The position numbers and the translations under genes were made by a program. From contig CBDDIJ010000003.1 in the NCBI GenBank assembly GCA_965228855.1, positions 3,296,001-3,360,000 on the forward strand: 64,000 nucleotides of DNA, given 5' to 3'. Positions 1 through 64,000 of the stretch are shown here, one piece after another. Positions within the stretch are counted from its first letter, which is position 1, and the number at the start of each line of letters is the position of its first letter. The notes under the pieces were generated by a model that saw only the letters and a program-made list of their open reading frames with translations, made no database searches and was not told where the DNA came from. Source of the stretch: Candidatus Obscuribacterales bacterium. Its GTDB lineage: Bacteria > Cyanobacteriota > Vampirovibrionia > Obscuribacterales > Obscuribacteraceae.

Positions 1-2
1 TG

Positions 3-296
3 ACAGTCGGTGTAATTGATATCAGTGATAACGAATTGACTGGTGAAGATGTCGCGCGCAGGTTGCAGTCGAGCCTGAACGAGCAGACTGTTAGCACCGT
101 TCACCATCTTGGGCCGACAAAGTTGCTTATATCAGTCATCGGCTTGCGCAAATCGGCAGTTAGCAAAATTCTTCAGGACATGCTTGAAGCAACTCACCAA
201 AACACGCTTGGACAACGGACCAACGCCTTTGTGTTTCTATGTCGATCTTATCCCGACGATGCTTTGAGCCTGTCAGATCTTCTGGCATCTTTCTAA
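3..296 (+). CDS. 3' end of a gene running off the window edge; degenerate GGDEF-like C-terminus
   Basis: Frame is open from base 3 (TVGVIDISDNELTGEDVARRL...) and ends SYPDDALSLSDLL, resembling the GGDEF C-terminal motif; no GGDEF signature present. Confidence 0.4.
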   Translation, partial: TVGVIDISDNELTGEDVARRLQSSLNEQTVSTVHHLGPTKLLISVIGLRKSAVSKILQDMLEATHQNTLGQRTNAFVFLCRSYPDDALSLSDLLASF

Positions 297-385
297 AAAA
301 ATAGACTCAATCGACACGCGAATCCAGCACAAAGGCGCTTGGACACAGGCTCGGCAATTACCTGTGCGGGTGATCGATCGCTCAC

Positions 386-1579
386 ATGGTATCGAAACGA
401 GTTCCCTCACAAGAGCGATTAAAAAAACGCTCGGAAGGTCGATGTGGTATGCAGTCCAATCAGCTAGATTTGAAGTCGCGGGTCTTGATGCGCCTACAAA
501 ACCACAGGTATCTTCTCATGTCAGAAAGACGAGAACTAATTTTCGCTTCCAGCAGAGCGAGCGCAAAGCACTGTTTATGGAATAGAGCAGGCAGAGATAT
601 AGGCAATATGATCACAGGCACGAGCAACAGAAAGATTATCAAAGCTGAAGAGTTTTCGAGTAGTGAGGCCGAACAGGACATTAGTCTCGATGAGCTTTGG
701 GGCGAACTCGCCCTTTTGGCTCGCGAAGAAACGAGACCAGCTGTCCTCTATCTCAAGCAATTGCTCTCCAAGTTAGAAGGACGGAGAGTAATTCGATCTA
801 CTTTCAACAAAATGCTTTTGAAAGCACGGATCGAGCTAAAACTGGATAAAAAACATACCGAGAATTTGCGCATTCGAGCGACAAATGCACTACATCTTAG
901 CGGATCAGAGCTACAGATAGGAAAGGATTTCTGCTTCGAAGCGAGCCTCGTGGATGACGGAATCGTCCTCACTGGAGTGACTGGACTCTCGGTACAGATC
1001 TCAGTGTTAAAGGGAACATTTCGTTGTGACGTGCTACAAGCAAGAGTCCAGGTGCGTGATGGAAAATGCCGCTTGCGGCTGAAGACGCGCAACCCACTGA
1101 TTGGTCAAACAGATGATGATTTTTCACTCGTGGACCTGGATACTGACGTCTATTGCGACCCAGAGAAGGCTGAAGTTGAAAACTTGCAGGCCCAATCAAC
1201 TGACAAAAAGCAAAAGGCTAAACGTTTACGCACCACATACACTAATTTGAGAGCGTTTGGTGTAAGCGATAAACTGATTGATACTATTGTACCGCCCCCT
1301 GCAAGCACCGATGGCACGAGTTTCACTGGAGGTTTGCGTCTCGAATATTTGAAGAATTTGTGTTCGCTGTACGCAGTTTCACTGGTGTTAGTTTCCTGTT
1401 ACCTTTTCCTGATGAATCATGTGCCGCAGGTCGTTCCAGTCGTCATGATACTGTCTGCAGTATCACTGCTGACAATCGGATTCGACACGCAATGGAACCT
1501 TAAATTGCTCCTGAAGGTCATAGCACTGAATGCAGTGTCAATGATTGTCGTGACGATTCAACTTTACCTTATCTCCTAA
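386..1579 (+). CDS. Hypothetical protein with C-terminal transmembrane helices
   Basis: 397-aa ORF with about three hydrophobic segments at the C-terminus; true start may be downstream (e.g. ATG near 608). Confidence 0.6.
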   Translation: MVSKRVPSQERLKKRSEGRCGMQSNQLDLKSRVLMRLQNHRYLLMSERRELIFASSRASAKHCLWNRAGRDIGNMITGTSNRKIIKAEEFSSSEAEQDISLDELWGELALLAREETRPAVLYLKQLLSKLEGRRVIRSTFNKMLLKARIELKLDKKHTENLRIRATNALHLSGSELQIGKDFCFEASLVDDGIVLTGVTGLSVQISVLKGTFRCDVLQARVQVRDGKCRLRLKTRNPLIGQTDDDFSLVDLDTDVYCDPEKAEVENLQAQSTDKKQKAKRLRTTYTNLRAFGVSDKLIDTIVPPPASTDGTSFTGGLRLEYLKNLCSLYAVSLVLVSCYLFLMNHVPQVVPVVMILSAVSLLTIGFDTQWNLKLLLKVIALNAVSMIVVTIQLYLIS

Positions 1580-1634
1580 AACTGCTTCAGGAGCGAATTG
1601 CTGTCAGGGATGGCGCATCACGGGAATTTAACTG

Positions 1635-2090
1635 ATGAAGACTTTGACAAATCGAAATAATAGAGGAAGTGTGCTGTCCGAGTCGGTAGTGTCAGTAGCA
1701 CTGATGGTACCGCTCACGGTGATAACTATTCTGGTAGCTCTGGAAGCGAGCAGAGCCTTTGTGATCTCCGAGGGCATGACGCAGGCAGCGGTTCTCGCCT
1801 GCCGGGCAATCGCCTATGAATATAAGACCAACAAATCGATCGTTACTGATCCCGAAGCGCAGCAGTCAATCTTCAGCAACATCAGAATTATCAACATGGT
1901 CCACAGCAACTCGCAATTCAAAATTGCGGGCTGGAATCTCACACAAGATCCAAAGACGGTGACAGTGCAGACAACGTACCTACCAGGCGAGGGAACGCCT
2001 CCGCTACCCGCTTTTCCAAGCACGGGAACTCTCAACTTGGGCAGCGCGTTTCGTATCTCTCAAACAGTCAATTACAGGCTCAGCGAGTAG
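1635..2090 (+). CDS. TadE-like minor pilin / pilus assembly protein
   Basis: Basic leader RNNRG followed by SVLSE (Glu at +5) and a hydrophobic helix; first of three related genes. Confidence 0.75.
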   Translation: MKTLTNRNNRGSVLSESVVSVALMVPLTVITILVALEASRAFVISEGMTQAAVLACRAIAYEYKTNKSIVTDPEAQQSIFSNIRIINMVHSNSQFKIAGWNLTQDPKTVTVQTTYLPGEGTPPLPAFPSTGTLNLGSAFRISQTVNYRLSE

Positions 2091-2130
2091 CTCAGACGCA
2101 AAGGAGCGCCGACGTTAGAGACAGGAGTGC

Positions 2131-2604
2131 GTGATGGCAGATAGATTACGAGTTAGCAAACCGCATCGAAGATCGACCTCGGGCTTCGCGATACCAGAAC
2201 TTGCCGCCGCTCTTATGTTGCTATTGCCCCTCACGATCGCAATCTGTTTTGTCGCGGCGGAAGCAATGCAGTTTTGCATGATAAAAAGCGTTCTCAACCG
2301 GGGGGCTGCAGTAGCCGCCCGCCGCCTCGCGATAGCTTATGGAACAAATGCCGCCGGTGCAATAGCAAATCCGCAAGATTCATTCTCGAACTGCAGAGTA
2401 GCTAACATAATCGTCGACAATCAGCAGTTTAACGTACCTCCCGGAACGGCCGGATGGAACCTATACAGCAAACCTCCCACTGTCACCGTAGAAGTTACTT
2501 TCGCCAGCGGTCAGTACGGTCTGCCCACATTTCCAAATCCGGATCCACTCGGACTGGGAAGGAATTTCTCCATGACATCGAGCGCCAAAGCAAATTTAGA
2601 GTAG
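2131..2604 (+). CDS. TadE-like minor pilin / pilus assembly protein
   Basis: RRSTSG|FAIPELAAALMLLLPL prepilin-like motif; paralogous to the previous gene (GWNL...P.TVTV...LP.FP). Confidence 0.8.
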   Translation: MMADRLRVSKPHRRSTSGFAIPELAAALMLLLPLTIAICFVAAEAMQFCMIKSVLNRGAAVAARRLAIAYGTNAAGAIANPQDSFSNCRVANIIVDNQQFNVPPGTAGWNLYSKPPTVTVEVTFASGQYGLPTFPNPDPLGLGRNFSMTSSAKANLE

Positions 2605-2619
2605 TACAGGTGAATTGAC

Positions 2620-3666
2620 ATGAACAAAATTGTCGAGGTTATGTGCCGAAAGAGGACGCCCCAACGCAACAGCAAAGGATTGGTGTCAACGGTGTTCTGC
2701 TGCTTGATCGTCCTGATCACGATGATGCTTTCCTGCCTCGCAGTTGACATTGCTCATTGCGTGCATGTCCAGGCGAAGCTTCAGGCTGCCACCGATGCCG
2801 GTGCGCTGGCCGGTATTGTAGAGATAGTGAAAAAGGAGCCGACTGACGCGGACCGGGCAAGAGCATACAACTATGCATTGTCGGTCACCGGAAACAATGA
2901 AGCAGACAATATTTTCTTCCGCAATGATAATCCTGATACCACTGTCGAGGTCCACGTCAACACAGAGACCGAGCCGAAAACAGTCACCGTAGTCGCGTCA
3001 CGCCGGGTAAACTCGATATTTGCAGGTCTTCTCTCTTTCGGAAGAGATGGAGTCATCGGAATGAACATTCGTCCAGATGCACTGTTCGTTCAAAGTGCTT
3101 TCGCGAGCGATGCGCATGCATCCAGCAACTGGCTTGGTGCAAAATCAACCGCGGCCCCATTCCTGATCGACGCAGTCTATCCTTATCAAATCATCGGGAT
3201 GATACCGTCCATCGACGTAGTGCCGACCGGTGGACCCGCGGAAGGACAGAAGATTGCGGATGTGCTCAACAGCAACAAATCGTTTACTCTATGCTGGAAT
3301 CCGCAACAGAGTAAAAATGTTGGCTGGGTCAAGGATTGGTTGAGAGACAATACAACTCAGGTAAGAATCGGTGAAATCATGAGGCTGCAAAATGGTGTCG
3401 TAGAGAGCACGCTTTCTCAGATCCATTCAGGAGACGTCATCGGAATTCCGGTAACAGAAGGTGATGTGCCGTTGAATGAGGACAGACCGATACTCGGTAT
3501 CATAACCGTCGACGTCCTATCCACTAACAGCAACAGCATGACAGTGAAAATGCACGAGCCTATTCTGTTTCACGGTGTAAAAGGCTCGCCGAACGTTTCC
3601 ACATCGGCACAGAATCAAGCGTTTCTGCAGCGCTGGCAGCCGTGGACTGTTCAACTCATTGAATAG
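2620..3666 (+). CDS. TadG-like (Tad domain) pilus assembly protein
   Basis: RNSKG leader, hydrophobic helix, and LAVDIAH...KLQAATDAGALAG motif typical of Tad/TadG N-termini. Confidence 0.8.
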   Translation: MNKIVEVMCRKRTPQRNSKGLVSTVFCCLIVLITMMLSCLAVDIAHCVHVQAKLQAATDAGALAGIVEIVKKEPTDADRARAYNYALSVTGNNEADNIFFRNDNPDTTVEVHVNTETEPKTVTVVASRRVNSIFAGLLSFGRDGVIGMNIRPDALFVQSAFASDAHASSNWLGAKSTAAPFLIDAVYPYQIIGMIPSIDVVPTGGPAEGQKIADVLNSNKSFTLCWNPQQSKNVGWVKDWLRDNTTQVRIGEIMRLQNGVVESTLSQIHSGDVIGIPVTEGDVPLNEDRPILGIITVDVLSTNSNSMTVKMHEPILFHGVKGSPNVSTSAQNQAFLQRWQPWTVQLIE

Positions 3667-3711
3667 CGTCTCCCAGCTAACTAATTCAACGTCTCTGGAG
3701 TTTGGTGCGCA

Positions 3712-4596
3712 ATGAATTTATTCGGAAAATTTCAGGGTCGTAATTGGATCGCGCCTGCGCTCTATATACTACTTGCGCTTTTCTTTGCAGCGCAGCTGGT
3801 GATAATCACCGCGTTAGGCACCTCCTTTACCGGACCAAAATCCTCGGCAACCTCGCAACAGGCGAGCCACACGAAGGCGACTAGTTTTAAGGTCGTGAAT
3901 AGCGGACTTAGTCAACCAAGTCTGAAAACCCGCAAACAAAGAGCCCTCCGCATTAAAAACAGATTCACCAGCTTGTCGCACTCGCCTGAAAACAACCAGA
4001 AATTTCCACTGCTCAAGAACCCGACATCATGGCCGCCGGCAGAGAATCGACTGTATCCGGATATGGAACTCTACAATCAAGACGGCAAATTATGCAGACT
4101 TTCAGATCTTGCCGGCAACGTGATTATTGTTCAACCTGTCGCGATGGGCTGTCCCTTGTCACAAGCGTACTCTGGGGCCAATCAACAAGGCAAGACAGCA
4201 TTCGGACTTTGTTTCCCCACGCTGGGCGTGAAGAGCTTTGGGGAGAAGATGCTGGAGTCGACCGGAATAGGCATGGAGAAACCCGATCTGGTATACGTTC
4301 AGATTCTGCTGTTCAACATGCAAAACAAGCCGCCAGTCCGTGAGGATGCCAGACGTTGGGCACGACATTTCGACCTGAGGACCTCAAAAAATCAGTACGT
4401 GCTTGTCGCCACTCCTGAGATGTCCGAAAAAAGTAAATCACTCGTGCCTGGATTTCACTTGATTGACAGATCGTTCCATCTGAGATCAGACAGCGCGGGG
4501 TTATTACCGAAACGCTCTCTCTGCAGCCATTTCTTTCCAACCCTCCAGACACTCTTCCCGCGAGTTCTGGTATATAGAAACGAGAACTTGAATTAA
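3712..4596 (+). CDS. Membrane-anchored thioredoxin-fold (SCO/TlpA-like) protein
   Basis: N-terminal TM helix; PDMELYNQDGK..LSDLAGNVIIV then CPLS (CxxS) motif; PGFHLIDR cis-Pro-like segment. Confidence 0.55.
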   Translation: MNLFGKFQGRNWIAPALYILLALFFAAQLVIITALGTSFTGPKSSATSQQASHTKATSFKVVNSGLSQPSLKTRKQRALRIKNRFTSLSHSPENNQKFPLLKNPTSWPPAENRLYPDMELYNQDGKLCRLSDLAGNVIIVQPVAMGCPLSQAYSGANQQGKTAFGLCFPTLGVKSFGEKMLESTGIGMEKPDLVYVQILLFNMQNKPPVREDARRWARHFDLRTSKNQYVLVATPEMSEKSKSLVPGFHLIDRSFHLRSDSAGLLPKRSLCSHFFPTLQTLFPRVLVYRNENLN

Positions 4597-4662
4597 ATAT
4601 CTGGTACCACTTACGGTGCCTTAACATAACCAAAGAGAAACGTGCGAGTCTGTTCGGTCTCC

Positions 4663-4685
4663 AATATTCAGTTTGTTTGAATATT
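4663..4685. promoter_or_regulatory. Perfect inverted repeat AATATTCA-N7-TGAATATT, candidate TF operator
   Basis: Palindrome about 85 bp upstream of the CorA-like gene. Confidence 0.5.
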
Positions 4686-4770
4686 CTCTTAAAGCGCTCT
4701 TAAACTCGCTTCAGCGATAATGGGTTTGAATAAAGCAGAGAAAACAAAGTGAAAAGAAGAGACACTAAAT

Positions 4771-5598
4771 ATGAAAACAATAGTGCCGGAGAACTGGAAG
4801 GTCCCTCTTAAGATTCGCAGTCGATTCGGCGAAACCGCCGGCAAGCAAAGGATCATGACTGCTGACGGACACTTGGTTATTGTTTTGCACGAACCGCCCG
4901 GACCAGACGATGTTGATCGGAGGGCTCGAATTTTATGGCGCGACACCAGTGGTCGTTGGGCATGGAATTGCAGCGGCGATACCATGCACTTACTGAAAAA
5001 GCATATCGCTGACTTCACTCAACACGCCGAACAGCTGGAAAGAAAACTGCAGGTGGCCGCCTGCGCGTCTGATTACTTTTGCATGCTCCAGGCGATCGCG
5101 CCTTTGCATCGCACCTCACGAAACTTGCATGCGACGCTTCAGCAGGCTCGCGAAGCAGTTCCCGATGACCCCGAACTAATTGTCGCACGCGACTCGGCAA
5201 GCGATCTGGAGAGAACGTTTGAACTTCTGCACACTGATGCGAAAAACGGTCTCGATTTTATGGTGGCACAACGAGCGGAGCAGCAATCCCAACGAACATA
5301 CGAGATGGCCGTTTCATCGCATCGACTAAACATACTTGCAGCCGTCTTCTTTCCGATCACAGCAATGAGCAGTGTGCTCGGAATGAACGTTGTTTCCGGT
5401 CTTGAATTCTTACCTGCAAGCACGACATTCTGGGCTGTTCTTCTAATCGGTTTCGGCTCCGGATTGCTCCTCGCCAGAGTAATTTCTGATAAACCGACTA
5501 CAGAGCAAACTGCAACATCGCCTAAAACGAAAACAACAAAGACTTCAGCGATTTATTCCAAAACATCCTCTGGGAAATTGCAAAAGACCGCTCGCTAA
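4771..5598 (+). CDS. CorA-family divalent cation transporter-like protein
   Basis: Long helical stalk, two C-terminal TMs, GMN signature (SVLGMNV). Confidence 0.75.
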   Translation: MKTIVPENWKVPLKIRSRFGETAGKQRIMTADGHLVIVLHEPPGPDDVDRRARILWRDTSGRWAWNCSGDTMHLLKKHIADFTQHAEQLERKLQVAACASDYFCMLQAIAPLHRTSRNLHATLQQAREAVPDDPELIVARDSASDLERTFELLHTDAKNGLDFMVAQRAEQQSQRTYEMAVSSHRLNILAAVFFPITAMSSVLGMNVVSGLEFLPASTTFWAVLLIGFGSGLLLARVISDKPTTEQTATSPKTKTTKTSAIYSKTSSGKLQKTAR

Positions 5599-5651
5599 AT
5601 CATACTGACGGTGCGCCAGCGACTTCGCCGGCCGGCGCAACCCTCACGAGT

Positions 5652-6449
5652 ATGGTAATTGTCATGAATGCATACGTCTTCGGTCTATTGTCTGTAGTTT
5701 CCGCCACGCTGCTGGCCGTTGGTGGCATGCTCCTCGTGCGCAAACGAGTCGGGGTTGATGCGCTCTCGTCATATCACGAAGTGGCGGGTTATCTGCTATC
5801 GGTAGTAGGGACTTTATATGCAGTATTGCTTGGTTTCGTTGTAGTCGATGCAATGGAACATACACAAGAATTAAGAGTGCTCGTCGACCAGGAAGCGAGC
5901 GGTTTGTGCAACATTTATTTGTGTTCCAACGGACTGCCCAGCACAAAGAAAGTAAAGATTCAGTCGCTCTGTAATCATTACGCGGACGCGGTTATCAATG
6001 ATGAATGGCAGGCCATGCAGACGGGCAAGTATAGTGTCACGGCATTTAAAACGGTCTGGTCGATCTGGAAGGAAATTACAAGTTACGCTCCAGAAACCGA
6101 AAGCGAAAAGACTCTTCATCAACAACTCGTGAATGAAATTTGCACTATGACGCAGAATCGCCGCACCAGGATCGTCAGCGCCAGTCACGGAGTAAATCCG
6201 ATCATGTGGACGGTGCTGATTATCGGCGCGATTTTCACGGTTATGTTCACTTATTTTTTTGGAGTGCGAAATCTCAGAGCGCAAATTATCATGACCGTTC
6301 TGGTCGCAATGACGCTCGCGCTCAACGTGCTTTTGGTATTTATTTTCGGAAATCCGTTTTCAGGCGAGTTCGCAATTCAGCCGGATTCATTCAAACTGGA
6401 TCGCATGATTTTCGAAAACTTCGACAAAGGTGTTCCGCCCACGCCATGA
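5652..6449 (+). CDS. DUF4239 (bestrophin-like) membrane protein
   Basis: VGTLYAVLLGFVVV...EA...YADAVINDEW...RRTRI...PFSG pattern with four TMs. Confidence 0.75.
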   Translation: MVIVMNAYVFGLLSVVSATLLAVGGMLLVRKRVGVDALSSYHEVAGYLLSVVGTLYAVLLGFVVVDAMEHTQELRVLVDQEASGLCNIYLCSNGLPSTKKVKIQSLCNHYADAVINDEWQAMQTGKYSVTAFKTVWSIWKEITSYAPETESEKTLHQQLVNEICTMTQNRRTRIVSASHGVNPIMWTVLIIGAIFTVMFTYFFGVRNLRAQIIMTVLVAMTLALNVLLVFIFGNPFSGEFAIQPDSFKLDRMIFENFDKGVPPTP

Positions 6450-6577
6450 CCGCGCACAAGTCCTACGATCTAGGTCAATGACGGTGGTGCTTTTATCAAA
6501 AAGAACAGAGCACGATCTTTACGAAAATTCAGGAGACAACGTTGGTGACCAGAATCAGTCGATGAGAGGTTTTAGTT

Positions 6578-8845
6578 ATGAGTTACTCCAGATTATGGAT
6601 CACATTTGCCGCCGTTGTCGGATTTTCCTTTTTGGTCCTGGGCTACTTCGGTTACGAAGTATACATGCAGGCTCCACCAGTGCCGGAACAAATACGTTCG
6701 GAAGAAGGCAAAGTTCTCTTTACCGAACACGATATAAAGGAAGGTCAGAGCGTATGGCAGTCAATTGGCGGACAAGAGGTCGGCTCCGTCTGGGGGCATG
6801 GTGCTTACGTCGCGCCCGACTGGTCTGCGGATTTTTTGCACAGACAACTCCTCGTTATTCTTGATTGCTGGGCACAAAAGGAGGCTGGTCTAGAATTTTC
6901 TAAACTGGATCCTGAAAAGCAAGCGGCACTTGGTCAACGCCTCAAGAATCTTGTTCGAAAAAACAGGTTCGATCAGGCGAGCAAGGTGCTGACCATAAGC
7001 ACTGACGAATCCTCGGCAATAGACAAAGTAGGAAAACATTATACGGCGCTGTTCACAGGTGATCCGTCCATGCATGAGTTGCGCGACGCTTATGCATTAC
7101 AACCACAGGCAGTTAAAGACCCTGTCAAAATGCGGCAGATGGTCGCATTTTTTTACTGGACCGCTTGGGCGTGCAGTACAAACAGGCCCGGAAGTGACGT
7201 CACCTACACCAACAACTGGCCCGCCGAATCTTTGATCGGGAACGCGCCAACCGGTGCGATTATAGTCTGGTCTGTTTTGAGCTTTGTGTTTCTGCTGGCC
7301 GGCATTGGAGCACTTTCCTGGTATTTCGCGGCAGAGCGCGGGAGAGAAACAGAACACTCGCACGACATTCCGTCAAGCGATCCACTGTTGGCATTGACCC
7401 CGACCCCTTCAATGCAAGCAACGCAAAAATACTTTTGGGTTGCTGGTGCATTGCTAGTAGTGCAGGTCGGTCTTGGCGCAGTGACGGCGCACTACGGAGT
7501 CGAAGGTTCCGGGTTCTATGGCATTCCACTTTCGAATTGGTTGCCATACGCAGTGACGCGAACGTGGCATACACAACTTGGTATTCTTTGGATCGCTACA
7601 ACTTGGTTAGCAACAGGATTGTTCATTGCGCCGGCTGTTTCTGGCTATGAGCCTAGATTTCAGCGCGCTGGAGTGAATATCCTTTTTGCGTGTTTACTCA
7701 TAATTGTTGTCGGCTCAATGGCCGGTCAGTGGTTGGGAGTTCAGCAAACACTGGGACTGGATGCCAATTTCTGGTTTGGACACCAAGGATATGAGTATGT
7801 CGACTTAGGAAGATTCTGGCAGATATTTTTGTTTGCTGGTCTCTTCATTTGGTTGGGTCTTATGGCAAGAGCTTTGATGCCCGCATTTAAACGTCCTGAA
7901 GAAAACAAAAGTCTGCTGTCATTATTTCTGATTGCCTCGATCGCGATCGCTTTATTCTATGGGGCAGGGTTGATGTACGGTCGTCACACGAATCTTGCCA
8001 TCGCTGAATACTGGCGCTGGTGGGTTGTTCACCTGTGGGTGGAGGGATTCTTCGAGGTATTCGCAACAGTCGTGATTGCCTTTTTGTTTACACGGATGGG
8101 ACTGCTAGCTCATCGAACAGCAACTGCCAGCGTGCTTTTCTCAACGATCATATTTCTTGCCGGCGGCATCATCGGTACGATGCATCACCTTTACTTCTCA
8201 GGAACCCCTACACCAGTGCTTGCGTGGGGAGCGACTTTCAGCGCACTGGAAGTGGTACCGCTGATTCTTATTGGTTTTGAAGCCTACGGCAATCTCACTT
8301 TGAGCAAAGCTAAGTCATGGGTTAAAGCATATCGATGGCCGATTAATTTCTTTGTGGCCGTCGCCTTCTGGAACATGGTAGGTGCAGGATTGTTCGGTTT
8401 CCTCATCAACCCACCCATAGCTCTGTATTACATGCAGGGACTGAACACCACAGCGGTTCACGGTCATACAGCGCTCTTCGGCGTCTACGGAATGCTCGCG
8501 ATCGGTTTGATGCTTTTCTGCCTGAAAGGACTCGCAACACGCAATTTGTGGAAACCCGGAACTGTGCGGTTTGCGTTCTGGTCGATAAATGTCGGTCTGG
8601 GATTAATGGTGCTTCTCAGCCTTTTGCCAGTAGGGCTATTACAAACGTGGGCAAGCGTAGAACACGGACTCTGGTACGCGCGTTCTGCCGAATTCATGCA
8701 AACTCCTACCATGAACCTCCTTCGGTGGCTGAGAGTAATCGGAGACACGATTTTTGCAGTCGGCGTTTTCGCACTTGGCTGGTTTGTTCTTGGTCTGAAG
8801 ACAGGCTGGTCTATAGCAGGACATGTAGATCCGGATTTGCCATAA
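6578..8845 (+). CDS. norB: Quinol-dependent nitric oxide reductase (qNOR, NorZ-type)
   Basis: 755 aa; GSVWGHGAYVAPDW, RTWHTQ, WWVVHLWVEGFFEVF, GTMHHLYF and HGHTALFG heme/FeB ligand motifs. Confidence 0.95.
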   Translation: MSYSRLWITFAAVVGFSFLVLGYFGYEVYMQAPPVPEQIRSEEGKVLFTEHDIKEGQSVWQSIGGQEVGSVWGHGAYVAPDWSADFLHRQLLVILDCWAQKEAGLEFSKLDPEKQAALGQRLKNLVRKNRFDQASKVLTISTDESSAIDKVGKHYTALFTGDPSMHELRDAYALQPQAVKDPVKMRQMVAFFYWTAWACSTNRPGSDVTYTNNWPAESLIGNAPTGAIIVWSVLSFVFLLAGIGALSWYFAAERGRETEHSHDIPSSDPLLALTPTPSMQATQKYFWVAGALLVVQVGLGAVTAHYGVEGSGFYGIPLSNWLPYAVTRTWHTQLGILWIATTWLATGLFIAPAVSGYEPRFQRAGVNILFACLLIIVVGSMAGQWLGVQQTLGLDANFWFGHQGYEYVDLGRFWQIFLFAGLFIWLGLMARALMPAFKRPEENKSLLSLFLIASIAIALFYGAGLMYGRHTNLAIAEYWRWWVVHLWVEGFFEVFATVVIAFLFTRMGLLAHRTATASVLFSTIIFLAGGIIGTMHHLYFSGTPTPVLAWGATFSALEVVPLILIGFEAYGNLTLSKAKSWVKAYRWPINFFVAVAFWNMVGAGLFGFLINPPIALYYMQGLNTTAVHGHTALFGVYGMLAIGLMLFCLKGLATRNLWKPGTVRFAFWSINVGLGLMVLLSLLPVGLLQTWASVEHGLWYARSAEFMQTPTMNLLRWLRVIGDTIFAVGVFALGWFVLGLKTGWSIAGHVDPDLP

Positions 8846-9040
8846 CAGATCCTGTTAGTTAGCGTTTCACATCGAATTTCGAGTGAGCAACGTCTGAGAA
8901 AACTCTTGAACCTGCTATCGAATCAAATTGATTTCGATCCATCTTTTCACAGGAGTTCGTTCTGTGAAGAGATTCAACTGGAGAAACGGTAAACATCAGA
9001 GAAACACGTATTTCTTGCAGATATCCACAAATCACAATGT

Positions 9041-9064
9041 CTAAATATTCAAACTCTTGCACAT
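9041..9064. promoter_or_regulatory. Putative ArsR-family operator copy 1 (ctaaATATTC-aaactctt-GCACAT)
   Basis: Near-identical to 14977-15000 and similar to the reverse complement of 14810-14829; upstream of the ABC-HlyD-TolC operon. Confidence 0.65.
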
Positions 9065-9151
9065 TTGCATAAGAAGTGCTAAATTCGGAATTGTCATCTG
9101 CTCGACCGAACGCGGGCGACTGAAAAAGGTTGCCGCGTTGCTGGAGTAAAC

Positions 9152-10945
9152 GTGCAAAGTAATCACGACGAACACCACAGTGCAACTCCAATGCAGCGCC
9201 TCGGAGCGCTGCTCGTTGCCGACAAACATGACCTCGGTATTCTGGTTGTATACACTTTAATAACCAGTCTAATTTCACTGGCAGTGCCACTTGCGGCCCA
9301 GGCGTTAGTTAACACTATTGCCGCCGGAATCTTTCTGCAACCGCTGATAGTTCTGTCGTTGCTCGTTCTTTCCGGACTCCTCTTCGGTAGCGTGGTAAGA
9401 ATGCTCAAGTTTTGCATTGTGGAGAATCTGCAACAGAGAATTTTCGCGCGAATTACTCTTCGCCTCAGTGAACGCATCCCGGCTATAAAATCATCCGCGT
9501 TGAATGCTGAATACATGCCGGAACTCATAAACCGCTTTTTCGACGTCGTAACGATTCAAAAAAGTTGGGCGAAACTACTTCTCGAGGTACCCACAGCAGT
9601 ACTACAGGTAGTTCTGGGTCTGGTGCTCATGGCCTTTTACAGTCCCCTCCTGCTCGCCTTCGATGTCCTCATCATCCTGTTTATCATCTTCGCCGTCAGC
9701 GTCCTTGGCATAGGCGGTCTGCGGACCAGTATCAAGGAGTCAGTATTAAAGTACAGGGTGGCAGAGTGGCTCGAGGACATGGGAAGATGCCAATCAAGTC
9801 TAAAAACGAATGGAATCACGCACTTTCTCTCGCGGCGTTCCGATAGCCTGGTCATAAACTATCTTAAAGCGCGAAGTGAGCATTTTGCGGTTTTGTTCCG
9901 GCAGGCACTGGGGACCTATTTCTTCCAGGCGTTTGCAAGCGCTGGAATCTTAGCCATCGGTGGATGGCTCGTCATAAACCGTCAGCTTACACTAGGTCAG
10001 CTTGTGGCGGCCGAGCTAATCGTGTTGAACGTCCTATCTGCCCTGGAGAAATTAGTCCGTAATTGCGATACGTTTTACGATCTTCTCACTGGCTTAGACA
10101 AGGTCGGTCATATCAGCGATCTCCCGATTGAACGAAATAACGGGCTCGACCTTCCGCAAACGACAGAAGGGCTTAGCATAGAGTGCTTGAGACTGCACTT
10201 CTCCTATGACCAGACCCGTGAGATTCTGTCGGACATGGATCTCTCGGTGGAAGCCGGTGAGCGAGCTAGTTTGGTCGGAGCCAGCGGCGCAGGTAAGACG
10301 ACTCTAGCGTCCCTGGTATGCGGACTGCAAGACCCCAGTCACGGCACTGTAGAAGTAAACGGTTTCGACGTAAGAGATCTCAGTTTGTTGAGTTTGCGTC
10401 GCCAGGTTGGTATTGTCGGCGATATCAATGAAATTTTCGACGGCACGATCGAAGAGAATGTCGGATTAGGCAGACCGACTGTGTCTCACCGGGATATACG
10501 CTGGGCACTCGATGTCGCACAGTTCACCGAGGATCTCGTGGTGCTTCCGAATGGAATCAACACAATGTTGGTGAGCGGTGGTCGAAATCTGTCCCGCGGT
10601 CAGGTGCAACGACTGTTGATCGCAAGAGCGATTGCGGAGCGACCGAAACTTCTAATTCTCGACGAAGCGTTTACCGGAATAGATGAAAAAACCAAGCTGA
10701 AAATCATCGATGCGCTCTTTTCCAAAGATAACAGGTGGACCGTGTTCGATATCTCCCACGACGCCGAAGTAGTAATGCGGTCAGACAAAGTTTACGTACT
10801 CAGCGATGGAAAAATATGCGAATCAGGGACACCGACAGACCTCGCTTGGCGCGACCAAAGCGAGTTCGGACACCTGTTCCCGGAACTTGCTCGGCAAATT
10901 CGTGCGGTGGAGAGAAGGAAAAAGGAGCGTGTAGAAAGCAGATGA
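9152..10945 (+). CDS. Type I secretion ABC transporter (TMD+NBD, HlyB-like, no C39 domain)
   Basis: TM domain, LTLGQLVAAE, Walker A GASGAGKTT, LSRGQ signature, LILDEA, H-loop SHD. Confidence 0.9.
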   Translation: MQSNHDEHHSATPMQRLGALLVADKHDLGILVVYTLITSLISLAVPLAAQALVNTIAAGIFLQPLIVLSLLVLSGLLFGSVVRMLKFCIVENLQQRIFARITLRLSERIPAIKSSALNAEYMPELINRFFDVVTIQKSWAKLLLEVPTAVLQVVLGLVLMAFYSPLLLAFDVLIILFIIFAVSVLGIGGLRTSIKESVLKYRVAEWLEDMGRCQSSLKTNGITHFLSRRSDSLVINYLKARSEHFAVLFRQALGTYFFQAFASAGILAIGGWLVINRQLTLGQLVAAELIVLNVLSALEKLVRNCDTFYDLLTGLDKVGHISDLPIERNNGLDLPQTTEGLSIECLRLHFSYDQTREILSDMDLSVEAGERASLVGASGAGKTTLASLVCGLQDPSHGTVEVNGFDVRDLSLLSLRRQVGIVGDINEIFDGTIEENVGLGRPTVSHRDIRWALDVAQFTEDLVVLPNGINTMLVSGGRNLSRGQVQRLLIARAIAERPKLLILDEAFTGIDEKTKLKIIDALFSKDNRWTVFDISHDAEVVMRSDKVYVLSDGKICESGTPTDLAWRDQSEFGHLFPELARQIRAVERRKKERVESR

Positions 10946-12393
10946 ATGGCAACATTGACTGTTCAAACGAAACAGAAGCGCCGGCAACTGTAAAGACGAT
11001 CACCCCGGAGACCGGTCATAGAGAGATTGGGAACTATGAATCGCTAAAGATAGTTGAGTCGAAAAACGGCTACACCATCGTCGCCTTGATATTCTCCGCG
11101 TTGCTCACATCTCTCTGCGCAATGCTCGTTTACGTTCCATGGCAACAGAGCGTTCATGGATCGGGCAAGATAATCATTTTTTCTCCGATGCAACGACCTC
11201 AAAACATCGAATCACAAATACCCGCTCGCCTCAAGCATTGGTACGTCCGAGATGGCCAGACCGTAAAGAAAGGGGAACTGATAGCTGAACTGTCAGACCT
11301 GGATCCAAAGTTCCTAGATCCTCTACAAGGAAGCCGCTTAAACGCGCAAAAGCAGGCACTCATTAAAAGACGCGATGCTGCAGAAAACCGACTCAAGGCC
11401 CTGGAAAAACAAATTGGTAGTTTGAAACGCTCGCAGGATGCGGCAGTCCCATCAGCGCAAGAGCGCTCACAGCAGGCGAAAGATCGTCAGTGGGCAGCGG
11501 AACAGTCAGTTGAGGCAGCCAAGCAGAATATGCTCACTACCAAGCTAAATCTCGCTCGATTGAAAGAGCTACATGAAAAAGGTCTGAAATCAAAACGTGA
11601 TCTAGAACTTGCAGAGCTAGACAACACCAGGGCATTGACGGACCTTGAGCGCGCGCAAGCCGGACTGGAAGTGGCCAAACGTGATCAGACAGTAGCGTTC
11701 CTCGATCAGAACAAAGTGCTCGCCGATACGGATGCCACCATAAGCAGTATCGGCGCCTCGATAGCCGCAGCACAAGAAACAATCGAATCTACAACCAGCG
11801 AAATCTTCAAGCTCGAAATAGAATTGCAGAACGTCGCACAACGAACCGAGCAGCGCAAAGTTTTTGCTCCGTGTGCCGGACGAATAGTTCGCTTACTCAA
11901 GGTCGGAACGGGCGAGACGGTGGACGCAGGTATGGTCCTCGCGGTTCTCGCACCAGACACCCAAGACCTGGCAGCTGAGCTTACTGTTAGCGACAATGAC
12001 GCGCCCTTGATTTCGGTGGGACGACCAGTTCGATTACAATTTGCGGGTTGGCCCGCGCTTCAGTTCGCGGGTTGGCCCTCTGTCGCTGTCGGGACCTTCG
12101 GCGGCAGAGTGACGGTGATCGACGCTTGCGACGATGGGAAAAGCAACTACCGAATAATCGTAAAACCAGACTCCGATGCAATTAAAAAGGGCAGAGATGA
12201 GCCTTGGCCTGATGCGAAATATTTGCGACCAGGCGCAGAGGTGACCGGCTGGATAATGCTGGATAACGTTAGTTTGGGCTTTGAACTCTGGCGCCAATTC
12301 AACGCATTCCCACCAACAGTCAAGCCGGAAGAACTGGGTCTACACAAAGCCGGAGAAACCGATTCTTCGAAAATCAAACGCAAGTCGAAATAG
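10942..12393 (+). CDS. HlyD-family membrane fusion protein
   Basis: ATG at 10942 overlaps the ABC stop (ATGA); one TM, lipoyl-like half [10 protein letters not shown], coiled coil, [17 protein letters not shown]. Confidence 0.9.
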
Positions 12394-12404
12394 GAACTGA
12401 CAAG

Positions 12405-13904
12405 ATGCTGTTTTCGCGGTGGCAAATAGCCATCCTTCTCACCTTGATATGCTCCATCGGTGCAATCACCAGATCTGAGGCATTGGCGCAAAATGACCTG
12501 GCTGATCAGACTCTGCCTCCTCTTCGAGGGAACCGCAAAGCGCCACTGCCTGTGGTGCCAGCGAATGATGCAAGTAATGGATTTTCTTTAGACCATTTTC
12601 TGCAACTGGTTGAAAATAATTATCCAAAACTGCAGAGCGCATTCACGGAGAAACGGATTGCAAGCGCCAAACGTCTGGAAAAAGCGGGGGCATTCGATCC
12701 CGTGTTGAGCAGCGTCAATGAGTATCTGCGCGTGCAGGATACATTTACACCAGGCAAAGCGAAAGATGCTGTACACAATGAATCACGAGTCGATTTGCTT
12801 ACACGCTCGGGCATCAAGGTGTTCACAGGAATGCGGCTCAATCCGAATGACACAAAAACGCCATTTGTTCCAACCGGTACAGCTGGAGAATACTATGCTG
12901 GAGTCACGGTACCGCTTCTAAGAGGTCTGGTGGTCAACGAAAAAGTCGCAGCCGAGGACCAGGCCAAGTTAGGAGAGCCATTAGCGGAACAGCTATTCGG
13001 AGCAACACGCCTGGAAGTTCTTCTCAAGGCCGCAGCGGTTTACTGGGACTGGGTTGGAGCAAAAGCTCGCATTGACATTGCTCGGAATCTTTTGAAAATC
13101 GCCGAGACGAGAGTGGAGCAAATTAGAGAGCGCGTAGCAAACGGGGATCTTCCCGCACTGGACATCTCCGAATCCGAGCAGGAAACGCAACGGCGCAAAG
13201 CTGCCCTGATAAAGAGCGAACGAGAGTTCCAAAAAGCCAGTTTCCAGTTGTCTGTTTTTCTTTGGGACAGTAACGGTGCTCCGTCATTAATACCTGGAAT
13301 TAACGAGGTTCCGACTCTGAGCCCGGAACCTCGCAAGCTAAGCGAAACAGAACGTATGGACGGCAGAAGACTGGCCATTGCTCAACGCCCCGAGTTGAAG
13401 AGAATTGCTCTTGAGCGAGAGCAAGCCAAGGTAGAGCTCCGGCTCGCAGAGAATATGAAGTTGCCGGCGATGGACGCATACGTTTTACAGGGTGCCGACA
13501 CCGGAGAAAATGGAATCGGACCGGTTGTGCGCGCCGGCATGGCCGTCAACTTTCCCCTACGCCAGCGAGCCGCACGAGGACAGGCCGAGGCGGCTCGATT
13601 AAAGATTCAGAAATTGAACTTCGATGAAAGTGTCGAGAAACTACGAATCCAGGCAGAGGTAGACGACGCAGTCTCGGCGATAAACACCTCATGCGATAGA
13701 TGGAATGCAACACTGACAGAGGTGAAGAAGGCCCAGCAAGTGGAGGAGGGGGAGCGTCAACGATTCAGTGCAGGCGATGGGAATTTGTTTCTCGTAAATC
13801 TTCGGGAACGCGCAACAGCGGAAGCAAAGATGCGCCTGGCCGAGGTTCATATTGACTACCTGCAAGCACAGGCAGCTTTCCGCGCCGTAACTTGTAGACT
13901 TTGA
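12405..13904 (+). CDS. TolC-family outer membrane efflux protein
   Basis: Signal peptide, GAFDP, RPEL and ERQRFSAGDGNLFLVNLRE TolC-like motifs. Confidence 0.9.
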   Translation: MLFSRWQIAILLTLICSIGAITRSEALAQNDLADQTLPPLRGNRKAPLPVVPANDASNGFSLDHFLQLVENNYPKLQSAFTEKRIASAKRLEKAGAFDPVLSSVNEYLRVQDTFTPGKAKDAVHNESRVDLLTRSGIKVFTGMRLNPNDTKTPFVPTGTAGEYYAGVTVPLLRGLVVNEKVAAEDQAKLGEPLAEQLFGATRLEVLLKAAAVYWDWVGAKARIDIARNLLKIAETRVEQIRERVANGDLPALDISESEQETQRRKAALIKSEREFQKASFQLSVFLWDSNGAPSLIPGINEVPTLSPEPRKLSETERMDGRRLAIAQRPELKRIALEREQAKVELRLAENMKLPAMDAYVLQGADTGENGIGPVVRAGMAVNFPLRQRAARGQAEAARLKIQKLNFDESVEKLRIQAEVDDAVSAINTSCDRWNATLTEVKKAQQVEEGERQRFSAGDGNLFLVNLRERATAEAKMRLAEVHIDYLQAQAAFRAVTCRL

Positions 13905-13978
13905 GAGAACTTATCCTTGACTGATTGCTGTATATGTAGATATCCTGATATTTGCACAAGTCAAATCAGAGGTGGGGA

Positions 13979-14368
13979 ATGCCTTATCGAGCAGTCGTGA
14001 GCGCAGAATTAGCGAAATTATTCAGCGTGCTGTCCCATCCTGTGCGCATCCGTATAATCGAAGAGCTCAAGAAAGAAGACCTTACAGTTGGCACACTGAA
14101 AGATATGCTTGGCATAACTCACTCCGCAGTTTCTCAACAACTTGCTGTGCTTCGCAGTCATCATCTCGTCAACGAGATGAGACAAGGTCGAAACGTTTTC
14201 TATCATTTGCGCCGGCCGGAGCTTGCTGAATGGATAATGGAAGGCGTCACATTCATATCCCCGGACGCCTCTGAACTGGAACAAATGATGTCTGCGATTC
14301 AAAGCGTAAGAGACGTTTGGGGCGCAGATGAAAAGCCGCAGACGAAACGCAAAAAAAGAAACGCCTGA
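13979..14368 (+). CDS. ArsR/SmtB-family transcriptional regulator (paralogue 1)
   Basis: FSVLSHPVRIRII...VSQQLAVLR...RQGRNVFY winged HTH; ATG 13979 follows GAGGTG RBS. Confidence 0.9.
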   Translation: MPYRAVVSAELAKLFSVLSHPVRIRIIEELKKEDLTVGTLKDMLGITHSAVSQQLAVLRSHHLVNEMRQGRNVFYHLRRPELAEWIMEGVTFISPDASELEQMMSAIQSVRDVWGADEKPQTKRKKRNA

Positions 14369-14385
14369 TCATTGGTCGCATTTGC

Positions 14386-14781
14386 TCACTGAAGCTCAGG
14401 AGCATCAGAATTCTCTGTATCAATGCTGTCTGACGAAGACCATTTAGCGAATACCTTTTGGGCCGCAACGCTCATTGTGGTTGAATCATGTTCATATCGA
14501 ACGATAAAGGGAATTGCCTTGATTATCCAAACAGGTAAGTCTGGAAATGCGAGCCTGTAGAGGACAAAGCGACCATGACGCCTCTCCTTAATCAAATTTT
14601 GCGCTCGAAGTAAAGCCAGATGTTGAGACACCGATGATTGTCTAGCGCCAAGACGCTCGCGCAAAGAGTTGACGCAAAGCTCGCCCTGGCGCAACTCGAT
14701 AAGAATGCGCAACCGGAGCGGATGGGACAGAACATTGAACATCTCGGCCAATTGCTGGGAAACAAGAACTTGGGATGGCAT
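14386..14781 (-). CDS. ArsR/SmtB-family transcriptional regulator (paralogue 2)
   Basis: FNVLSHPLRLRIL...ELCV...VSQHLALLR...RHGRFVLY. Confidence 0.9.
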   Translation of the reverse strand: MPSQVLVSQQLAEMFNVLSHPLRLRILIELRQGELCVNSLRERLGARQSSVSQHLALLRAQNLIKERRHGRFVLYRLAFPDLPVWIIKAIPFIVRYEHDSTTMSVAAQKVFAKWSSSDSIDTENSDAPELQ

Positions 14782-14809
14782 GTGCTCACTCCACGCAACA
14801 CATCTGCAA

Positions 14810-14829
14810 ATGTTTAGACTTTTGAATAT
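14810..14829 (-). promoter_or_regulatory. Putative ArsR-family operator copy 2 (ATATTC-aaaagtct-AAACAT on minus strand)
   Basis: About 30 bp upstream of ArsR paralogue 2; flanks (tgtct...ttgca) also match copy 1. Confidence 0.6.
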
Positions 14830-14931
14830 TAAGACACATAAACACTAGCACATTTTCCACAAGCTGCCAAGATCAGCGCGGTGTCAACGTTTTACTTAAA
14901 ACAGCGACCGTGGCCAAACTTCAAAACTCTG

Positions 14932-14959
14932 TTGACGCAGCTAACGGATAGGGTATACT
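14932..14959 (+). promoter_or_regulatory. Sigma70-like promoter TTGACG-N16-TATACT
   Basis: Near-consensus -35/-10 upstream of the murF-like/dabBA operon. Confidence 0.55.
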
Positions 14960-14976
14960 TTCAATCATGCGCACTT

Positions 14977-15000
14977 CTAAATATTCAAATCTTTGCACAT
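14977..15000. promoter_or_regulatory. Putative ArsR-family operator copy 3 (ctaaATATTC-aaatcttt-GCACAT)
   Basis: Lies between the promoter and the RBS of the murF-like gene, a repressor position. Confidence 0.65.
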
Positions 15001-15013
15001 AATGAGGTCAACC

Positions 15014-15976
15014 ATGCAACCACAATTTACCGGCGACGAAATCCTGTACGCCACAAACGGCCATCTCAAGTCAGGCACCATATCCGACACCAAGGGGGCG
15101 CTGACCTGGAAGATCGATGATTTGAAACCGGGCGATTGGTTTTTAGCAATACCTTCACCGTTCCGGGATCCGCACGACTGCCTGAATCTCGCATTCGAGA
15201 AAGGGGCGAGCGGTGTTATCGTGAATCGACGCAACAGGTATTCCTCCGCCGCCGATGGTGGCACCATTATTACCGTCTCCGACACAAGAACAGCACTACT
15301 CGATCTCGTCCGCCACTGGCGCTTCAAGGTTAAACCGAAAGTAGTCGCGGTTTCGGGCACCTTCGGTCGACAAGTGACAATGTTATTGCTCAGTCAGCTC
15401 TTAAGTGAAAAATTTAAAACGCACCTAGCTCCAATGGGAAATCTCGGTTGGTTTGGCTGCATCGAAGAAGTCCTGTCCATGCCGGAAGACACTGATGTTC
15501 TTATCTTCGAAGCTGGTGCAATCGAACGTGGTGACATCACACGGATAGGTGGAGCACTGGTTCCTGATTTTGCGGTTCTGACCCAGATACGGCATCCGCT
15601 GCCATCACAAGAGCGTGATGAATTCGCCGCCGCGCTTTACTGTGAGCTTCTGGAGACACTGGCCGAACAACCTCACGGACGGGTCGCAGCAGCCATCTAT
15701 GACCTCAATATGCCAGTGAGAAATCGAGTTGATGAGCTACTTGAGGGAAGCAACCTGATGGCAGCCAGATATTCGATACCCGGCGAATCATCCCTGGCCG
15801 GTGAGGTCACAGACGAGGCTCTAGCCGAGCTGAGCGCCGCAATTAAGAAAGCAACCGGTCAAACAGTCACGCGAGCGGAACTCTGGTGCGCAATAGAAGC
15901 AGCTAGAGCACTGGGCGTGTCCAACGCCGACCTTGAAAGCCTGCTTAATTTAAAACCAATCGCATCGGTTCAGTAG
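15014..15976 (+). CDS. MurF-like Mur ligase N-terminal and central domain protein with degenerate P-loop
   Basis: LKPGDWFLAI...DPHD...AFEKGA, VSDTRTALLDL, KVVAVSGTFGRQVT (vs TGSxGKTTT), IFEAG...GDI; no C-terminal domain; ATG 15014 after GAGGT. Confidence 0.7.
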   Translation: MQPQFTGDEILYATNGHLKSGTISDTKGALTWKIDDLKPGDWFLAIPSPFRDPHDCLNLAFEKGASGVIVNRRNRYSSAADGGTIITVSDTRTALLDLVRHWRFKVKPKVVAVSGTFGRQVTMLLLSQLLSEKFKTHLAPMGNLGWFGCIEEVLSMPEDTDVLIFEAGAIERGDITRIGGALVPDFAVLTQIRHPLPSQERDEFAAALYCELLETLAEQPHGRVAAAIYDLNMPVRNRVDELLEGSNLMAARYSIPGESSLAGEVTDEALAELSAAIKKATGQTVTRAELWCAIEAARALGVSNADLESLLNLKPIASVQ

Positions 15977-15997
15977 AGCATAAAACAAGAGAGAGTT

Positions 15998-17539
15998 ATG
16001 ACAAACGAATTTATAATCGCAAATGAGCTACTCTGCTTATTAGCTTGCCCTGTGTCACTGATAACCACCGCTTTCGCCCCCAGACAATCGACGGAAAAGC
16101 TGCTGATATCGGCACAATTCGCGGGCTTCACTTTCGCGCTCGTAGCGGCGATCGCCATACTCGTAACTGGACAGGCACCGCCAGTGATGCCGAATCAATT
16201 GCTGTCCTTGAGAATCGATGCGGCGACATCGTGCCTCCTGGCTGCGACATTTTTCATCTCCACCATAGTGATTGCTTACAGCGACCGCTACCTCAGCGGC
16301 GACACGATGCGCACCAGCTTCATGCGACACATCGCAGTTATCTCGTCTGCGGCCGGTTGGCTCATCGCCTCCAACAATTTGATCGTGGCGTTTTTCTGCT
16401 GGGTTACTTTATCGATCGGACTCTGGCTAACCGTTCGCCTTCAGCCTGACAACAGAAGCGCGGCCAATCTGGTACTGGCACATCATCTAGCAAGCGATAT
16501 ATTCTTACTGGTCGCAATCGCTTTATGCATATCGAACGCTGGAGTCGTTCAGTTCAGCGATTTGCCGGAGAGTCTGCATTTGCTGGATTTATCGTTCCTC
16601 AATTACTCGTGCTCCGCGGGTCTAATTGTCACCTCTCTCCTTATCGTTTCTTTCGGAATTAAATCTGCCCTCTTCCCGTTTCATAGATGGTTGTTTGCCA
16701 CTCTGGAAGCTCCGACACCACTATCCGGCTTGTTGCATGCCGGAATCGTTAACGTGTCAGCCATCATGGCATGGCGATTTATGCCTCTGATGCAAGACTA
16801 CTCGACTCCTCTTCTAATATGGGGCATCTGGTCTGGCATATCGGCCGTAATCGGAACATTGAGCATGGCAGCCCAACCTGATGTGAAAAGGAAGCTCGCA
16901 TACTCAACTGTAGGGCAGATGGGCTTTATGTCTCTCCAGTGCGCGACCGGAGCAATCGCAGCAGCCCTGTTCCATCTGGTCGCGCATGGTCTGTTCAAGT
17001 GCCACCTCTTCCTGCAGTCTGGGGGGGCAGTCTCAGAGGGGTTGTTGAAACGGAAATACAACTACTCGAATCACGCGCCCGCCGTCGGGCATAACATCAT
17101 CATTTTGGCATTTCTTTCTCTTTCGATTATAGCCGTCAGCTGTATCACTATGACTTCTGACAGCTCGACTTGGACCGTCATGTCAACCCTCGTAGCCGGC
17201 GCTGCATTGTTGAGTATCGTTCCTGCGTTAAACAGAATTGATTCCAACATGCTGCTATTTTCGCTGCTCACCTTTGCGGCGCTTGCGATACCATCCGTGA
17301 TGGCGTCTGCGAGACTCGAGCAGTTTGTTCATATAGAGCATCAGATCAATACCTGGCTTATTCCTGTCTTCCTGACGATCTTCGCTTCTGTCGCGGTTCT
17401 TCAAGCTTTAGCGCGAAAGAACAGTCTGGTTGAAGCTGTTTATGTCCACAGCCTGAATGGATTCTATGTCGATGAAGCCTGTTCAACCCTAAGCGGTTGG
17501 AGCGAGACTCACAAAAGGATAGTGAAAAATGGCACCTAG
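15998..17539 (+). CDS. dabB: DAB inorganic carbon transporter membrane subunit (NuoL/MrpA-like)
   Basis: Multi-TM; KSALFPFHRWL, EAPTPLSGLLHAG, KRKLAYSTVGQMGF and HLVAHGLFK motifs; directly upstream of and overlapping the DUF2309 gene. Confidence 0.9.
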   Translation: MTNEFIIANELLCLLACPVSLITTAFAPRQSTEKLLISAQFAGFTFALVAAIAILVTGQAPPVMPNQLLSLRIDAATSCLLAATFFISTIVIAYSDRYLSGDTMRTSFMRHIAVISSAAGWLIASNNLIVAFFCWVTLSIGLWLTVRLQPDNRSAANLVLAHHLASDIFLLVAIALCISNAGVVQFSDLPESLHLLDLSFLNYSCSAGLIVTSLLIVSFGIKSALFPFHRWLFATLEAPTPLSGLLHAGIVNVSAIMAWRFMPLMQDYSTPLLIWGIWSGISAVIGTLSMAAQPDVKRKLAYSTVGQMGFMSLQCATGAIAAALFHLVAHGLFKCHLFLQSGGAVSEGLLKRKYNYSNHAPAVGHNIIILAFLSLSIIAVSCITMTSDSSTWTVMSTLVAGAALLSIVPALNRIDSNMLLFSLLTFAALAIPSVMASARLEQFVHIEHQINTWLIPVFLTIFASVAVLQALARKNSLVEAVYVHSLNGFYVDEACSTLSGWSETHKRIVKNGT

Positions 17540-20012
17540 TAACACTGAAATAACGCTAGAAGGGAGCGGAGAACCAATGACGTCCACCACAGCAACTCAA
17601 CCACTAAATCTCAGCGACGAAATTGCAGAGGCAGCAAACTGCATCAATCATCTCTACCCACTCACAAACTTCGTGGCATGCAACTCGCTGAAAGGATATG
17701 AGAACATTCCATTCGAAGAGGCGATGCGGCGAGCCAGGGAGCTTTTCAATGCTCGTGGCTTTCTTCCACTTTCAGAATATCGAGCCATGTATGAATCCGG
17801 TCGGATAGCACCGGTAGATCTGAATGAAGCTTTCAGACGGCATCATACATGGAAGCGCGAAGCGATTCCGATGGAGCGGAGACGACTCAGCATCTCTGAG
17901 ATGTTCGACGAAATCTGCAAAACCAAAATTGTCGATACCATAAACAGGCAATTGATCAAATGGTGCGGCGCATATCTTGATCAGACGCAAGCGCAATGGA
18001 TCCCGATCGAGAAAAAGGGTCTGTACGAGTTTTGGAAACAGTTGGCACGTCACGACAAATCGCTCTGGTGGCATGGCATAAGAGACTTCGCGCAAACAAT
18101 CGACTCACTCCCGGAGACCTCAGAATCCGCCCTTGAGATGCAGCTCCGAGAGCTTGAAATTCATGGAGAAGATATAGCACCATATTTGAGGAGTCACCTG
18201 ATTCAACTTCCAGGATTTGTGAGTTACATCAAATGGAAGGACGCTGCACATCAAGGCAACGAGCTTCTGAGTGACTATCTCGCCATAAGACTTCATTACG
18301 AGAAGGTTCTAGCTAGGTTTCATGCCGACAAGCATTACAAGTGTCAGGATCTCGGTCTTATCAGACCTCTTCTCGAGTCGGAAACCCCAAAAGACAGTCA
18401 CTTCCCGAAGTCGGACGATGACTACGCTCCAATATGGCAAGAAGCTTATGAACTAAACTATCGAGACAAACTGCTTTCAAGCCTGAATCCAAAATTTTCA
18501 GGTGAAACCAGTGACACTCTCTGCCAGTTGGTGTTCTGCATAGACGTACGATCAGAGCCTATTCGCAGGGAGATTGAACAGCGAGGACCATATTCAACAT
18601 ACGGTTTTGCCGGCTTCTTCGGCATGCCCATGAAATTAAACGAACTAGGCAGCGCCTTCGCACTGGACCTCTGTCCCGTGCTGATTAAGCCGGAAAAGAA
18701 AGCAACGGAAACCGGTAATCTGGTAAGCAGGACGCTAAGTTGGCAGGCACTTAAGGCGTCTGCGCTGCAAATGAAGAAAAAGGTAAAAAGCAATCTAGCC
18801 GGAGCCTTTGGCCTGGTTGAATTGATCGGATTGTACTCTGCAATTCCGCTTGCCGTTAAAACCTTCTTTCCATCTCAAACCCAAAGGCTCGGCCAGGCTG
18901 TTGAGAACTTGGTCACAGGCAGCGATAAAACGACACTCGATCTCTCCGCTTTCTCGCTGCAAGATAAAGTCACCTTAGCAGAAGGAGCGATTGCAGGAAT
19001 TGGTTTAAAGCATTTCTCCAAATTGATCGTACTCTGCGGTCACAAAAGCTCCTCGGTGAACAATCCATTCGCTTCATCTCTCGATTGCGGGGCTTGCGGT
19101 GGCAATGGAGGAACCTACAGCGCTCGTTTTGCAGCAGAAATTCTCAATGATAAGAAAGTGCGAGCAGTTCTGGCCGCAAAAGACATCACGATAAGACCAG
19201 ATACAGTCTTTATAGCGGCTGAACATGACACGACCACGGATAGAATTACACTGTTTCGACCAGACTTCCTTGACGAAGACCAAAAACTGACACTTGCAAG
19301 ACTCAGCGAAGACCTGGATCTCGCCGGAGACGCGATGAGGGAAAAGCGCTCCTTGACACTCCCCAAGAGCAGCATGCAAAAACTCAATGACCCAATCGAG
19401 CGCGCATGCGACTGGGCGCAGGTCGCGCCGGAATGGGGACTAGCCGGTAACGCAGCGTTCATCGCCGCGCCTCGTGGAATTTCCGGCAACTCCGACCTCG
19501 AAGGTAGAGTGTTCCTGCATTCGTACGATTGCGACCTCGATAAGGAGAATAAAGTACTTGAGCTAATCATGACAGCACCGCTGGTAGTGGCACAGTGGAT
19601 TAATACACAGTATTATCTTTCAACCGTCGATAACGACAAGTTCGGCAGCGGGACGAAGGTCGTCCACAACGTCATAGGAGACTTTGGAGTCATGAGTGGA
19701 GCGGCAAGCGATCTGAGGCTGGGTCTGCCGCTTCAGTCGATAAGCTCAGAAGCGGGGTTAAGGCACGAACCAATGCGTCTTCTCTCTGTCATAAGAGCCC
19801 GCCGTTCAGCCATCGAGCAAGTTCTTAAAAAGCATTCTGAAATTGCGCAACTAGTGGAAAATCGCTGGATCAGACTGGTCTCGCTGGAACCGGAAGAGAA
19901 GCGATTTTACGAGTTGGCTCCCGGAGGAGAATGGTATCAAGTCAACTTCAATGCAGCAGAGATAAATAAAGAAAGCATAGCTAACGCTTTAGCTGCTGGT
20001 CTTCGAGCATAA
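17529..20012 (+). CDS. dabA: DAB beta-carbonic-anhydrase-like subunit (DUF2309/UPF0753)
   Basis: FCIDVRSE, LCGH, LDCGACGG Zn-ligand motifs; DWAQVAPEWGLAGNA, FLHSYD, HEPMRL. Confidence 0.95.
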   Translation: MAPSNTEITLEGSGEPMTSTTATQPLNLSDEIAEAANCINHLYPLTNFVACNSLKGYENIPFEEAMRRARELFNARGFLPLSEYRAMYESGRIAPVDLNEAFRRHHTWKREAIPMERRRLSISEMFDEICKTKIVDTINRQLIKWCGAYLDQTQAQWIPIEKKGLYEFWKQLARHDKSLWWHGIRDFAQTIDSLPETSESALEMQLRELEIHGEDIAPYLRSHLIQLPGFVSYIKWKDAAHQGNELLSDYLAIRLHYEKVLARFHADKHYKCQDLGLIRPLLESETPKDSHFPKSDDDYAPIWQEAYELNYRDKLLSSLNPKFSGETSDTLCQLVFCIDVRSEPIRREIEQRGPYSTYGFAGFFGMPMKLNELGSAFALDLCPVLIKPEKKATETGNLVSRTLSWQALKASALQMKKKVKSNLAGAFGLVELIGLYSAIPLAVKTFFPSQTQRLGQAVENLVTGSDKTTLDLSAFSLQDKVTLAEGAIAGIGLKHFSKLIVLCGHKSSSVNNPFASSLDCGACGGNGGTYSARFAAEILNDKKVRAVLAAKDITIRPDTVFIAAEHDTTTDRITLFRPDFLDEDQKLTLARLSEDLDLAGDAMREKRSLTLPKSSMQKLNDPIERACDWAQVAPEWGLAGNAAFIAAPRGISGNSDLEGRVFLHSYDCDLDKENKVLELIMTAPLVVAQWINTQYYLSTVDNDKFGSGTKVVHNVIGDFGVMSGAASDLRLGLPLQSISSEAGLRHEPMRLLSVIRARRSAIEQVLKKHSEIAQLVENRWIRLVSLEPEEKRFYELAPGGEWYQVNFNAAEINKESIANALAAGLRA

Positions 20013-20019
20013 CGGAAGA

Positions 20020-20910
20020 ATGCGACATCCATACTTCGACAAAACCATCTCGCTGACCACAAAGCATAAGAAGGCTTCGGCGCTCGCCTTGCCACTCCGG
20101 GCGGGCGTCGGCTTGCGAGTTAGCGAGGTCGAAGTTGACACAGATATCTTCGGCACCTTTTCGGGAGAAGTTGAGCGAAGAGGAAGCGCCATCGAAACGG
20201 CCATAAAAAAGGCTCGCCTTGGAATGATGAAAAGTTCCTCGCCACTTGGTCTAGCTACCGAAGGTAGTTTCGGTGCCCATCCACTCATTCCTTTCGTAGC
20301 CGGCTGTGAGGAAGCAATCGTTTTAATAGATGATGTTCATGGTTTTCACGTATCAGAGAGTTTGATTTCAACGAAAACAAACTTCAGGTACTGTGAAATC
20401 GCGTCGATGGACGAGATCGAAGAATTTCTGGACCAAGCTAAATTTCCGTCCCACGGTTTGATCGTTAAACCAAATCAAACTGACCGGAAGTTGTTTCAAA
20501 AAATTGGTCGGCTGTTCGGAAAAACTACGCCCTCCACCATCAAAGGAATACAAGAGCGCGAATCGCTGCAACGGGCAATTGAAACCTGCAGAGCCATCTC
20601 CGGCGATCACCTGGCGCGAGTGGAAACCGACATGCGCGCACATATGAATCCGACTCGCATGCGAGTTCTACGCGAGCTGGGAGTCAAATTGGCTCGGAGG
20701 CTCCGCTCGAGCTGCACTGAATGCAACTGTCCCGGCTTTGGTCGAACGTCGGTAAGTGGGTTCTTGAACTGTTCTGAATGTGGATTCGCCTCTCAGTCGC
20801 CATCTCACGAAATCCACAGTTGCCCCAGGTGCCGATACTCCAAAACGCTGCCCCGGAGCGACGGAGTGCAAAGTGTTGATCCTATGTATTGCGCTCGCTG
20901 CAACCCCTGA
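20020..20910 (+). CDS. DUF6671-like protein with Cys-rich C-terminus
   Basis: TKHKK, DTDIFGTFSGEVER, ATEGSFGAHP, ETDMRAHMNPTRM, and four CxxC pairs ending CARCNP. Confidence 0.75.
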   Translation: MRHPYFDKTISLTTKHKKASALALPLRAGVGLRVSEVEVDTDIFGTFSGEVERRGSAIETAIKKARLGMMKSSSPLGLATEGSFGAHPLIPFVAGCEEAIVLIDDVHGFHVSESLISTKTNFRYCEIASMDEIEEFLDQAKFPSHGLIVKPNQTDRKLFQKIGRLFGKTTPSTIKGIQERESLQRAIETCRAISGDHLARVETDMRAHMNPTRMRVLRELGVKLARRLRSSCTECNCPGFGRTSVSGFLNCSECGFASQSPSHEIHSCPRCRYSKTLPRSDGVQSVDPMYCARCNP

Positions 20911-20957
20911 GTTTTAAGTTCAAATAAATGAAGATGATGGAAAGGAATTGATAAGAA

Positions 20958-21761
20958 ATGGACAGAAATTTACAAGACATGGAAAACGAAAGCATCTTCA
21001 TCATTCGGGAGGCCTATGCAAAGGTAAAGGACCTCGCGCTTCTATGGTCAATGGGAAAGGATTCCACGGTACTGCTTCATCTGGTGAAAAAAGCATTCAT
21101 GGGAAATTGCCCTATGCCACTGGTGCATGTTGATGAGAGCTATGAGCCTGAGGCGATGATTGCCTGGAGAGACGAATACGTTAAACGACACGATTTGAAG
21201 CTAATAGTCGGTCAAAATAAACAGGCGTTATCCGAAGGAATGGGCCCGCATCTTGGCCGTCTAACTTGTTGCAATGCACTAAAGACAGTGGCACTGCAAC
21301 AGACCGTTAAAGAACATAACATTCAAGGTCTGCTGGTCGGAATTAGACGCGACGAGGAAGGATCCCGCGGAAAAGAACGAGTGGTATCGCCCAGATCTTC
21401 TGATGGCGCATGGAAGTACAAAGATCAGCCAGCCGAGATCTGGAACCACTTCAATCTGCATACGCCAAAGGATATCCATCTCAGAATTCATCCGATACTC
21501 CACTGGGATGAACTCTCAATTTGGGAATACATTAAGAGTGAATCCATCGAGATAATTCCACTGTATTTCGCCCGCGATGGCATGCGCTATCGCAGCCTGG
21601 GTTGCGCCCCTTGCACCGGCGCGTTTCCTTCCACAGCGGCTACGGTAGAAGAGATTATTGAAGAACTCAAACAGAGTTCCGAATCAGAGAGAGCCGGCCG
21701 AGCGCACGACAAAGAAGAGGCATATGCTCTACAAAAACTGAGAAGCCAGGGATTCATGTAA
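20958..21761 (+). CDS. cysD: Sulfate adenylyltransferase subunit 2
   Basis: LWSMGKDS PP-loop, GIRRDEEGSRGKER, RIHPILHW, YRSLGC, SERAGRA.DKE, ends LRSQGFM. Confidence 0.9.
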   Translation: MDRNLQDMENESIFIIREAYAKVKDLALLWSMGKDSTVLLHLVKKAFMGNCPMPLVHVDESYEPEAMIAWRDEYVKRHDLKLIVGQNKQALSEGMGPHLGRLTCCNALKTVALQQTVKEHNIQGLLVGIRRDEEGSRGKERVVSPRSSDGAWKYKDQPAEIWNHFNLHTPKDIHLRIHPILHWDELSIWEYIKSESIEIIPLYFARDGMRYRSLGCAPCTGAFPSTAATVEEIIEELKQSSESERAGRAHDKEEAYALQKLRSQGFM

Positions 21762-22167
21762 TGCCTGAATTTTTCGCAAGGTGGCGTCTATTAACCTATG
21801 CCAGTTGTGGCTCTACGAAATTATAAACAAAACATAAAAGCACTTCCCATTCAAAAATTTTTTTGATATTTTCAAAGAGTAAGGATTCAATTTCCTTCGC
21901 TTCGAATAGCCAGATTCTGCTTAAAAGGAGGGTTTGAGCATAGTTGAACGAATACACAATTGAATAACTTATGACTGACTTTGTACCAGCCAATCGGCTG
22001 GAATTGGCTAAAGACATGGCAGTCTCAATGGAATTGAGACTGCCTGCCCGCCAACAATGTTGAGCCAGGAGATCGTTCGGTTGATGCCGCATCTCTCTAT
22101 GGCTATTTTCCTTCGTCCGGCACCTCATGCCGGTTTAGCTAAATAGACATAAGGAGGTTTTTCGATA

Positions 22168-22620
22168 ATGTTTGGAATGTCTTGTGAGTTCATTAGCCAA
22201 TACATTCAAGCAGGAAAGCGCGACTGCCCAGAAAAAATCATGCAAGACTTAGCCGGCAGCAAGTACGAAAAGGTACGAATGCGCGTAGCAGAAAACGAAA
22301 AAGCACCAGTGAAAATATTGGAAAGGCTGGCTGCAGACAGGAGCGTCGACGTGAGAATTGCAGTCGCAACAAACTCCAGCACACCATTTGAGATCGTCTG
22401 CAAGTTGGCGTCCGATGAAGACCCTAATGTGCGATTGGGAATTGCAGAGGCGCCAGGCACCTCACTTCCAATTTTAGAAAAGCTCACAGACGACGCAAAT
22501 CCGTATGTGAGCTGTCAGGCGAAAAAGAGTCTGATGATCGCGAGAGCAAAGGAACTGAATTCGCGTTGTTTCGGCAACTCAGTCGAATTCCGAGGTCCGG
22601 ACAGCTTGCTCTACGCCTAG
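22168..22620 (+). CDS. LRV/HEAT-like repeat protein
   Basis: Repeats of L..LA.D....VR..VA.N..TP; AAGGAGG RBS. Confidence 0.8.
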   Translation: MFGMSCEFISQYIQAGKRDCPEKIMQDLAGSKYEKVRMRVAENEKAPVKILERLAADRSVDVRIAVATNSSTPFEIVCKLASDEDPNVRLGIAEAPGTSLPILEKLTDDANPYVSCQAKKSLMIARAKELNSRCFGNSVEFRGPDSLLYA

Positions 22621-22625
22621 CTAGT

Positions 22626-22663
22626 TTCCGGGTCAGAGGGTCTCCCGGTCCTCTGACCCGGAA
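22626..22663 (+). terminator. 14-bp perfect inverted repeat, probable terminator
   Basis: TTCCGGGTCAGAGG...CCTCTGACCCGGAA immediately after the stop codon; weak U-tract. Confidence 0.6.
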
Positions 22664-22770
22664 CAACCTTTACTGAGCAGATTATGAAATCGCCCTAAAT
22701 ATTCTGACCTAACCTGGTCCACGAACTATATGCTGGTAAAAGCCACCGGGCTTTCACCAGCATTGAGGGC

Positions 22771-23445
22771 GTGGACATGAACGTCTTAAAAAAACTCTTG
22801 ACAGAGCTACGGTATTTGCTTGAAGGTCTGTATTACCTGACGTTTGCTATCATCGGAGTTTTGAGCATTCCATGGCTCCTCTCAGGATCCGTTAAGGGTC
22901 GCTATTCGGCCAGCGGTGACTTCACCCCGACTAACGTTCTCGGAGGCACCTCTGCATTAAGCAATCTGCCTACAGCTTGCGCCACATCTAGTGGTACTAC
23001 ATCCAGTGCCTTCTCGACTAACGCTCATGCCACGACGACCTTCGCTTCACATCTGCAAAGCGGAGCCGTTTGGTTGGTCGCCGTGCTAGCTATCGTCATC
23101 GTTTTGATGACGGTCGTGGTCACCTATCAGAGCATTATCAACCGCGCCAGCTCACGAGAAGCAAGCCTGACCCGAATGATCGAGTTTTACGGCTGGAATC
23201 GATACCTGCAAAAGGTGAACGCTAAGATTGTTTCCTCAGATAAATACGGCACTCTTTATCAGAAGAGATTCTTTGTCGGTGAGAATCTCGCAATCCTAGC
23301 CGTCAAAAACTCGACTGCGGAACCTGATGGTTCGTTTAAAACTTATTACTTGCGCGTACCGCCGCACACTAGAACGGCGCGCGAAGCGGTAGCCTGGACT
23401 TTCGCCGTCGAAACGGAACAGTATCGACCGGCAATTGAAACTTAG
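22771..23445 (+). CDS. Membrane protein with C-terminal DUF6745-like domain
   Basis: Two TMs; VKNSTAEPDGSFKTYYLRVPP...TAREAVAWTF. Confidence 0.7.
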   Translation: MDMNVLKKLLTELRYLLEGLYYLTFAIIGVLSIPWLLSGSVKGRYSASGDFTPTNVLGGTSALSNLPTACATSSGTTSSAFSTNAHATTTFASHLQSGAVWLVAVLAIVIVLMTVVVTYQSIINRASSREASLTRMIEFYGWNRYLQKVNAKIVSSDKYGTLYQKRFFVGENLAILAVKNSTAEPDGSFKTYYLRVPPHTRTAREAVAWTFAVETEQYRPAIET

Positions 23446-23474
23446 ATTGTTGTTTTAAGCGACCACAGTGAACA

Positions 23475-24848
23475 ATGAAACCTGATGAACTGAAAACAGA
23501 AAAATATCCCATTCTCGCGCCAGCTAGTTTGGCAAGTTCTGACGGCATTGGAGCAATCTTCATAAGCGCATTGTTCTTTTCCACGCTTGCTTGGCTCGTT
23601 CTATCAACGAAACTCGGTCTGGAGCCGAAGCTGCAGTGGATGTTGGTCGGAGGTTTGCTGATGTATAACCTCGCGCGTAGCGATACAACCTTTCCGAGGT
23701 CTGATCTTGAACTGAAAGCAAAGGGGCTGGATATCAAAGATCGCCGTCTCAACGCGATCATGCCGTGGGACTGGGTAACGAAGGTAGAGATTCGTCAACG
23801 AACGCTGAGTATCTTCCCGAATTACGTCTACTTCCAATTCAAGGATAAATCAGATGTGCTGATTCTTTGGGAGGACGTTTGCGACAAAATGGATTCTACG
23901 ACTCTAATCTCATGCGTGCGAACCTGGGCTCCCCATGCGGAAATCAAGGGAGATGCGAAGCTGACAAAATCGGAATCGATTGCAACATACACTGAACTCT
24001 GGCTTTCAGGAATGAACTCAACTAAATCGACCAAACGATTGAGACAGGACCATGCCATTCCAGAAGAAACGATACTGAATAACAGCTACAAGATTGAACG
24101 CCTTTTGAGCGGCGGAGGACAAGGTACAGCTTACCTTGCGTCGGTCCTACCGCATGCAGAGGTTCCGAATATGCCACCACAAGTGGTGATAAAGGAGCTT
24201 ATCCTACCGTCGACTGACCGAGGATTGAAGAAGGCAACAGACGGTCTAATTAAAGAAGTCGCCATTTTGAGACGTATTTCCAGTGACAAGATTGTCTCGC
24301 TCTACGATTTCTTTATTGAAGACATGCGCGGCTACCTCGTCATCGAGTATATCGATGGAGAGACGCTGCGGCAGCTCGTCGCACGATGCGGTCCGCTTCA
24401 AGAATCTAGGGTCGCAGAAATTGGAGTGGCACTGTGCGATGCGCTTTCGTATCTTCATGGACTCACTCCGTCAATCATTCATGGAGATGTCACGCCCGAC
24501 AATATCATGCTCGACAAAAGTGGTGCAGTAAAGTTGATGGACTTTGATGCATCACAAGAACTCACGAGAAACAAAACTAACACGGTAGTCGGCAAACACG
24601 CATATATGTCGCCTGAGCAATTCAAAGGAATTTTGAATGAATCGAGCGACACATATGCGCTCGCATGCACAATGCATTTTTTGTTGACGGGAAACGATCC
24701 GGAGCCTATTAGTGAAAGTCATCCCGCTGACTTTGTGAATACCGTGGGAGTTGAGATGAATAGGATTGTATCGACTGCTACCAAGTTCAACTTTGAAGAA
24801 CGACTTCTAGATCTTAAACAAATGAGGTCTCAACTTGAGCGAATCTGA
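23475..24848 (+). CDS. Membrane-anchored Ser/Thr kinase (non-RD: HGD, DFD)
   Basis: Two TMs, GGGQGTAY, VIKE, HGDVTPDN, DFDAS, YMSPEQ. Confidence 0.85.
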   Translation: MKPDELKTEKYPILAPASLASSDGIGAIFISALFFSTLAWLVLSTKLGLEPKLQWMLVGGLLMYNLARSDTTFPRSDLELKAKGLDIKDRRLNAIMPWDWVTKVEIRQRTLSIFPNYVYFQFKDKSDVLILWEDVCDKMDSTTLISCVRTWAPHAEIKGDAKLTKSESIATYTELWLSGMNSTKSTKRLRQDHAIPEETILNNSYKIERLLSGGGQGTAYLASVLPHAEVPNMPPQVVIKELILPSTDRGLKKATDGLIKEVAILRRISSDKIVSLYDFFIEDMRGYLVIEYIDGETLRQLVARCGPLQESRVAEIGVALCDALSYLHGLTPSIIHGDVTPDNIMLDKSGAVKLMDFDASQELTRNKTNTVVGKHAYMSPEQFKGILNESSDTYALACTMHFLLTGNDPEPISESHPADFVNTVGVEMNRIVSTATKFNFEERLLDLKQMRSQLERI

Positions 24849-26340
24849 CGAACTGAAAAAGATTGACTTTCCAAACCATGATGGCGGCAGCTTTCGAATT
24901 GCCTTGAAGCTACCATACGAGCGAGCCGGTATTATTTTGCTGAAGATGACCTGGCCCTGCCTGCCTTTCGCAGGGTATTACATTTACTTGAGAACATCGC
25001 TCGGGTTTCAGGAGTTTTCAGGGAGCCTTTTTGAAATAATCAGCGTTGCCATCGGCGTGCTGCTATTCTGCTCGTATATCGCAATGCTGATCATCGTTTC
25101 AAACAAACAACTCATTCTTCGCCAATCGACTATAACTCTTCCGGCTCAGTTCTTCTTGCTCACTTGGAACAAACTAACCTGGCGATGGTCGCATTTGGTC
25201 GGAGTCACCTTTGCAAAGAGCGGACCGGACGTGGGTTCTGCAAATCAAATAATTTTGAATTTTCAGGACGAATATATGGACCAGCCAATACGCGCTCACA
25301 TTAAGCTCACCGAAATCAATCAGCTAGACTTGAAGAAGCTGGTTTACGCTATCGTGACAAACGCACCGCATGCGGTGATTGAGCCGGCACTAAATGAGGT
25401 GGCATTAGAATTCCCGACCATATCCGGTATTAAGCATTTGAACTTTCACAGCTTCACGAGCCTCTGGGATGAAGAATTTTCAGCGCGCTATTCTCTGACG
25501 CTTTTCGTGCCTTTAGCGCCCGCGGACGAGCTGAGAAACGGCTCAATTAAAATAACAGAATTAGTTGCATGTGGCGGTTCTGCTGCGATTTACTCTGCCA
25601 GAGATTCGAAGGGCGATCAAATAATTGTCAAAGAAGCAGTGATACCTAAAAATACTCCCGAAGCTCTAAAGGCGAAGGCAATTGAAATGTTCAATCGTGA
25701 GGCGATGTTTTTGAGCCTTCTCGACCATCCCAATATTGCCAAAGTGATGGACCACTTTGTCGAAAACGATCATCACTACGAGGTTATCGAGTTCATAGAT
25801 GGGCTTGACTTAAGGCGATTCGTGAAGGAGCGCGGACCGCAACCGGAAGATTTTGTTCTGAATTGGGCCCAGCAAATCTGCGAGATTCTGGTCTACCTGC
25901 ATTCGCAAGAACCGCCAGTTATCCACCGAGACCTCACTCCGGACAACCTGGTTCTTCGAGTGGATGGTCAACTGGTTCTAATCGATTTCGGTGCAGCTAA
26001 CGCATTTGTGGGGACAGCGACAGGCACGATGGTCGGCAAGCAATCGTATATGCCGCCCGAGCAATTGCGTGGTAAGGCAGTTCCACAGAGTGATATCTAT
26101 TCGCTCGGCGGCACTTGCTATTTCCTCCTGACAGGAAAGGATCCGACGCCTCTAGAGGTTTCTAAGATCAAGGGTGAAAATCAACCTGGCGCGAACCTTA
26201 ATCCGCTTCTGGCAAAGTGTACGGCATTGGAAGCATCAGCCCGCTACCAGTCCGCCACGGAGGTGCTGGACGACATTCTCCGAATCCGCCAGCAACGAGT
26301 CCTGGAAGCTTCGTCCGATACCGTGAAAAAGATCAACTAA
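24835..26340 (+). CDS. Membrane-anchored Ser/Thr kinase (RD type)
   Basis: Two TMs, CGGSAAIY, VKE, HRDLTPDN, DFG, YMPPEQ; overlaps the upstream kinase. Confidence 0.9.
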   Translation: MSESDELKKIDFPNHDGGSFRIALKLPYERAGIILLKMTWPCLPFAGYYIYLRTSLGFQEFSGSLFEIISVAIGVLLFCSYIAMLIIVSNKQLILRQSTITLPAQFFLLTWNKLTWRWSHLVGVTFAKSGPDVGSANQIILNFQDEYMDQPIRAHIKLTEINQLDLKKLVYAIVTNAPHAVIEPALNEVALEFPTISGIKHLNFHSFTSLWDEEFSARYSLTLFVPLAPADELRNGSIKITELVACGGSAAIYSARDSKGDQIIVKEAVIPKNTPEALKAKAIEMFNREAMFLSLLDHPNIAKVMDHFVENDHHYEVIEFIDGLDLRRFVKERGPQPEDFVLNWAQQICEILVYLHSQEPPVIHRDLTPDNLVLRVDGQLVLIDFGAANAFVGTATGTMVGKQSYMPPEQLRGKAVPQSDIYSLGGTCYFLLTGKDPTPLEVSKIKGENQPGANLNPLLAKCTALEASARYQSATEVLDDILRIRQQRVLEASSDTVKKIN

Positions 26341-26360
26341 ACCGAGCAAGTTTTGAACAA

Positions 26361-26383
26361 AAGGGGGAGCTTTCCTCCCCCTT
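26361..26383. terminator. Bidirectional intrinsic terminator
   Basis: AAGGGGGAG-ctttc-CTCCCCCTT between convergent genes, flanked by A- and T-rich tracts. Confidence 0.7.
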
Positions 26384-26410
26384 ACTTTTCAGCTGATTTG
26401 GTGATCCCAA

Positions 26411-26674
26411 CTAGTCGACGTTACCGTCTCCATCATAGTGCTTCATGTGATACTGATGGGTTCGGTAATACTTACCGTAATACGGATTGTTCTCGTAGTA
26501 GTATTTCCGTACTGGTCTAACTACGGGCACGTCCACCTTGCCACCCGTTCGGGCTCTGTCGCCAATCCCGCCCTTGGCGCTTGAATGGCGCAAGTTATCC
26601 GGTGCGGCATTCGCAGCTGGAACTGTGAAACCAACTATCACTGCTGTAGCGAGCAGTAAATTCAAACCTTTCAT
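26411..26674 (-). CDS. Small secreted protein with Tyr/His-rich C-terminus
   Basis: MKGLNLLLATAVIVGFTVPAANA signal peptide after a GGAGGA RBS. Confidence 0.7.
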   Translation of the reverse strand: MKGLNLLLATAVIVGFTVPAANAAPDNLRHSSAKGGIGDRARTGGKVDVPVVRPVRKYYYENNPYYGKYYRTHQYHMKHYDGDGNVD

Positions 26675-26758
26675 GCGATCCTCCTTGAAAAAACTTAGAC
26701 TCGCAGCTGACCGCCGCGAACGTTTCGTACTTGTATAAATCTTCTCACTTGAAGTAGC

Positions 26759-27496
26759 ATGCAAAACGGCTTGCCATGCCCTTTTCGCCAACTTTGCAAA
26801 CCAATTCAGTGGACAAAATACACGCCCGGTTGCGTAATTCGAAGAAACTGCAAGAATGGTTGTATGCTAACCGGCTCTGATTTTAAAAACTTTGTGCAAT
26901 CTCAGCTACTGAAGTCTGAGAGTCTCACGTACCTCTCCCACGAGAGACGCTCTTCCTCAGCACGAATAGGTGAGCTCTGGCAGGGGACCGCGGCCCTGTT
27001 CGCACTGATTTTTGCCATCGGTATTCTTCACCCGACGAAGGGTGCCGAAGTATACGATTTGCAACAGAGACTTTTAGGTTCAGCTGCAATCTTCGCTATC
27101 GCCGAACTCTGTTTTGTAACCTTTTGCTGGTTCCTTTTCAGGAAAACGGAAAGAAGCATTACAGCTTTTACTAATCAGCGGATTTTACAGTTTAAATTCA
27201 AAAAGCCTGTTACAGAGCTGGATGCAAACGATCTGCGACAAGCGGAAACTGAGAAGAAACAGGAGATTCCCTACGATCTGATCAAATCCGCACGATTGAT
27301 TTCACAGCCCGATGACAGTGGACTGTTAGTTATGGAAGTCTACGATGGTCCCCAGAGGTCCACGTGGTATCACATCCAATTGGAAATCTACAACAGCAAC
27401 GAAGCGAGGTTATCGATACCGAATTCGGTGCGGTTAATTTTTGAGAGTACTAAAGGAAAGGACCACTCCCGCTTTCTAAGCGACCGTGATACCTGA
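26759..27496 (+). CDS. Hypothetical two-TM membrane protein (PH-like C-terminal domain possible)
   Basis: Two TMs followed by AFTNQRIL; start likely near 26864. Confidence 0.55.
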   Translation: MQNGLPCPFRQLCKPIQWTKYTPGCVIRRNCKNGCMLTGSDFKNFVQSQLLKSESLTYLSHERRSSSARIGELWQGTAALFALIFAIGILHPTKGAEVYDLQQRLLGSAAIFAIAELCFVTFCWFLFRKTERSITAFTNQRILQFKFKKPVTELDANDLRQAETEKKQEIPYDLIKSARLISQPDDSGLLVMEVYDGPQRSTWYHIQLEIYNSNEARLSIPNSVRLIFESTKGKDHSRFLSDRDT

Positions 27497-27537
27497 CCCC
27501 TCTTAACTCTCGTCGGTGCTTTACCCGACAACAACAA

Positions 27538-27870
27538 CTACACCACCAGCAAGTCCTGCAAGCTCAGTTGCCGACCAAGTTTGCTGGATTCATGCGCAAT
27601 CACTTTCCGCAGTCGATGTGGTCGCAAACAGAACGACTTGTTTCTGCGATAGACAAAACCAAGTTTCTCCAGTTTTTTGACAGTTTCAGTAAATTTTGAC
27701 GGCAAATCCGGTGTCGGTCCTTCGGCGTCTAACCAACGTATTGCGGCTCGACATTCAGATAATGTTCGCAATATAGGTGTGCCCGAGAAGGATATCTCGA
27801 ATTGAGAGGTCTCGGTTTCCCCAGCGCTTACCACTTCCACTTCACTCGTTGTTTTTTCGTTAACCAGCAT
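27538..27870 (-). CDS. Hypothetical protein
   Basis: 110-aa ORF with AGGAGG RBS. Confidence 0.55.
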   Translation of the reverse strand: MLVNEKTTSEVEVVSAGETETSQFEISFSGTPILRTLSECRAAIRWLDAEGPTPDLPSKFTETVKKLEKLGFVYRRNKSFCLRPHRLRKVIAHESSKLGRQLSLQDLLVV

Positions 27871-28287
27871 CTTGCCTCCTTAAGTATTCATCAGCCCGTT
27901 CCGCGTGACTCACCTCCAATGCGAGATCTGCCCGCAAGCGAAACTTGCGGAGCGAAAGACTTTTTTCCTCTATCCCTATTATAGCACAGAAACCGCAAAC
28001 GGTGCCACACTCAACACCCGAAGCAATCAGTCAATTTCTGCCACCATCTGCGGTGTCACCAACTTACTTAGCAATTTATTTACTGTTGATTTTGATGAAG
28101 GTGGTCTTGCAAGAGCAATTCGCCCACCCACAGGTGTAACGGAATCGATTACTCCACCTTGCTTGTAAATGTCTAAATGAGGTAACCTTACTCGAACTCT
28201 TCAGGCGCAGGGAGTTGAAGCACCTCAGACCTCCTGAAGCCGCAACGTCCAATACCCTGGCGAGAACAGTAGACCTGAGGAAGTCCA

Positions 28288-29676
28288 TTGAAAGAGAACA
28301 GTTGCTCGTCGGTTGCAACCAACGAACAAGTACAGAAGAATGCCGAAGGGCCAAACAACTGGATATCACGCGTATTAAGCCCGCCCGCTACTGGAACAGA
28401 AATGCCACCTTTCTTCAGACACGTATCAGAACCTGGTCTCTCGTCGCTACAGCGTCGCCTGGAAGATTTGAGCCGGTTGACGACCTCGTTTCTGATGCTC
28501 CTGTCGGCGTCTACAGTAATTGCTACCCTCGGTTTGTTTCAAAACAGTCCAGCCGTGATAATCGGCGCCATGATCATCGCGCCTCTGATGCGACCACTGG
28601 TTGGTCTGTCGCTAGGGACCTTGACTGGAGATAGCCGCCTTATTGCTCGTGCCGTAATTACTCTTGCCGTTGGAACGATCCTCGGAGTGATTTTATCGGC
28701 GATTCTTGGCCTCATCTTTCGGTCACTGGAACTGACTCCCGAAATATTGAACAGAACGCACCCAACCTTGCTCGACATGGGAGTCGCCATCGCAGCCGGA
28801 GCGATAGGTGCTTATTGCCAAGCCAACGAAAAGCTGAGCGAATCACTTGCAGGTGTTGCAATATCTGTGGCTCTTGTCCCTCCGCTGAGCGTCGTAGGAA
28901 TTGGTATCGCTTTCGGTGCTATTACAGTGTCCTTCGGAGCGCTGCTGCTATATGCAACAAACCTTGTCGGGATCACAGTTGCCGGAGCAATCGTTTTTCT
29001 GTTGCTCGGATACACACCGCTGCATCAGGCGACTAAGGGCTTAGCGCTGTCAGCCTTCGTAAGCCTGGTTCTTATTATTCCACTGGGATTTAGTATGCGC
29101 GAACTGGTCGTTGAAAACCAGATAAGCGCAAATATCAAATACATTCTCAAGGAGAAAACCCTGACGTTTAAGGACGTCCAACTTGATTCTGTAAAAGTCG
29201 AGCGCTTTAGGGAGCCGATGATCGTGTCAGCAACTGTGATGGCGCCGGAGCAACCGATTACACAGCGCCAGGTCACTCTCGTACGAGAATTTCTGGTAAA
29301 GGAATTGAACATACCGATTGAATTCAAACTGAAAATAATTCCTGTTACTCAAATTCAATCAGAGGTCTCTGCGACTGATGGAAATGCCACAACTGTGGAT
29401 CATTCAATCCGACCAGAGCGTACGGATAATCAAAACAGCGACAACTCACCTGTAGAGCCAGATCAAACAACGGCAGCAGAAACTGAACCTTCTACGGAGA
29501 ACTCTTCCGAAGGAAATTCGAGTCCAGCAGAACAGATACCGCCATCGGCTCTAGGCTCGACCAAACAGCCTCAAGTTCAGCAGTCCCAGCAGCTGCAGCA
29601 GGAACAACAACAATCAGCGCCGCAACAACTACCGCAGCCGACAGATAATCAATCTGGCGCCAACACCGAACAGTAA
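28288..29676 (+). CDS. DUF389 / TIGR00341-like membrane protein with Q/P/S-rich tail
   Basis: NSPAVIIGAMIIAPLMRP and LAGVAISVALVPPL motifs. Confidence 0.9.
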   Translation: MKENSCSSVATNEQVQKNAEGPNNWISRVLSPPATGTEMPPFFRHVSEPGLSSLQRRLEDLSRLTTSFLMLLSASTVIATLGLFQNSPAVIIGAMIIAPLMRPLVGLSLGTLTGDSRLIARAVITLAVGTILGVILSAILGLIFRSLELTPEILNRTHPTLLDMGVAIAAGAIGAYCQANEKLSESLAGVAISVALVPPLSVVGIGIAFGAITVSFGALLLYATNLVGITVAGAIVFLLLGYTPLHQATKGLALSAFVSLVLIIPLGFSMRELVVENQISANIKYILKEKTLTFKDVQLDSVKVERFREPMIVSATVMAPEQPITQRQVTLVREFLVKELNIPIEFKLKIIPVTQIQSEVSATDGNATTVDHSIRPERTDNQNSDNSPVEPDQTTAAETEPSTENSSEGNSSPAEQIPPSALGSTKQPQVQQSQQLQQEQQQSAPQQLPQPTDNQSGANTEQ

Positions 29677-29827
29677 TGTCGAATCCGTTTTTCTTCTATT
29701 TAATGTCGCGCCGGATGTTGTCAAAGGAGATATCTTTATGGCGATAAACATCGCGCAGGCCTGATCAGTGAAACCATTCTGAAACAGTCCTTTTGCGATC
29801 ATCGCAAATCCCGAAGGGAATCTTTCG

Positions 29828-30838
29828 TTGATGAATATCTGGATCCAATTCACTCTTTGCGCGGGCGTAATTCTTTACGCAGGCAGTCGCCTGAGCATCT
29901 ACGGGGACGCAATTGCCGACAAAACAGGACTTGGCAAGAGCTGGGTCGGATTAGTTCTACTTGCAACCGTGACCTCTCTGCCAGAACTCATCACCGGAGT
30001 TAGCTCGGTCACCTTGAACGATCTTCCCGACATGGCTGTGAGCGGCACCATTGGCAGTTGCATGTTCAACATGATGGTGATCGCCATTTTAGATCTGCTG
30101 TCCAGACATCGCCCGGTATCGCATATGGTGCATCAGGGACACATGATCTCGTGCGGTTTTGGGATAATTCTCTTGTCATTAGTGTCAATCGACATTGTTT
30201 TTGGAAAACACTTTCCAGCCATTACCGCACTCAATTCCCTTGATCCTGCGAGCATACTTTTCGTACTAATTTATCTACTTGCGATGCGACTCATCTATGA
30301 CTATGAAAAGGGCCGACTCTCGGAATTCGTTGAAGAGGTAGTAGAAGCAACCGCTAACACTCAAAAAAGTTTGACTTACATCCTTGGCATGTTTTTGCTA
30401 AATTCTCTGCTCATCGTGGTTGCGGCATGCTATCTTCCTGGCATTGGCGAGCAGATAGCTGCTCAAACCGGCATGGGTGAGAGCTTTATCGGCACATCAT
30501 TCATAGCCATAACCACATCATTGCCGGAAATTACTGTGTCGATTGCAGCCGCTCGCATGGGCGCGTTCGATATGGCAGTTGGCAACTTACTCGGAAGCAA
30601 TCTGTTCAACATCGGAATTCTTTCAATCATCGATGCCTGTTACACCAAGGCGCCGCTTCTGCGAACCGTTTCGCTCACAAATTCCGCGACAGCTCTGTTC
30701 GCGAGTATTGCTCTGGCAATCGTTGTAATTGGACTGACCTATCGATCGGAAAAGAAATTCTGGTTCCTCGCCGGCGATGCGATTGCGATTTGCCTTGTCT
30801 ATTGCGCCTCTTGCGCACTCCTGTTCTTCGCGAATTAA
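29828..30838 (+). CDS. Na+/Ca2+ antiporter (YrbG/CaCA family)
   Basis: Two alpha repeats: TSLPEL...GSCMFN and TSLPEI...GNLLGSNLFN. Confidence 0.9.
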   Translation: MMNIWIQFTLCAGVILYAGSRLSIYGDAIADKTGLGKSWVGLVLLATVTSLPELITGVSSVTLNDLPDMAVSGTIGSCMFNMMVIAILDLLSRHRPVSHMVHQGHMISCGFGIILLSLVSIDIVFGKHFPAITALNSLDPASILFVLIYLLAMRLIYDYEKGRLSEFVEEVVEATANTQKSLTYILGMFLLNSLLIVVAACYLPGIGEQIAAQTGMGESFIGTSFIAITTSLPEITVSIAAARMGAFDMAVGNLLGSNLFNIGILSIIDACYTKAPLLRTVSLTNSATALFASIALAIVVIGLTYRSEKKFWFLAGDAIAICLVYCASCALLFFAN

Positions 30839-30992
30839 TCCGTTGAGAAGGTGCAGCCGCGCACGGCTTTCCGTTAACCTCCCAAGCAAAACTATCCGCT
30901 GAAATTTCGCTGGACCCTCTATGCGTATACGTTTTCAAAGAAATGTCGGAGCAACCGAATAAAGTTCAAGAGTAGTCGGCCAATGCTCAGCT

Positions 30993-32588
30993 TTGAATGC
31001 CATAAAACGGGAAGAACATAGAAAGAGTAAAAGGGTTTGCCCATTGTCGGATTATCAAACGGAAAAGGAAAAGGTCGTCCTCAAGACCACGCAGAGCTCG
31101 CCGGAAGACGGTTTGAGCGATTCGTCGCTTGATGGCTCACCTGATCTTGGCGCTCGTTATGAAATCCACGAGTGCCTCGGTCGCGGGGGAATGGGTGCGG
31201 TTTACAAAATCTATGATAAAGACCTTGCATGCTTTCTTGCCGCCAAAGTAATCCGTCAAGAATTGGCAGAAAATGCGCAAGCTGTTAAACGTTTCGACCA
31301 AGAGATTAAGGCAGCGTCGAACCTGTCCCACGAGAATTTAGTTCATGTGTACGGCGGCGGTCGTTCTGAATCAAACGTGCCGTACATGCTTATGGATTTT
31401 ATCGATGGAGTCAGCTTATCTGATGCACTCAAACGCGGTCCACTCGGTGCGGAGCGCGCTCTGAATGTTTTTATTCAAGCGTGCTCTGCTCTCGAGTACG
31501 CCCACAAGTCCAACGTTATTCACCGTGATCTTAAACCAAGCAACATAATGCTCAAGAAGACCGAATCCGGAGAAGAGTGCGTTCGTCTTCTAGACTTTGG
31601 AATCGCCAAGGTTTTGCCGAGCGAAGGCGCCGATTTTAGCAAAACAAATCTGACGCAAACCGGAGACGTCTTCGGAAGCCCGCTCTACATGTCGCCTGAG
31701 CAGTGCCAGAACAATCCCCAGGACGCCCGCTCAGACATCTACGCGCTCGGTTGTGTTATGTATGAGGCGCTGACAGGCATCCAACCCTTTGCGGAAGATA
31801 ATCCAGTCAAAATAATCTTGAAGCATATGAACTACGAGCCGCCATTGGTATCGACGCGCCTTCCCAATTTCCCGCATTTAAAAGTCTTCGACGCTGTCAT
31901 TCAAAAGTGCCTTGAAAAAGATCCGGCAGATCGATATCAAAAAATTTATGATCTCAAACGAGATCTGGAGAATATCGCTAATGGAAAACCGCCAAGCGCA
32001 AGGCTGAGAAAGCGATTCGCGGAGAAGCGTGTCCCTACGAGAAGAGTCTTCATTATTGCCGCCATTATTGCCGTGATTATGGGCGTGTCCGGGGCGTTCC
32101 TGAGCGAAGGACTAAAGCTTTATACTCGCTTGAATAATCAATCAGGCGATTCCTTCTCGGAAGCAACCACATTAGACGCAAAGTCATATCATTATTTTAT
32201 GAAAGGCGAGTTCGAAAAAGCCGCTCCGCTTCTAGAGTTCGGCATAGCAACTTACAGAGAGAGAGTTGACGCGGACAAGAAATCGAAAGACACCGCACAA
32301 CAGTTGCGAGACGAAACCCTGCTCACCGAAAACATTCAGCATGTCGGCAAATGTTATCTGGAGATCGCCAAGCGAGCGCAAAATGAGGGCAAACAGTCGA
32401 AGGCAAAAACCAATTATCTCAAGGCTCTTGAACGTTATCGCGAAGCCATGAAGTTCTGGATGCGATACAACTATTCCCAGATAAACAACAGCACCATGGC
32501 ACCAGAAGCCGTAGGCGAGTATCGGTTTATTTTAAACGAATTGAAACTCAATGATGAGTTGAAGCGCTTAGACGCGTGGGCAACATAG
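30993..32588 (+). CDS. PknB-like Ser/Thr kinase with TM and C-terminal TPR-like region
   Basis: LGRGGMGAVY, HRDLKPSN, DFG, GSPLYMSPEQ. Confidence 0.9.
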   Translation: MNAIKREEHRKSKRVCPLSDYQTEKEKVVLKTTQSSPEDGLSDSSLDGSPDLGARYEIHECLGRGGMGAVYKIYDKDLACFLAAKVIRQELAENAQAVKRFDQEIKAASNLSHENLVHVYGGGRSESNVPYMLMDFIDGVSLSDALKRGPLGAERALNVFIQACSALEYAHKSNVIHRDLKPSNIMLKKTESGEECVRLLDFGIAKVLPSEGADFSKTNLTQTGDVFGSPLYMSPEQCQNNPQDARSDIYALGCVMYEALTGIQPFAEDNPVKIILKHMNYEPPLVSTRLPNFPHLKVFDAVIQKCLEKDPADRYQKIYDLKRDLENIANGKPPSARLRKRFAEKRVPTRRVFIIAAIIAVIMGVSGAFLSEGLKLYTRLNNQSGDSFSEATTLDAKSYHYFMKGEFEKAAPLLEFGIATYRERVDADKKSKDTAQQLRDETLLTENIQHVGKCYLEIAKRAQNEGKQSKAKTNYLKALERYREAMKFWMRYNYSQINNSTMAPEAVGEYRFILNELKLNDELKRLDAWAT

Positions 32589-32599
32589 CAGAAGACCAA

Positions 32600-33325
32600 T
32601 CATCGAATCTCCAACCGCTTTTTCAAGTACGCAGTCGTCTTCGGGAAGTCCTTCAGCAGTCCATCATGCCAATCCGGTCCTCCAATGAGGACTCCGATAA
32701 TTGATGAACAACCAAGCGCGCGCGTGTCATGGTTTCTATTCAATTCCTCGACGTATTCATCTTCTTTGCTCGCCGGGATATTGTCGAGATCTTCGTTGTA
32801 CAAACGTGTAAGCTCATCGTTCTTGGTCATCACACCCATGCAATCATTTATTGCATGACCGAGAATCTGACACAGTGTCCCACGGATCGTTTCTTGGGAC
32901 CGAGGACGTTTGAGTTCTTCGCTGCCGCGAACCTTCTTTGCTTCATAAACCCAAACATCGCGTCCGTAACAGCGTCCCCCTTCCTCACCCATTGTCATGT
33001 CGAGGTCGCCTGGTCTCAATCCATCACCAGATCCCGGCCAATTGTCCTCAATGTTAGGGGCTAGATTGATAGAAGCACCGCCCTCCTCAAGAAGGTTATA
33101 GACCTTAGGCGGCAATTTTTCGAGAACATCTTTTGCCGTCGCAACAGTCTCGGCTCGAACCGGAGCGTGTCCGAACTTCGGAGCGATGACTCGAATGCGC
33201 TCGTTTATCAAAGGTCCCTTGTTCGGCGGGTCTTTCAGCCCAAAACCCAGCCCAAACATGAATAGAACCAGACAGCAACCAATTGCAGCAATCGCGAACG
33301 TAAGTTGTTTCTTTCTCAAGATCAT
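32600..33325 (-). CDS. Membrane-anchored ATLF/PPEP-like protein with degenerate zincin motif (paralogue 2)
   Basis: LEKLPPKVYNLL...GASINL, CQILGHAIND at the HExxH position, FPKTTAYL C-terminus. Confidence 0.6.
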   Translation of the reverse strand: MILRKKQLTFAIAAIGCCLVLFMFGLGFGLKDPPNKGPLINERIRVIAPKFGHAPVRAETVATAKDVLEKLPPKVYNLLEEGGASINLAPNIEDNWPGSGDGLRPGDLDMTMGEEGGRCYGRDVWVYEAKKVRGSEELKRPRSQETIRGTLCQILGHAINDCMGVMTKNDELTRLYNEDLDNIPASKEDEYVEELNRNHDTRALGCSSIIGVLIGGPDWHDGLLKDFPKTTAYLKKRLEIR

Positions 33326-33369
33326 GCGAGCACATCCTTTGTAGTTGACACCATATACGGTGCAACAAT

Positions 33370-34101
33370 TTACCGTAGTTCTAAACGCTTTTTGTAATAA
33401 GCAGTGGTGAGCGGAAAGTTTTCCAAAATATTGACTTGATGCGAATATGGTCTGCCGCCAAGCAACACGCCGATGATTTCCGAACAGGTCATGTCACGCG
33501 ATTGATCGGCGGTCTCATCTTCAGAACTGTAGTTCTCTTTGATATCATCAGGCAGAGCATTGAAATCCTGCTCGTAGATCTCTCTGAGCTTCGGATTCCT
33601 GGTCAAGCCTCCCATTGAATCGTTGATGCAATGACCCATAATCTGATACATTGCCTGCCGAATCTTAGATACACTGCGCGCCGGCTTCAGTTTTTTGCTC
33701 CCACGAATCTTTTCGGCCTCGTACAGCCAGATATCGCGCCCGTAGCAGCGACCACCTTCCTCGCCCATAGTCATATGCGGCGCGCCCGGTTTCAAACCAT
33801 CGCCGGAGTCAGGCCAGTTATCCTCGATATTCGGCGCCAGATTGACTGAAGCACCTTGTTCTTGCAGCATGTTATAAACTTTTGGAGGCAATTTCAGCAG
33901 AACGTCTTTTGCCATCGCGACTGTTTCCGGTCTGACCGGATCATGTCCGTATCGCGGAGGGATAACGCGTATGCGTTTCTCAATGAGCGGCCCGGAGTTA
34001 TCTCGGTCCTTCATGCCGAAACTAAGACCAACCGCAAAGAGGAGCAGACAGCACCCAAGTGCAGCAATAGCTAGCGATAGCTGTTTTTTCTTGAATATCA
34101 T
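33370..34101 (-). CDS. Membrane-anchored ATLF/PPEP-like protein with degenerate zincin motif (paralogue 1)
   Basis: Tandem paralogue sharing NLAPNIEDNWP and MTMGEEGGRCYGRD; YQIMGHCIND. Confidence 0.6.
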   Translation of the reverse strand: MIFKKKQLSLAIAALGCCLLLFAVGLSFGMKDRDNSGPLIEKRIRVIPPRYGHDPVRPETVAMAKDVLLKLPPKVYNMLQEQGASVNLAPNIEDNWPDSGDGLKPGAPHMTMGEEGGRCYGRDIWLYEAEKIRGSKKLKPARSVSKIRQAMYQIMGHCINDSMGGLTRNPKLREIYEQDFNALPDDIKENYSSEDETADQSRDMTCSEIIGVLLGGRPYSHQVNILENFPLTTAYYKKRLELR

Positions 34102-34323
34102 GAACCCATCATAGTGCTTACTTTAAAACGTCGCAAGCTTCAAGAATTTTGATCCATTCACCAGGGTTTCGGCAAATTTTTCGCGATGAAACGCGAAGCA
34201 GAGTTCCCTTGAGAAACCCAAAGTTACTTATCCAAAATTTCGTCCCAGAGACTTCGATTATACAAATCAGCCAGCGCCACCAGATACGGTGACACCGGCT
34301 GACACGGTTTTCACAAACCTGAT

Positions 34324-35676
34324 TTAAGCCTTGCGTATTGCCGGCGGATTCCACTTGCCGTTAAGCGCGCGCCCCTGAGGAGCGTAGAGGCGCATCGTGA
34401 CACCCAACTCACCGCCGGCAGGTCCGGGCAGCCAATTGGATTCGAGGTCGGCTCCAGGCGACTCATGTTGAATGTATAAGTCGATGGAACCGTCAGCGTT
34501 CTTCTTGAGAGGCATCCAGGAACTTACAGCAAAGCGATTGAGAACGTTCGCAACCTGGAAGCCGTTGGAGTCGTACATCGTTAGCGACCAGAACGCATTC
34601 ACAGGCGGAATCTGATCCGCAGGGAAGTGCAACACGTACTTCTTGTCACCGGTAAGCGGCTGACCATCAGCATCCGCAAAGTTCAAAGGATAAATCGCGT
34701 CTTCCACCTGGTTGGCACCCAAGCCGACGAGCGCAACAATGGCTCGCTTCATGTAGAAGTTGCCGTACACTCCCATCGTGTCGGTATTCATAGCCCAACC
34801 ATTGACGGGACGCCCGGTGGTTTTTGCCAGGGCTCCCATATTCTTCAATGCGTCTTGCGCACCGCGAGAGAATTCGCTAAGCATCTCTCCATCCAGCTTT
34901 TTGAGGTCAAAGGATTTGCCGGCTTCAAGACCTAAGCCGCGTAACCTGGCAATCAATGACCAGTCGGTTTTGTGAGGTGCATGAATCTTCAGCAACTCAC
35001 CCGCGAGGCTGAAAAACTGATCAAGCGGCATCGCGTTAACCGTCTCAAGCGGAGGTGTTTTCATATCGATACTGGAATCGATTTTGTGCTCCATCGGCTT
35101 CGGCTGCCCGCCCCAGGCGGAGAGAGGAGTAACGGTCAATGAATCCTGAATCGCGTGAACGGACTTGTAATCATCGGGACCATCGGTCTTGATACGCCCG
35201 ATTACCCACACATAAACCGACGTCGCGTCGACACGTTGCAAACCTGACGGCAACGTGCCACTCCAATCAGGTGGAACAACGGCGATTTGCTGCGCACTGG
35301 TTCCTGACGTCCTCCAACCTGGGGCTGCAAATACATCAGTCCACATATCGAGCATTGGCAATAAATAGTAGCGCCCCGCCGTATCTGCAACGGAGACAAT
35401 CATGGGCTCTTGCGTCAAGTCCAGCCAAGCAGAGCTGTACAGCGTGTCAAAGTTCGGTCGCACAACTGCTTTGAAATCCGCATCGGGGTAAGCGCGAATA
35501 TGGGAGAAGGCATTCATAGGGCCAAATCCAGGTCGCTGCCCTGCGGGCGCGTTAGTCGTTTGGCGACGTGTGACTTCCATCAGGACTAGAGGATAGAAGT
35601 AATAGAAAGACTCCGCTCCAATGTCGTAAGCTTGCTCCGCTGAAATCGCGCATGCGGAAACCGTTCCAGTGCCCAT
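34324..35676 (-). CDS. DUF1254/DUF1214 domain protein
   Basis: VVRPNFDTLYSSAWLDL, PPVNAFWSLTMYD, ESNWLP...MRLYAP. Confidence 0.9.
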   Translation of the reverse strand: MGTGTVSACAISAEQAYDIGAESFYYFYPLVLMEVTRRQTTNAPAGQRPGFGPMNAFSHIRAYPDADFKAVVRPNFDTLYSSAWLDLTQEPMIVSVADTAGRYYLLPMLDMWTDVFAAPGWRTSGTSAQQIAVVPPDWSGTLPSGLQRVDATSVYVWVIGRIKTDGPDDYKSVHAIQDSLTVTPLSAWGGQPKPMEHKIDSSIDMKTPPLETVNAMPLDQFFSLAGELLKIHAPHKTDWSLIARLRGLGLEAGKSFDLKKLDGEMLSEFSRGAQDALKNMGALAKTTGRPVNGWAMNTDTMGVYGNFYMKRAIVALVGLGANQVEDAIYPLNFADADGQPLTGDKKYVLHFPADQIPPVNAFWSLTMYDSNGFQVANVLNRFAVSSWMPLKKNADGSIDLYIQHESPGADLESNWLPGPAGGELGVTMRLYAPQGRALNGKWNPPAIRKA

Positions 35677-35733
35677 ATAACAACCTCCGAGTCGGGTGGC
35701 AGTGGTATTCGAAAGAACGCCGAAAGAAGTATA

Positions 35734-36825
35734 TCACTTCATCTCAAACATAGGTCGCTCCGCCGGAGCCTCATTCAGCTTCTTGGCCTCAGCTCGATCC
35801 CTCGCAGCGAGTTCGGTTTTACCGAGCTTGTCATACGCATCCGCACGCGCGAGAAAATTACTTCCTGATTCCGGCATCGTCTCAATCGCTTCAGTGAAAT
35901 CTTCCACGGCCTTGTCATAGTCTTTCATCTTCATGTATTCCAAGCCGCGCATTCGAAGCGGCTCATCATCTTCCACATCAAATTTAGCGGCCTCACTCAG
36001 ATAGGCGATCGCTTCCTTGTGATGTCCGCTTGATCCACGCAAAGCCGCGAGTCGTTTATAAGCAATCGCCTTCAATGGAACCTTTGCTTTGGTCTCATCA
36101 AGCGTTAGCATGTGTTTGTAGACCGCACAGGCATCGTCAAATTTTTTCATAGACTCTAAAACTTGCCCTTGCTGAAAGTAGCAAGCCAGACTCTCGGGAT
36201 CCAGCTTGGCTAGCTGCTTGTAATCAGCCAACGCTTTTTCTTTTTCGCCGATGGAAACATAAATAACCGCTCGTGCTTTGTACAAATCCTTTAAATCGGG
36301 AGCAAGCTTCATTGCAGTTGTAAGACTCTCGATTGCCTTATCGGCTTGTTTACTGCTGTCGTACAGTCGGGCTAAAACGATGTATGGCTCAGGTCCTGGG
36401 TAACCGAGAGCGATAGCCTTTTTCAGATCTTCCAATGCGGCTTTGTCTTTTCCCGAAATCGCGTTACATCTAACCCGCCCCCGCAGATGATATGCGGCAG
36501 CGTTCTTTTCATTCAACGAAATCGCCTCACTGAGCATCATCTCAGCCGCTTCGTTATCGCCGACATCGGCGGCAAGCTTTCCCGCTTCGGTCAACATAAC
36601 GGAATCTTCTCGCGGAGAGTTTCGCAACTTGGTTCCGTATTTTTTTATTGCTTGTTTAAACGAAAGCTTCTTCGGAGTGAATACGATGCGATCGAGTTCG
36701 GCATCTTCATGACCTGAATGCTTTTTCTGCGAAGAACCGCTCACAGCGGTTTCTTTATTGACGCCACAACCGCTCGAGATCAAAATTGATCCGACAATGA
36801 AAAGAACAGGGAGCGCGCGTCGCAT
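35734..36825 (-). CDS. TPR-repeat lipoprotein
   Basis: Lipobox-like ISSGC and multiple TPR motifs. Confidence 0.85.
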   Translation of the reverse strand: MRRALPVLFIVGSILISSGCGVNKETAVSGSSQKKHSGHEDAELDRIVFTPKKLSFKQAIKKYGTKLRNSPREDSVMLTEAGKLAADVGDNEAAEMMLSEAISLNEKNAAAYHLRGRVRCNAISGKDKAALEDLKKAIALGYPGPEPYIVLARLYDSSKQADKAIESLTTAMKLAPDLKDLYKARAVIYVSIGEKEKALADYKQLAKLDPESLACYFQQGQVLESMKKFDDACAVYKHMLTLDETKAKVPLKAIAYKRLAALRGSSGHHKEAIAYLSEAAKFDVEDDEPLRMRGLEYMKMKDYDKAVEDFTEAIETMPESGSNFLARADAYDKLGKTELAARDRAEAKKLNEAPAERPMFEMK

Positions 36826-36921
36826 TTTCTCAGCACCAAACTAACGGTCGCTGATCTATATTACTACGTCATCAATGAGCGCCTGTCGCAAAGCTCGCAG
36901 AACCGGATGTTTTTCGCTTAG

Positions 36922-37164
36922 CTAATACCAGATATCAGCCTCTCCCCGAAGTAAATAGGCATCCAGGCCAAACAAGATACACAGGAAACCTGCCACCAAC
37001 AGCGTGAGTGCGACAATAAAATTGAGAATGCCCTCTGCCGCGTTCATTGACGCGCCAAATTGAAACCAGGCTAGGACGACGAACAGAACACCCAAAAGGG
37101 TTTGACCGACATAAAGAAGCTTCTTCAGTTCTCTGTATCTGAAAAACATAGTTGCCTCCTTCAT
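36922..37164 (-). CDS. Small two-TM membrane protein
   Basis: Two hydrophobic helices; AGGAGG precedes the internal ATG at about 37149. Confidence 0.65.
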   Translation of the reverse strand: MKEATMFFRYRELKKLLYVGQTLLGVLFVVLAWFQFGASMNAAEGILNFIVALTLLVAGFLCILFGLDAYLLRGEADIWY

Positions 37165-37273
37165 TTGCTAAGCGTCAATCAGCCTTGCATGTCGAAGACT
37201 CGGCGACTTGCGAAGACTGATTGACTGTAGGCAAGCAAAGCTCTTAGCTTCGAACGTTGCTATTTTAGTGAGT

Positions 37274-38173
37274 TCAGTGAAGTACAACCTCATCCTTACG
37301 GATGACTTTTTCCGGCAACTCACTCATCCTTTCGGATTCGACGTTTTGCTTAACGCTCCCGGCAGCAGTTCTGCGAAGTTGTTGCGTTTCAGCACACTCA
37401 GCAGGTGATTTCACGATCAAACGAGCCTGCTTGGATTTCTCGCTGGGCAAGCGAATGTGTGATGCTAATCCGAGAAAACTCAGTACTCGAATCACGATCC
37501 AGGTCGGGTCAATCTCTCTGGTTGCCAGACCATGACGAGCAGACTGCGGAAAGGCGTGGTGATTGTTGTGCCATCCCTCTCCCATAGACAGTGCTGCAAC
37601 GTACCAGACGTTTCGGCTTCCATCGTTGCTTTCATATGTTTGATAGCCGCATTGCGGTAGGTGGGAAATAGTGTTTACTAGCAACGGTGCCAGGAATGCC
37701 AATCCAGTGGCCGCCAGATTTCCGGCAAGTACGATTGGACCAAACGCGAAGAAAATCGCGACGCGGAAAAGAATCCCGATAGCCAGACAGAGAGGTCCTT
37801 CCCATTGACTGTGTCCACAATGCAGAGCGCGATAAACCGGATCGCGGTACAAGTCCGGAACGATTCTCCTGCTGTCCTCGGCTGTGATGATGACTTTCGG
37901 CTTCCACATCCATGAGATAAATGCGTGCCACATGCCGTCTAGCGGAGAGTGCGGATCTCCCGGGTTATCTGAATATTTGTGGTGCAAGCGGTGAGTCGCC
38001 ACCCAAAAGATAGGCGAACCTTCAAGAGTCAAATAGCCGCCGGATACAACCAGGTACTCCAGCCAGAGCGGAATCTTGATGGAGCGATGCGACAGCAAGC
38101 GGTGGTAGCCGAGTGTGATTCCGAGCGCGTGATAGATGTAGAACCCCAAAAACGATAGCAAAAAAGTTTCCAT
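37274..38173 (-). CDS. Delta-9-type acyl-lipid/acyl-CoA desaturase
   Basis: His boxes YHRLLSH, HRLHH, GEGWHNNHH; DPHSP. Confidence 0.95.
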   Translation of the reverse strand: METFLLSFLGFYIYHALGITLGYHRLLSHRSIKIPLWLEYLVVSGGYLTLEGSPIFWVATHRLHHKYSDNPGDPHSPLDGMWHAFISWMWKPKVIITAEDSRRIVPDLYRDPVYRALHCGHSQWEGPLCLAIGILFRVAIFFAFGPIVLAGNLAATGLAFLAPLLVNTISHLPQCGYQTYESNDGSRNVWYVAALSMGEGWHNNHHAFPQSARHGLATREIDPTWIVIRVLSFLGLASHIRLPSEKSKQARLIVKSPAECAETQQLRRTAAGSVKQNVESERMSELPEKVIRKDEVVLH

Positions 38174-38520
38174 AATAAATCTGATTCATTCCTCCGGACG
38201 CCGGTTGACAGGTGTTTCGGCCACTTGAGGTCAAGCGTGAAACCGTCTCTGCTTAACCGTCTGCATCAACTTCATTTAGAGGTTGCTCCTTGCGGAACAA
38301 CTTGAGTTGTTACGCGCTAAAGACTATTCCGATCGCAAACCAAAAAAATCGTCCTTTGGACTGATCTTGAAGCGCTACAATTCGTTTGCAAAACAAACGG
38401 ATTTATCGAAGTTTTCCGGCAAACGTGCGACACTACAGGTTTCGCACCCTTGTCAATGGAACGGTGCGGGCACAGCGCTGCGCCAAACACGGCACTGCCG
38501 CGGACATAAGGAATATCGTC

Positions 38521-39621
38521 ATGCTTAAGGCTGGAATCGTAGGACTTCCCAACGTTGGTAAATCAACGCTTTTTAATGCGTTGACCGGCACATATCAAGC
38601 CGAAAGTGCAAACTATCCGTTCTGCACAATCGACCCGAACGTTGGCATCGTAAAAGTTGCCGACAACCGGCTTGAGAAACTGACGTCGATGGTCAATCCA
38701 CAACAGGTTATTCCCGCGGCATTCGAGTTCGTCGACATCGCCGGTCTGGTGCGCGGAGCCAGCAAAGGCGAAGGGCTCGGCAACCAATTCCTCGCGCACA
38801 TCAGAGAAGTTGACGCTATCGTTCACGTTGTTCGTTGTTTCGAAGATGAAAACGTCGTTCACGTTGACGGTGCAGTAGATCCGATTCGCGATCTGGAAAC
38901 CATCCACATCGAGCTAGCCATGGCAGATTCCTCTTCGATTGAAAAACGTTTGGATCGCTTGGCGAAGCAAAAAAAGCAAGGTGACAAGAGATCTGTGCTC
39001 GAGCATGAATTGCTGTCGAAACTACTGCCGTCGATTCAGGCAGTTGAACCGCCGCCTCTAGACTCGCTCACTGACGAAGAAAGAGAAATTTTGCCACAGA
39101 TGCAACTGCTTTCAACTAAACCGCTAATCTATGTCGCCAATGTCGCAGAATCGGACCTCGCAAATATAGACGGCAACAAATACGTCGCAAAACTTAGAGA
39201 GCATGCGGCTTCCGAAAACCGCAAAGTTGCAGTCATCTCGGCAGCGATTGAAGCAGAACTTGCAACTCTTACTCCAGAAGATCGCAAAGACTATCTCGAC
39301 AGTCTGGGCGTGAGCGATTCCGGCGTAAATGGTTTGATCAAACTAGCCTTCGATCAACTCGGTTTAAAAACATATTTCACCGCAGGCGAAAAGGAAGTTC
39401 GCGCATGGCCCTTCGAATCAGGCATGACAGCACCGCAGTGCGCAGGCATTATTCATACGGATTTCGAACGTGGTTTTATCCGCGCCGAAATCATCGGCTA
39501 CGATGACTACGTCACAGCCGGTTCCGAGAAAGTAGCGAAGGAGAAAGGCACCATGCGGCTTGAGGGCAAAGAGTATCGCATGGCAGATGGCGACGTGGTG
39601 CACTTCCGCTTCAACGTTTAG
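38521..39621 (+). CDS. ychF: Redox-regulated ATPase YchF
   Basis: MLKAGIVGLPNVGKSTLFNAL, ANYPFCTIDPN, DIAGLVRGASKGEGLGNQFL, ends VVHFRFNV; true start ATG 38521. Confidence 0.97.
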   Translation: MLKAGIVGLPNVGKSTLFNALTGTYQAESANYPFCTIDPNVGIVKVADNRLEKLTSMVNPQQVIPAAFEFVDIAGLVRGASKGEGLGNQFLAHIREVDAIVHVVRCFEDENVVHVDGAVDPIRDLETIHIELAMADSSSIEKRLDRLAKQKKQGDKRSVLEHELLSKLLPSIQAVEPPPLDSLTDEEREILPQMQLLSTKPLIYVANVAESDLANIDGNKYVAKLREHAASENRKVAVISAAIEAELATLTPEDRKDYLDSLGVSDSGVNGLIKLAFDQLGLKTYFTAGEKEVRAWPFESGMTAPQCAGIIHTDFERGFIRAEIIGYDDYVTAGSEKVAKEKGTMRLEGKEYRMADGDVVHFRFNV

Positions 39622-41123
39622 TCAGAAGAACGCTCATTAGCAAGCGAGGAGCTCAAGACATTCGCGAGCAACTTTGCGGCATCGATTTCATACTTTTCCC
39701 AGGGCACCGCACGACCTTTTCGACTTTCAGTCCACAGTGCAAATGAAGTACGCGGGTAAAGTCTGGAGCCGAACTGATTGTCTTCAGTTGGTTTAAACGG
39801 ATCCCCCGCCCAATTCACTTCAGTCGTGACCTCGAGACGGAACCACAATACCCAGGCTTTGGGCAGTCCTGATATCTTGGCGGCCAAAAGTCCACAGGCG
39901 TAAGAGCCAATTGAACTGCCATACCTCGCAGGCAAATCATCACACGCGAAAACAGCTTCGTCGCGCTCAAGCCAGGAAACCAGCGAGCGCATTGTCACTT
40001 CATCCGGCACCGCATGTTTCTTCCAAATCTTATCGCCAATTACAAGCGCGCATCCTGTGCAGTTGATAAGCGTCTCCAGGCTCGGACGTTCTTGGATTAG
40101 CGACTCAGGAGAGCCGCTCTTTTTAACGTTATCGAGCATATGCTCGACCACATGGAAGGCAGCACTTTTTCGATCTGCACTAACGACCTTATTCAGATCG
40201 GTAATTCGAGATGAGCAAAACTCGCTCATCGAGTAATAAAACAGTGCATCATCCAGACAAAAGTTTTTGGGTGAAGCATGGTGGCACGCAATCAATCCCC
40301 AGAACTTGTTTCCGTTAAACAACGAAATCGACATTGATGCCTTAACATTCATATTGCGCAAATACTGCAAGTGAATTGGCGATACACTTCGCAAAAACGA
40401 AAAGCTCATATCAAGCGGCTCAAGGTGGTCAGCTTGAACCAGTGGTGACTGAGGATCATCGATATCCGCAATTACGCGAATCCTGTTTCGCAAATACAAT
40501 TCACGTGCTTGAACCGGAATATCAGATGCGGGAAAATGAAGTCCAAGATACGACGGCATGAAACTTTCCCGAGCCTCTGCGATCACTTCGCCGTTCCACT
40601 CCGGGTCAAATTTGTAAACCTTAACTCGATCGAAATTGGAAACAGAACGAATTTTCTCAGCAATCATTTGCGCCAACTCAAGTTCATTCGTAGCGGCAGA
40701 AAAACGGTTGGCGAATGATCGGACAGTGGAGAAGAAATCAAGCGAGCTATCTTCATTGGCAGGCACAATGTCGATAAAGCTTTCGCCGACCGTCAGATGC
40801 GTGTGAGCGCAAAGTTTACGACCGCTTTTCGATACTATCGAAGCGCAGTAGAAGAAGTCATTTTCATCCTCCGGGCGAATTTTCGAAATTTCGCGCTCAT
40901 CGAAAATATCCGACAATGGTTTTCCAAGAAGATCCAGAGCGCTGAGTTCCAAAATACTTTTGACGTTTTCGGTCGCCCGAGTAATTTTGTGCTCTCTGTC
41001 AAAAGCAATCAGCGCACCAAAGCTTTGAACGGTTCCCGGAATATGAATTTGTTCTTTGTCACAGTTGTCGATTGACAACGCTTCGATTTTCGATTGCAGT
41101 GCGGTTTTCGGATCGTTAGTCAT
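39618..41123 (-). CDS. bphP: Bacteriophytochrome photosensory core (PAS-GAF-PHY) without output domain
   Basis: N-terminal Cys (NCDKEQIHIPGTVQ), YLGLHFPASDIP, LRSVSPIHLQYLRNM, WAG and PRTSF tongue motifs. Confidence 0.9.
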   Translation of the reverse strand: MTNDPKTALQSKIEALSIDNCDKEQIHIPGTVQSFGALIAFDREHKITRATENVKSILELSALDLLGKPLSDIFDEREISKIRPEDENDFFYCASIVSKSGRKLCAHTHLTVGESFIDIVPANEDSSLDFFSTVRSFANRFSAATNELELAQMIAEKIRSVSNFDRVKVYKFDPEWNGEVIAEARESFMPSYLGLHFPASDIPVQARELYLRNRIRVIADIDDPQSPLVQADHLEPLDMSFSFLRSVSPIHLQYLRNMNVKASMSISLFNGNKFWGLIACHHASPKNFCLDDALFYYSMSEFCSSRITDLNKVVSADRKSAAFHVVEHMLDNVKKSGSPESLIQERPSLETLINCTGCALVIGDKIWKKHAVPDEVTMRSLVSWLERDEAVFACDDLPARYGSSIGSYACGLLAAKISGLPKAWVLWFRLEVTTEVNWAGDPFKPTEDNQFGSRLYPRTSFALWTESRKGRAVPWEKYEIDAAKLLANVLSSSLANERSSD

Positions 41124-41283
41124 GGAATACTCAAGTCTGGGTTTCTAAAAGGTCACCCGATAAAAGATAGCATTCTTCATCACACCTGTAGCCTCGCAGT
41201 GAAACATGCGCATACATTGGTCGAATATGACGCGACGTTTGGACTCGCGGTACATTCGTGCTGCTATCAGTTACAATCATTAA

Positions 41284-42585
41284 ATGTGCCCATCAGAATC
41301 TGCGACCAGCGAAAATAACGCAACAACCGACAGCGGAAAAACAGTCGCAATCATCGGCGGTGGCCCAGCTGGATTGATGGCGGCAGAAATTCTCATAGAC
41401 TCCGTTGCGAGGATCGACATATATGACTCGATGCCGACCATTGGTCGGAAATTTTTACGCGCCGGATTGGGCGGATTGAACATAACGCATAGCGAGCCGT
41501 TTGACGCCTTTTGCTCCAGGTATGGAGATCGTCAAAAATTCATGCAAGAATTTCTTGAAGATTTTCCACCCGATGCATTCCGGGAGTGGGTACACGAGCT
41601 GGGCATAGAAACCTTCGTTGGAACATCAGGTCGTGTCTTTCCTAAAGAGATGAAAGCGGCACCACTGCTAAGGGCATGGGTTCACCGGTCGCGCGCAGCC
41701 GGTGTGCGTTTTCACCATAACCATCGATGGATTGGGTTTGGACAAAACGATTCATTGATGTTCGAAACAAAATCAGATCCTGGCGACAGCAGCGTCGAAA
41801 CTGTTTCAGTACCAAAACCAGATGCTACCATTCTCGCACTCGGAGGGGCCAGCTGGCCACAGCTTGGTTCGACTGGAACCTGGGCTCAAATCCTCATGGA
41901 CAAAGGCGTATCAGTACAACCATGGCAAGCCTCTAACTGTGCATTCGACATCGACTGGACGAATCACATGCGAGAACGATTCTCGCATGAGCCACTAAAA
42001 GCGGTATCACTGACATTTACAGATGTAAACGGCAGCACAGAAACGAAACAAGGTGAACTTCTCATTACGGATTACGGCATCGAAGGCAGCTTGATTTACT
42101 GGTTTTCAAAACGTATTCGCGAGTCAATTAACGAAGATGGCAAGGCAACATTCTTCCTCGATCTGCTGCCGGGAAGAACAATGGATAAAGTTCTGAATGA
42201 GCTATCTAAGCCGCGCGGTTCGCGATCGATATCACGCCACCTCCAATCGGTCCTCGGCAACAACGCACTCAAGAAAGCACTTCTGTATGAGATTATCGAA
42301 CGAGAAAAGTTCGCAGACTCACATGCCCTGTCGAAAGCAATCAAAGCACTCCCAATCACAACGCAGAAAGTTCATTCACTGGACAAAGCAATTAGCACTG
42401 CCGGCGGTGTCGGTTTTAATTCAGTTGATAGAAACCTGATGCTCAAAACGATGCCTGGAGTTTTCGTCGCCGGTGAGATGCTCGATTGGGAAGCCCCCAC
42501 CGGTGGCTATCTGCTCACGGCTTGCGTCGCCAGCGGTCGTTGGGCCGGCAAGAGCGCCGCCCGCTGGCTTACGGAAACAAGATGA
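41284..42585 (+). CDS. HI0933/BaiN-family (TIGR03862-like) flavoprotein
   Basis: [60 protein letters not shown]. Confidence 0.9.
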   Translation: MCPSESATSENNATTDSGKTVAIIGGGPAGLMAAEILIDSVARIDIYDSMPTIGRKFLRAGLGGLNITHSEPFDAFCSRYGDRQKFMQEFLEDFPPDAFREWVHELGIETFVGTSGRVFPKEMKAAPLLRAWVHRSRAAGVRFHHNHRWIGFGQNDSLMFETKSDPGDSSVETVSVPKPDATILALGGASWPQLGSTGTWAQILMDKGVSVQPWQASNCAFDIDWTNHMRERFSHEPLKAVSLTFTDVNGSTETKQGELLITDYGIEGSLIYWFSKRIRESINEDGKATFFLDLLPGRTMDKVLNELSKPRGSRSISRHLQSVLGNNALKKALLYEIIEREKFADSHALSKAIKALPITTQKVHSLDKAISTAGGVGFNSVDRNLMLKTMPGVFVAGEMLDWEAPTGGYLLTACVASGRWAGKSAARWLTETR

Positions 42586-42600
42586 ACGCGCTTGAGTTGC

Positions 42601-43086
42601 TCAGAAATAAAACTGGAGGAGCGCCTTGTTCGCCGCGCTTGACTCGGTCATAAAGTTTCTAAGTTCAAAGAAGTCGGTACACAGACTCTCCAGAGCACTT
42701 TCAGATTCGAATACTCCCGTTTTGAGACTCTTCTTCATTTCCTCTGCGTCAAAGCATTCACGCAGCTCGATTTCAGAAATAGCTGCCAGCGCACGCTCGA
42801 TTGTTGCCACCTCAGATCGTGAGAAGGCACGAATTTCTTCAACTCCACTGTCTTCGTCCACAAATTCTATAGGAATTCCTCCCGACGTGAGAAAGGAAAG
42901 AAGCTGATTGCGCCCAGCTTCGGTCCGTCTTATCAAAAAGTCTATACCAGGCCAAGTCCAATCTAGAGCAAACTCATCATCGTCATCATCGTCGTTAATG
43001 ATTTCCCCAAGCATGCTGTGGTCACCTTCAATGATTTCATTAAAGATGTCCTCGTTGATAGCCAATAAACAACAGCCAACGCCCAT
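42601..43086 (-). CDS. YfbM / DUF1877-family protein
   Basis: MGV...LDWTWPGIDFL...GG...FS.SEV..I..AL...F.ELRNF....A...A pattern. Confidence 0.7.
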   Translation of the reverse strand: MGVGCCLLAINEDIFNEIIEGDHSMLGEIINDDDDDDEFALDWTWPGIDFLIRRTEAGRNQLLSFLTSGGIPIEFVDEDSGVEEIRAFSRSEVATIERALAAISEIELRECFDAEEMKKSLKTGVFESESALESLCTDFFELRNFMTESSAANKALLQFYF

Positions 43087-43164
43087 CTGCGCATCCCCCT
43101 AAACCTAATTACTAATCGCATAACTCGGAAAAATGAAAGTTCGAACCGGCCCCCTCTATATATC

Positions 43165-43833
43165 TCATGAGCGGTAACGCCCCATGTGCCGCTGCCACTC
43201 GACATTTTGACTAAACTCCAGCTCGTCGAGAAGAGGATAAACATTTCTAGCAGCAAATCTATTAACCGCAACAAAAATGTCACCAGTTCCGAACATGAAA
43301 CCAAAAAATGTCATGGACAGACAGACTATGCCGGCAGTCTTCCAGCGAGGCAATCGGTATCGGCGAAGCGAACAGGAAACAAATAGACTACTGAGAATCA
43401 CAAAGGTAGAGAAGCACTGGACTCTGTATTTCCAGACGAGTTGAAACGTGTTTTCAAACATTGCCACTAGCATACCTGAGCTCCAGAACGTGTGCAGGCC
43501 GACATACACATCGTTGTTGCGGTACTGCCTGAAACCATCAGTTAAGAGCGATTCGATAATCTGAGCTTCTGAACTTTGCCGCTGCGCGGCTTGAGATATG
43601 TAACTGGTTGGAATGTCGGCAAAAGATGTCATCTTCGGTAGTTCCACGCACCTCCGACCGATATCGAAAGAGCATGGATAAGCCGAGTTAGGTGGTTCCG
43701 GTTCAACCGCTGAAGCGAAACCTTTATCGAATACTCGGTCCAGGCCAAGTAAGGGATAGTTTGCAACACAAAACAACGCCAGAAAGGCGGCGGTAAGCAC
43801 CATCCAAAGTCTCAGTGCGCGAAACAGCATCAT
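43165..43833 (-). CDS. Hypothetical membrane protein
   Basis: 222-aa ORF with three hydrophobic segments. Confidence 0.55.
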   Translation of the reverse strand: MMLFRALRLWMVLTAAFLALFCVANYPLLGLDRVFDKGFASAVEPEPPNSAYPCSFDIGRRCVELPKMTSFADIPTSYISQAAQRQSSEAQIIESLLTDGFRQYRNNDVYVGLHTFWSSGMLVAMFENTFQLVWKYRVQCFSTFVILSSLFVSCSLRRYRLPRWKTAGIVCLSMTFFGFMFGTGDIFVAVNRFAARNVYPLLDELEFSQNVEWQRHMGRYRS

Positions 43834-43884
43834 TTAGTACCGAACGACAATACCCTAAAGTATTCGAATCGGCGCAGCACGTCT

Positions 43885-43953
43885 GTGTGGTAATTCCCCC
43901 TGAGGGCGATTGAAATTGATATAGCTCGAAAAATTCAATCAGGAACAACGTAG
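43885..43953. repeat. Fused copy of the two flanks (53773-53806 and 54085-54118) of the candidate selenoprotein gene
   Basis: taattccccctgagggcgattgaaattga|tatagctcgaaaaattcaatcaggaacaacgtag vs taatccccctgagggcgatagaaattga...tatagctcgaaaaattcaatcaggaacgacctag. Confidence 0.85.
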
Positions 43954-43960
43954 TTAATTC

Positions 43961-44353
43961 TGCATTCGACATCGACTGGACGAATCACATACACGTTCAG
44001 TATCACGCCACCTTCAAACGGTCCTGCGCAAAAACGCACTCAGGAAAGCACTTCTGTATGAGATTATCGAACGGGAAAAGTTCGCAGATTCACATGCCCT
44101 GTCGAAAGCGATCAAGGCACTCCCAATCACAACGCAGAAAGTTCATTCACTGGACGAGCAATTAGCACTGCGGGCGGTGCCAGTTTTGATTCAGTAGACA
44201 GTAACCTGATGCTTAAAGCGATGCCTGGAGTTTTTCGTCGCCGGTGAGATGCTCGATTGGGAAGCCCCCACCGGCGGCTATCTGCTCACGGCTTTCGTCG
44301 CCAGCGGTCGTTGGGCCGGCAAGAGTGCCGCCCGCTGGCTTGCGGAACGATAG
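43961..44353 (+). pseudogene. Decayed duplicate of the 3' part of the HI0933-family gene
   Basis: 43961-43990 is identical to 41940-41969; 44001-44347 aligns to 42230-42577 with substitutions and 1-bp indels; about 260 bp internal deletion. Confidence 0.9.
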
Positions 44354-44413
44354 AAGTTTTCCCACCGCTGATTTGGGCATATTCTCAGAGAAGATGAGAA
44401 CCGAAGGAGGTGC

Positions 44414-45226
44414 ATGAATCTCATGAAAACAGCCGGCAGATTGTTTTTTTTATCGATGCTGATCGCACTCACTTGCCACCCAGGGCCATCTCAGGCGCAA
44501 GAAGATCAACAGTCCCTTCTCACCCGGTACAGAAATCTTCAGAAAGAGGCTCTGGACCTGCAAGAGAAGAAGAACTACGTGGAGTCCGAGATAAAGTTCA
44601 GTCAACTGGTAGACGTTGCTCGAAAGTATCCCGGACCCAACAATCAAAATCTCTCCATGGCCCTGCTCGGTTGGAGCCAGGTCCTCGGGATGCTGGATCG
44701 GGGAGGAGATAGCTGGAAAGCCAGTCAAGAAGCACATAAGCTGACCTCGGAGTCCCTCCGGAAGTCAGGAATGGCAGGCGCGGCCAAGACTCTCGATGCT
44801 GTTTACAGTAGAGCCGACACCGCCATGAAGGAGTCCGAAGCCAAGTATGGAGCTCTGAATGGCAGTGGTAAGCGTCTTAACGACATGAGTGTCAAAGGTT
44901 CTATGCGCACGATGCAGATAGCAGCAAATGCGTACAAAGAGAACTACAAGAGGTATCCGACCTCTCTGGATGTCAGATTCAAAAGCTATTTTCCGGGTGG
45001 CGGATCTGATGGAAAGACCGTTCCGAAGCCTCCGATGAATTTCATCACACATCAGCGCCAGTGGCCCATAGCGGCTTCCCCCGGCATCTCTGTAAAGCCC
45101 TCGCCGGGGCAGATCATCTACATCGCCACTCCAGATGGGCGCAAATATTCTATATACGGCTTCGACCAGACAGGGAAGTATCTGATCGATCAGACGACCG
45201 GCAAGACACTGGTATTGACCAACTAA
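44414..45226 (+). CDS. Secreted protein with TPR-like N-terminal region and GspG/pilin-like C-terminal domain
   Basis: Signal peptide; VKGSMRTMQIAANAYKENYKRYP and PGQIIY...YSIYGFD segments. Confidence 0.6.
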   Translation: MNLMKTAGRLFFLSMLIALTCHPGPSQAQEDQQSLLTRYRNLQKEALDLQEKKNYVESEIKFSQLVDVARKYPGPNNQNLSMALLGWSQVLGMLDRGGDSWKASQEAHKLTSESLRKSGMAGAAKTLDAVYSRADTAMKESEAKYGALNGSGKRLNDMSVKGSMRTMQIAANAYKENYKRYPTSLDVRFKSYFPGGGSDGKTVPKPPMNFITHQRQWPIAASPGISVKPSPGQIIYIATPDGRKYSIYGFDQTGKYLIDQTTGKTLVLTN

Positions 45227-45292
45227 GATGGAAGCGTAGCGGGCGGAACCTACCTATGTATGCTGCAATACCAAACGATGCCCATGAAATTG

Positions 45293-48200
45293 TTACGGCG
45301 TGGATGTGCCGTTGCTGCCAGCGGTGCCATTGGTGCCTGTGCCACCGCCGACGGTCCCGCCTGTACCGCCGAGACCGGCGCTGCCACCATCTACGTCGGC
45401 CGGATTTGTCAACACGTTGGTTGTAGTGATCGAGCCGCCGTTTCCACCATTGCCACCGTTGCCGCCATCTCCTCCGGTTACGACAAGGCCTCCGCCACTA
45501 CCGCCGGTGCCGCCGGTGCCGCCATTTCTTCCTGCTGACCTGGCAAAGCCGAGCACGGTAATCGTACCTTTGGAACCGAGATCTATTACTCCACCATTGC
45601 CAGCGAGCGAACCGTCTCCACCATCCGCACCCTCGGCGCGAGTGCCCGTTGCTGAATCACCGCCTGAACCGCCAGTTCCACCAACACCTCCGTTTCCGCC
45701 GGAAGAGTCTACTGTGCCGAAGGTCATGTCTCCTTTAACTTTGGTTGCCGTGACCGAGCCTCCGGATCCGGACTGACCGCCATTTCCTCCAGCTCCTGCG
45801 GCTCCGCCAAAGCTGTTCACGCTGTTTCCTCCAGAACCGCCTGTTCCTCCGGTACCACCAGCGCCACCATTGACCGAAACATCATCCAGACTGAGACTGG
45901 CTGCGGTGAAATCGACTGTTCCACCAAGGCCGCCAGCACCTCCGGCCGCACCTGACGAGCCGGTGCCGCCACCACCACTAGTGGTGCCGACCCCTCCGCT
46001 TCCCCCCGTGCCTCCAGTACCGCCATCGCCACCGAGGGCAAGAACATCGTCGACAAAAGGCGTACCTTTTTTGCTGGTGAGGCTCGCTTGACCGGCGATG
46101 CCGCCATTGCCGCCATTACCTGCAGAACCACCTGCGCCGGCTACGACGGCGGTTATAGAACTACCGCCGGAACCTCCACTTCCGCCAGTGGAACCGCTTC
46201 CGCCGTTGAGAATAATGTCGTTCAATACAGAGATATTTCCGGCTTTAGCTGAGAATATCACGATGCCTCCCGCTCCACCGGCGACACCCGCTGCGCCGTC
46301 GCCTCCGTCTCCGCCACCAGCGCCGCTACCACCTCCGCTACCACCTCCGCCACCATTTCCTGCGCTGCCGGAGGTGCCGCCTGCTACGGAAACCGAATTC
46401 AGATTGATGTTACGCGCACTGTTGAGTTGTATAGTGCCTCCGTTTCCAGCGGCTCCGACGACTCCGGCATTTCCTCCGAAACCTCCGCTTTGAGCGTCCG
46501 CGCCACCACCTACGCCACCACTGCCAGAAGTCGAGAGTCCCGTTCCCGCTCGTGCCTGCAGCAGGTTCGTAATGTTGACATCCGGATTGATTTTCCCCTT
46601 CGTTTTGACCAAAATGAATCCGCCGTTGCCCTGAGCGCCGCTGTCACCGCCAGCGCCACCATTGCCTGCGGCGCCTGTAGTGCCGTTTGCAAAGCCACCG
46701 GTTCCGCCGGCCCCACCATTGCCTCCATCTGTTCCGTCGGCGCGAATCGTGTCGGCCAACAGGGACAGAGCGGATATGGATATGGTGCCACCTAGAGCGC
46801 CATTGCCACCAGTTCCGCCGGTGCCGCCGTCTCCAGCAATTCCGTCTGCAATCAGAGAACCACCAGATCCGCCAACACCACCGACACCGGCCGATCCCCC
46901 GCTGGCGTTAACCAGCCCCAGTACTGTTGCTGCGCCGGTAACGGTTATGTCACCTCCGACGCTGGCGCCCAGTGCCGATCCACCGTCACCGCCTCTACCT
47001 GCGCTTCCGGTCAGACTGGCACCGCCTGTGCCACCATTTCCCCCGGAAGCTGAGGTGGTGTAGGTGCTGGTTATGTCTCCGAGAAAGGAAATGTCGACAG
47101 CGCTGATGTTGATTGAACCATTGGAGCCACCATTTGATGCATTGCCACCATTGCCGCCTGCCCCCCCTGCGGCTGTGCTGTCGTTGTTTCCGCCGTCGCC
47201 GCCATTACCACCACTTCCGGATTGACCACCATAAGACAAGATCTGTGTTGAACCCACGGCCGATATGCTACCCGCCTTCTTCGATGTCAGAAGAGTGACG
47301 GTTTGACCGTCACCGCCAGCGCCACCGGCCCCCCCATTGCCGCCTGCGGCTGCATCCATGGTGTTGTCGGCATCGCCGCCATCGCCGCCGGCTCCACCAT
47401 TGCCGCCGCTGGTGCCCGTGGAGTGGATCACTCCGCCTGCGCGCACGGTGATAGTACCGCGCTCTAACTCCACGCTCACGCTCCGGGAGGATCCTCCGTC
47501 GCCACCTGCTCCGCCGGCGCCACCGACTCCACCAGCGGCCAAAACCGAATTGCCTCCATCTCCGCCTTCTCCACCATCAAAAGCCTGGCCGGCTGCGGAA
47601 ATAATTTGAAGAGCTTCTACATTTCCTATGCCATCCGTCAGGAGTGAGACGAATCCTCCGTCTCCACCCGATCCAGCTGCTCCGCCGGCGCCGCCTGCAC
47701 CGCCATTACCTGTAGTACCATTGCCACCGGCTCCGCCATTGCCGCCGAGACCGCCACTTCCCCCAATCGAGACGAATTGATTGCCTCCGATGTTGCCAGC
47801 TTCAGAGGTGAAGAAGACGCTGCCGGAAGCACCTCCGTTTCCGCCATTACCACCGGCGCCGCCGATTCCACCGGTCGTGAAATTAACGCCGGCACTGCCG
47901 TCACCGGCCGCGCCACCATTGCCACCGTAACTGCCTACGCTCGCGTCGATGAAAATTATGTCGACCGCGCCTACTGAGATGTTGCCCCCGGCACCACCAA
48001 AACCACCATCGCCACCGGCGTTGCCGTCTCCCGAAGAGACGGCACCATCTTGTCCAGCACCGCCGTTGCCTCCGGCTGAACTGATCCCTCCTGTATTTAC
48101 GATCGTAAGGTTGCTCTCGGTCGCAGAAATACTTATGCTGCCGCCCTGGCCACCGGCTCCGCCGTCGGCACCGGGTGCAGTGGCATCAGCCCCGTCGGCA

Positions 48201-50296
48201 CCGTCGGCCGAGACAAGACCCTCGATGTATATATCGCCACCGAGGACCACGATGTTACCGCCGTTCGAACCTGGGATGCTGCCGGATACATTTGTTTCGC
48301 CGCGGAGAACCACAGAATCGCTCGTGGCGATTTGAATAGTTCCCCCTTCAGCTATTAGATTGCCGGTTTCCACAGAGCCCGTTCCCAACTTGGAGCCGAA
48401 ACTGACGCGGCCCTCTCCGACCCCTTCCGTGTCGAATGTCACTTTGAGTTTTGCGTCGGTATTGACGAGCGATATAAAGCCTGCGCCGCCGGAACCACCT
48501 GTCGCGCTGGCCTGGTCCACGTTAATCGCGCTGGAATCGTTTCCGGCTACGACAGAAATCACACCGTTTGCGCCTGTTCCGGAGCCGTTGGCGGAGATTG
48601 TGCCGACATTTAGCCTTCCGGTGTCGCCATCCTTATTTGAAAGCGCGATGATCGAAATTGAACCGGCGTTGCCGTTGTTTATTGCCGAGGCATCAACTGT
48701 AGATGAGGACAACAAAATATCTCCGCCTGTCGCTGATGCTTTGCCTACTTGAACAAAACCCTGTGTGATCGCTCCACTCGTCGTGTCGGTGGTCGGTAAA
48801 GCACCGTCTAACGCCTTCAAGGTCGCGCCTGCGATTATCGTAATTGTATTTCCGTTGTCGCCGGTGTTGCGAGATTGGATGATTCTTGCGTCGCCGTCGT
48901 CCGTGATGTTTCCGCTTGCCAGAATGGCGATTGCTTCATCGAATTGCAAATTCCCGCCGATTGTTATATCGCCCGCGTTATTGAAAAATGTAGGATCTCC
49001 CGTGATCACGCTCTGTCCGAGAACCAGATTCTCGGTCGATGCACCGATATGAGCGATGCCGGCGGATACTTTGAGTTGTCCGGTCAGATCGCCGACAACG
49101 CCATCAGCACTACCTTCGCCTGCATTGATGATCAATTTATTCGAATAATAATCGCCTCCGGATAAGACAATCGCATCGGCCGCGCCGAAATTGTTGTTGC
49201 CGATTGTGATGTCACCATTAGCGGTGAATGTTCCGCCTTGACCATTGATTGATACCAGTCGCGGCGTGCTGCTCACCTGCAGCTGATCTGCGACATTGAT
49301 ATTGCCAGCAGCGGCACTGATATTTCCATTATTGAAAATAGTTACACTCTGCAGACTCAAATTATTGCCGGCCGTAATCGAAGGAATTGATGCGCCGCCC
49401 GTTTCGACCGTATTATAGATTGCACCACCAGCGGTGAGATTGAGGTTGCCATTACCAGTAATACTGCCGCTGTTGACTATGTCCGTGTTCGAAAACAAGT
49501 TTAAATCGAGTGTGTTTGTGCCTGCATCCAGAGTCGCGATGCTACCAGTTGCCGAGTTGCGAATGTGATTGGCGCTGATCGTCGCAGCCAAAACCGACGG
49601 ATCGTTGGAGCGCACCAAGAGATTTCCCGCGTTGCGCAGGTTGCCCGATAAATTAAGCTGTTGAGCTGAAGTGAAGTCACCGGTGACGGTGACATTCTTT
49701 GGAATGTGCAGACTACTAAGATCTTGGACGGATGCTGCATCGAGTGTGAGGTTGCCACCATCCGCGCTACCGTTTCGACCCAGAGACAAACTTTGTCCGC
49801 CTTCTTGCACAACTTGATAAACTGCGGCGAGTTCTGCAGCAGTCAGCGTGGTGCCACTGTTTACATGAAGCTCTTGTCCGCCGCGTGAGATAGTGACGTT
49901 GCCGCTTAAATTCGTAATCGAATATGAGTCGCGTCTCGATCTCAAGTTCAAGTCCGACGGAAGCTGAGTCAGATCGACTGCTGTAATTCGCCGAGAGGCA
50001 CGGTCGGCGGCTTGCATGTTCTGGAGCGCATGAATCGATCTTGCGGTGTCGAACTGCATGCGGTTTTCCATTCGAAGAATTCGTGCTTCGTGGCGACTTG
50101 CTTTGTCGCTCATTTCAAGAACGCGCTCGTTGCGTTCGCGAACCGGACGCTCATTGTTGAACGCTCTTCGGGTGGCATTCTGTATCGCGCTATCAAAAGA
50201 GCGATCGTGTGCGTGTGCCGCCAGCGATGCCTGCGTCGATAATGCAAGTAATGTCAGAACAGCAAAAGTGTATTCACATCTCTTGTACTTCTTCAT
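45293..50296 (-). CDS. Large secreted Gly-rich repeat protein (hemagglutinin-like N-terminal repeats plus PE_PGRS-like GGxGGx tracts)
   Basis: 1667 aa, Sec signal (ASLA), N.G.I..L.L.A repeats, then about 950 aa of GGNGGAGG blocks alternating with beta-strand spacers. Confidence 0.85.
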   Translation of the reverse strand: MKKYKRCEYTFAVLTLLALSTQASLAAHAHDRSFDSAIQNATRRAFNNERPVRERNERVLEMSDKASRHEARILRMENRMQFDTARSIHALQNMQAADRASRRITAVDLTQLPSDLNLRSRRDSYSITNLSGNVTISRGGQELHVNSGTTLTAAELAAVYQVVQEGGQSLSLGRNGSADGGNLTLDAASVQDLSSLHIPKNVTVTGDFTSAQQLNLSGNLRNAGNLLVRSNDPSVLAATISANHIRNSATGSIATLDAGTNTLDLNLFSNTDIVNSGSITGNGNLNLTAGGAIYNTVETGGASIPSITAGNNLSLQSVTIFNNGNISAAAGNINVADQLQVSSTPRLVSINGQGGTFTANGDITIGNNNFGAADAIVLSGGDYYSNKLIINAGEGSADGVVGDLTGQLKVSAGIAHIGASTENLVLGQSVITGDPTFFNNAGDITIGGNLQFDEAIAILASGNITDDGDARIIQSRNTGDNGNTITIIAGATLKALDGALPTTDTTSGAITQGFVQVGKASATGGDILLSSSTVDASAINNGNAGSISIIALSNKDGDTGRLNVGTISANGSGTGANGVISVVAGNDSSAINVDQASATGGSGGAGFISLVNTDAKLKVTFDTEGVGEGRVSFGSKLGTGSVETGNLIAEGGTIQIATSDSVVLRGETNVSGSIPGSNGGNIVVLGGDIYIEGLVSADGADGADATAPGADGGAGGQGGSISISATESNLTIVNTGGISSAGGNGGAGQDGAVSSGDGNAGGDGGFGGAGGNISVGAVDIIFIDASVGSYGGNGGAAGDGSAGVNFTTGGIGGAGGNGGNGGASGSVFFTSEAGNIGGNQFVSIGGSGGLGGNGGAGGNGTTGNGGAGGAGGAAGSGGDGGFVSLLTDGIGNVEALQIISAAGQAFDGGEGGDGGNSVLAAGGVGGAGGAGGDGGSSRSVSVELERGTITVRAGGVIHSTGTSGGNGGAGGDGGDADNTMDAAAGGNGGAGGAGGDGQTVTLLTSKKAGSISAVGSTQILSYGGQSGSGGNGGDGGNNDSTAAGGAGGNGGNASNGGSNGSINISAVDISFLGDITSTYTTSASGGNGGTGGASLTGSAGRGGDGGSALGASVGGDITVTGAATVLGLVNASGGSAGVGGVGGSGGSLIADGIAGDGGTGGTGGNGALGGTISISALSLLADTIRADGTDGGNGGAGGTGGFANGTTGAAGNGGAGGDSGAQGNGGFILVKTKGKINPDVNITNLLQARAGTGLSTSGSGGVGGGADAQSGGFGGNAGVVGAAGNGGTIQLNSARNINLNSVSVAGGTSGSAGNGGGGGSGGGSGAGGGDGGDGAAGVAGGAGGIVIFSAKAGNISVLNDIILNGGSGSTGGSGGSGGSSITAVVAGAGGSAGNGGNGGIAGQASLTSKKGTPFVDDVLALGGDGGTGGTGGSGGVGTTSGGGGTGSSGAAGGAGGLGGTVDFTAASLSLDDVSVNGGAGGTGGTGGSGGNSVNSFGGAAGAGGNGGQSGSGGSVTATKVKGDMTFGTVDSSGGNGGVGGTGGSGGDSATGTRAEGADGGDGSLAGNGGVIDLGSKGTITVLGFARSAGRNGGTGGTGGSGGGLVVTGGDGGNGGNGGNGGSITTTNVLTNPADVDGGSAGLGGTGGTVGGGTGTNGTAGSNGTSTP

Positions 50297-50535
50297 TTCA
50301 AATCTCCCCGAAAAACCGCTTGCTTGACTTCGCCGTCAAGCCGTCTGCCGCATTCGAGGACTGAAAGAGGCCAAGAATCCGTTTCAGCCGAGTAGCTTAC
50401 ACCAAACAGCGCCAGTTCGATGGTTGCACAACGGCATCTAGAAAAAGATTCACCAGAAATTGATTCAATCTTTCACGAAGCTATCAAGTTCAAATCTGCT
50501 TGATCAGAAGAAACCGCGCAAGGTGATGAACTGAT

Positions 50536-52020
50536 TTAACGTAGCGTCGTAAGCGCGATCTTCATTTCCGCAGCGGTCTGGAATCGCTCCTCTAAACGAT
50601 GCGCGGTCGCGGCCGCCAGAACAGCATCGATGGGTGAATGAGCGAACTCATCTACAGGAGAAACTTCAAGCGGAGCCGGGTCTCGCCCAGCCAGAAGAAA
50701 CCAGAGTGTGCATCCCAGAGAGTACAAATCGCTCTGGGTCGAGGGGCGCCCCTTGATCTGTTCCGGAGGCATGTAGGCATATTTTCCAGCCATTACGCTG
50801 AGTTTAGTGTCATCGACCCGCTGGGCAATCGTAAAGTCTATCAGCTTTATCGTGCCATCCTGACAAAGAATCAGATTGTCCGGCGAGATATCGAGGTGCA
50901 CCATAGGCGGTATCAGGCCATGCAGGTACTCGAGAATTTCGCAAATTTCCACTCCCCACCGGCAGGTGCTGGAAAGACTCGCCGGTCCGTTTTGTTTTAC
51001 CAGCCGCCTGAGGGAATGTCCGTTGACGTGCTCGAGTACTAGATAACCGCGGCGGTCTTCGATGAAGGAGTCTAGAACCCTGACAATGCCGGGGTGTGCA
51101 AGCGATGACAGCATGCTCGCTTCATGATTGAATGTATTTACGTCCTCGCGATCGCCATCGCTGCCTTCCTTTACAGAAAAGACAAACTCTTTTAGCACAA
51201 CGGTCAGTGCAGCCTCTAGAGGCAGGAGGATGCCTTCGGAAAGCGAGTCTACTACTCTAGCCAGATAGATTGTGCCCTGCCCGCCGGACGTCAGTTTTTC
51301 CAGAACTTCTATCGAACCTTGTCTCAGCTTGTCGCCTGAAACAAGCTGTCCTTTCCGCACACGAACCGTAGACCTCGAAAAATAGTCCAACCAGATTGTG
51401 GTATGGCTCGGGCTGCCGTCATTAATACCGGTGTGTTTTCTTGGCAGTGATACCACCACCTGCGGTGCGTACTGTCTTGCTGCGTTCAGCAGATCCAGCG
51501 GTTCGATCCAGGAGAATGCGTTTTCAGCAGTTAGAATATATCCTCGCCGGTCAAATGTTTCAATGCAAATGAAAGGGGATTCGTAGTCTCCCTCAGGGTA
51601 GCTGCAAATTTGAACTATGGTTCCCCAGGGAAGGGAGTAGCCGCCGGAGTTAGGCCGTATCGCTTCACCAACTCTGCCGAGAAGAAGACCTTCTTTGCTC
51701 ACGCCGGCGATCTTGAGTAAAGAGGTATCCTCTCCTTGCAAGCGCCAAACCAACAGGCCTAAGGAACACAACGCGATCCCGACGGCTGCCACGACAGCCA
51801 GGACTGGATGCGCCGACACAAACGCCGCGGCACCGCCCTTGAAGAACCAGAGCGCTAAAGCCGCAGTCGGAATTGTCAAACAAAGGAATAGACCATACTT
51901 TGAATCGTCTGAAGAATTGCCCGCCTCTGGCTTCGGCAAGTTTCTGATCAGGCGAAGCGATGACAGCGTCGTGGTTGCGCGCAGGTCATCATTGCCTGGA
52001 GAGCTGAATGAGGGGGACAT
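50536..52020 (-). CDS. Membrane-anchored Ser/Thr kinase (non-RD: HLD, DFT)
   Basis: Two TMs, SGGQGTIY, VLKE, HLDISPDN, DFTIA, YMPPEQ. Confidence 0.85.
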   Translation of the reverse strand: MSPSFSSPGNDDLRATTTLSSLRLIRNLPKPEAGNSSDDSKYGLFLCLTIPTAALALWFFKGGAAAFVSAHPVLAVVAAVGIALCSLGLLVWRLQGEDTSLLKIAGVSKEGLLLGRVGEAIRPNSGGYSLPWGTIVQICSYPEGDYESPFICIETFDRRGYILTAENAFSWIEPLDLLNAARQYAPQVVVSLPRKHTGINDGSPSHTTIWLDYFSRSTVRVRKGQLVSGDKLRQGSIEVLEKLTSGGQGTIYLARVVDSLSEGILLPLEAALTVVLKEFVFSVKEGSDGDREDVNTFNHEASMLSSLAHPGIVRVLDSFIEDRRGYLVLEHVNGHSLRRLVKQNGPASLSSTCRWGVEICEILEYLHGLIPPMVHLDISPDNLILCQDGTIKLIDFTIAQRVDDTKLSVMAGKYAYMPPEQIKGRPSTQSDLYSLGCTLWFLLAGRDPAPLEVSPVDEFAHSPIDAVLAAATAHRLEERFQTAAEMKIALTTLR

Positions 52021-52071
52021 TATCTACCTGCCAATCTTCCGGTCGACCATTTTCTCGAGTTCAACCATAAC

Positions 52072-53538
52072 TCATCGTATCGAATCAATCATAGGTTTCA
52101 ATCTATTCAAAACTTCTTTGATATCGGGTCGCTCATTCGCCGCGTCCTTTGTGCAGTCACTCAGAAGCACCGACAAAGGTCCGGGCACATTAAGTCCGGC
52201 ATAGTCGGACGGTGACAAATTTTGGAACGGCTCAGGGTCGTGTCCAGTGATGCAATAGTGCAAGGTCTTCGCGAACGAGTAGACATCACTGGCTTGAACA
52301 GGTCGCCCCTTGAATTGTTCGAGCGGCATGTAGGCGGCTTTTCCGATAACAGTTCCAGTGACGGTGGTGAGAAAAAAATTGGCGGCACCAAAATCGATCA
52401 AGGTCAGTTTGCCATCTCGCTCGAGGATGAAATTGTCGGGGGTCAAATCGCGATGCACTACCGGTGGTGACTGACTGTGCAAGTAAGCTATTAGTTCCGC
52501 GATCTCCGACGCAAAGAAAATTGTGGTTGCTGCAGTACACTTCCCGCGGCTCGCTACAACGGTCCTCAGGTTATTCCCCTCGACAAACGGCATCAGGAGA
52601 TAGTGCCGCCCCTCCTCAACGAAGTAGTCGTAAATTTTTACTATCCGGGGATGGTCGAGTTTAGCCAAAAGTTCGGCTTCGCGCTTGAACAATCGCTCGA
52701 TCTCTTTCACAGCCTCAGGCTCGGTAGATTCAGGAACGATCGCTTCTTTCACAATGCACGGGTCGGCGATTGCAGAACCGGCTAGATAGATGGCGGAAAG
52801 GCCACCCGTCGCGATTTCAGTATGGATGCGAATTCTGCCTTCTTGAAGTTGCACTCCTGGACTGAGCGGTACAAACGCCGTTGGTGCATATCGTCTGTTA
52901 TATTCGGAAATCCAGTGATCAGTCGGATTATATTCACCGTCGCCGCGCGGGCTGTCAGGGTTTATCTTGATGGGCAGTTTATCCAATGATGGATAAAATA
53001 AAACATTGCTTCCGAACATCCGGAGGGCTCGAATAAGCATCTCCAACTCTCGCCTTTTGAAACCGTCAAGGCGATACATGAGATTAGTTCGATCGTGGAA
53101 AACAAATTTCATTGCAGTGAGCTGGTCGTCAGCCACATTATTACTCAAAAAAGAAACCTGCTTCAGCTCAGACCACGGACGATGCAAACGGAAGCCGAGA
53201 GTAACCAGCGCTGCACTAGGAAATAGTATGCCATCGTGATTAATTTTGAGTCTTTGCCTGGAAAAGAAAACGGCTGAGGCACACTGAATTCCGATCATGA
53301 AGACGAGCACGCAAACCAGATAATAGAGTTTGAGGAAAAATGTGAGTATAAAAACGATTGTAAAAGACCAGCCGACGATTGTTTCACTGATTGACTTCGA
53401 GCGCGAACGTCCGCCGGTTCCTAAGAGCGCTTCGGACATTTTTGGTCTGTAGTTGATCAGGACGGCTTGTTCCGAGCTGTCGTTGAGGCGTGTTGGGGTG
53501 GTCATGGTCGGAGGAACTGAGGGAAGGGCGAGCACCAA
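52072..53538 (-). CDS. Membrane-anchored Ser/Thr kinase (RD type)
   Basis: TM region, TGGLSAIY, VKE, HRDLTPDN, DFGAAN, YMPLEQ. Confidence 0.9.
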   Translation of the reverse strand: MVLALPSVPPTMTTPTRLNDSSEQAVLINYRPKMSEALLGTGGRSRSKSISETIVGWSFTIVFILTFFLKLYYLVCVLVFMIGIQCASAVFFSRQRLKINHDGILFPSAALVTLGFRLHRPWSELKQVSFLSNNVADDQLTAMKFVFHDRTNLMYRLDGFKRRELEMLIRALRMFGSNVLFYPSLDKLPIKINPDSPRGDGEYNPTDHWISEYNRRYAPTAFVPLSPGVQLQEGRIRIHTEIATGGLSAIYLAGSAIADPCIVKEAIVPESTEPEAVKEIERLFKREAELLAKLDHPRIVKIYDYFVEEGRHYLLMPFVEGNNLRTVVASRGKCTAATTIFFASEIAELIAYLHSQSPPVVHRDLTPDNFILERDGKLTLIDFGAANFFLTTVTGTVIGKAAYMPLEQFKGRPVQASDVYSFAKTLHYCITGHDPEPFQNLSPSDYAGLNVPGPLSVLLSDCTKDAANERPDIKEVLNRLKPMIDSIR

Positions 53539-53811
53539 GAAGCGTTCGGATTATTGGTGTTGCGTGCTAGATTGCGGCTTATGTCGAACTCCGCACTATG
53601 GTAGCAGTTTCAGAGCAGCGCTCGCTGGTTTCAAGTAGACGAAGGATGACGTGAATGAGCAATTCCGCCTGGAAGCTGACTTTACCAGTGGCAATATCTC
53701 AAGCAGCGAACTGTATAACTTCTGGCATGAACACTTCGACAATTATAAGTTAGATGACGTGAAGTCCCGTCCGTGTTGTAATCCCCCTGAGGGCGATAGA
53801 AATTGAATTAG

Positions 53812-54066
53812 CTATCGCATGTCCTTCTTCGGTGGCGTCTCAACGCGTTTCAGGCCAAAATCTTCAGCGTCAACTTCCTTCTTGTTGCTCTTCTGCTCGA
53901 CCGAGCAGTTGCGGGACATTCAAGTCTGAATGCCCATCTTCGGGAGGATCCAAAGTTGCATTGCAAAATACAACACAACGAATCCAAAGAACAAAAATAC
54001 GTTTTCCATCACGTTCACCGTTGTTCGCTTTATTGGTGAGTTAGCATCTGTCGTAGTACGCATCAT
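53812..54066 (-). CDS. Candidate small single-TM selenoprotein (in-frame UGA at 53920-53922), absent from the ORF track
   Basis: GAGGTG RBS; MMRTTTDANSPIKRTTVNVMENVFLFFGFVVLYFAMQLWILPKMGIQT-UGA-MSRNCSVEQKSNKKEVDAEDFGLKRVETPPKKDMR-TAG; SECIS-like hairpin after the UGA. Confidence 0.65.
53893..53919 (-). promoter_or_regulatory. Putative bacterial SECIS element
   Basis: UGA + 11 nt (AUGUCCCGCAA) + stem CUGCUC / loop GGUC / GAGCAG. Confidence 0.6.
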
Positions 54067-54301
54067 ATTCACCTCTGACTTAAGTATAGCTCGAAAAATT
54101 CAATCAGGAACGACCTAGCAATCAGCCGCGGTCGAACTGGTAGAAACGAGTCCAAAGTCGCGGTGGAGTCAGGAAGCGTGCCGGTTCATCAAATAAGCGG
54201 AATGCAGGAAGAGAGTTGCACGCTGCCGGATATCGCGGTTTAATACTAAAGTTAAGCAACCGGACAAATCGCCGGCAGTCATACGGAGTCTCTTCAATCA
54301 G

Positions 54302-56167
54302 ATGGCAACAAATCACCGCAGGTTTCAACTTGCACTAGCTCTGGCGGTCTCATTGCTTATGCCACTGCCCGCGGCGGCAAGTGATGAACAAGAATCCAGC
54401 GCAGATCCTGTTGATACCGGAGTCGTCACAGAATCCGCCAAAGCAGCTGTCGAATCGAAGGCATCAACGAATTTGATGACTGAACCGCCGAAGATACCTG
54501 ACCTGCCGGCACCGGTGCCAGGCGAGGAGAAACTTGTAGAGCGGCTGTCCAAACGCGACTTCGAGACAGCGCAGAAGTTGATTAAGAAACGGTTGAGTAG
54601 GAAAAACACCCGCGCCCAGAAGGCGGAACTGCTAAATCTCCTTGCTTACACTTACTACAGACAGAACAAAACCCGCAGTGCCATAAAAATTTTGGAACAT
54701 CTTTCGGATGACAATACCTCGAAGGAAGGCAAACGCGCAGGTGTTTTGCGAGAGAAGAGGCTAGCCGACATGTACGTTCATCTACCTGATGAACAGAAAG
54801 CAATCGAGATGTACAAGTCTGCACTCGCAAAAGCAAATAAATACGATCGCAACGATTCAATCCGAATATCAATTTTGGAACCGCTTACCGGACTGCTTGT
54901 AGAGAAGAAGGAATTCGAAGAAGCTCAGCCATATGCGGAAGAGCTAACATCACTCTGCACCGCTCGAGTCAAAGCCGGACATATCGCGGAAGTCGTTTCA
55001 CTTTTCTGGGCGCATACACACCTGGCAAGGATTTATAACGAAACCAAAAACTCTGATGCGTCAGCAAAATTTACCCCTCAACTTCTAGCACTGCTCGATC
55101 CTTTACTTACACTATCAGCGAAATACCAGGCGAATTCACTCGAAGAAGATCAAAAGGCATATGTGCGCTTTCAGAACAAGATGCGGGACGAATTCATCGA
55201 AGATAACACGCCCAGGACATTGTCAGAATATCTCTGGCTGAGCTCACAATTCAGAATGCGCGATCTCCCGCTTACAAACTGGACTGCAAGCACCGGAGCG
55301 AAACCTAAAGCTGCTATTCTATGTGTTCACGCATTGGGATTGAGCAACCGGGCTTTCGGTCCCTTAGCGAAGGAGCTGACGAACCGCGGATTCACGGTCT
55401 ACGCGATGGATGTTCGCGGCTTCGGCGCATGGCAACACGAATTCGGAAGCGAGACAGTTCACTTCGAACGAGCTATGGATGATGTCAAATCCATTTTGCA
55501 ACTTATCAAAATGCGCGAGCCAGGCAAGCCGGTTTTTCTACTCGGGGAATCGATGGGCGGAGCAATTGTGCTGAGGGCCGCAAGCGACTATGCCGGCGAG
55601 ATGTCTGGCGTTATATCTTCGGCGCCCTCGGCGAAGCGTTACGGTGAGGCAAAACTTGCAGCGCTTGTTGCCCTTCACTTGTTCAGAAAACCAACCCAGC
55701 CATTCGATATCGGCGAGCAATTGGCTCAACAAGCCACTAGCCAGGAAGATTTACGCGAGATATGGAAACATGACCCGCGAGCGAAGGTCTCCTTAACTCC
55801 TATCGAATTGATCAAGTTCAATAAGTTCATGATCGACACAAGCAAGTCATGCAGCTCGATAGACAATGTGCCGATCATGGTCGTGCAAGGGCAAGCCGAC
55901 AAGTTGGCAAAGCCGCAAGGGACCTATCAGATGTACGATTCTGTTTCCTCAAAAGACAAAGCGATGCTCATTCTAGGCGACGCGGAACACCTTATTTTTG
56001 AACTGCCGAATCAATCAAAAGTTCTGCTCGACGGTGTGACAAGTTGGTTGGATAATCACCTGGCAATGCAAGCGTCGAAGCCTATACCGAAGCCCGTAAC
56101 TTTAGAAAACAAAACCGAGAAGCAAAGCAAGGCTCGAAAAGCAGCGCGAAAAAAGGCTCAGCTTTGA
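54302..56167 (+). CDS. Secreted TPR + alpha/beta hydrolase (lysophospholipase/monoglyceride lipase-like)
   Basis: Signal peptide, TPR-like helices, DVRGFG, GESMGG nucleophile elbow, QGQAD, AEHLIFE. Confidence 0.85.
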   Translation: MATNHRRFQLALALAVSLLMPLPAAASDEQESSADPVDTGVVTESAKAAVESKASTNLMTEPPKIPDLPAPVPGEEKLVERLSKRDFETAQKLIKKRLSRKNTRAQKAELLNLLAYTYYRQNKTRSAIKILEHLSDDNTSKEGKRAGVLREKRLADMYVHLPDEQKAIEMYKSALAKANKYDRNDSIRISILEPLTGLLVEKKEFEEAQPYAEELTSLCTARVKAGHIAEVVSLFWAHTHLARIYNETKNSDASAKFTPQLLALLDPLLTLSAKYQANSLEEDQKAYVRFQNKMRDEFIEDNTPRTLSEYLWLSSQFRMRDLPLTNWTASTGAKPKAAILCVHALGLSNRAFGPLAKELTNRGFTVYAMDVRGFGAWQHEFGSETVHFERAMDDVKSILQLIKMREPGKPVFLLGESMGGAIVLRAASDYAGEMSGVISSAPSAKRYGEAKLAALVALHLFRKPTQPFDIGEQLAQQATSQEDLREIWKHDPRAKVSLTPIELIKFNKFMIDTSKSCSSIDNVPIMVVQGQADKLAKPQGTYQMYDSVSSKDKAMLILGDAEHLIFELPNQSKVLLDGVTSWLDNHLAMQASKPIPKPVTLENKTEKQSKARKAARKKAQL

Positions 56168-56206
56168 TAGATCGCCTTAATACTGCGCATAGTGGCATTA
56201 AACCAC

Positions 56207-59200
56207 CTACACGGGCTTCGATGTATCATCGGCGTCTTTCTGGTTCGTAATCCGGTAGAGCGTTGGCAGGACTACGAGCGTCATGGCTGTGGCGGTCAGC
56301 AGTCCACCAAACACGACGGTCGCCAGTGGTCGCTGCACTTCCGCACCGGTTCCGTGCGAAAAAATCTTGGGCAACAGACCCATCGTTGCAACCAACGCTG
56401 TCATCAAAACGGGTCGCAATCGAGTGGTGGCGCCTTGCACAATAGCCTCTCGAATCTCAACGCCTCTAGTCTGCAACTGCATTATATAACTCAGCATGAT
56501 GACGCCGTTTTGAACAGCCACTCCGAACAGCGCGATAAAACCGATGATCGCTGGAACCGATAGCGTCTGCTGAGAAACAAACAAACCCACAATGCCACCA
56601 ATTAAAGCGAACGGAACGTTCAGCATAATCAACGCCGCGTTTTTTATCGAGTTAAACGACGAAAAGAGCAGAATGAAAATCAAGCCGAGAACAATTGGAA
56701 CAACGATGGATAGCCGTTCCATCGCCTTGCGTTGATTTTCGAATTGACCGCTCCAGACAATCTTGTAACCCTTCGGAATTTTCACATTCTTTGCCACCCG
56801 CTCCTGAGCTTCAGCGACGAACGAACCCAGATCCCTATTACGAACATTCGCCAGCACTGCAGTTCTTCGCTGACCATCCTCGCGATTTATTGTCACAAGT
56901 CCACGCGACCTTACAAACTTAGATAAGTGGTCCAGCGGAATTCGAGCACCAGTTGGCGTGTCAACGGCGATCTCGGCAATGTCTTGCGGGCTATCGCGGT
57001 ACAACTTGTCGTATCGAACCAGAACGCCGAAACGTCTGTAAGCCTCGATAACTTCGGTGACGCTGTCACCCGCAAGAGCAACTCTGAGTATTCCCAGCAC
57101 ATCATCTGAGTTTAAACCGAAACGCGCGATCGCTCGCCTATCGACTTCAATCTGAAGTTCAGGCAGACCGAGCAAGTGCTCACGCTGCAGGTCAACGGCA
57201 CCGCGTACGCTGGAAATTTCACCTTGAATTTCTTCAGCCAGCTTCGCAAGCACCTTTTCGTCGTCTCCAAAGATTTTGATACCGAGGTCAGCACGAATAC
57301 CGGCAACGAGGTCGTCAATCATATCGGCAATCGGCTGAGAAAAACTGTAGGAAACACCAGGAATAGACTCGAGGCGCGCGGACATTTTGTTGATCAGTTC
57401 CTCTTTGCTGTGCGCCGTTTTCCACGTGCTGAGCGGTTTTAGTCCAATATAAAAATCAGATGCATCCACCCCATCAAGTCCCGGGCCGTTCGTCGGTCTC
57501 CCGGTCCTTGAAACTACCACCTCTACTTCCGGAAACTCCATCAAAAGCTTTTCAATAGACTCGGCATAACGCCTGGAATTTGTGTGCGAAACACTAGCAG
57601 GCATCTTCGTTCTCACAAGAATTGAGCCTTCATCTAACGTGGGTATGAACTCGGATCCTAGAAAAGGCAGCAAGCAGAAACTCGCTGCCAGACAGGCGAG
57701 GCTTGCCCCTATAACCAGTTTAGGTTTATCCAGAGCAAAATTTAAAACAGGAATATATTTGTTAGCAATCCAGACTACAGCAGGATTTTCGCGCTCTACG
57801 ATTTTCCCGCGCAATACCCAAAAGCAGAGAACCGGAATGATTGTCAGAGAGCACAGCAGCGATCCGGTTATCGCGTAGATAAACGTTAAAGCCAGAGGCT
57901 GGAACATCTTGCCTTCGATGCCTTCCAATGCGAACAACGGCAGATGAACCGCGATGATAATGCTTATTGCGAACACCACCGGCCGACCGACTTCGCGCGC
58001 GGCGTTGAGCACAACCTCAAACGTGTTGACCTTCTCAGAAGAGTGCCATGCCTTCGACAAATGGCGATAAATGTTTTCCACCATAACGACGCCGGCATCG
58101 ACAATTACGCCAAAGTCGACGGCGCCCAACGTCATCAAGTTCGCGGTCAGCCCCGTGTATTTCATTAGGATGAAACTAAACAGCAGCGAAATCGGAATTA
58201 TCACAGAGACGATTAACGCGCTCGGTATATGCAATAGAACAGCGGTCAAAATTACGATGACCAGTCCGCCGCTGAAGAACAAAATTTCTTTGACGGTCTC
58301 GATGGTCTTTTCTACTAGTTCGGTTTGGTCATAGAATGCAACTAGCTTCACCGACGGTGGCAACTCTCTCCGGATCTCCTCTACCTTTTCTTTGACGTGC
58401 TCCACAACCGCCTTTGTATTGACACCTTTGCGCGTATAGACGATCCCGATTACAGTTTCACCCCGCCCATCCTTCGACGCAGATCCGCGACGGAACGCCT
58501 CACCGATTGTCACATCGGCAACTTGGGAAACTTTTATCGGCGTACCGCTATACTCTTTTAAAACGATGTTCTTGATGTCATCGAGCGTCTTGATCCGACC
58601 GATTCCGCGTATAACGACCTCTTCACCGGCTTCCTCAATGAAATTGCCGCCGATGTTATCGTTGTTTGCGGCGACAATTCGTACGACGTCGGCAAGCTTG
58701 ATGCCAAACTTCCGCAACTGCATCGGGTGAATTACCAACTGATACTGTTTAACGAAACCGCCGAAGCTGCCGACATTGGCGACGCCGGGGACAGTTCGCA
58801 ATTTGCGGGCGATATCCCAGTCCTGGATAGTTCGCAACTCGGTGTTATTCAAATGATCCGATTCGAGCGAATACATATAAACCTGACTGAAGCTCGAAAT
58901 AACCGGTCCCAGCTCAGGCCGTCGCACCCGCTGTGGAAGGCTCGATTCAATCTGCATCAGGCGCTGCTGCACTAACTGTCGCGCAAAATAGACGTCGGTA
59001 TCGTCGTCAAAAATAGCCGTGACGACGGACAGTCCAAAACTCGAGGACGACCGAATCTGTTTTATCTTCGGGAGCCCGTTCAGAGCATTCTCGATCGGAA
59101 ATGTGATGAGCAACTCAATCTCTTCAGTTGCCATGCTTTCCGGTTCAGTGATGATTTGTACCTGAACATTACTCACATCAGGAAACGAGTCAATCGGGAT

Positions 59201-59299
59201 ATTGAGCATGCTCCAGATCCCGAACGCGACCACCCCGACCGCGACAATAAGCGTCAGCAGCCGTTGCTTCAAAGCAACGCGAATCAAATTATCGATCAT
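56207..59299 (-). CDS. czcA: CusA/CzcA-family heavy-metal RND efflux permease
   Basis: IPIDSFPDVSNVQVQI, ANLMTLGAVDFGVIVD, RLRPVLMTA, GAEVQRPLATVV. Confidence 0.93.
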   Translation of the reverse strand: MIDNLIRVALKQRLLTLIVAVGVVAFGIWSMLNIPIDSFPDVSNVQVQIITEPESMATEEIELLITFPIENALNGLPKIKQIRSSSSFGLSVVTAIFDDDTDVYFARQLVQQRLMQIESSLPQRVRRPELGPVISSFSQVYMYSLESDHLNNTELRTIQDWDIARKLRTVPGVANVGSFGGFVKQYQLVIHPMQLRKFGIKLADVVRIVAANNDNIGGNFIEEAGEEVVIRGIGRIKTLDDIKNIVLKEYSGTPIKVSQVADVTIGEAFRRGSASKDGRGETVIGIVYTRKGVNTKAVVEHVKEKVEEIRRELPPSVKLVAFYDQTELVEKTIETVKEILFFSGGLVIVILTAVLLHIPSALIVSVIIPISLLFSFILMKYTGLTANLMTLGAVDFGVIVDAGVVMVENIYRHLSKAWHSSEKVNTFEVVLNAAREVGRPVVFAISIIIAVHLPLFALEGIEGKMFQPLALTFIYAITGSLLCSLTIIPVLCFWVLRGKIVERENPAVVWIANKYIPVLNFALDKPKLVIGASLACLAASFCLLPFLGSEFIPTLDEGSILVRTKMPASVSHTNSRRYAESIEKLLMEFPEVEVVVSRTGRPTNGPGLDGVDASDFYIGLKPLSTWKTAHSKEELINKMSARLESIPGVSYSFSQPIADMIDDLVAGIRADLGIKIFGDDEKVLAKLAEEIQGEISSVRGAVDLQREHLLGLPELQIEVDRRAIARFGLNSDDVLGILRVALAGDSVTEVIEAYRRFGVLVRYDKLYRDSPQDIAEIAVDTPTGARIPLDHLSKFVRSRGLVTINREDGQRRTAVLANVRNRDLGSFVAEAQERVAKNVKIPKGYKIVWSGQFENQRKAMERLSIVVPIVLGLIFILLFSSFNSIKNAALIMLNVPFALIGGIVGLFVSQQTLSVPAIIGFIALFGVAVQNGVIMLSYIMQLQTRGVEIREAIVQGATTRLRPVLMTALVATMGLLPKIFSHGTGAEVQRPLATVVFGGLLTATAMTLVVLPTLYRITNQKDADDTSKPV

Positions 59300-59483
59300 A
59301 AAGTCTCCAAACCCAATCGAATTTGATGAGCCTAGTTTTCGCGACTAGATGAAACTCAACTCAATCCGGTCCTTTAACAACCGCATTGAAACTCAATCGG
59401 ACAAATCTAAAAACACCAGCGAATCTGCACGCAGCGATAGACGAAATCCGTTTCGCATCAGGATTCGTTGCATCGCAGATGTT

Positions 59484-59825
59484 TCAAATTAATAGAGCCC
59501 GCTTAAACAACCATAATCGGTTTTGCCGGTAAGAAATAGCCGGTGGAATATCCCAGTTTTGCCGGACTGTGACAAGGAGCGCCGGCAACAGGAAGAGCGT
59601 AAGAAAAACAATCGCTTGTAATTCCGGATTCAAGCCAAGGTCGTCTGCGCTACCGCCGGCGGTTCCTAAAAATGGATCCAGCGGTACGACATGCTCCAAA
59701 CTCATATCCTGAACATCTTCCACATCGTAGTTATGCGCGATGAACGACAGCCCACCTACCATAGACAAATACTGCACAGCAAGCAGTAAAACGGTAGTGA
59801 ATATGACTTTCGCAGACACCGACAT
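59484..59825 (-). CDS. Small two-TM hypothetical protein upstream of czcA
   Basis: 113 aa, two hydrophobic segments, ends RLWLFKRALLI. Confidence 0.55.
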   Translation of the reverse strand: MSVSAKVIFTTVLLLAVQYLSMVGGLSFIAHNYDVEDVQDMSLEHVVPLDPFLGTAGGSADDLGLNPELQAIVFLTLFLLPALLVTVRQNWDIPPAISYRQNRLWLFKRALLI

Positions 59826-60016
59826 TTAAAACACCTGTGCCAAAAATGTAGCTCCAGCGTATCATAAATTCCGAAAAAGCCAACTAATTCCTGAACCACT
59901 TCAGCATATTTGTCGGCTTCCCAGCAGTTTTGTAACTGAAGAGCCACAATTGCAAGGGCTCTGCGCGGCGCCTGATAGACTAACTCTTCAACCAGAGGCA
60001 CTTAAGGATTGTACAT

Positions 60017-60991
60017 ATGCAAAACAGAAACACGCACTTCCTGACCGTCCAGCCCGGGCGGCAAACGTTGCTATTGCCAATCCTCCTCCTTACGCTGTTT
60101 GTCGTTCAGCTCTCAATTCAAACAGCGAGCGCCGAGGAACTAAAGTTTGCCTGGCCGGTTCCGTCGCGAGTCACCGTGACGGAAGAGACGCTCAAAAAAG
60201 GCAAGACCGCGAAGATGCGATACGACATCGTTTTAAACAAGCAGTCGTCCGGTGACAACTACGAACTCAATTTCGATAAATTCGAGTTTCTGGCAATTGA
60301 AGGGACGGACCTCTCCGTTCCGGAAAATCGTGAGCAAGCAGGAGCGGTTTTGAAACAAGCAACCGCACTCGGCAGTATGTTGCCGACCCTGGTGATCACG
60401 CCTAAAGGCAATGTGGTTGATGTTATAGGAATGGAAAAATGCATAGATGCAGCCACGGCGCTGCTTTCGTCGGCGGATCCGAAGGTCATCGAGATTATCA
60501 AGTCGCCGGAGATGGTCGAGCAGATGAAGCAAAAGAGCGTCGACTTCTGGAGAGTTTGGGTGGAGACCTGGTTAACGGCGCCGGAAAGCGGCAAAGTCAA
60601 CGCCTATGAAATGGAAGTCCCGCTTATGGGGATGAAACTTCAGGCACCACTTACGGTGCGTAACGAGGGTTCGAGTAAGGAAACAGGGAGCGATGTAAAA
60701 CTGATTGCGGAGACGATTCTAGAAGGCGAAAAAGCTCGGCAAGCGCTCGCCACGATGATGCAAAACATGGTCGCAAAAATCCCGCAAAAGGAGGGCGTTA
60801 AGCCGTTCTCACCAGACATGATCAAGAGCATGAAACGGGTGACACGATTTACAGTCGTGACTAATCCGAAGACCCTGCAGCCGCGCTCTGCGAGTTCCGA
60901 CAGCTTGATTGACCTGGCCATCGAAGACAAACAACGCTCAGAAATAGAGAAGCACGATTACAGCTTCGATTGGAAATCAACGACAAACTAG
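60017..60991 (+). CDS. Secreted hypothetical protein
   Basis: Signal peptide (ASA|EE); 324 aa. Confidence 0.7.
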   Translation: MQNRNTHFLTVQPGRQTLLLPILLLTLFVVQLSIQTASAEELKFAWPVPSRVTVTEETLKKGKTAKMRYDIVLNKQSSGDNYELNFDKFEFLAIEGTDLSVPENREQAGAVLKQATALGSMLPTLVITPKGNVVDVIGMEKCIDAATALLSSADPKVIEIIKSPEMVEQMKQKSVDFWRVWVETWLTAPESGKVNAYEMEVPLMGMKLQAPLTVRNEGSSKETGSDVKLIAETILEGEKARQALATMMQNMVAKIPQKEGVKPFSPDMIKSMKRVTRFTVVTNPKTLQPRSASSDSLIDLAIEDKQRSEIEKHDYSFDWKSTTN

Positions 60992-61022
60992 GTTGTCTTT
61001 TGCGTTAAAACCAGGCACGCAC

Positions 61023-62354
61023 TCAAGAGTTTGGTGGGTTGAAAACTTTCAGCGTATTCCAGTCGTAGCGAGACTTTTTCAAGTAATCGTCGAGCGGAGT
61101 CGCCGCATCGTTAAACGCGTAGAGTTGGCCATCGTGCCCTTTTCCAATCACGGCGATATCACCATAATTTGGACAGGGTCCACGTCTGGCTTGCTCCTGC
61201 GCGTAAACTTCCGGCGTCCAATACACATGAACGACCTGTCCGACCTTGAGTTCTTTCGATTTCGAGACCGTAAAACCTTCACTCGGCAAAGTTTCTCTCA
61301 TATCATTTGCATTGCCGTAGATGATCTTTCCAGTCGCGCGTTCAATCGCATAGCTGACCCCTTTAGCGCAGTAACCGTATGTTCCAAGTTCATCGGAAAC
61401 TTGCGCAGCTTTATCAGCTAATTTTGCACCGGTTGCATTCACAGCTTCGCACGATGTGGAAACCTTTCCACTTGACGGTAAGCGCAGAGATTCCAAACTC
61501 GGATCTTTCGAATCTACCAGATGCCGCAATTTCTTGGTGTCAATCCTTCCGTTCGCACCGACAATCTTCTTATACAGCTCGGGCATGCGCTTCTTAAACG
61601 TTTCAGGGTCGGAAGCAAACCAGTCCATAAGCAAGTCAAACAGATCAACCTGAGACCAGTCGGTTTGCGGCGGTTGATAAGCACTGGTATCAGATATGGT
61701 TCGAGCGGGTTGGTAGCTGCCGGTATCAGATATGGTTCGCTCTGGTCGATAGCTGGTATCGGTTGTGGTTCGAGCAACCTGACGACCGGTATCATATACG
61801 GTTCGAACCGGCGAGTAGTTGTCGGTATCAGAAGCAGTGCGAACCGGGCCGCTCGCAAAATCCATCTCAACAATCTTCCCTAACTCTTGCGCGTATTCCA
61901 TCAGGCTTTTAAAGAGCTGAAACTGTTTATCAGCGGATATATCAGGCACGAAATCGCCTCTCTCAAGCGCAATTACAAAATCGCCTCCTTTACGGTCCAT
62001 TCTCAAAAATTGTTGAATGGTGCCGTCCGGTTTTAAAACAACATCCGCATTTGAACAATCCGCAGTCACGGTGATTGACGACGCAGCCTCAATTGCGGCT
62101 CGCATCTCCGCGTTATCGAATAATTGCATAGAGTCGCTGGGCAGTTGGAAGGGAACGTTTGCCGCAATGCGCTCACCAAATCGCAAGTCAGACACCGAAT
62201 CCATTTGAAGAATGGACATCAACGAAGATTCCTTCGCGATAGCTCCTGTCTCAAGTGAATTAATACGCTCGTAAACCATCATAAGCCCCCGTATTCGCCA
62301 ACCTGCACACAGTCTAGTTTCCAGGATGTGACAAATTCGGGTCACGTTTTGCAA
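61023..62354 (-). CDS. Hypothetical protein with internal repeats and C-terminal CHAP/NlpC-like domain
   Basis: RTxxDTxxYxP repeats; GYCAKGV...GNA...YGDIAV; start probably at 62282 or later. Confidence 0.6.
   Translation of the reverse strand: MQNVTRICHILETRLCAGWRIRGLMMVYERINSLETGAIAKESSLMSILQMDSVSDLRFGERIAANVPFQLPSDSMQLFDNAEMRAAIEAASSITVTADCSNADVVLKPDGTIQQFLRMDRKGGDFVIALERGDFVPDISADKQFQLFKSLMEYAQELGKIVEMDFASGPVRTASDTDNYSPVRTVYDTGRQVARTTTDTSYRPERTISDTGSYQPARTISDTSAYQPPQTDWSQVDLFDLLMDWFASDPETFKKRMPELYKKIVGANGRIDTKKLRHLVDSKDPSLESLRLPSSGKVSTSCEAVNATGAKLADKAAQVSDELGTYGYCAKGVSYAIERATGKIIYGNANDMRETLPSEGFTVSKSKELKVGQVVHVYWTPEVYAQEQARRGPCPNYGDIAVIGKGHDGQLYAFNDAATPLDDYLKKSRYDWNTLKVFNPPNS
61672..61844. 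repeat. Five degenerate ~33-36-bp coding tandem repeats (core ggtatcagatatggttcg)
   Basis: Visible in DNA and in protein (RTISDTGSYQP-like units). Confidence 0.8.
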
Positions 62355-62438
62355 TCGACCGACTTCATCGTGCTACCTAGTGAGCAAGTCAGGATTTGAT
62401 TCTCTGACGGTCAGTATCGCCAATTTGCTGGAGCACTT

Positions 62439-62591
62439 ATGAGCAAGAAAGACACAGACGAAGAAGTCGACTACATGCACCCGGACGGCACCAAGAAAAA
62501 GCCGCCGAAAAATCAAGAAGAGAAGAAAAACGAAGAGAAGGCAGAAGAATCGACAGAGCTTGTCGAAGAATTGCAGGAAGAACAATCCTGA
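62439..62591 (+). CDS. Small acidic/Lys-rich 50-aa protein (below the ORF-track cutoff)
   Basis: GGAG RBS; MSKKDTDEEVDYMHPDGTKKKPPKNQEEKKNEEKAEESTELVEELQEEQS. Confidence 0.5.
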   Translation: MSKKDTDEEVDYMHPDGTKKKPPKNQEEKKNEEKAEESTELVEELQEEQS

Positions 62592-62627
62592 AACCGGCAC
62601 GAACGGCACGGTTCAGTTGAACTCAGG

Positions 62628-63839
62628 CTACCAGTTGCGCATGCTCGCGGGATGACGAACCTGAGGCTTCGCGATGTTGGTTTGATAGTTAGGTCCTGGC
62701 TTGATGTGCGTGAGTTTGTACCAGCGCGCACTGGTGATCGACCCATCCTTAGCCGGTTCGAGCCTCAACAGCCAGGTGTCGAATGACTCGACGTCAACTG
62801 CGCATATCTTCTCTCTGTTTGTGATAAGCAGTATTTTGCGAAGACCGGAACCAAAATCCGGCAGCACGACATCGAATGTGTACTGCCGACCATTGACGGT
62901 CGCTTTGAAGGCGGGATTCGCATGCCCGTCCAAACCAAACGCAGCCGTCCTTCCTTCGACCGATATCGGCATCCAGTCGGTCGCAGCGGTCAGTGTATTG
63001 GAACCTATTTCAAATGTTTCCAGGCAATTCATTTCCTGAAAACACTTGGTGACGATCAATGGAATCAAGCGCCGGTCGTTGACTTCGAGCAGTGGGATAT
63101 TGCGAGTGTTGTCACGAACAGCAAGTTGCGCTTGCGGCTCGATTGCAATTTGAGACTTGACCGGATTGCGCAGGAAGTGGCTGTTTTCAATGGAACCGAC
63201 CAGATCTGCCAAACTGATACCACCGTCCAGCGGAGCATCACGATCAAGCGCACCATGCTGCCCCTGCATGTTTGGAGCCATCGGCGCGCGTTTCGCGACC
63301 TGCCCCGTGAGCGGCGGCGAAGACTTGAGACTATTAACTTTGGCTTCGGCCTTACCTTTCAGAGGATTGCTTTCGTCGAATTTCGCAAACAGCTCAAATG
63401 CCTTTTTATACATGTCCGCGGCAGCAGTCTGTTTCCGGAGATTCTCCAGACAGACGCCCTGGAAATAGTTGCACTCAGCGCGATACCCTTCGTAACCATC
63501 ACCGAGTTGCGGCGTGAGTTTCTGCAGCGCGACTAGCGCCTGTCCAAAATTCTGCATTGCGATGTTCTGCATTGCCTGTTTGTAGAGCGGCTGCTCTTGC
63601 AGAATCATCTCAGTGACTTCAGTACGCCCCTGGAGCGGCGTCCGCGGCGTGGTAGAGGAGGTGCTATCACCTTTGGGAAGTTCAAGTGCTTCAAAACCGT
63701 CTCCGCCTGCGGCAAAGGCGCCCGTCCATCCGAAAGCAAACGCCGACGATACCGCCAGGGCCAGGCGCAGGTGTTTGAAGAATGGATTTCGGTTGGGGTT
63801 TCGCATGATTATGAAATAGTGGAAGGGCTTAAGCCCCAT
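62628..63839 (-). CDS. Secreted protein with N-terminal TPR region
   Basis: Signal peptide (AFA|AGG) and TPR-like helices; true start probably near 63806. Confidence 0.7.
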   Translation of the reverse strand: MGLKPFHYFIIMRNPNRNPFFKHLRLALAVSSAFAFGWTGAFAAGGDGFEALELPKGDSTSSTTPRTPLQGRTEVTEMILQEQPLYKQAMQNIAMQNFGQALVALQKLTPQLGDGYEGYRAECNYFQGVCLENLRKQTAAADMYKKAFELFAKFDESNPLKGKAEAKVNSLKSSPPLTGQVAKRAPMAPNMQGQHGALDRDAPLDGGISLADLVGSIENSHFLRNPVKSQIAIEPQAQLAVRDNTRNIPLLEVNDRRLIPLIVTKCFQEMNCLETFEIGSNTLTAATDWMPISVEGRTAAFGLDGHANPAFKATVNGRQYTFDVVLPDFGSGLRKILLITNREKICAVDVESFDTWLLRLEPAKDGSITSARWYKLTHIKPGPNYQTNIAKPQVRHPASMRNW

Positions 63840-63927
63840 CCTATTTGATTAATCCACGAAAAGCGTCAAGATCAACGTAGTTATCGTTAGCAGGTCACAA
63901 CAGCGCGCTGCCTCGCCAACAGTACAA

Positions 63928-63950
63928 GGGGAGGGTGTGAGACCCTCCCC
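63928..63950. terminator. Intrinsic terminator-like hairpin
   Basis: GGGGAGGGT-gtgag-ACCCTCCCC, downstream of a possible minus-strand gene end (...KAIKEAK* at 63977-64000). Confidence 0.55.
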
Positions 63951-64000
63951 CCTTAGTTTTCGAACTCGAGACGCGGCTATTTAGCTTCTTTGATGGCTTT

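Follow-up and report, generated by a model that had tools for sequence, protein, structure and literature searches.

A small gene on the minus strand of a contig from Candidatus Obscuribacterales very likely encodes a membrane selenoprotein of about 65 amino acids with a single helix. The gene lies in the window, the 64,000-nucleotide stretch of DNA analysed here, and as judged from its sequence it adds a member to a selenoprotein family that had been predicted before without being named, and for which we found no Pfam or NCBIfam model and no proposed function. Members of this family are missed or truncated by gene callers and lack such models, yet they are common in several phyla. Two observations on the family are new: it is represented in Obscuribacterales, Acidobacteriota, Planctomycetota, and Verrucomicrobiota, and the small gene often closes operons that contain rhodanese, persulfide dioxygenase, CoA-disulfide reductase, SQR, or TauE genes.

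In-frame UGA and downstream hairpin

The reading frame begins with an ATG at position 54066, runs for 84 codons on the minus strand, and ends with TAG (53814-53812). Codon 49 is TGA (53922-53920), after which 35 further sense codons precede the TAG. A Shine-Dalgarno-like GAGGTG (54070-54075) is located ahead of the ATG codons at 54066 and 54063. All of these elements, from which a first-pass annotation had proposed an 84-aa membrane selenoprotein, were found in place. The selenoprotein part of that proposal was upheld by comparative analysis, in which none of the three observations named there as refuting it was made; the length was probably overestimated. Starts giving 84, 83, or 65 aa are candidates; homologues start 28–29 codons ahead of the UGA, which corresponds to Met20 of the 84-codon frame (ATG 54009, preceded at 5 nt by a weaker GGTG). 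The first 19 codons (54010-54066) are an optional N-terminal extension kept only in the closest relatives, and the closest named relatives are also Candidatus Obscuribacterales (L034, 95% identical). Family conservation thus starts from Met20, and the conserved protein is probably 65 rather than 84 aa long (53812-54009), with the predicted selenocysteine U30 (53920-53922) and a second Cys, C35 (53905-53907), forming a U-x4-C pair.

A perfect 6-bp stem closing a GGUC loop (53908-53893) starts 11 nt after the UGA, as had been noted from the sequence, and was obtained in all three folds tried; the loop itself follows the UGA by 17 nt. It satisfies the bSECIS constraints published in PMC13188914 (loop 3–9 nt, stem 4–16 bp, G in loop positions 1-2, spacing 16–37 nt, MFE ≤ −7.5 kcal/mol), which were applied in our own implementation and not with the bSECISearch program. 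The 4-nt loop, the 6-bp stem, the G in first loop position (GG), the 17-nt spacing, and an energy of −9 to −10 kcal/mol are shared with the bSECIS consensus of the same source, from which the family differs in that loop and stem sequences vary between phyla while the position is kept.

Hairpin energy alone is unexceptional (z = −1.0 to +1.3), and 8% of 8,872 sampled genomic TGAs, taken as random background, carry a hairpin that passes the rule. It is the conservation in homologues that places the hairpin beyond chance. With duplicate contexts removed, a stem that spans at least 5 bp and carries a G-led loop 16–26 nt downstream of the UGA was detected in 157 of the 167 distinct TGA contexts, compared with 41.3 expected under synonymous recoding, and in one of the eight distinct Cys contexts (1.2 expected). 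Among 71 members from a GTDB scan, synonymous positions are free before the UGA and nearly fixed in the stem (TCG in 60/67, GTC in 59/61). Compensatory changes are also seen among the stem pairs, with C-G to U-A in 9/68. C35, invariant in two homologue alignments, is coded within this stem. Almost certainly, SelB would bind the hairpin and insert Sec at the UGA.

The codon at the Sec site was further compared in 175 distinct DNA contexts from several phyla, which gave TGA in 167 and Cys in eight, and never TAA or TAG; the true stop codons of the same family are mixed (62 TGA, 52 TAA, and 50 TAG). The in-frame UGA is therefore aligned with Cys in homologues, and coding is conserved on both sides of it, with Cys at the C35 position in 164 of 174 distinct members and a second Cys absent in four. 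The tails (16–79 aa) are not conserved. Were the UGA a true stop, the locus would encode a membrane peptide of 29–48 aa and a translationally coupled ORF of 35 aa, a reading which could appeal to the ATG directly after the UGA here and in 118/167 contexts and to the truncated form called in databases. A coupled second ORF was rejected, because the UGA is followed by a non-start codon in 45/167 contexts, in which the downstream Cys is still kept; in addition, all 167 contexts have 16 or more open codons in frame past the UGA (15 open codons are reached in the other two frames in 54% and 44%), and an SD-like site lies ahead of the post-UGA codon in just 5/167, compared with 105/145 for the conserved Met. 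Considering also that no TAA or TAG substitutes were found, that continuous Cys-type homologues are abundant (49 of 125 stored and 102 of 141 newly listed proteins), and that the hairpin is lost in Cys forms, we regard a true stop as extremely improbable.

No second copy of the small gene was detected in the host genome (G000), the next-best match scoring 5.6 bits versus 69.5, and the locus sequence is the same in two assembled-contig sets. A scan for sigma-70 promoters and terminators found none. The upstream flank of the gene (54085-54118) recurs at about 43920-43953 of the window, where it adjoins a second version of the downstream flank (53768-53813) at about 43880-43926; the two copies have 87% and 94% identity to the flanks of the small gene. 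This arrangement (43880-43953; G000:C3:3339880-3339953), 10 kb away and without the gene, resembles an empty site, which suggests that a promoter/leader was duplicated and that one of the copies may have gained, or the other lost, a cassette of RBS and ORF. It is located upstream of a 222-aa ORF with no Pfam match (43833-43165, minus strand). Another minus-strand gene of the window (45293-50296) encodes a Gly-rich repetitive protein of 1,667 aa with an N-terminal hydrophobic leader.

Distribution of the family and the Sec trait

The first-pass annotation recognised no classical selenoprotein family in this gene. This agrees with our scans against Pfam and NCBIfam, run with the query and with sets of 24, 30, and 36 homologues, none of which gave a meaningful match, and in a PDB sequence search nothing was better than E 0.3. 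The family had nevertheless been predicted as a selenoprotein already: the published deep-Sep supplement contains it as a G. lovleyi-type hypothetical selenoprotein, without a function. Compared by eye, the six entries of this type share a helix ending in LP-x-x-G-x-x-T-U, followed by x4-C and a short charged tail, and the window protein has the same succession of transmembrane helix, motif, and short tail; it differs in coming from a non-photosynthetic member of Cyanobacteriota. Two profile matches (P0059 and P0141) have a core nearly identical to entries of the supplement, and similar database proteins were matched at E values of about 1e-9 to 1e-13. The available main-text passages and supplements of deep-Sep give no function, topology, neighbourhood, or distribution for the family; in the accessible parts, the G. 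lovleyi-type name or motif is absent from its Table S1 and the name from its main text. Likewise, no entry in the accessible part of the 119-family table of a 2026 review (PMC13188914) could be matched to the family, and the name was not found in the available text of that review, of PMC9312934, or of the BSepDB main text (PMC13326102). A full-text literature search for selenoprotein, Geobacter lovleyi, and hypothetical protein returned no paper, and no paper assigning a function to the family was found in our literature searches; Haft and Tolstoy 2025 and the BSepDB site might list it.

Among 41 genomes (the host and its relatives), 16 have the gene, and 24 of the 25 matches carry TGA at the predicted Sec site and one TGC. 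The GTDB scan yielded 195 confirmed stretches, from which 79 loci were kept (79 copies with TGA and one with TGT), and metagenomes yielded 127, from which 80 were kept (70 TGA, 10 TGC). The gene was found in 25 of 251 sampled Planctomycetota genomes, with TGA within the match in all, and in 74 of 251 Acidobacteriota genomes, with TGA within 72 of 76 matches; the 20 Acidobacteriota matches examined codon by codon all have TGA. In a 300-genome sample of its own phylum, the gene was detected in no searched genome besides the host, and none of 21 pattern matches in viral contigs was confirmed.

At the protein level, a full HMM search returned 1,476 clusters (50% identity) at E 0.001 or better, and the ESM Atlas contains one unnamed cluster with 123 members (score 0.90). 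The expectation that gene callers would truncate or miss the gene proved right, as 72 of the 125 stored database proteins stop exactly at the Thr before the site; besides the 49 that go on with Cys, two have W, one has R, and one was mis-parsed. In addition to the 102 with Cys, the 141 newly listed proteins of the HMM search comprise 30 with W, seven with another residue, and two that were not parsed. The W is probably a code-4 misreading of TGA, since at least one of the proteins with W (P0137) closely resembles a TGA locus (L097), to the point of near identity. One Cys form (L035) retains the hairpin and shares 88% DNA identity with a Sec form, which fits a recent Sec-to-Cys switch; it is the only clearly recent change of this kind, and counting such changes is beyond the resolution of the protein tree (41 columns, quick method).

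SelA, SelB, SelD, and tRNA-Sec (anticodon TCA) were all detected in the host genome above curated cut-offs; its SelD is itself of the Cys type. A scan of this genome for TGA codons followed by a hairpin gave 508 candidates, mostly noise, of which four were recognised by eye and then tested. They are predicted MsrA, SelW-like, TlpA-like, and ArsC-like selenoprotein genes (in this order G000:C2:2345996, C2:1482372, and C5:1078754 on the minus strand, and C3:2656332 on the plus strand) with TGA and hairpins of similar geometry. When TGA was read through, MsrA, SelW-like, and ArsC-like scored above NCBIfam cut-offs, and the TlpA-like match was below. A passage of a 2022 review (PMC9312934) lists Cyanobacteria among the lineages that appeared to be without Sec, whereas the present genome documents the complete Sec system and five or more selenoproteins in non-photosynthetic Cyanobacteriota.

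Judged on SelA only, the TGA form is restricted to genomes with the Sec trait. SelA is present in 15/15 relatives with the small gene versus 10/25 relatives without it, all of them kin and hence not independent. In Planctomycetota, 23 of the 25 genomes with the TGA gene contain SelA versus 188/251 overall, which is a weak test; the two genomes that gave no SelA match are both MAGs.

Genomic context of the small gene

Five kinds of sulfur genes were counted around the small gene: rhodanese-YgaP, persulfide dioxygenase-rhodanese (a putative label, read from an architecture of MBL-fold plus rhodanese), CoA-disulfide reductase-rhodanese, TauE, and SQR. At least one of them was present in 22/64 loci of Obscuribacterales, 5/20 of the Acidobacteriota sample, 2/4 other loci, 8/80 metagenome loci (many of which are short), 1/20 loci of Planctomycetota, and 0/11 of Verrucomicrobiota, and in 0.6% of random 10-kb windows of a single genome (G000) used as background. 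Most small-gene loci have no sulfur gene within reach, and the operon-linked copies of Obscuribacterales mostly belong to one subclade and are not independent. In different loci, the small gene was found directly after each of the five sulfur genes, indicating that the link survives operon reshuffling. Recurrent neighbours also include a type III SQR-like protein (below cut-off), an ArsR with a conserved C-x3-C, ars genes, an RND permease, and Hydrolase_4.

Many homologues occupy a co-oriented terminal position in a sulfur cluster, and the window copy does not. It is outside the sulfur operon of its genome (C3, about 1.245-1.254 Mb), which lacks the small gene. The genes in that region (G000:C3:1245000-1253600) are CoA-disulfide reductase-rhodanese, ArsR, rhodanese-YgaP, TauE, persulfide dioxygenase-rhodanese, and SQR, and the cluster adjoins a Hydrolase_4 paralogue. 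In the window, the small gene is flanked by two downstream Ser/Thr kinases and by a divergent Hydrolase_4 gene (54302-56167), followed by a CzcA-type pump. The Hydrolase_4 gene is downstream and on the same strand in 13 other loci. Directly adjacent to the small gene and co-oriented in 13 GTDB-scan loci is a gene for a methyltransferase-like protein of about 240 aa (e.g., L103:5155-5877), whose homologue in the host genome is about 13 kb from the small gene, just outside the window.

Topology and candidate function

AlphaFold modelling gave one confident helix over residues 2–24 (53938-54006; pLDDT 91–93 over residues 1–20), then a coil of low confidence (mean pLDDT 69), and hydropathy peaks at 2.3 in this predicted transmembrane helix, in agreement with the single helix and U-x4-C pair described earlier. 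The first five residues average 0.29 K/R and 0.89 D/E, and the 22 residues around U average 3.6 K/R and 2.0 D/E (the two stretches differ in length). Under the positive-inside rule for membrane proteins, the acidic N-terminus and the basic C-side argue for an N-out/C-in topology, which we consider likely and which would place U30 and C35 at the cytoplasmic membrane surface.

Of the known types compared, YgaP-like/DUF2892 proteins, thioredoxin-fold selenoproteins, and lipoproteins were rejected. Homology with the YgaP-like/DUF2892 domain (PF11127), which is found in the same operons as the small gene, was not supported by profile-profile comparison (probability 0.3%; five sequences in the YgaP/DUF2892 profile) or by any Pfam match, and that domain has two helices where the small protein has one; a single stand-alone member has in common a motif of 9 residues at the end of the helix, terminating in T-C (hhalign probability 36%). 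A thioredoxin-fold UxxC/CxxU selenoprotein does not agree with a single helix plus coil, a spacer of four residues in nearly all members, and the absence of a family match. Lipoproteins processed by signal peptidase II have a basic N-region and a lipobox with G, A, or S before the Cys; in this family, the N-terminus is acidic and Thr precedes U/C in nearly all members. The eukaryotic SELENOK and SELENOS are single-pass proteins with Sec in a disordered cytosolic tail. Their likeness to the small protein is one of architecture alone and serves as a works-like analogy (a small single-pass membrane protein with Sec in the tail). The small protein differs in that its predicted Sec would lie right at the membrane surface, four residues ahead of a Cys, and in that its SECIS is part of the coding sequence.

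In the reading that we favour, based on the sequence and its neighbourhoods, the small protein would be a membrane redox relay for sulfane sulfur, whose cytoplasm-facing U30-x4-C35 would handle reactive sulfur; we give this proposal an even chance. For the chemistry, a three-step scheme is plausible but falls slightly short of that. SQR or a rhodanese-YgaP protein would supply a persulfide, polysulfide, or disulfide at the membrane, and its sulfur would be attacked by the selenolate. C35 would then resolve this to a selenenyl-sulfide, after which the relay would be reset by a reductase of the soluble fraction, either CoA-disulfide/persulfide reductase or thioredoxin. More tentatively, and rather doubtfully, the family could be a missing, un-annotated part of sulfide/persulfide detoxification, i.e., a SELENOK/SELENOS-like selenol/thiol relay from SQR or rhodanese-YgaP to soluble reductases. 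If true, the family would be one of the most widespread overlooked bacterial selenoproteins, given its presence in 74/251 Acidobacteriota genomes and the 1,476 clusters, and selenium would be tied to sulfide detoxification at the membrane. The neighbourhoods provide the first testable function found for the family, and its functional core of about 40 residues should lend itself well to synthesis and assays.

If the protein were instead an antioxidant or thiol-disulfide relay serving the membrane in general, without specificity for sulfide and linked to the sulfur operons only by shared redox-stress regulation, this would account for the many stand-alone loci (the majority), for the general redox enzymes among the other selenoproteins of the host, and for thioredoxin as a recurrent neighbour. 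We consider it unlikely, as the gene is repeatedly placed right behind different sulfur-detoxification genes in two phyla.

Also unlikely, and marginally more so, is a U-x4-C selenoprotein that binds a soft metal or metalloid (As, Cd/Zn, or Hg) as an efflux accessory, in the way that AcrZ serves AcrB as a small accessory protein. An RND permease is present in 5/20 loci of Acidobacteriota, 2/20 of Planctomycetota, 4/80 of metagenomes, and 3/64 of Obscuribacterales, several loci include ArsA/ArsD/Acr3/ArsC genes and a P-type ATPase for heavy metals, and the CzcA-type pump of the window is 2.1 kb from the small gene. However, such neighbours are rarer than sulfur genes and often found in the same islands, and these genomes commonly contain RND genes, with 12 spots in G000.

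More improbable still is a membrane redox sensor, or an accessory anti-sigma component, that would couple thiol or sulfur stress to an ECF sigma factor. An ECF sigma ORF that begins about 35 nt past the UGA, and so overlaps the tail of the small gene, was found in 30/80 metagenome loci and one locus of Planctomycetota, often followed by a zf-HC2 anti-sigma gene; yet this link hardly extends beyond a single clade of similar metagenome loci, and none of the 64 loci of Obscuribacterales or the 20 of Acidobacteriota shows it.

Two gene arrangements recurred around the small gene. In L241 (about 5000-6100), as in 29 more loci from metagenomes, it is located between a pair encoding a 4Fe-4S protein and a membrane protein and the ECF sigma gene. 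In the Verrucomicrobiota loci L090, L097, L100, L102, L106, L107, and L109 (about 4600-4970), it follows argininosuccinate synthase and a truncated-globin gene, and the hairpin of these copies has a different sequence with the same spacing.
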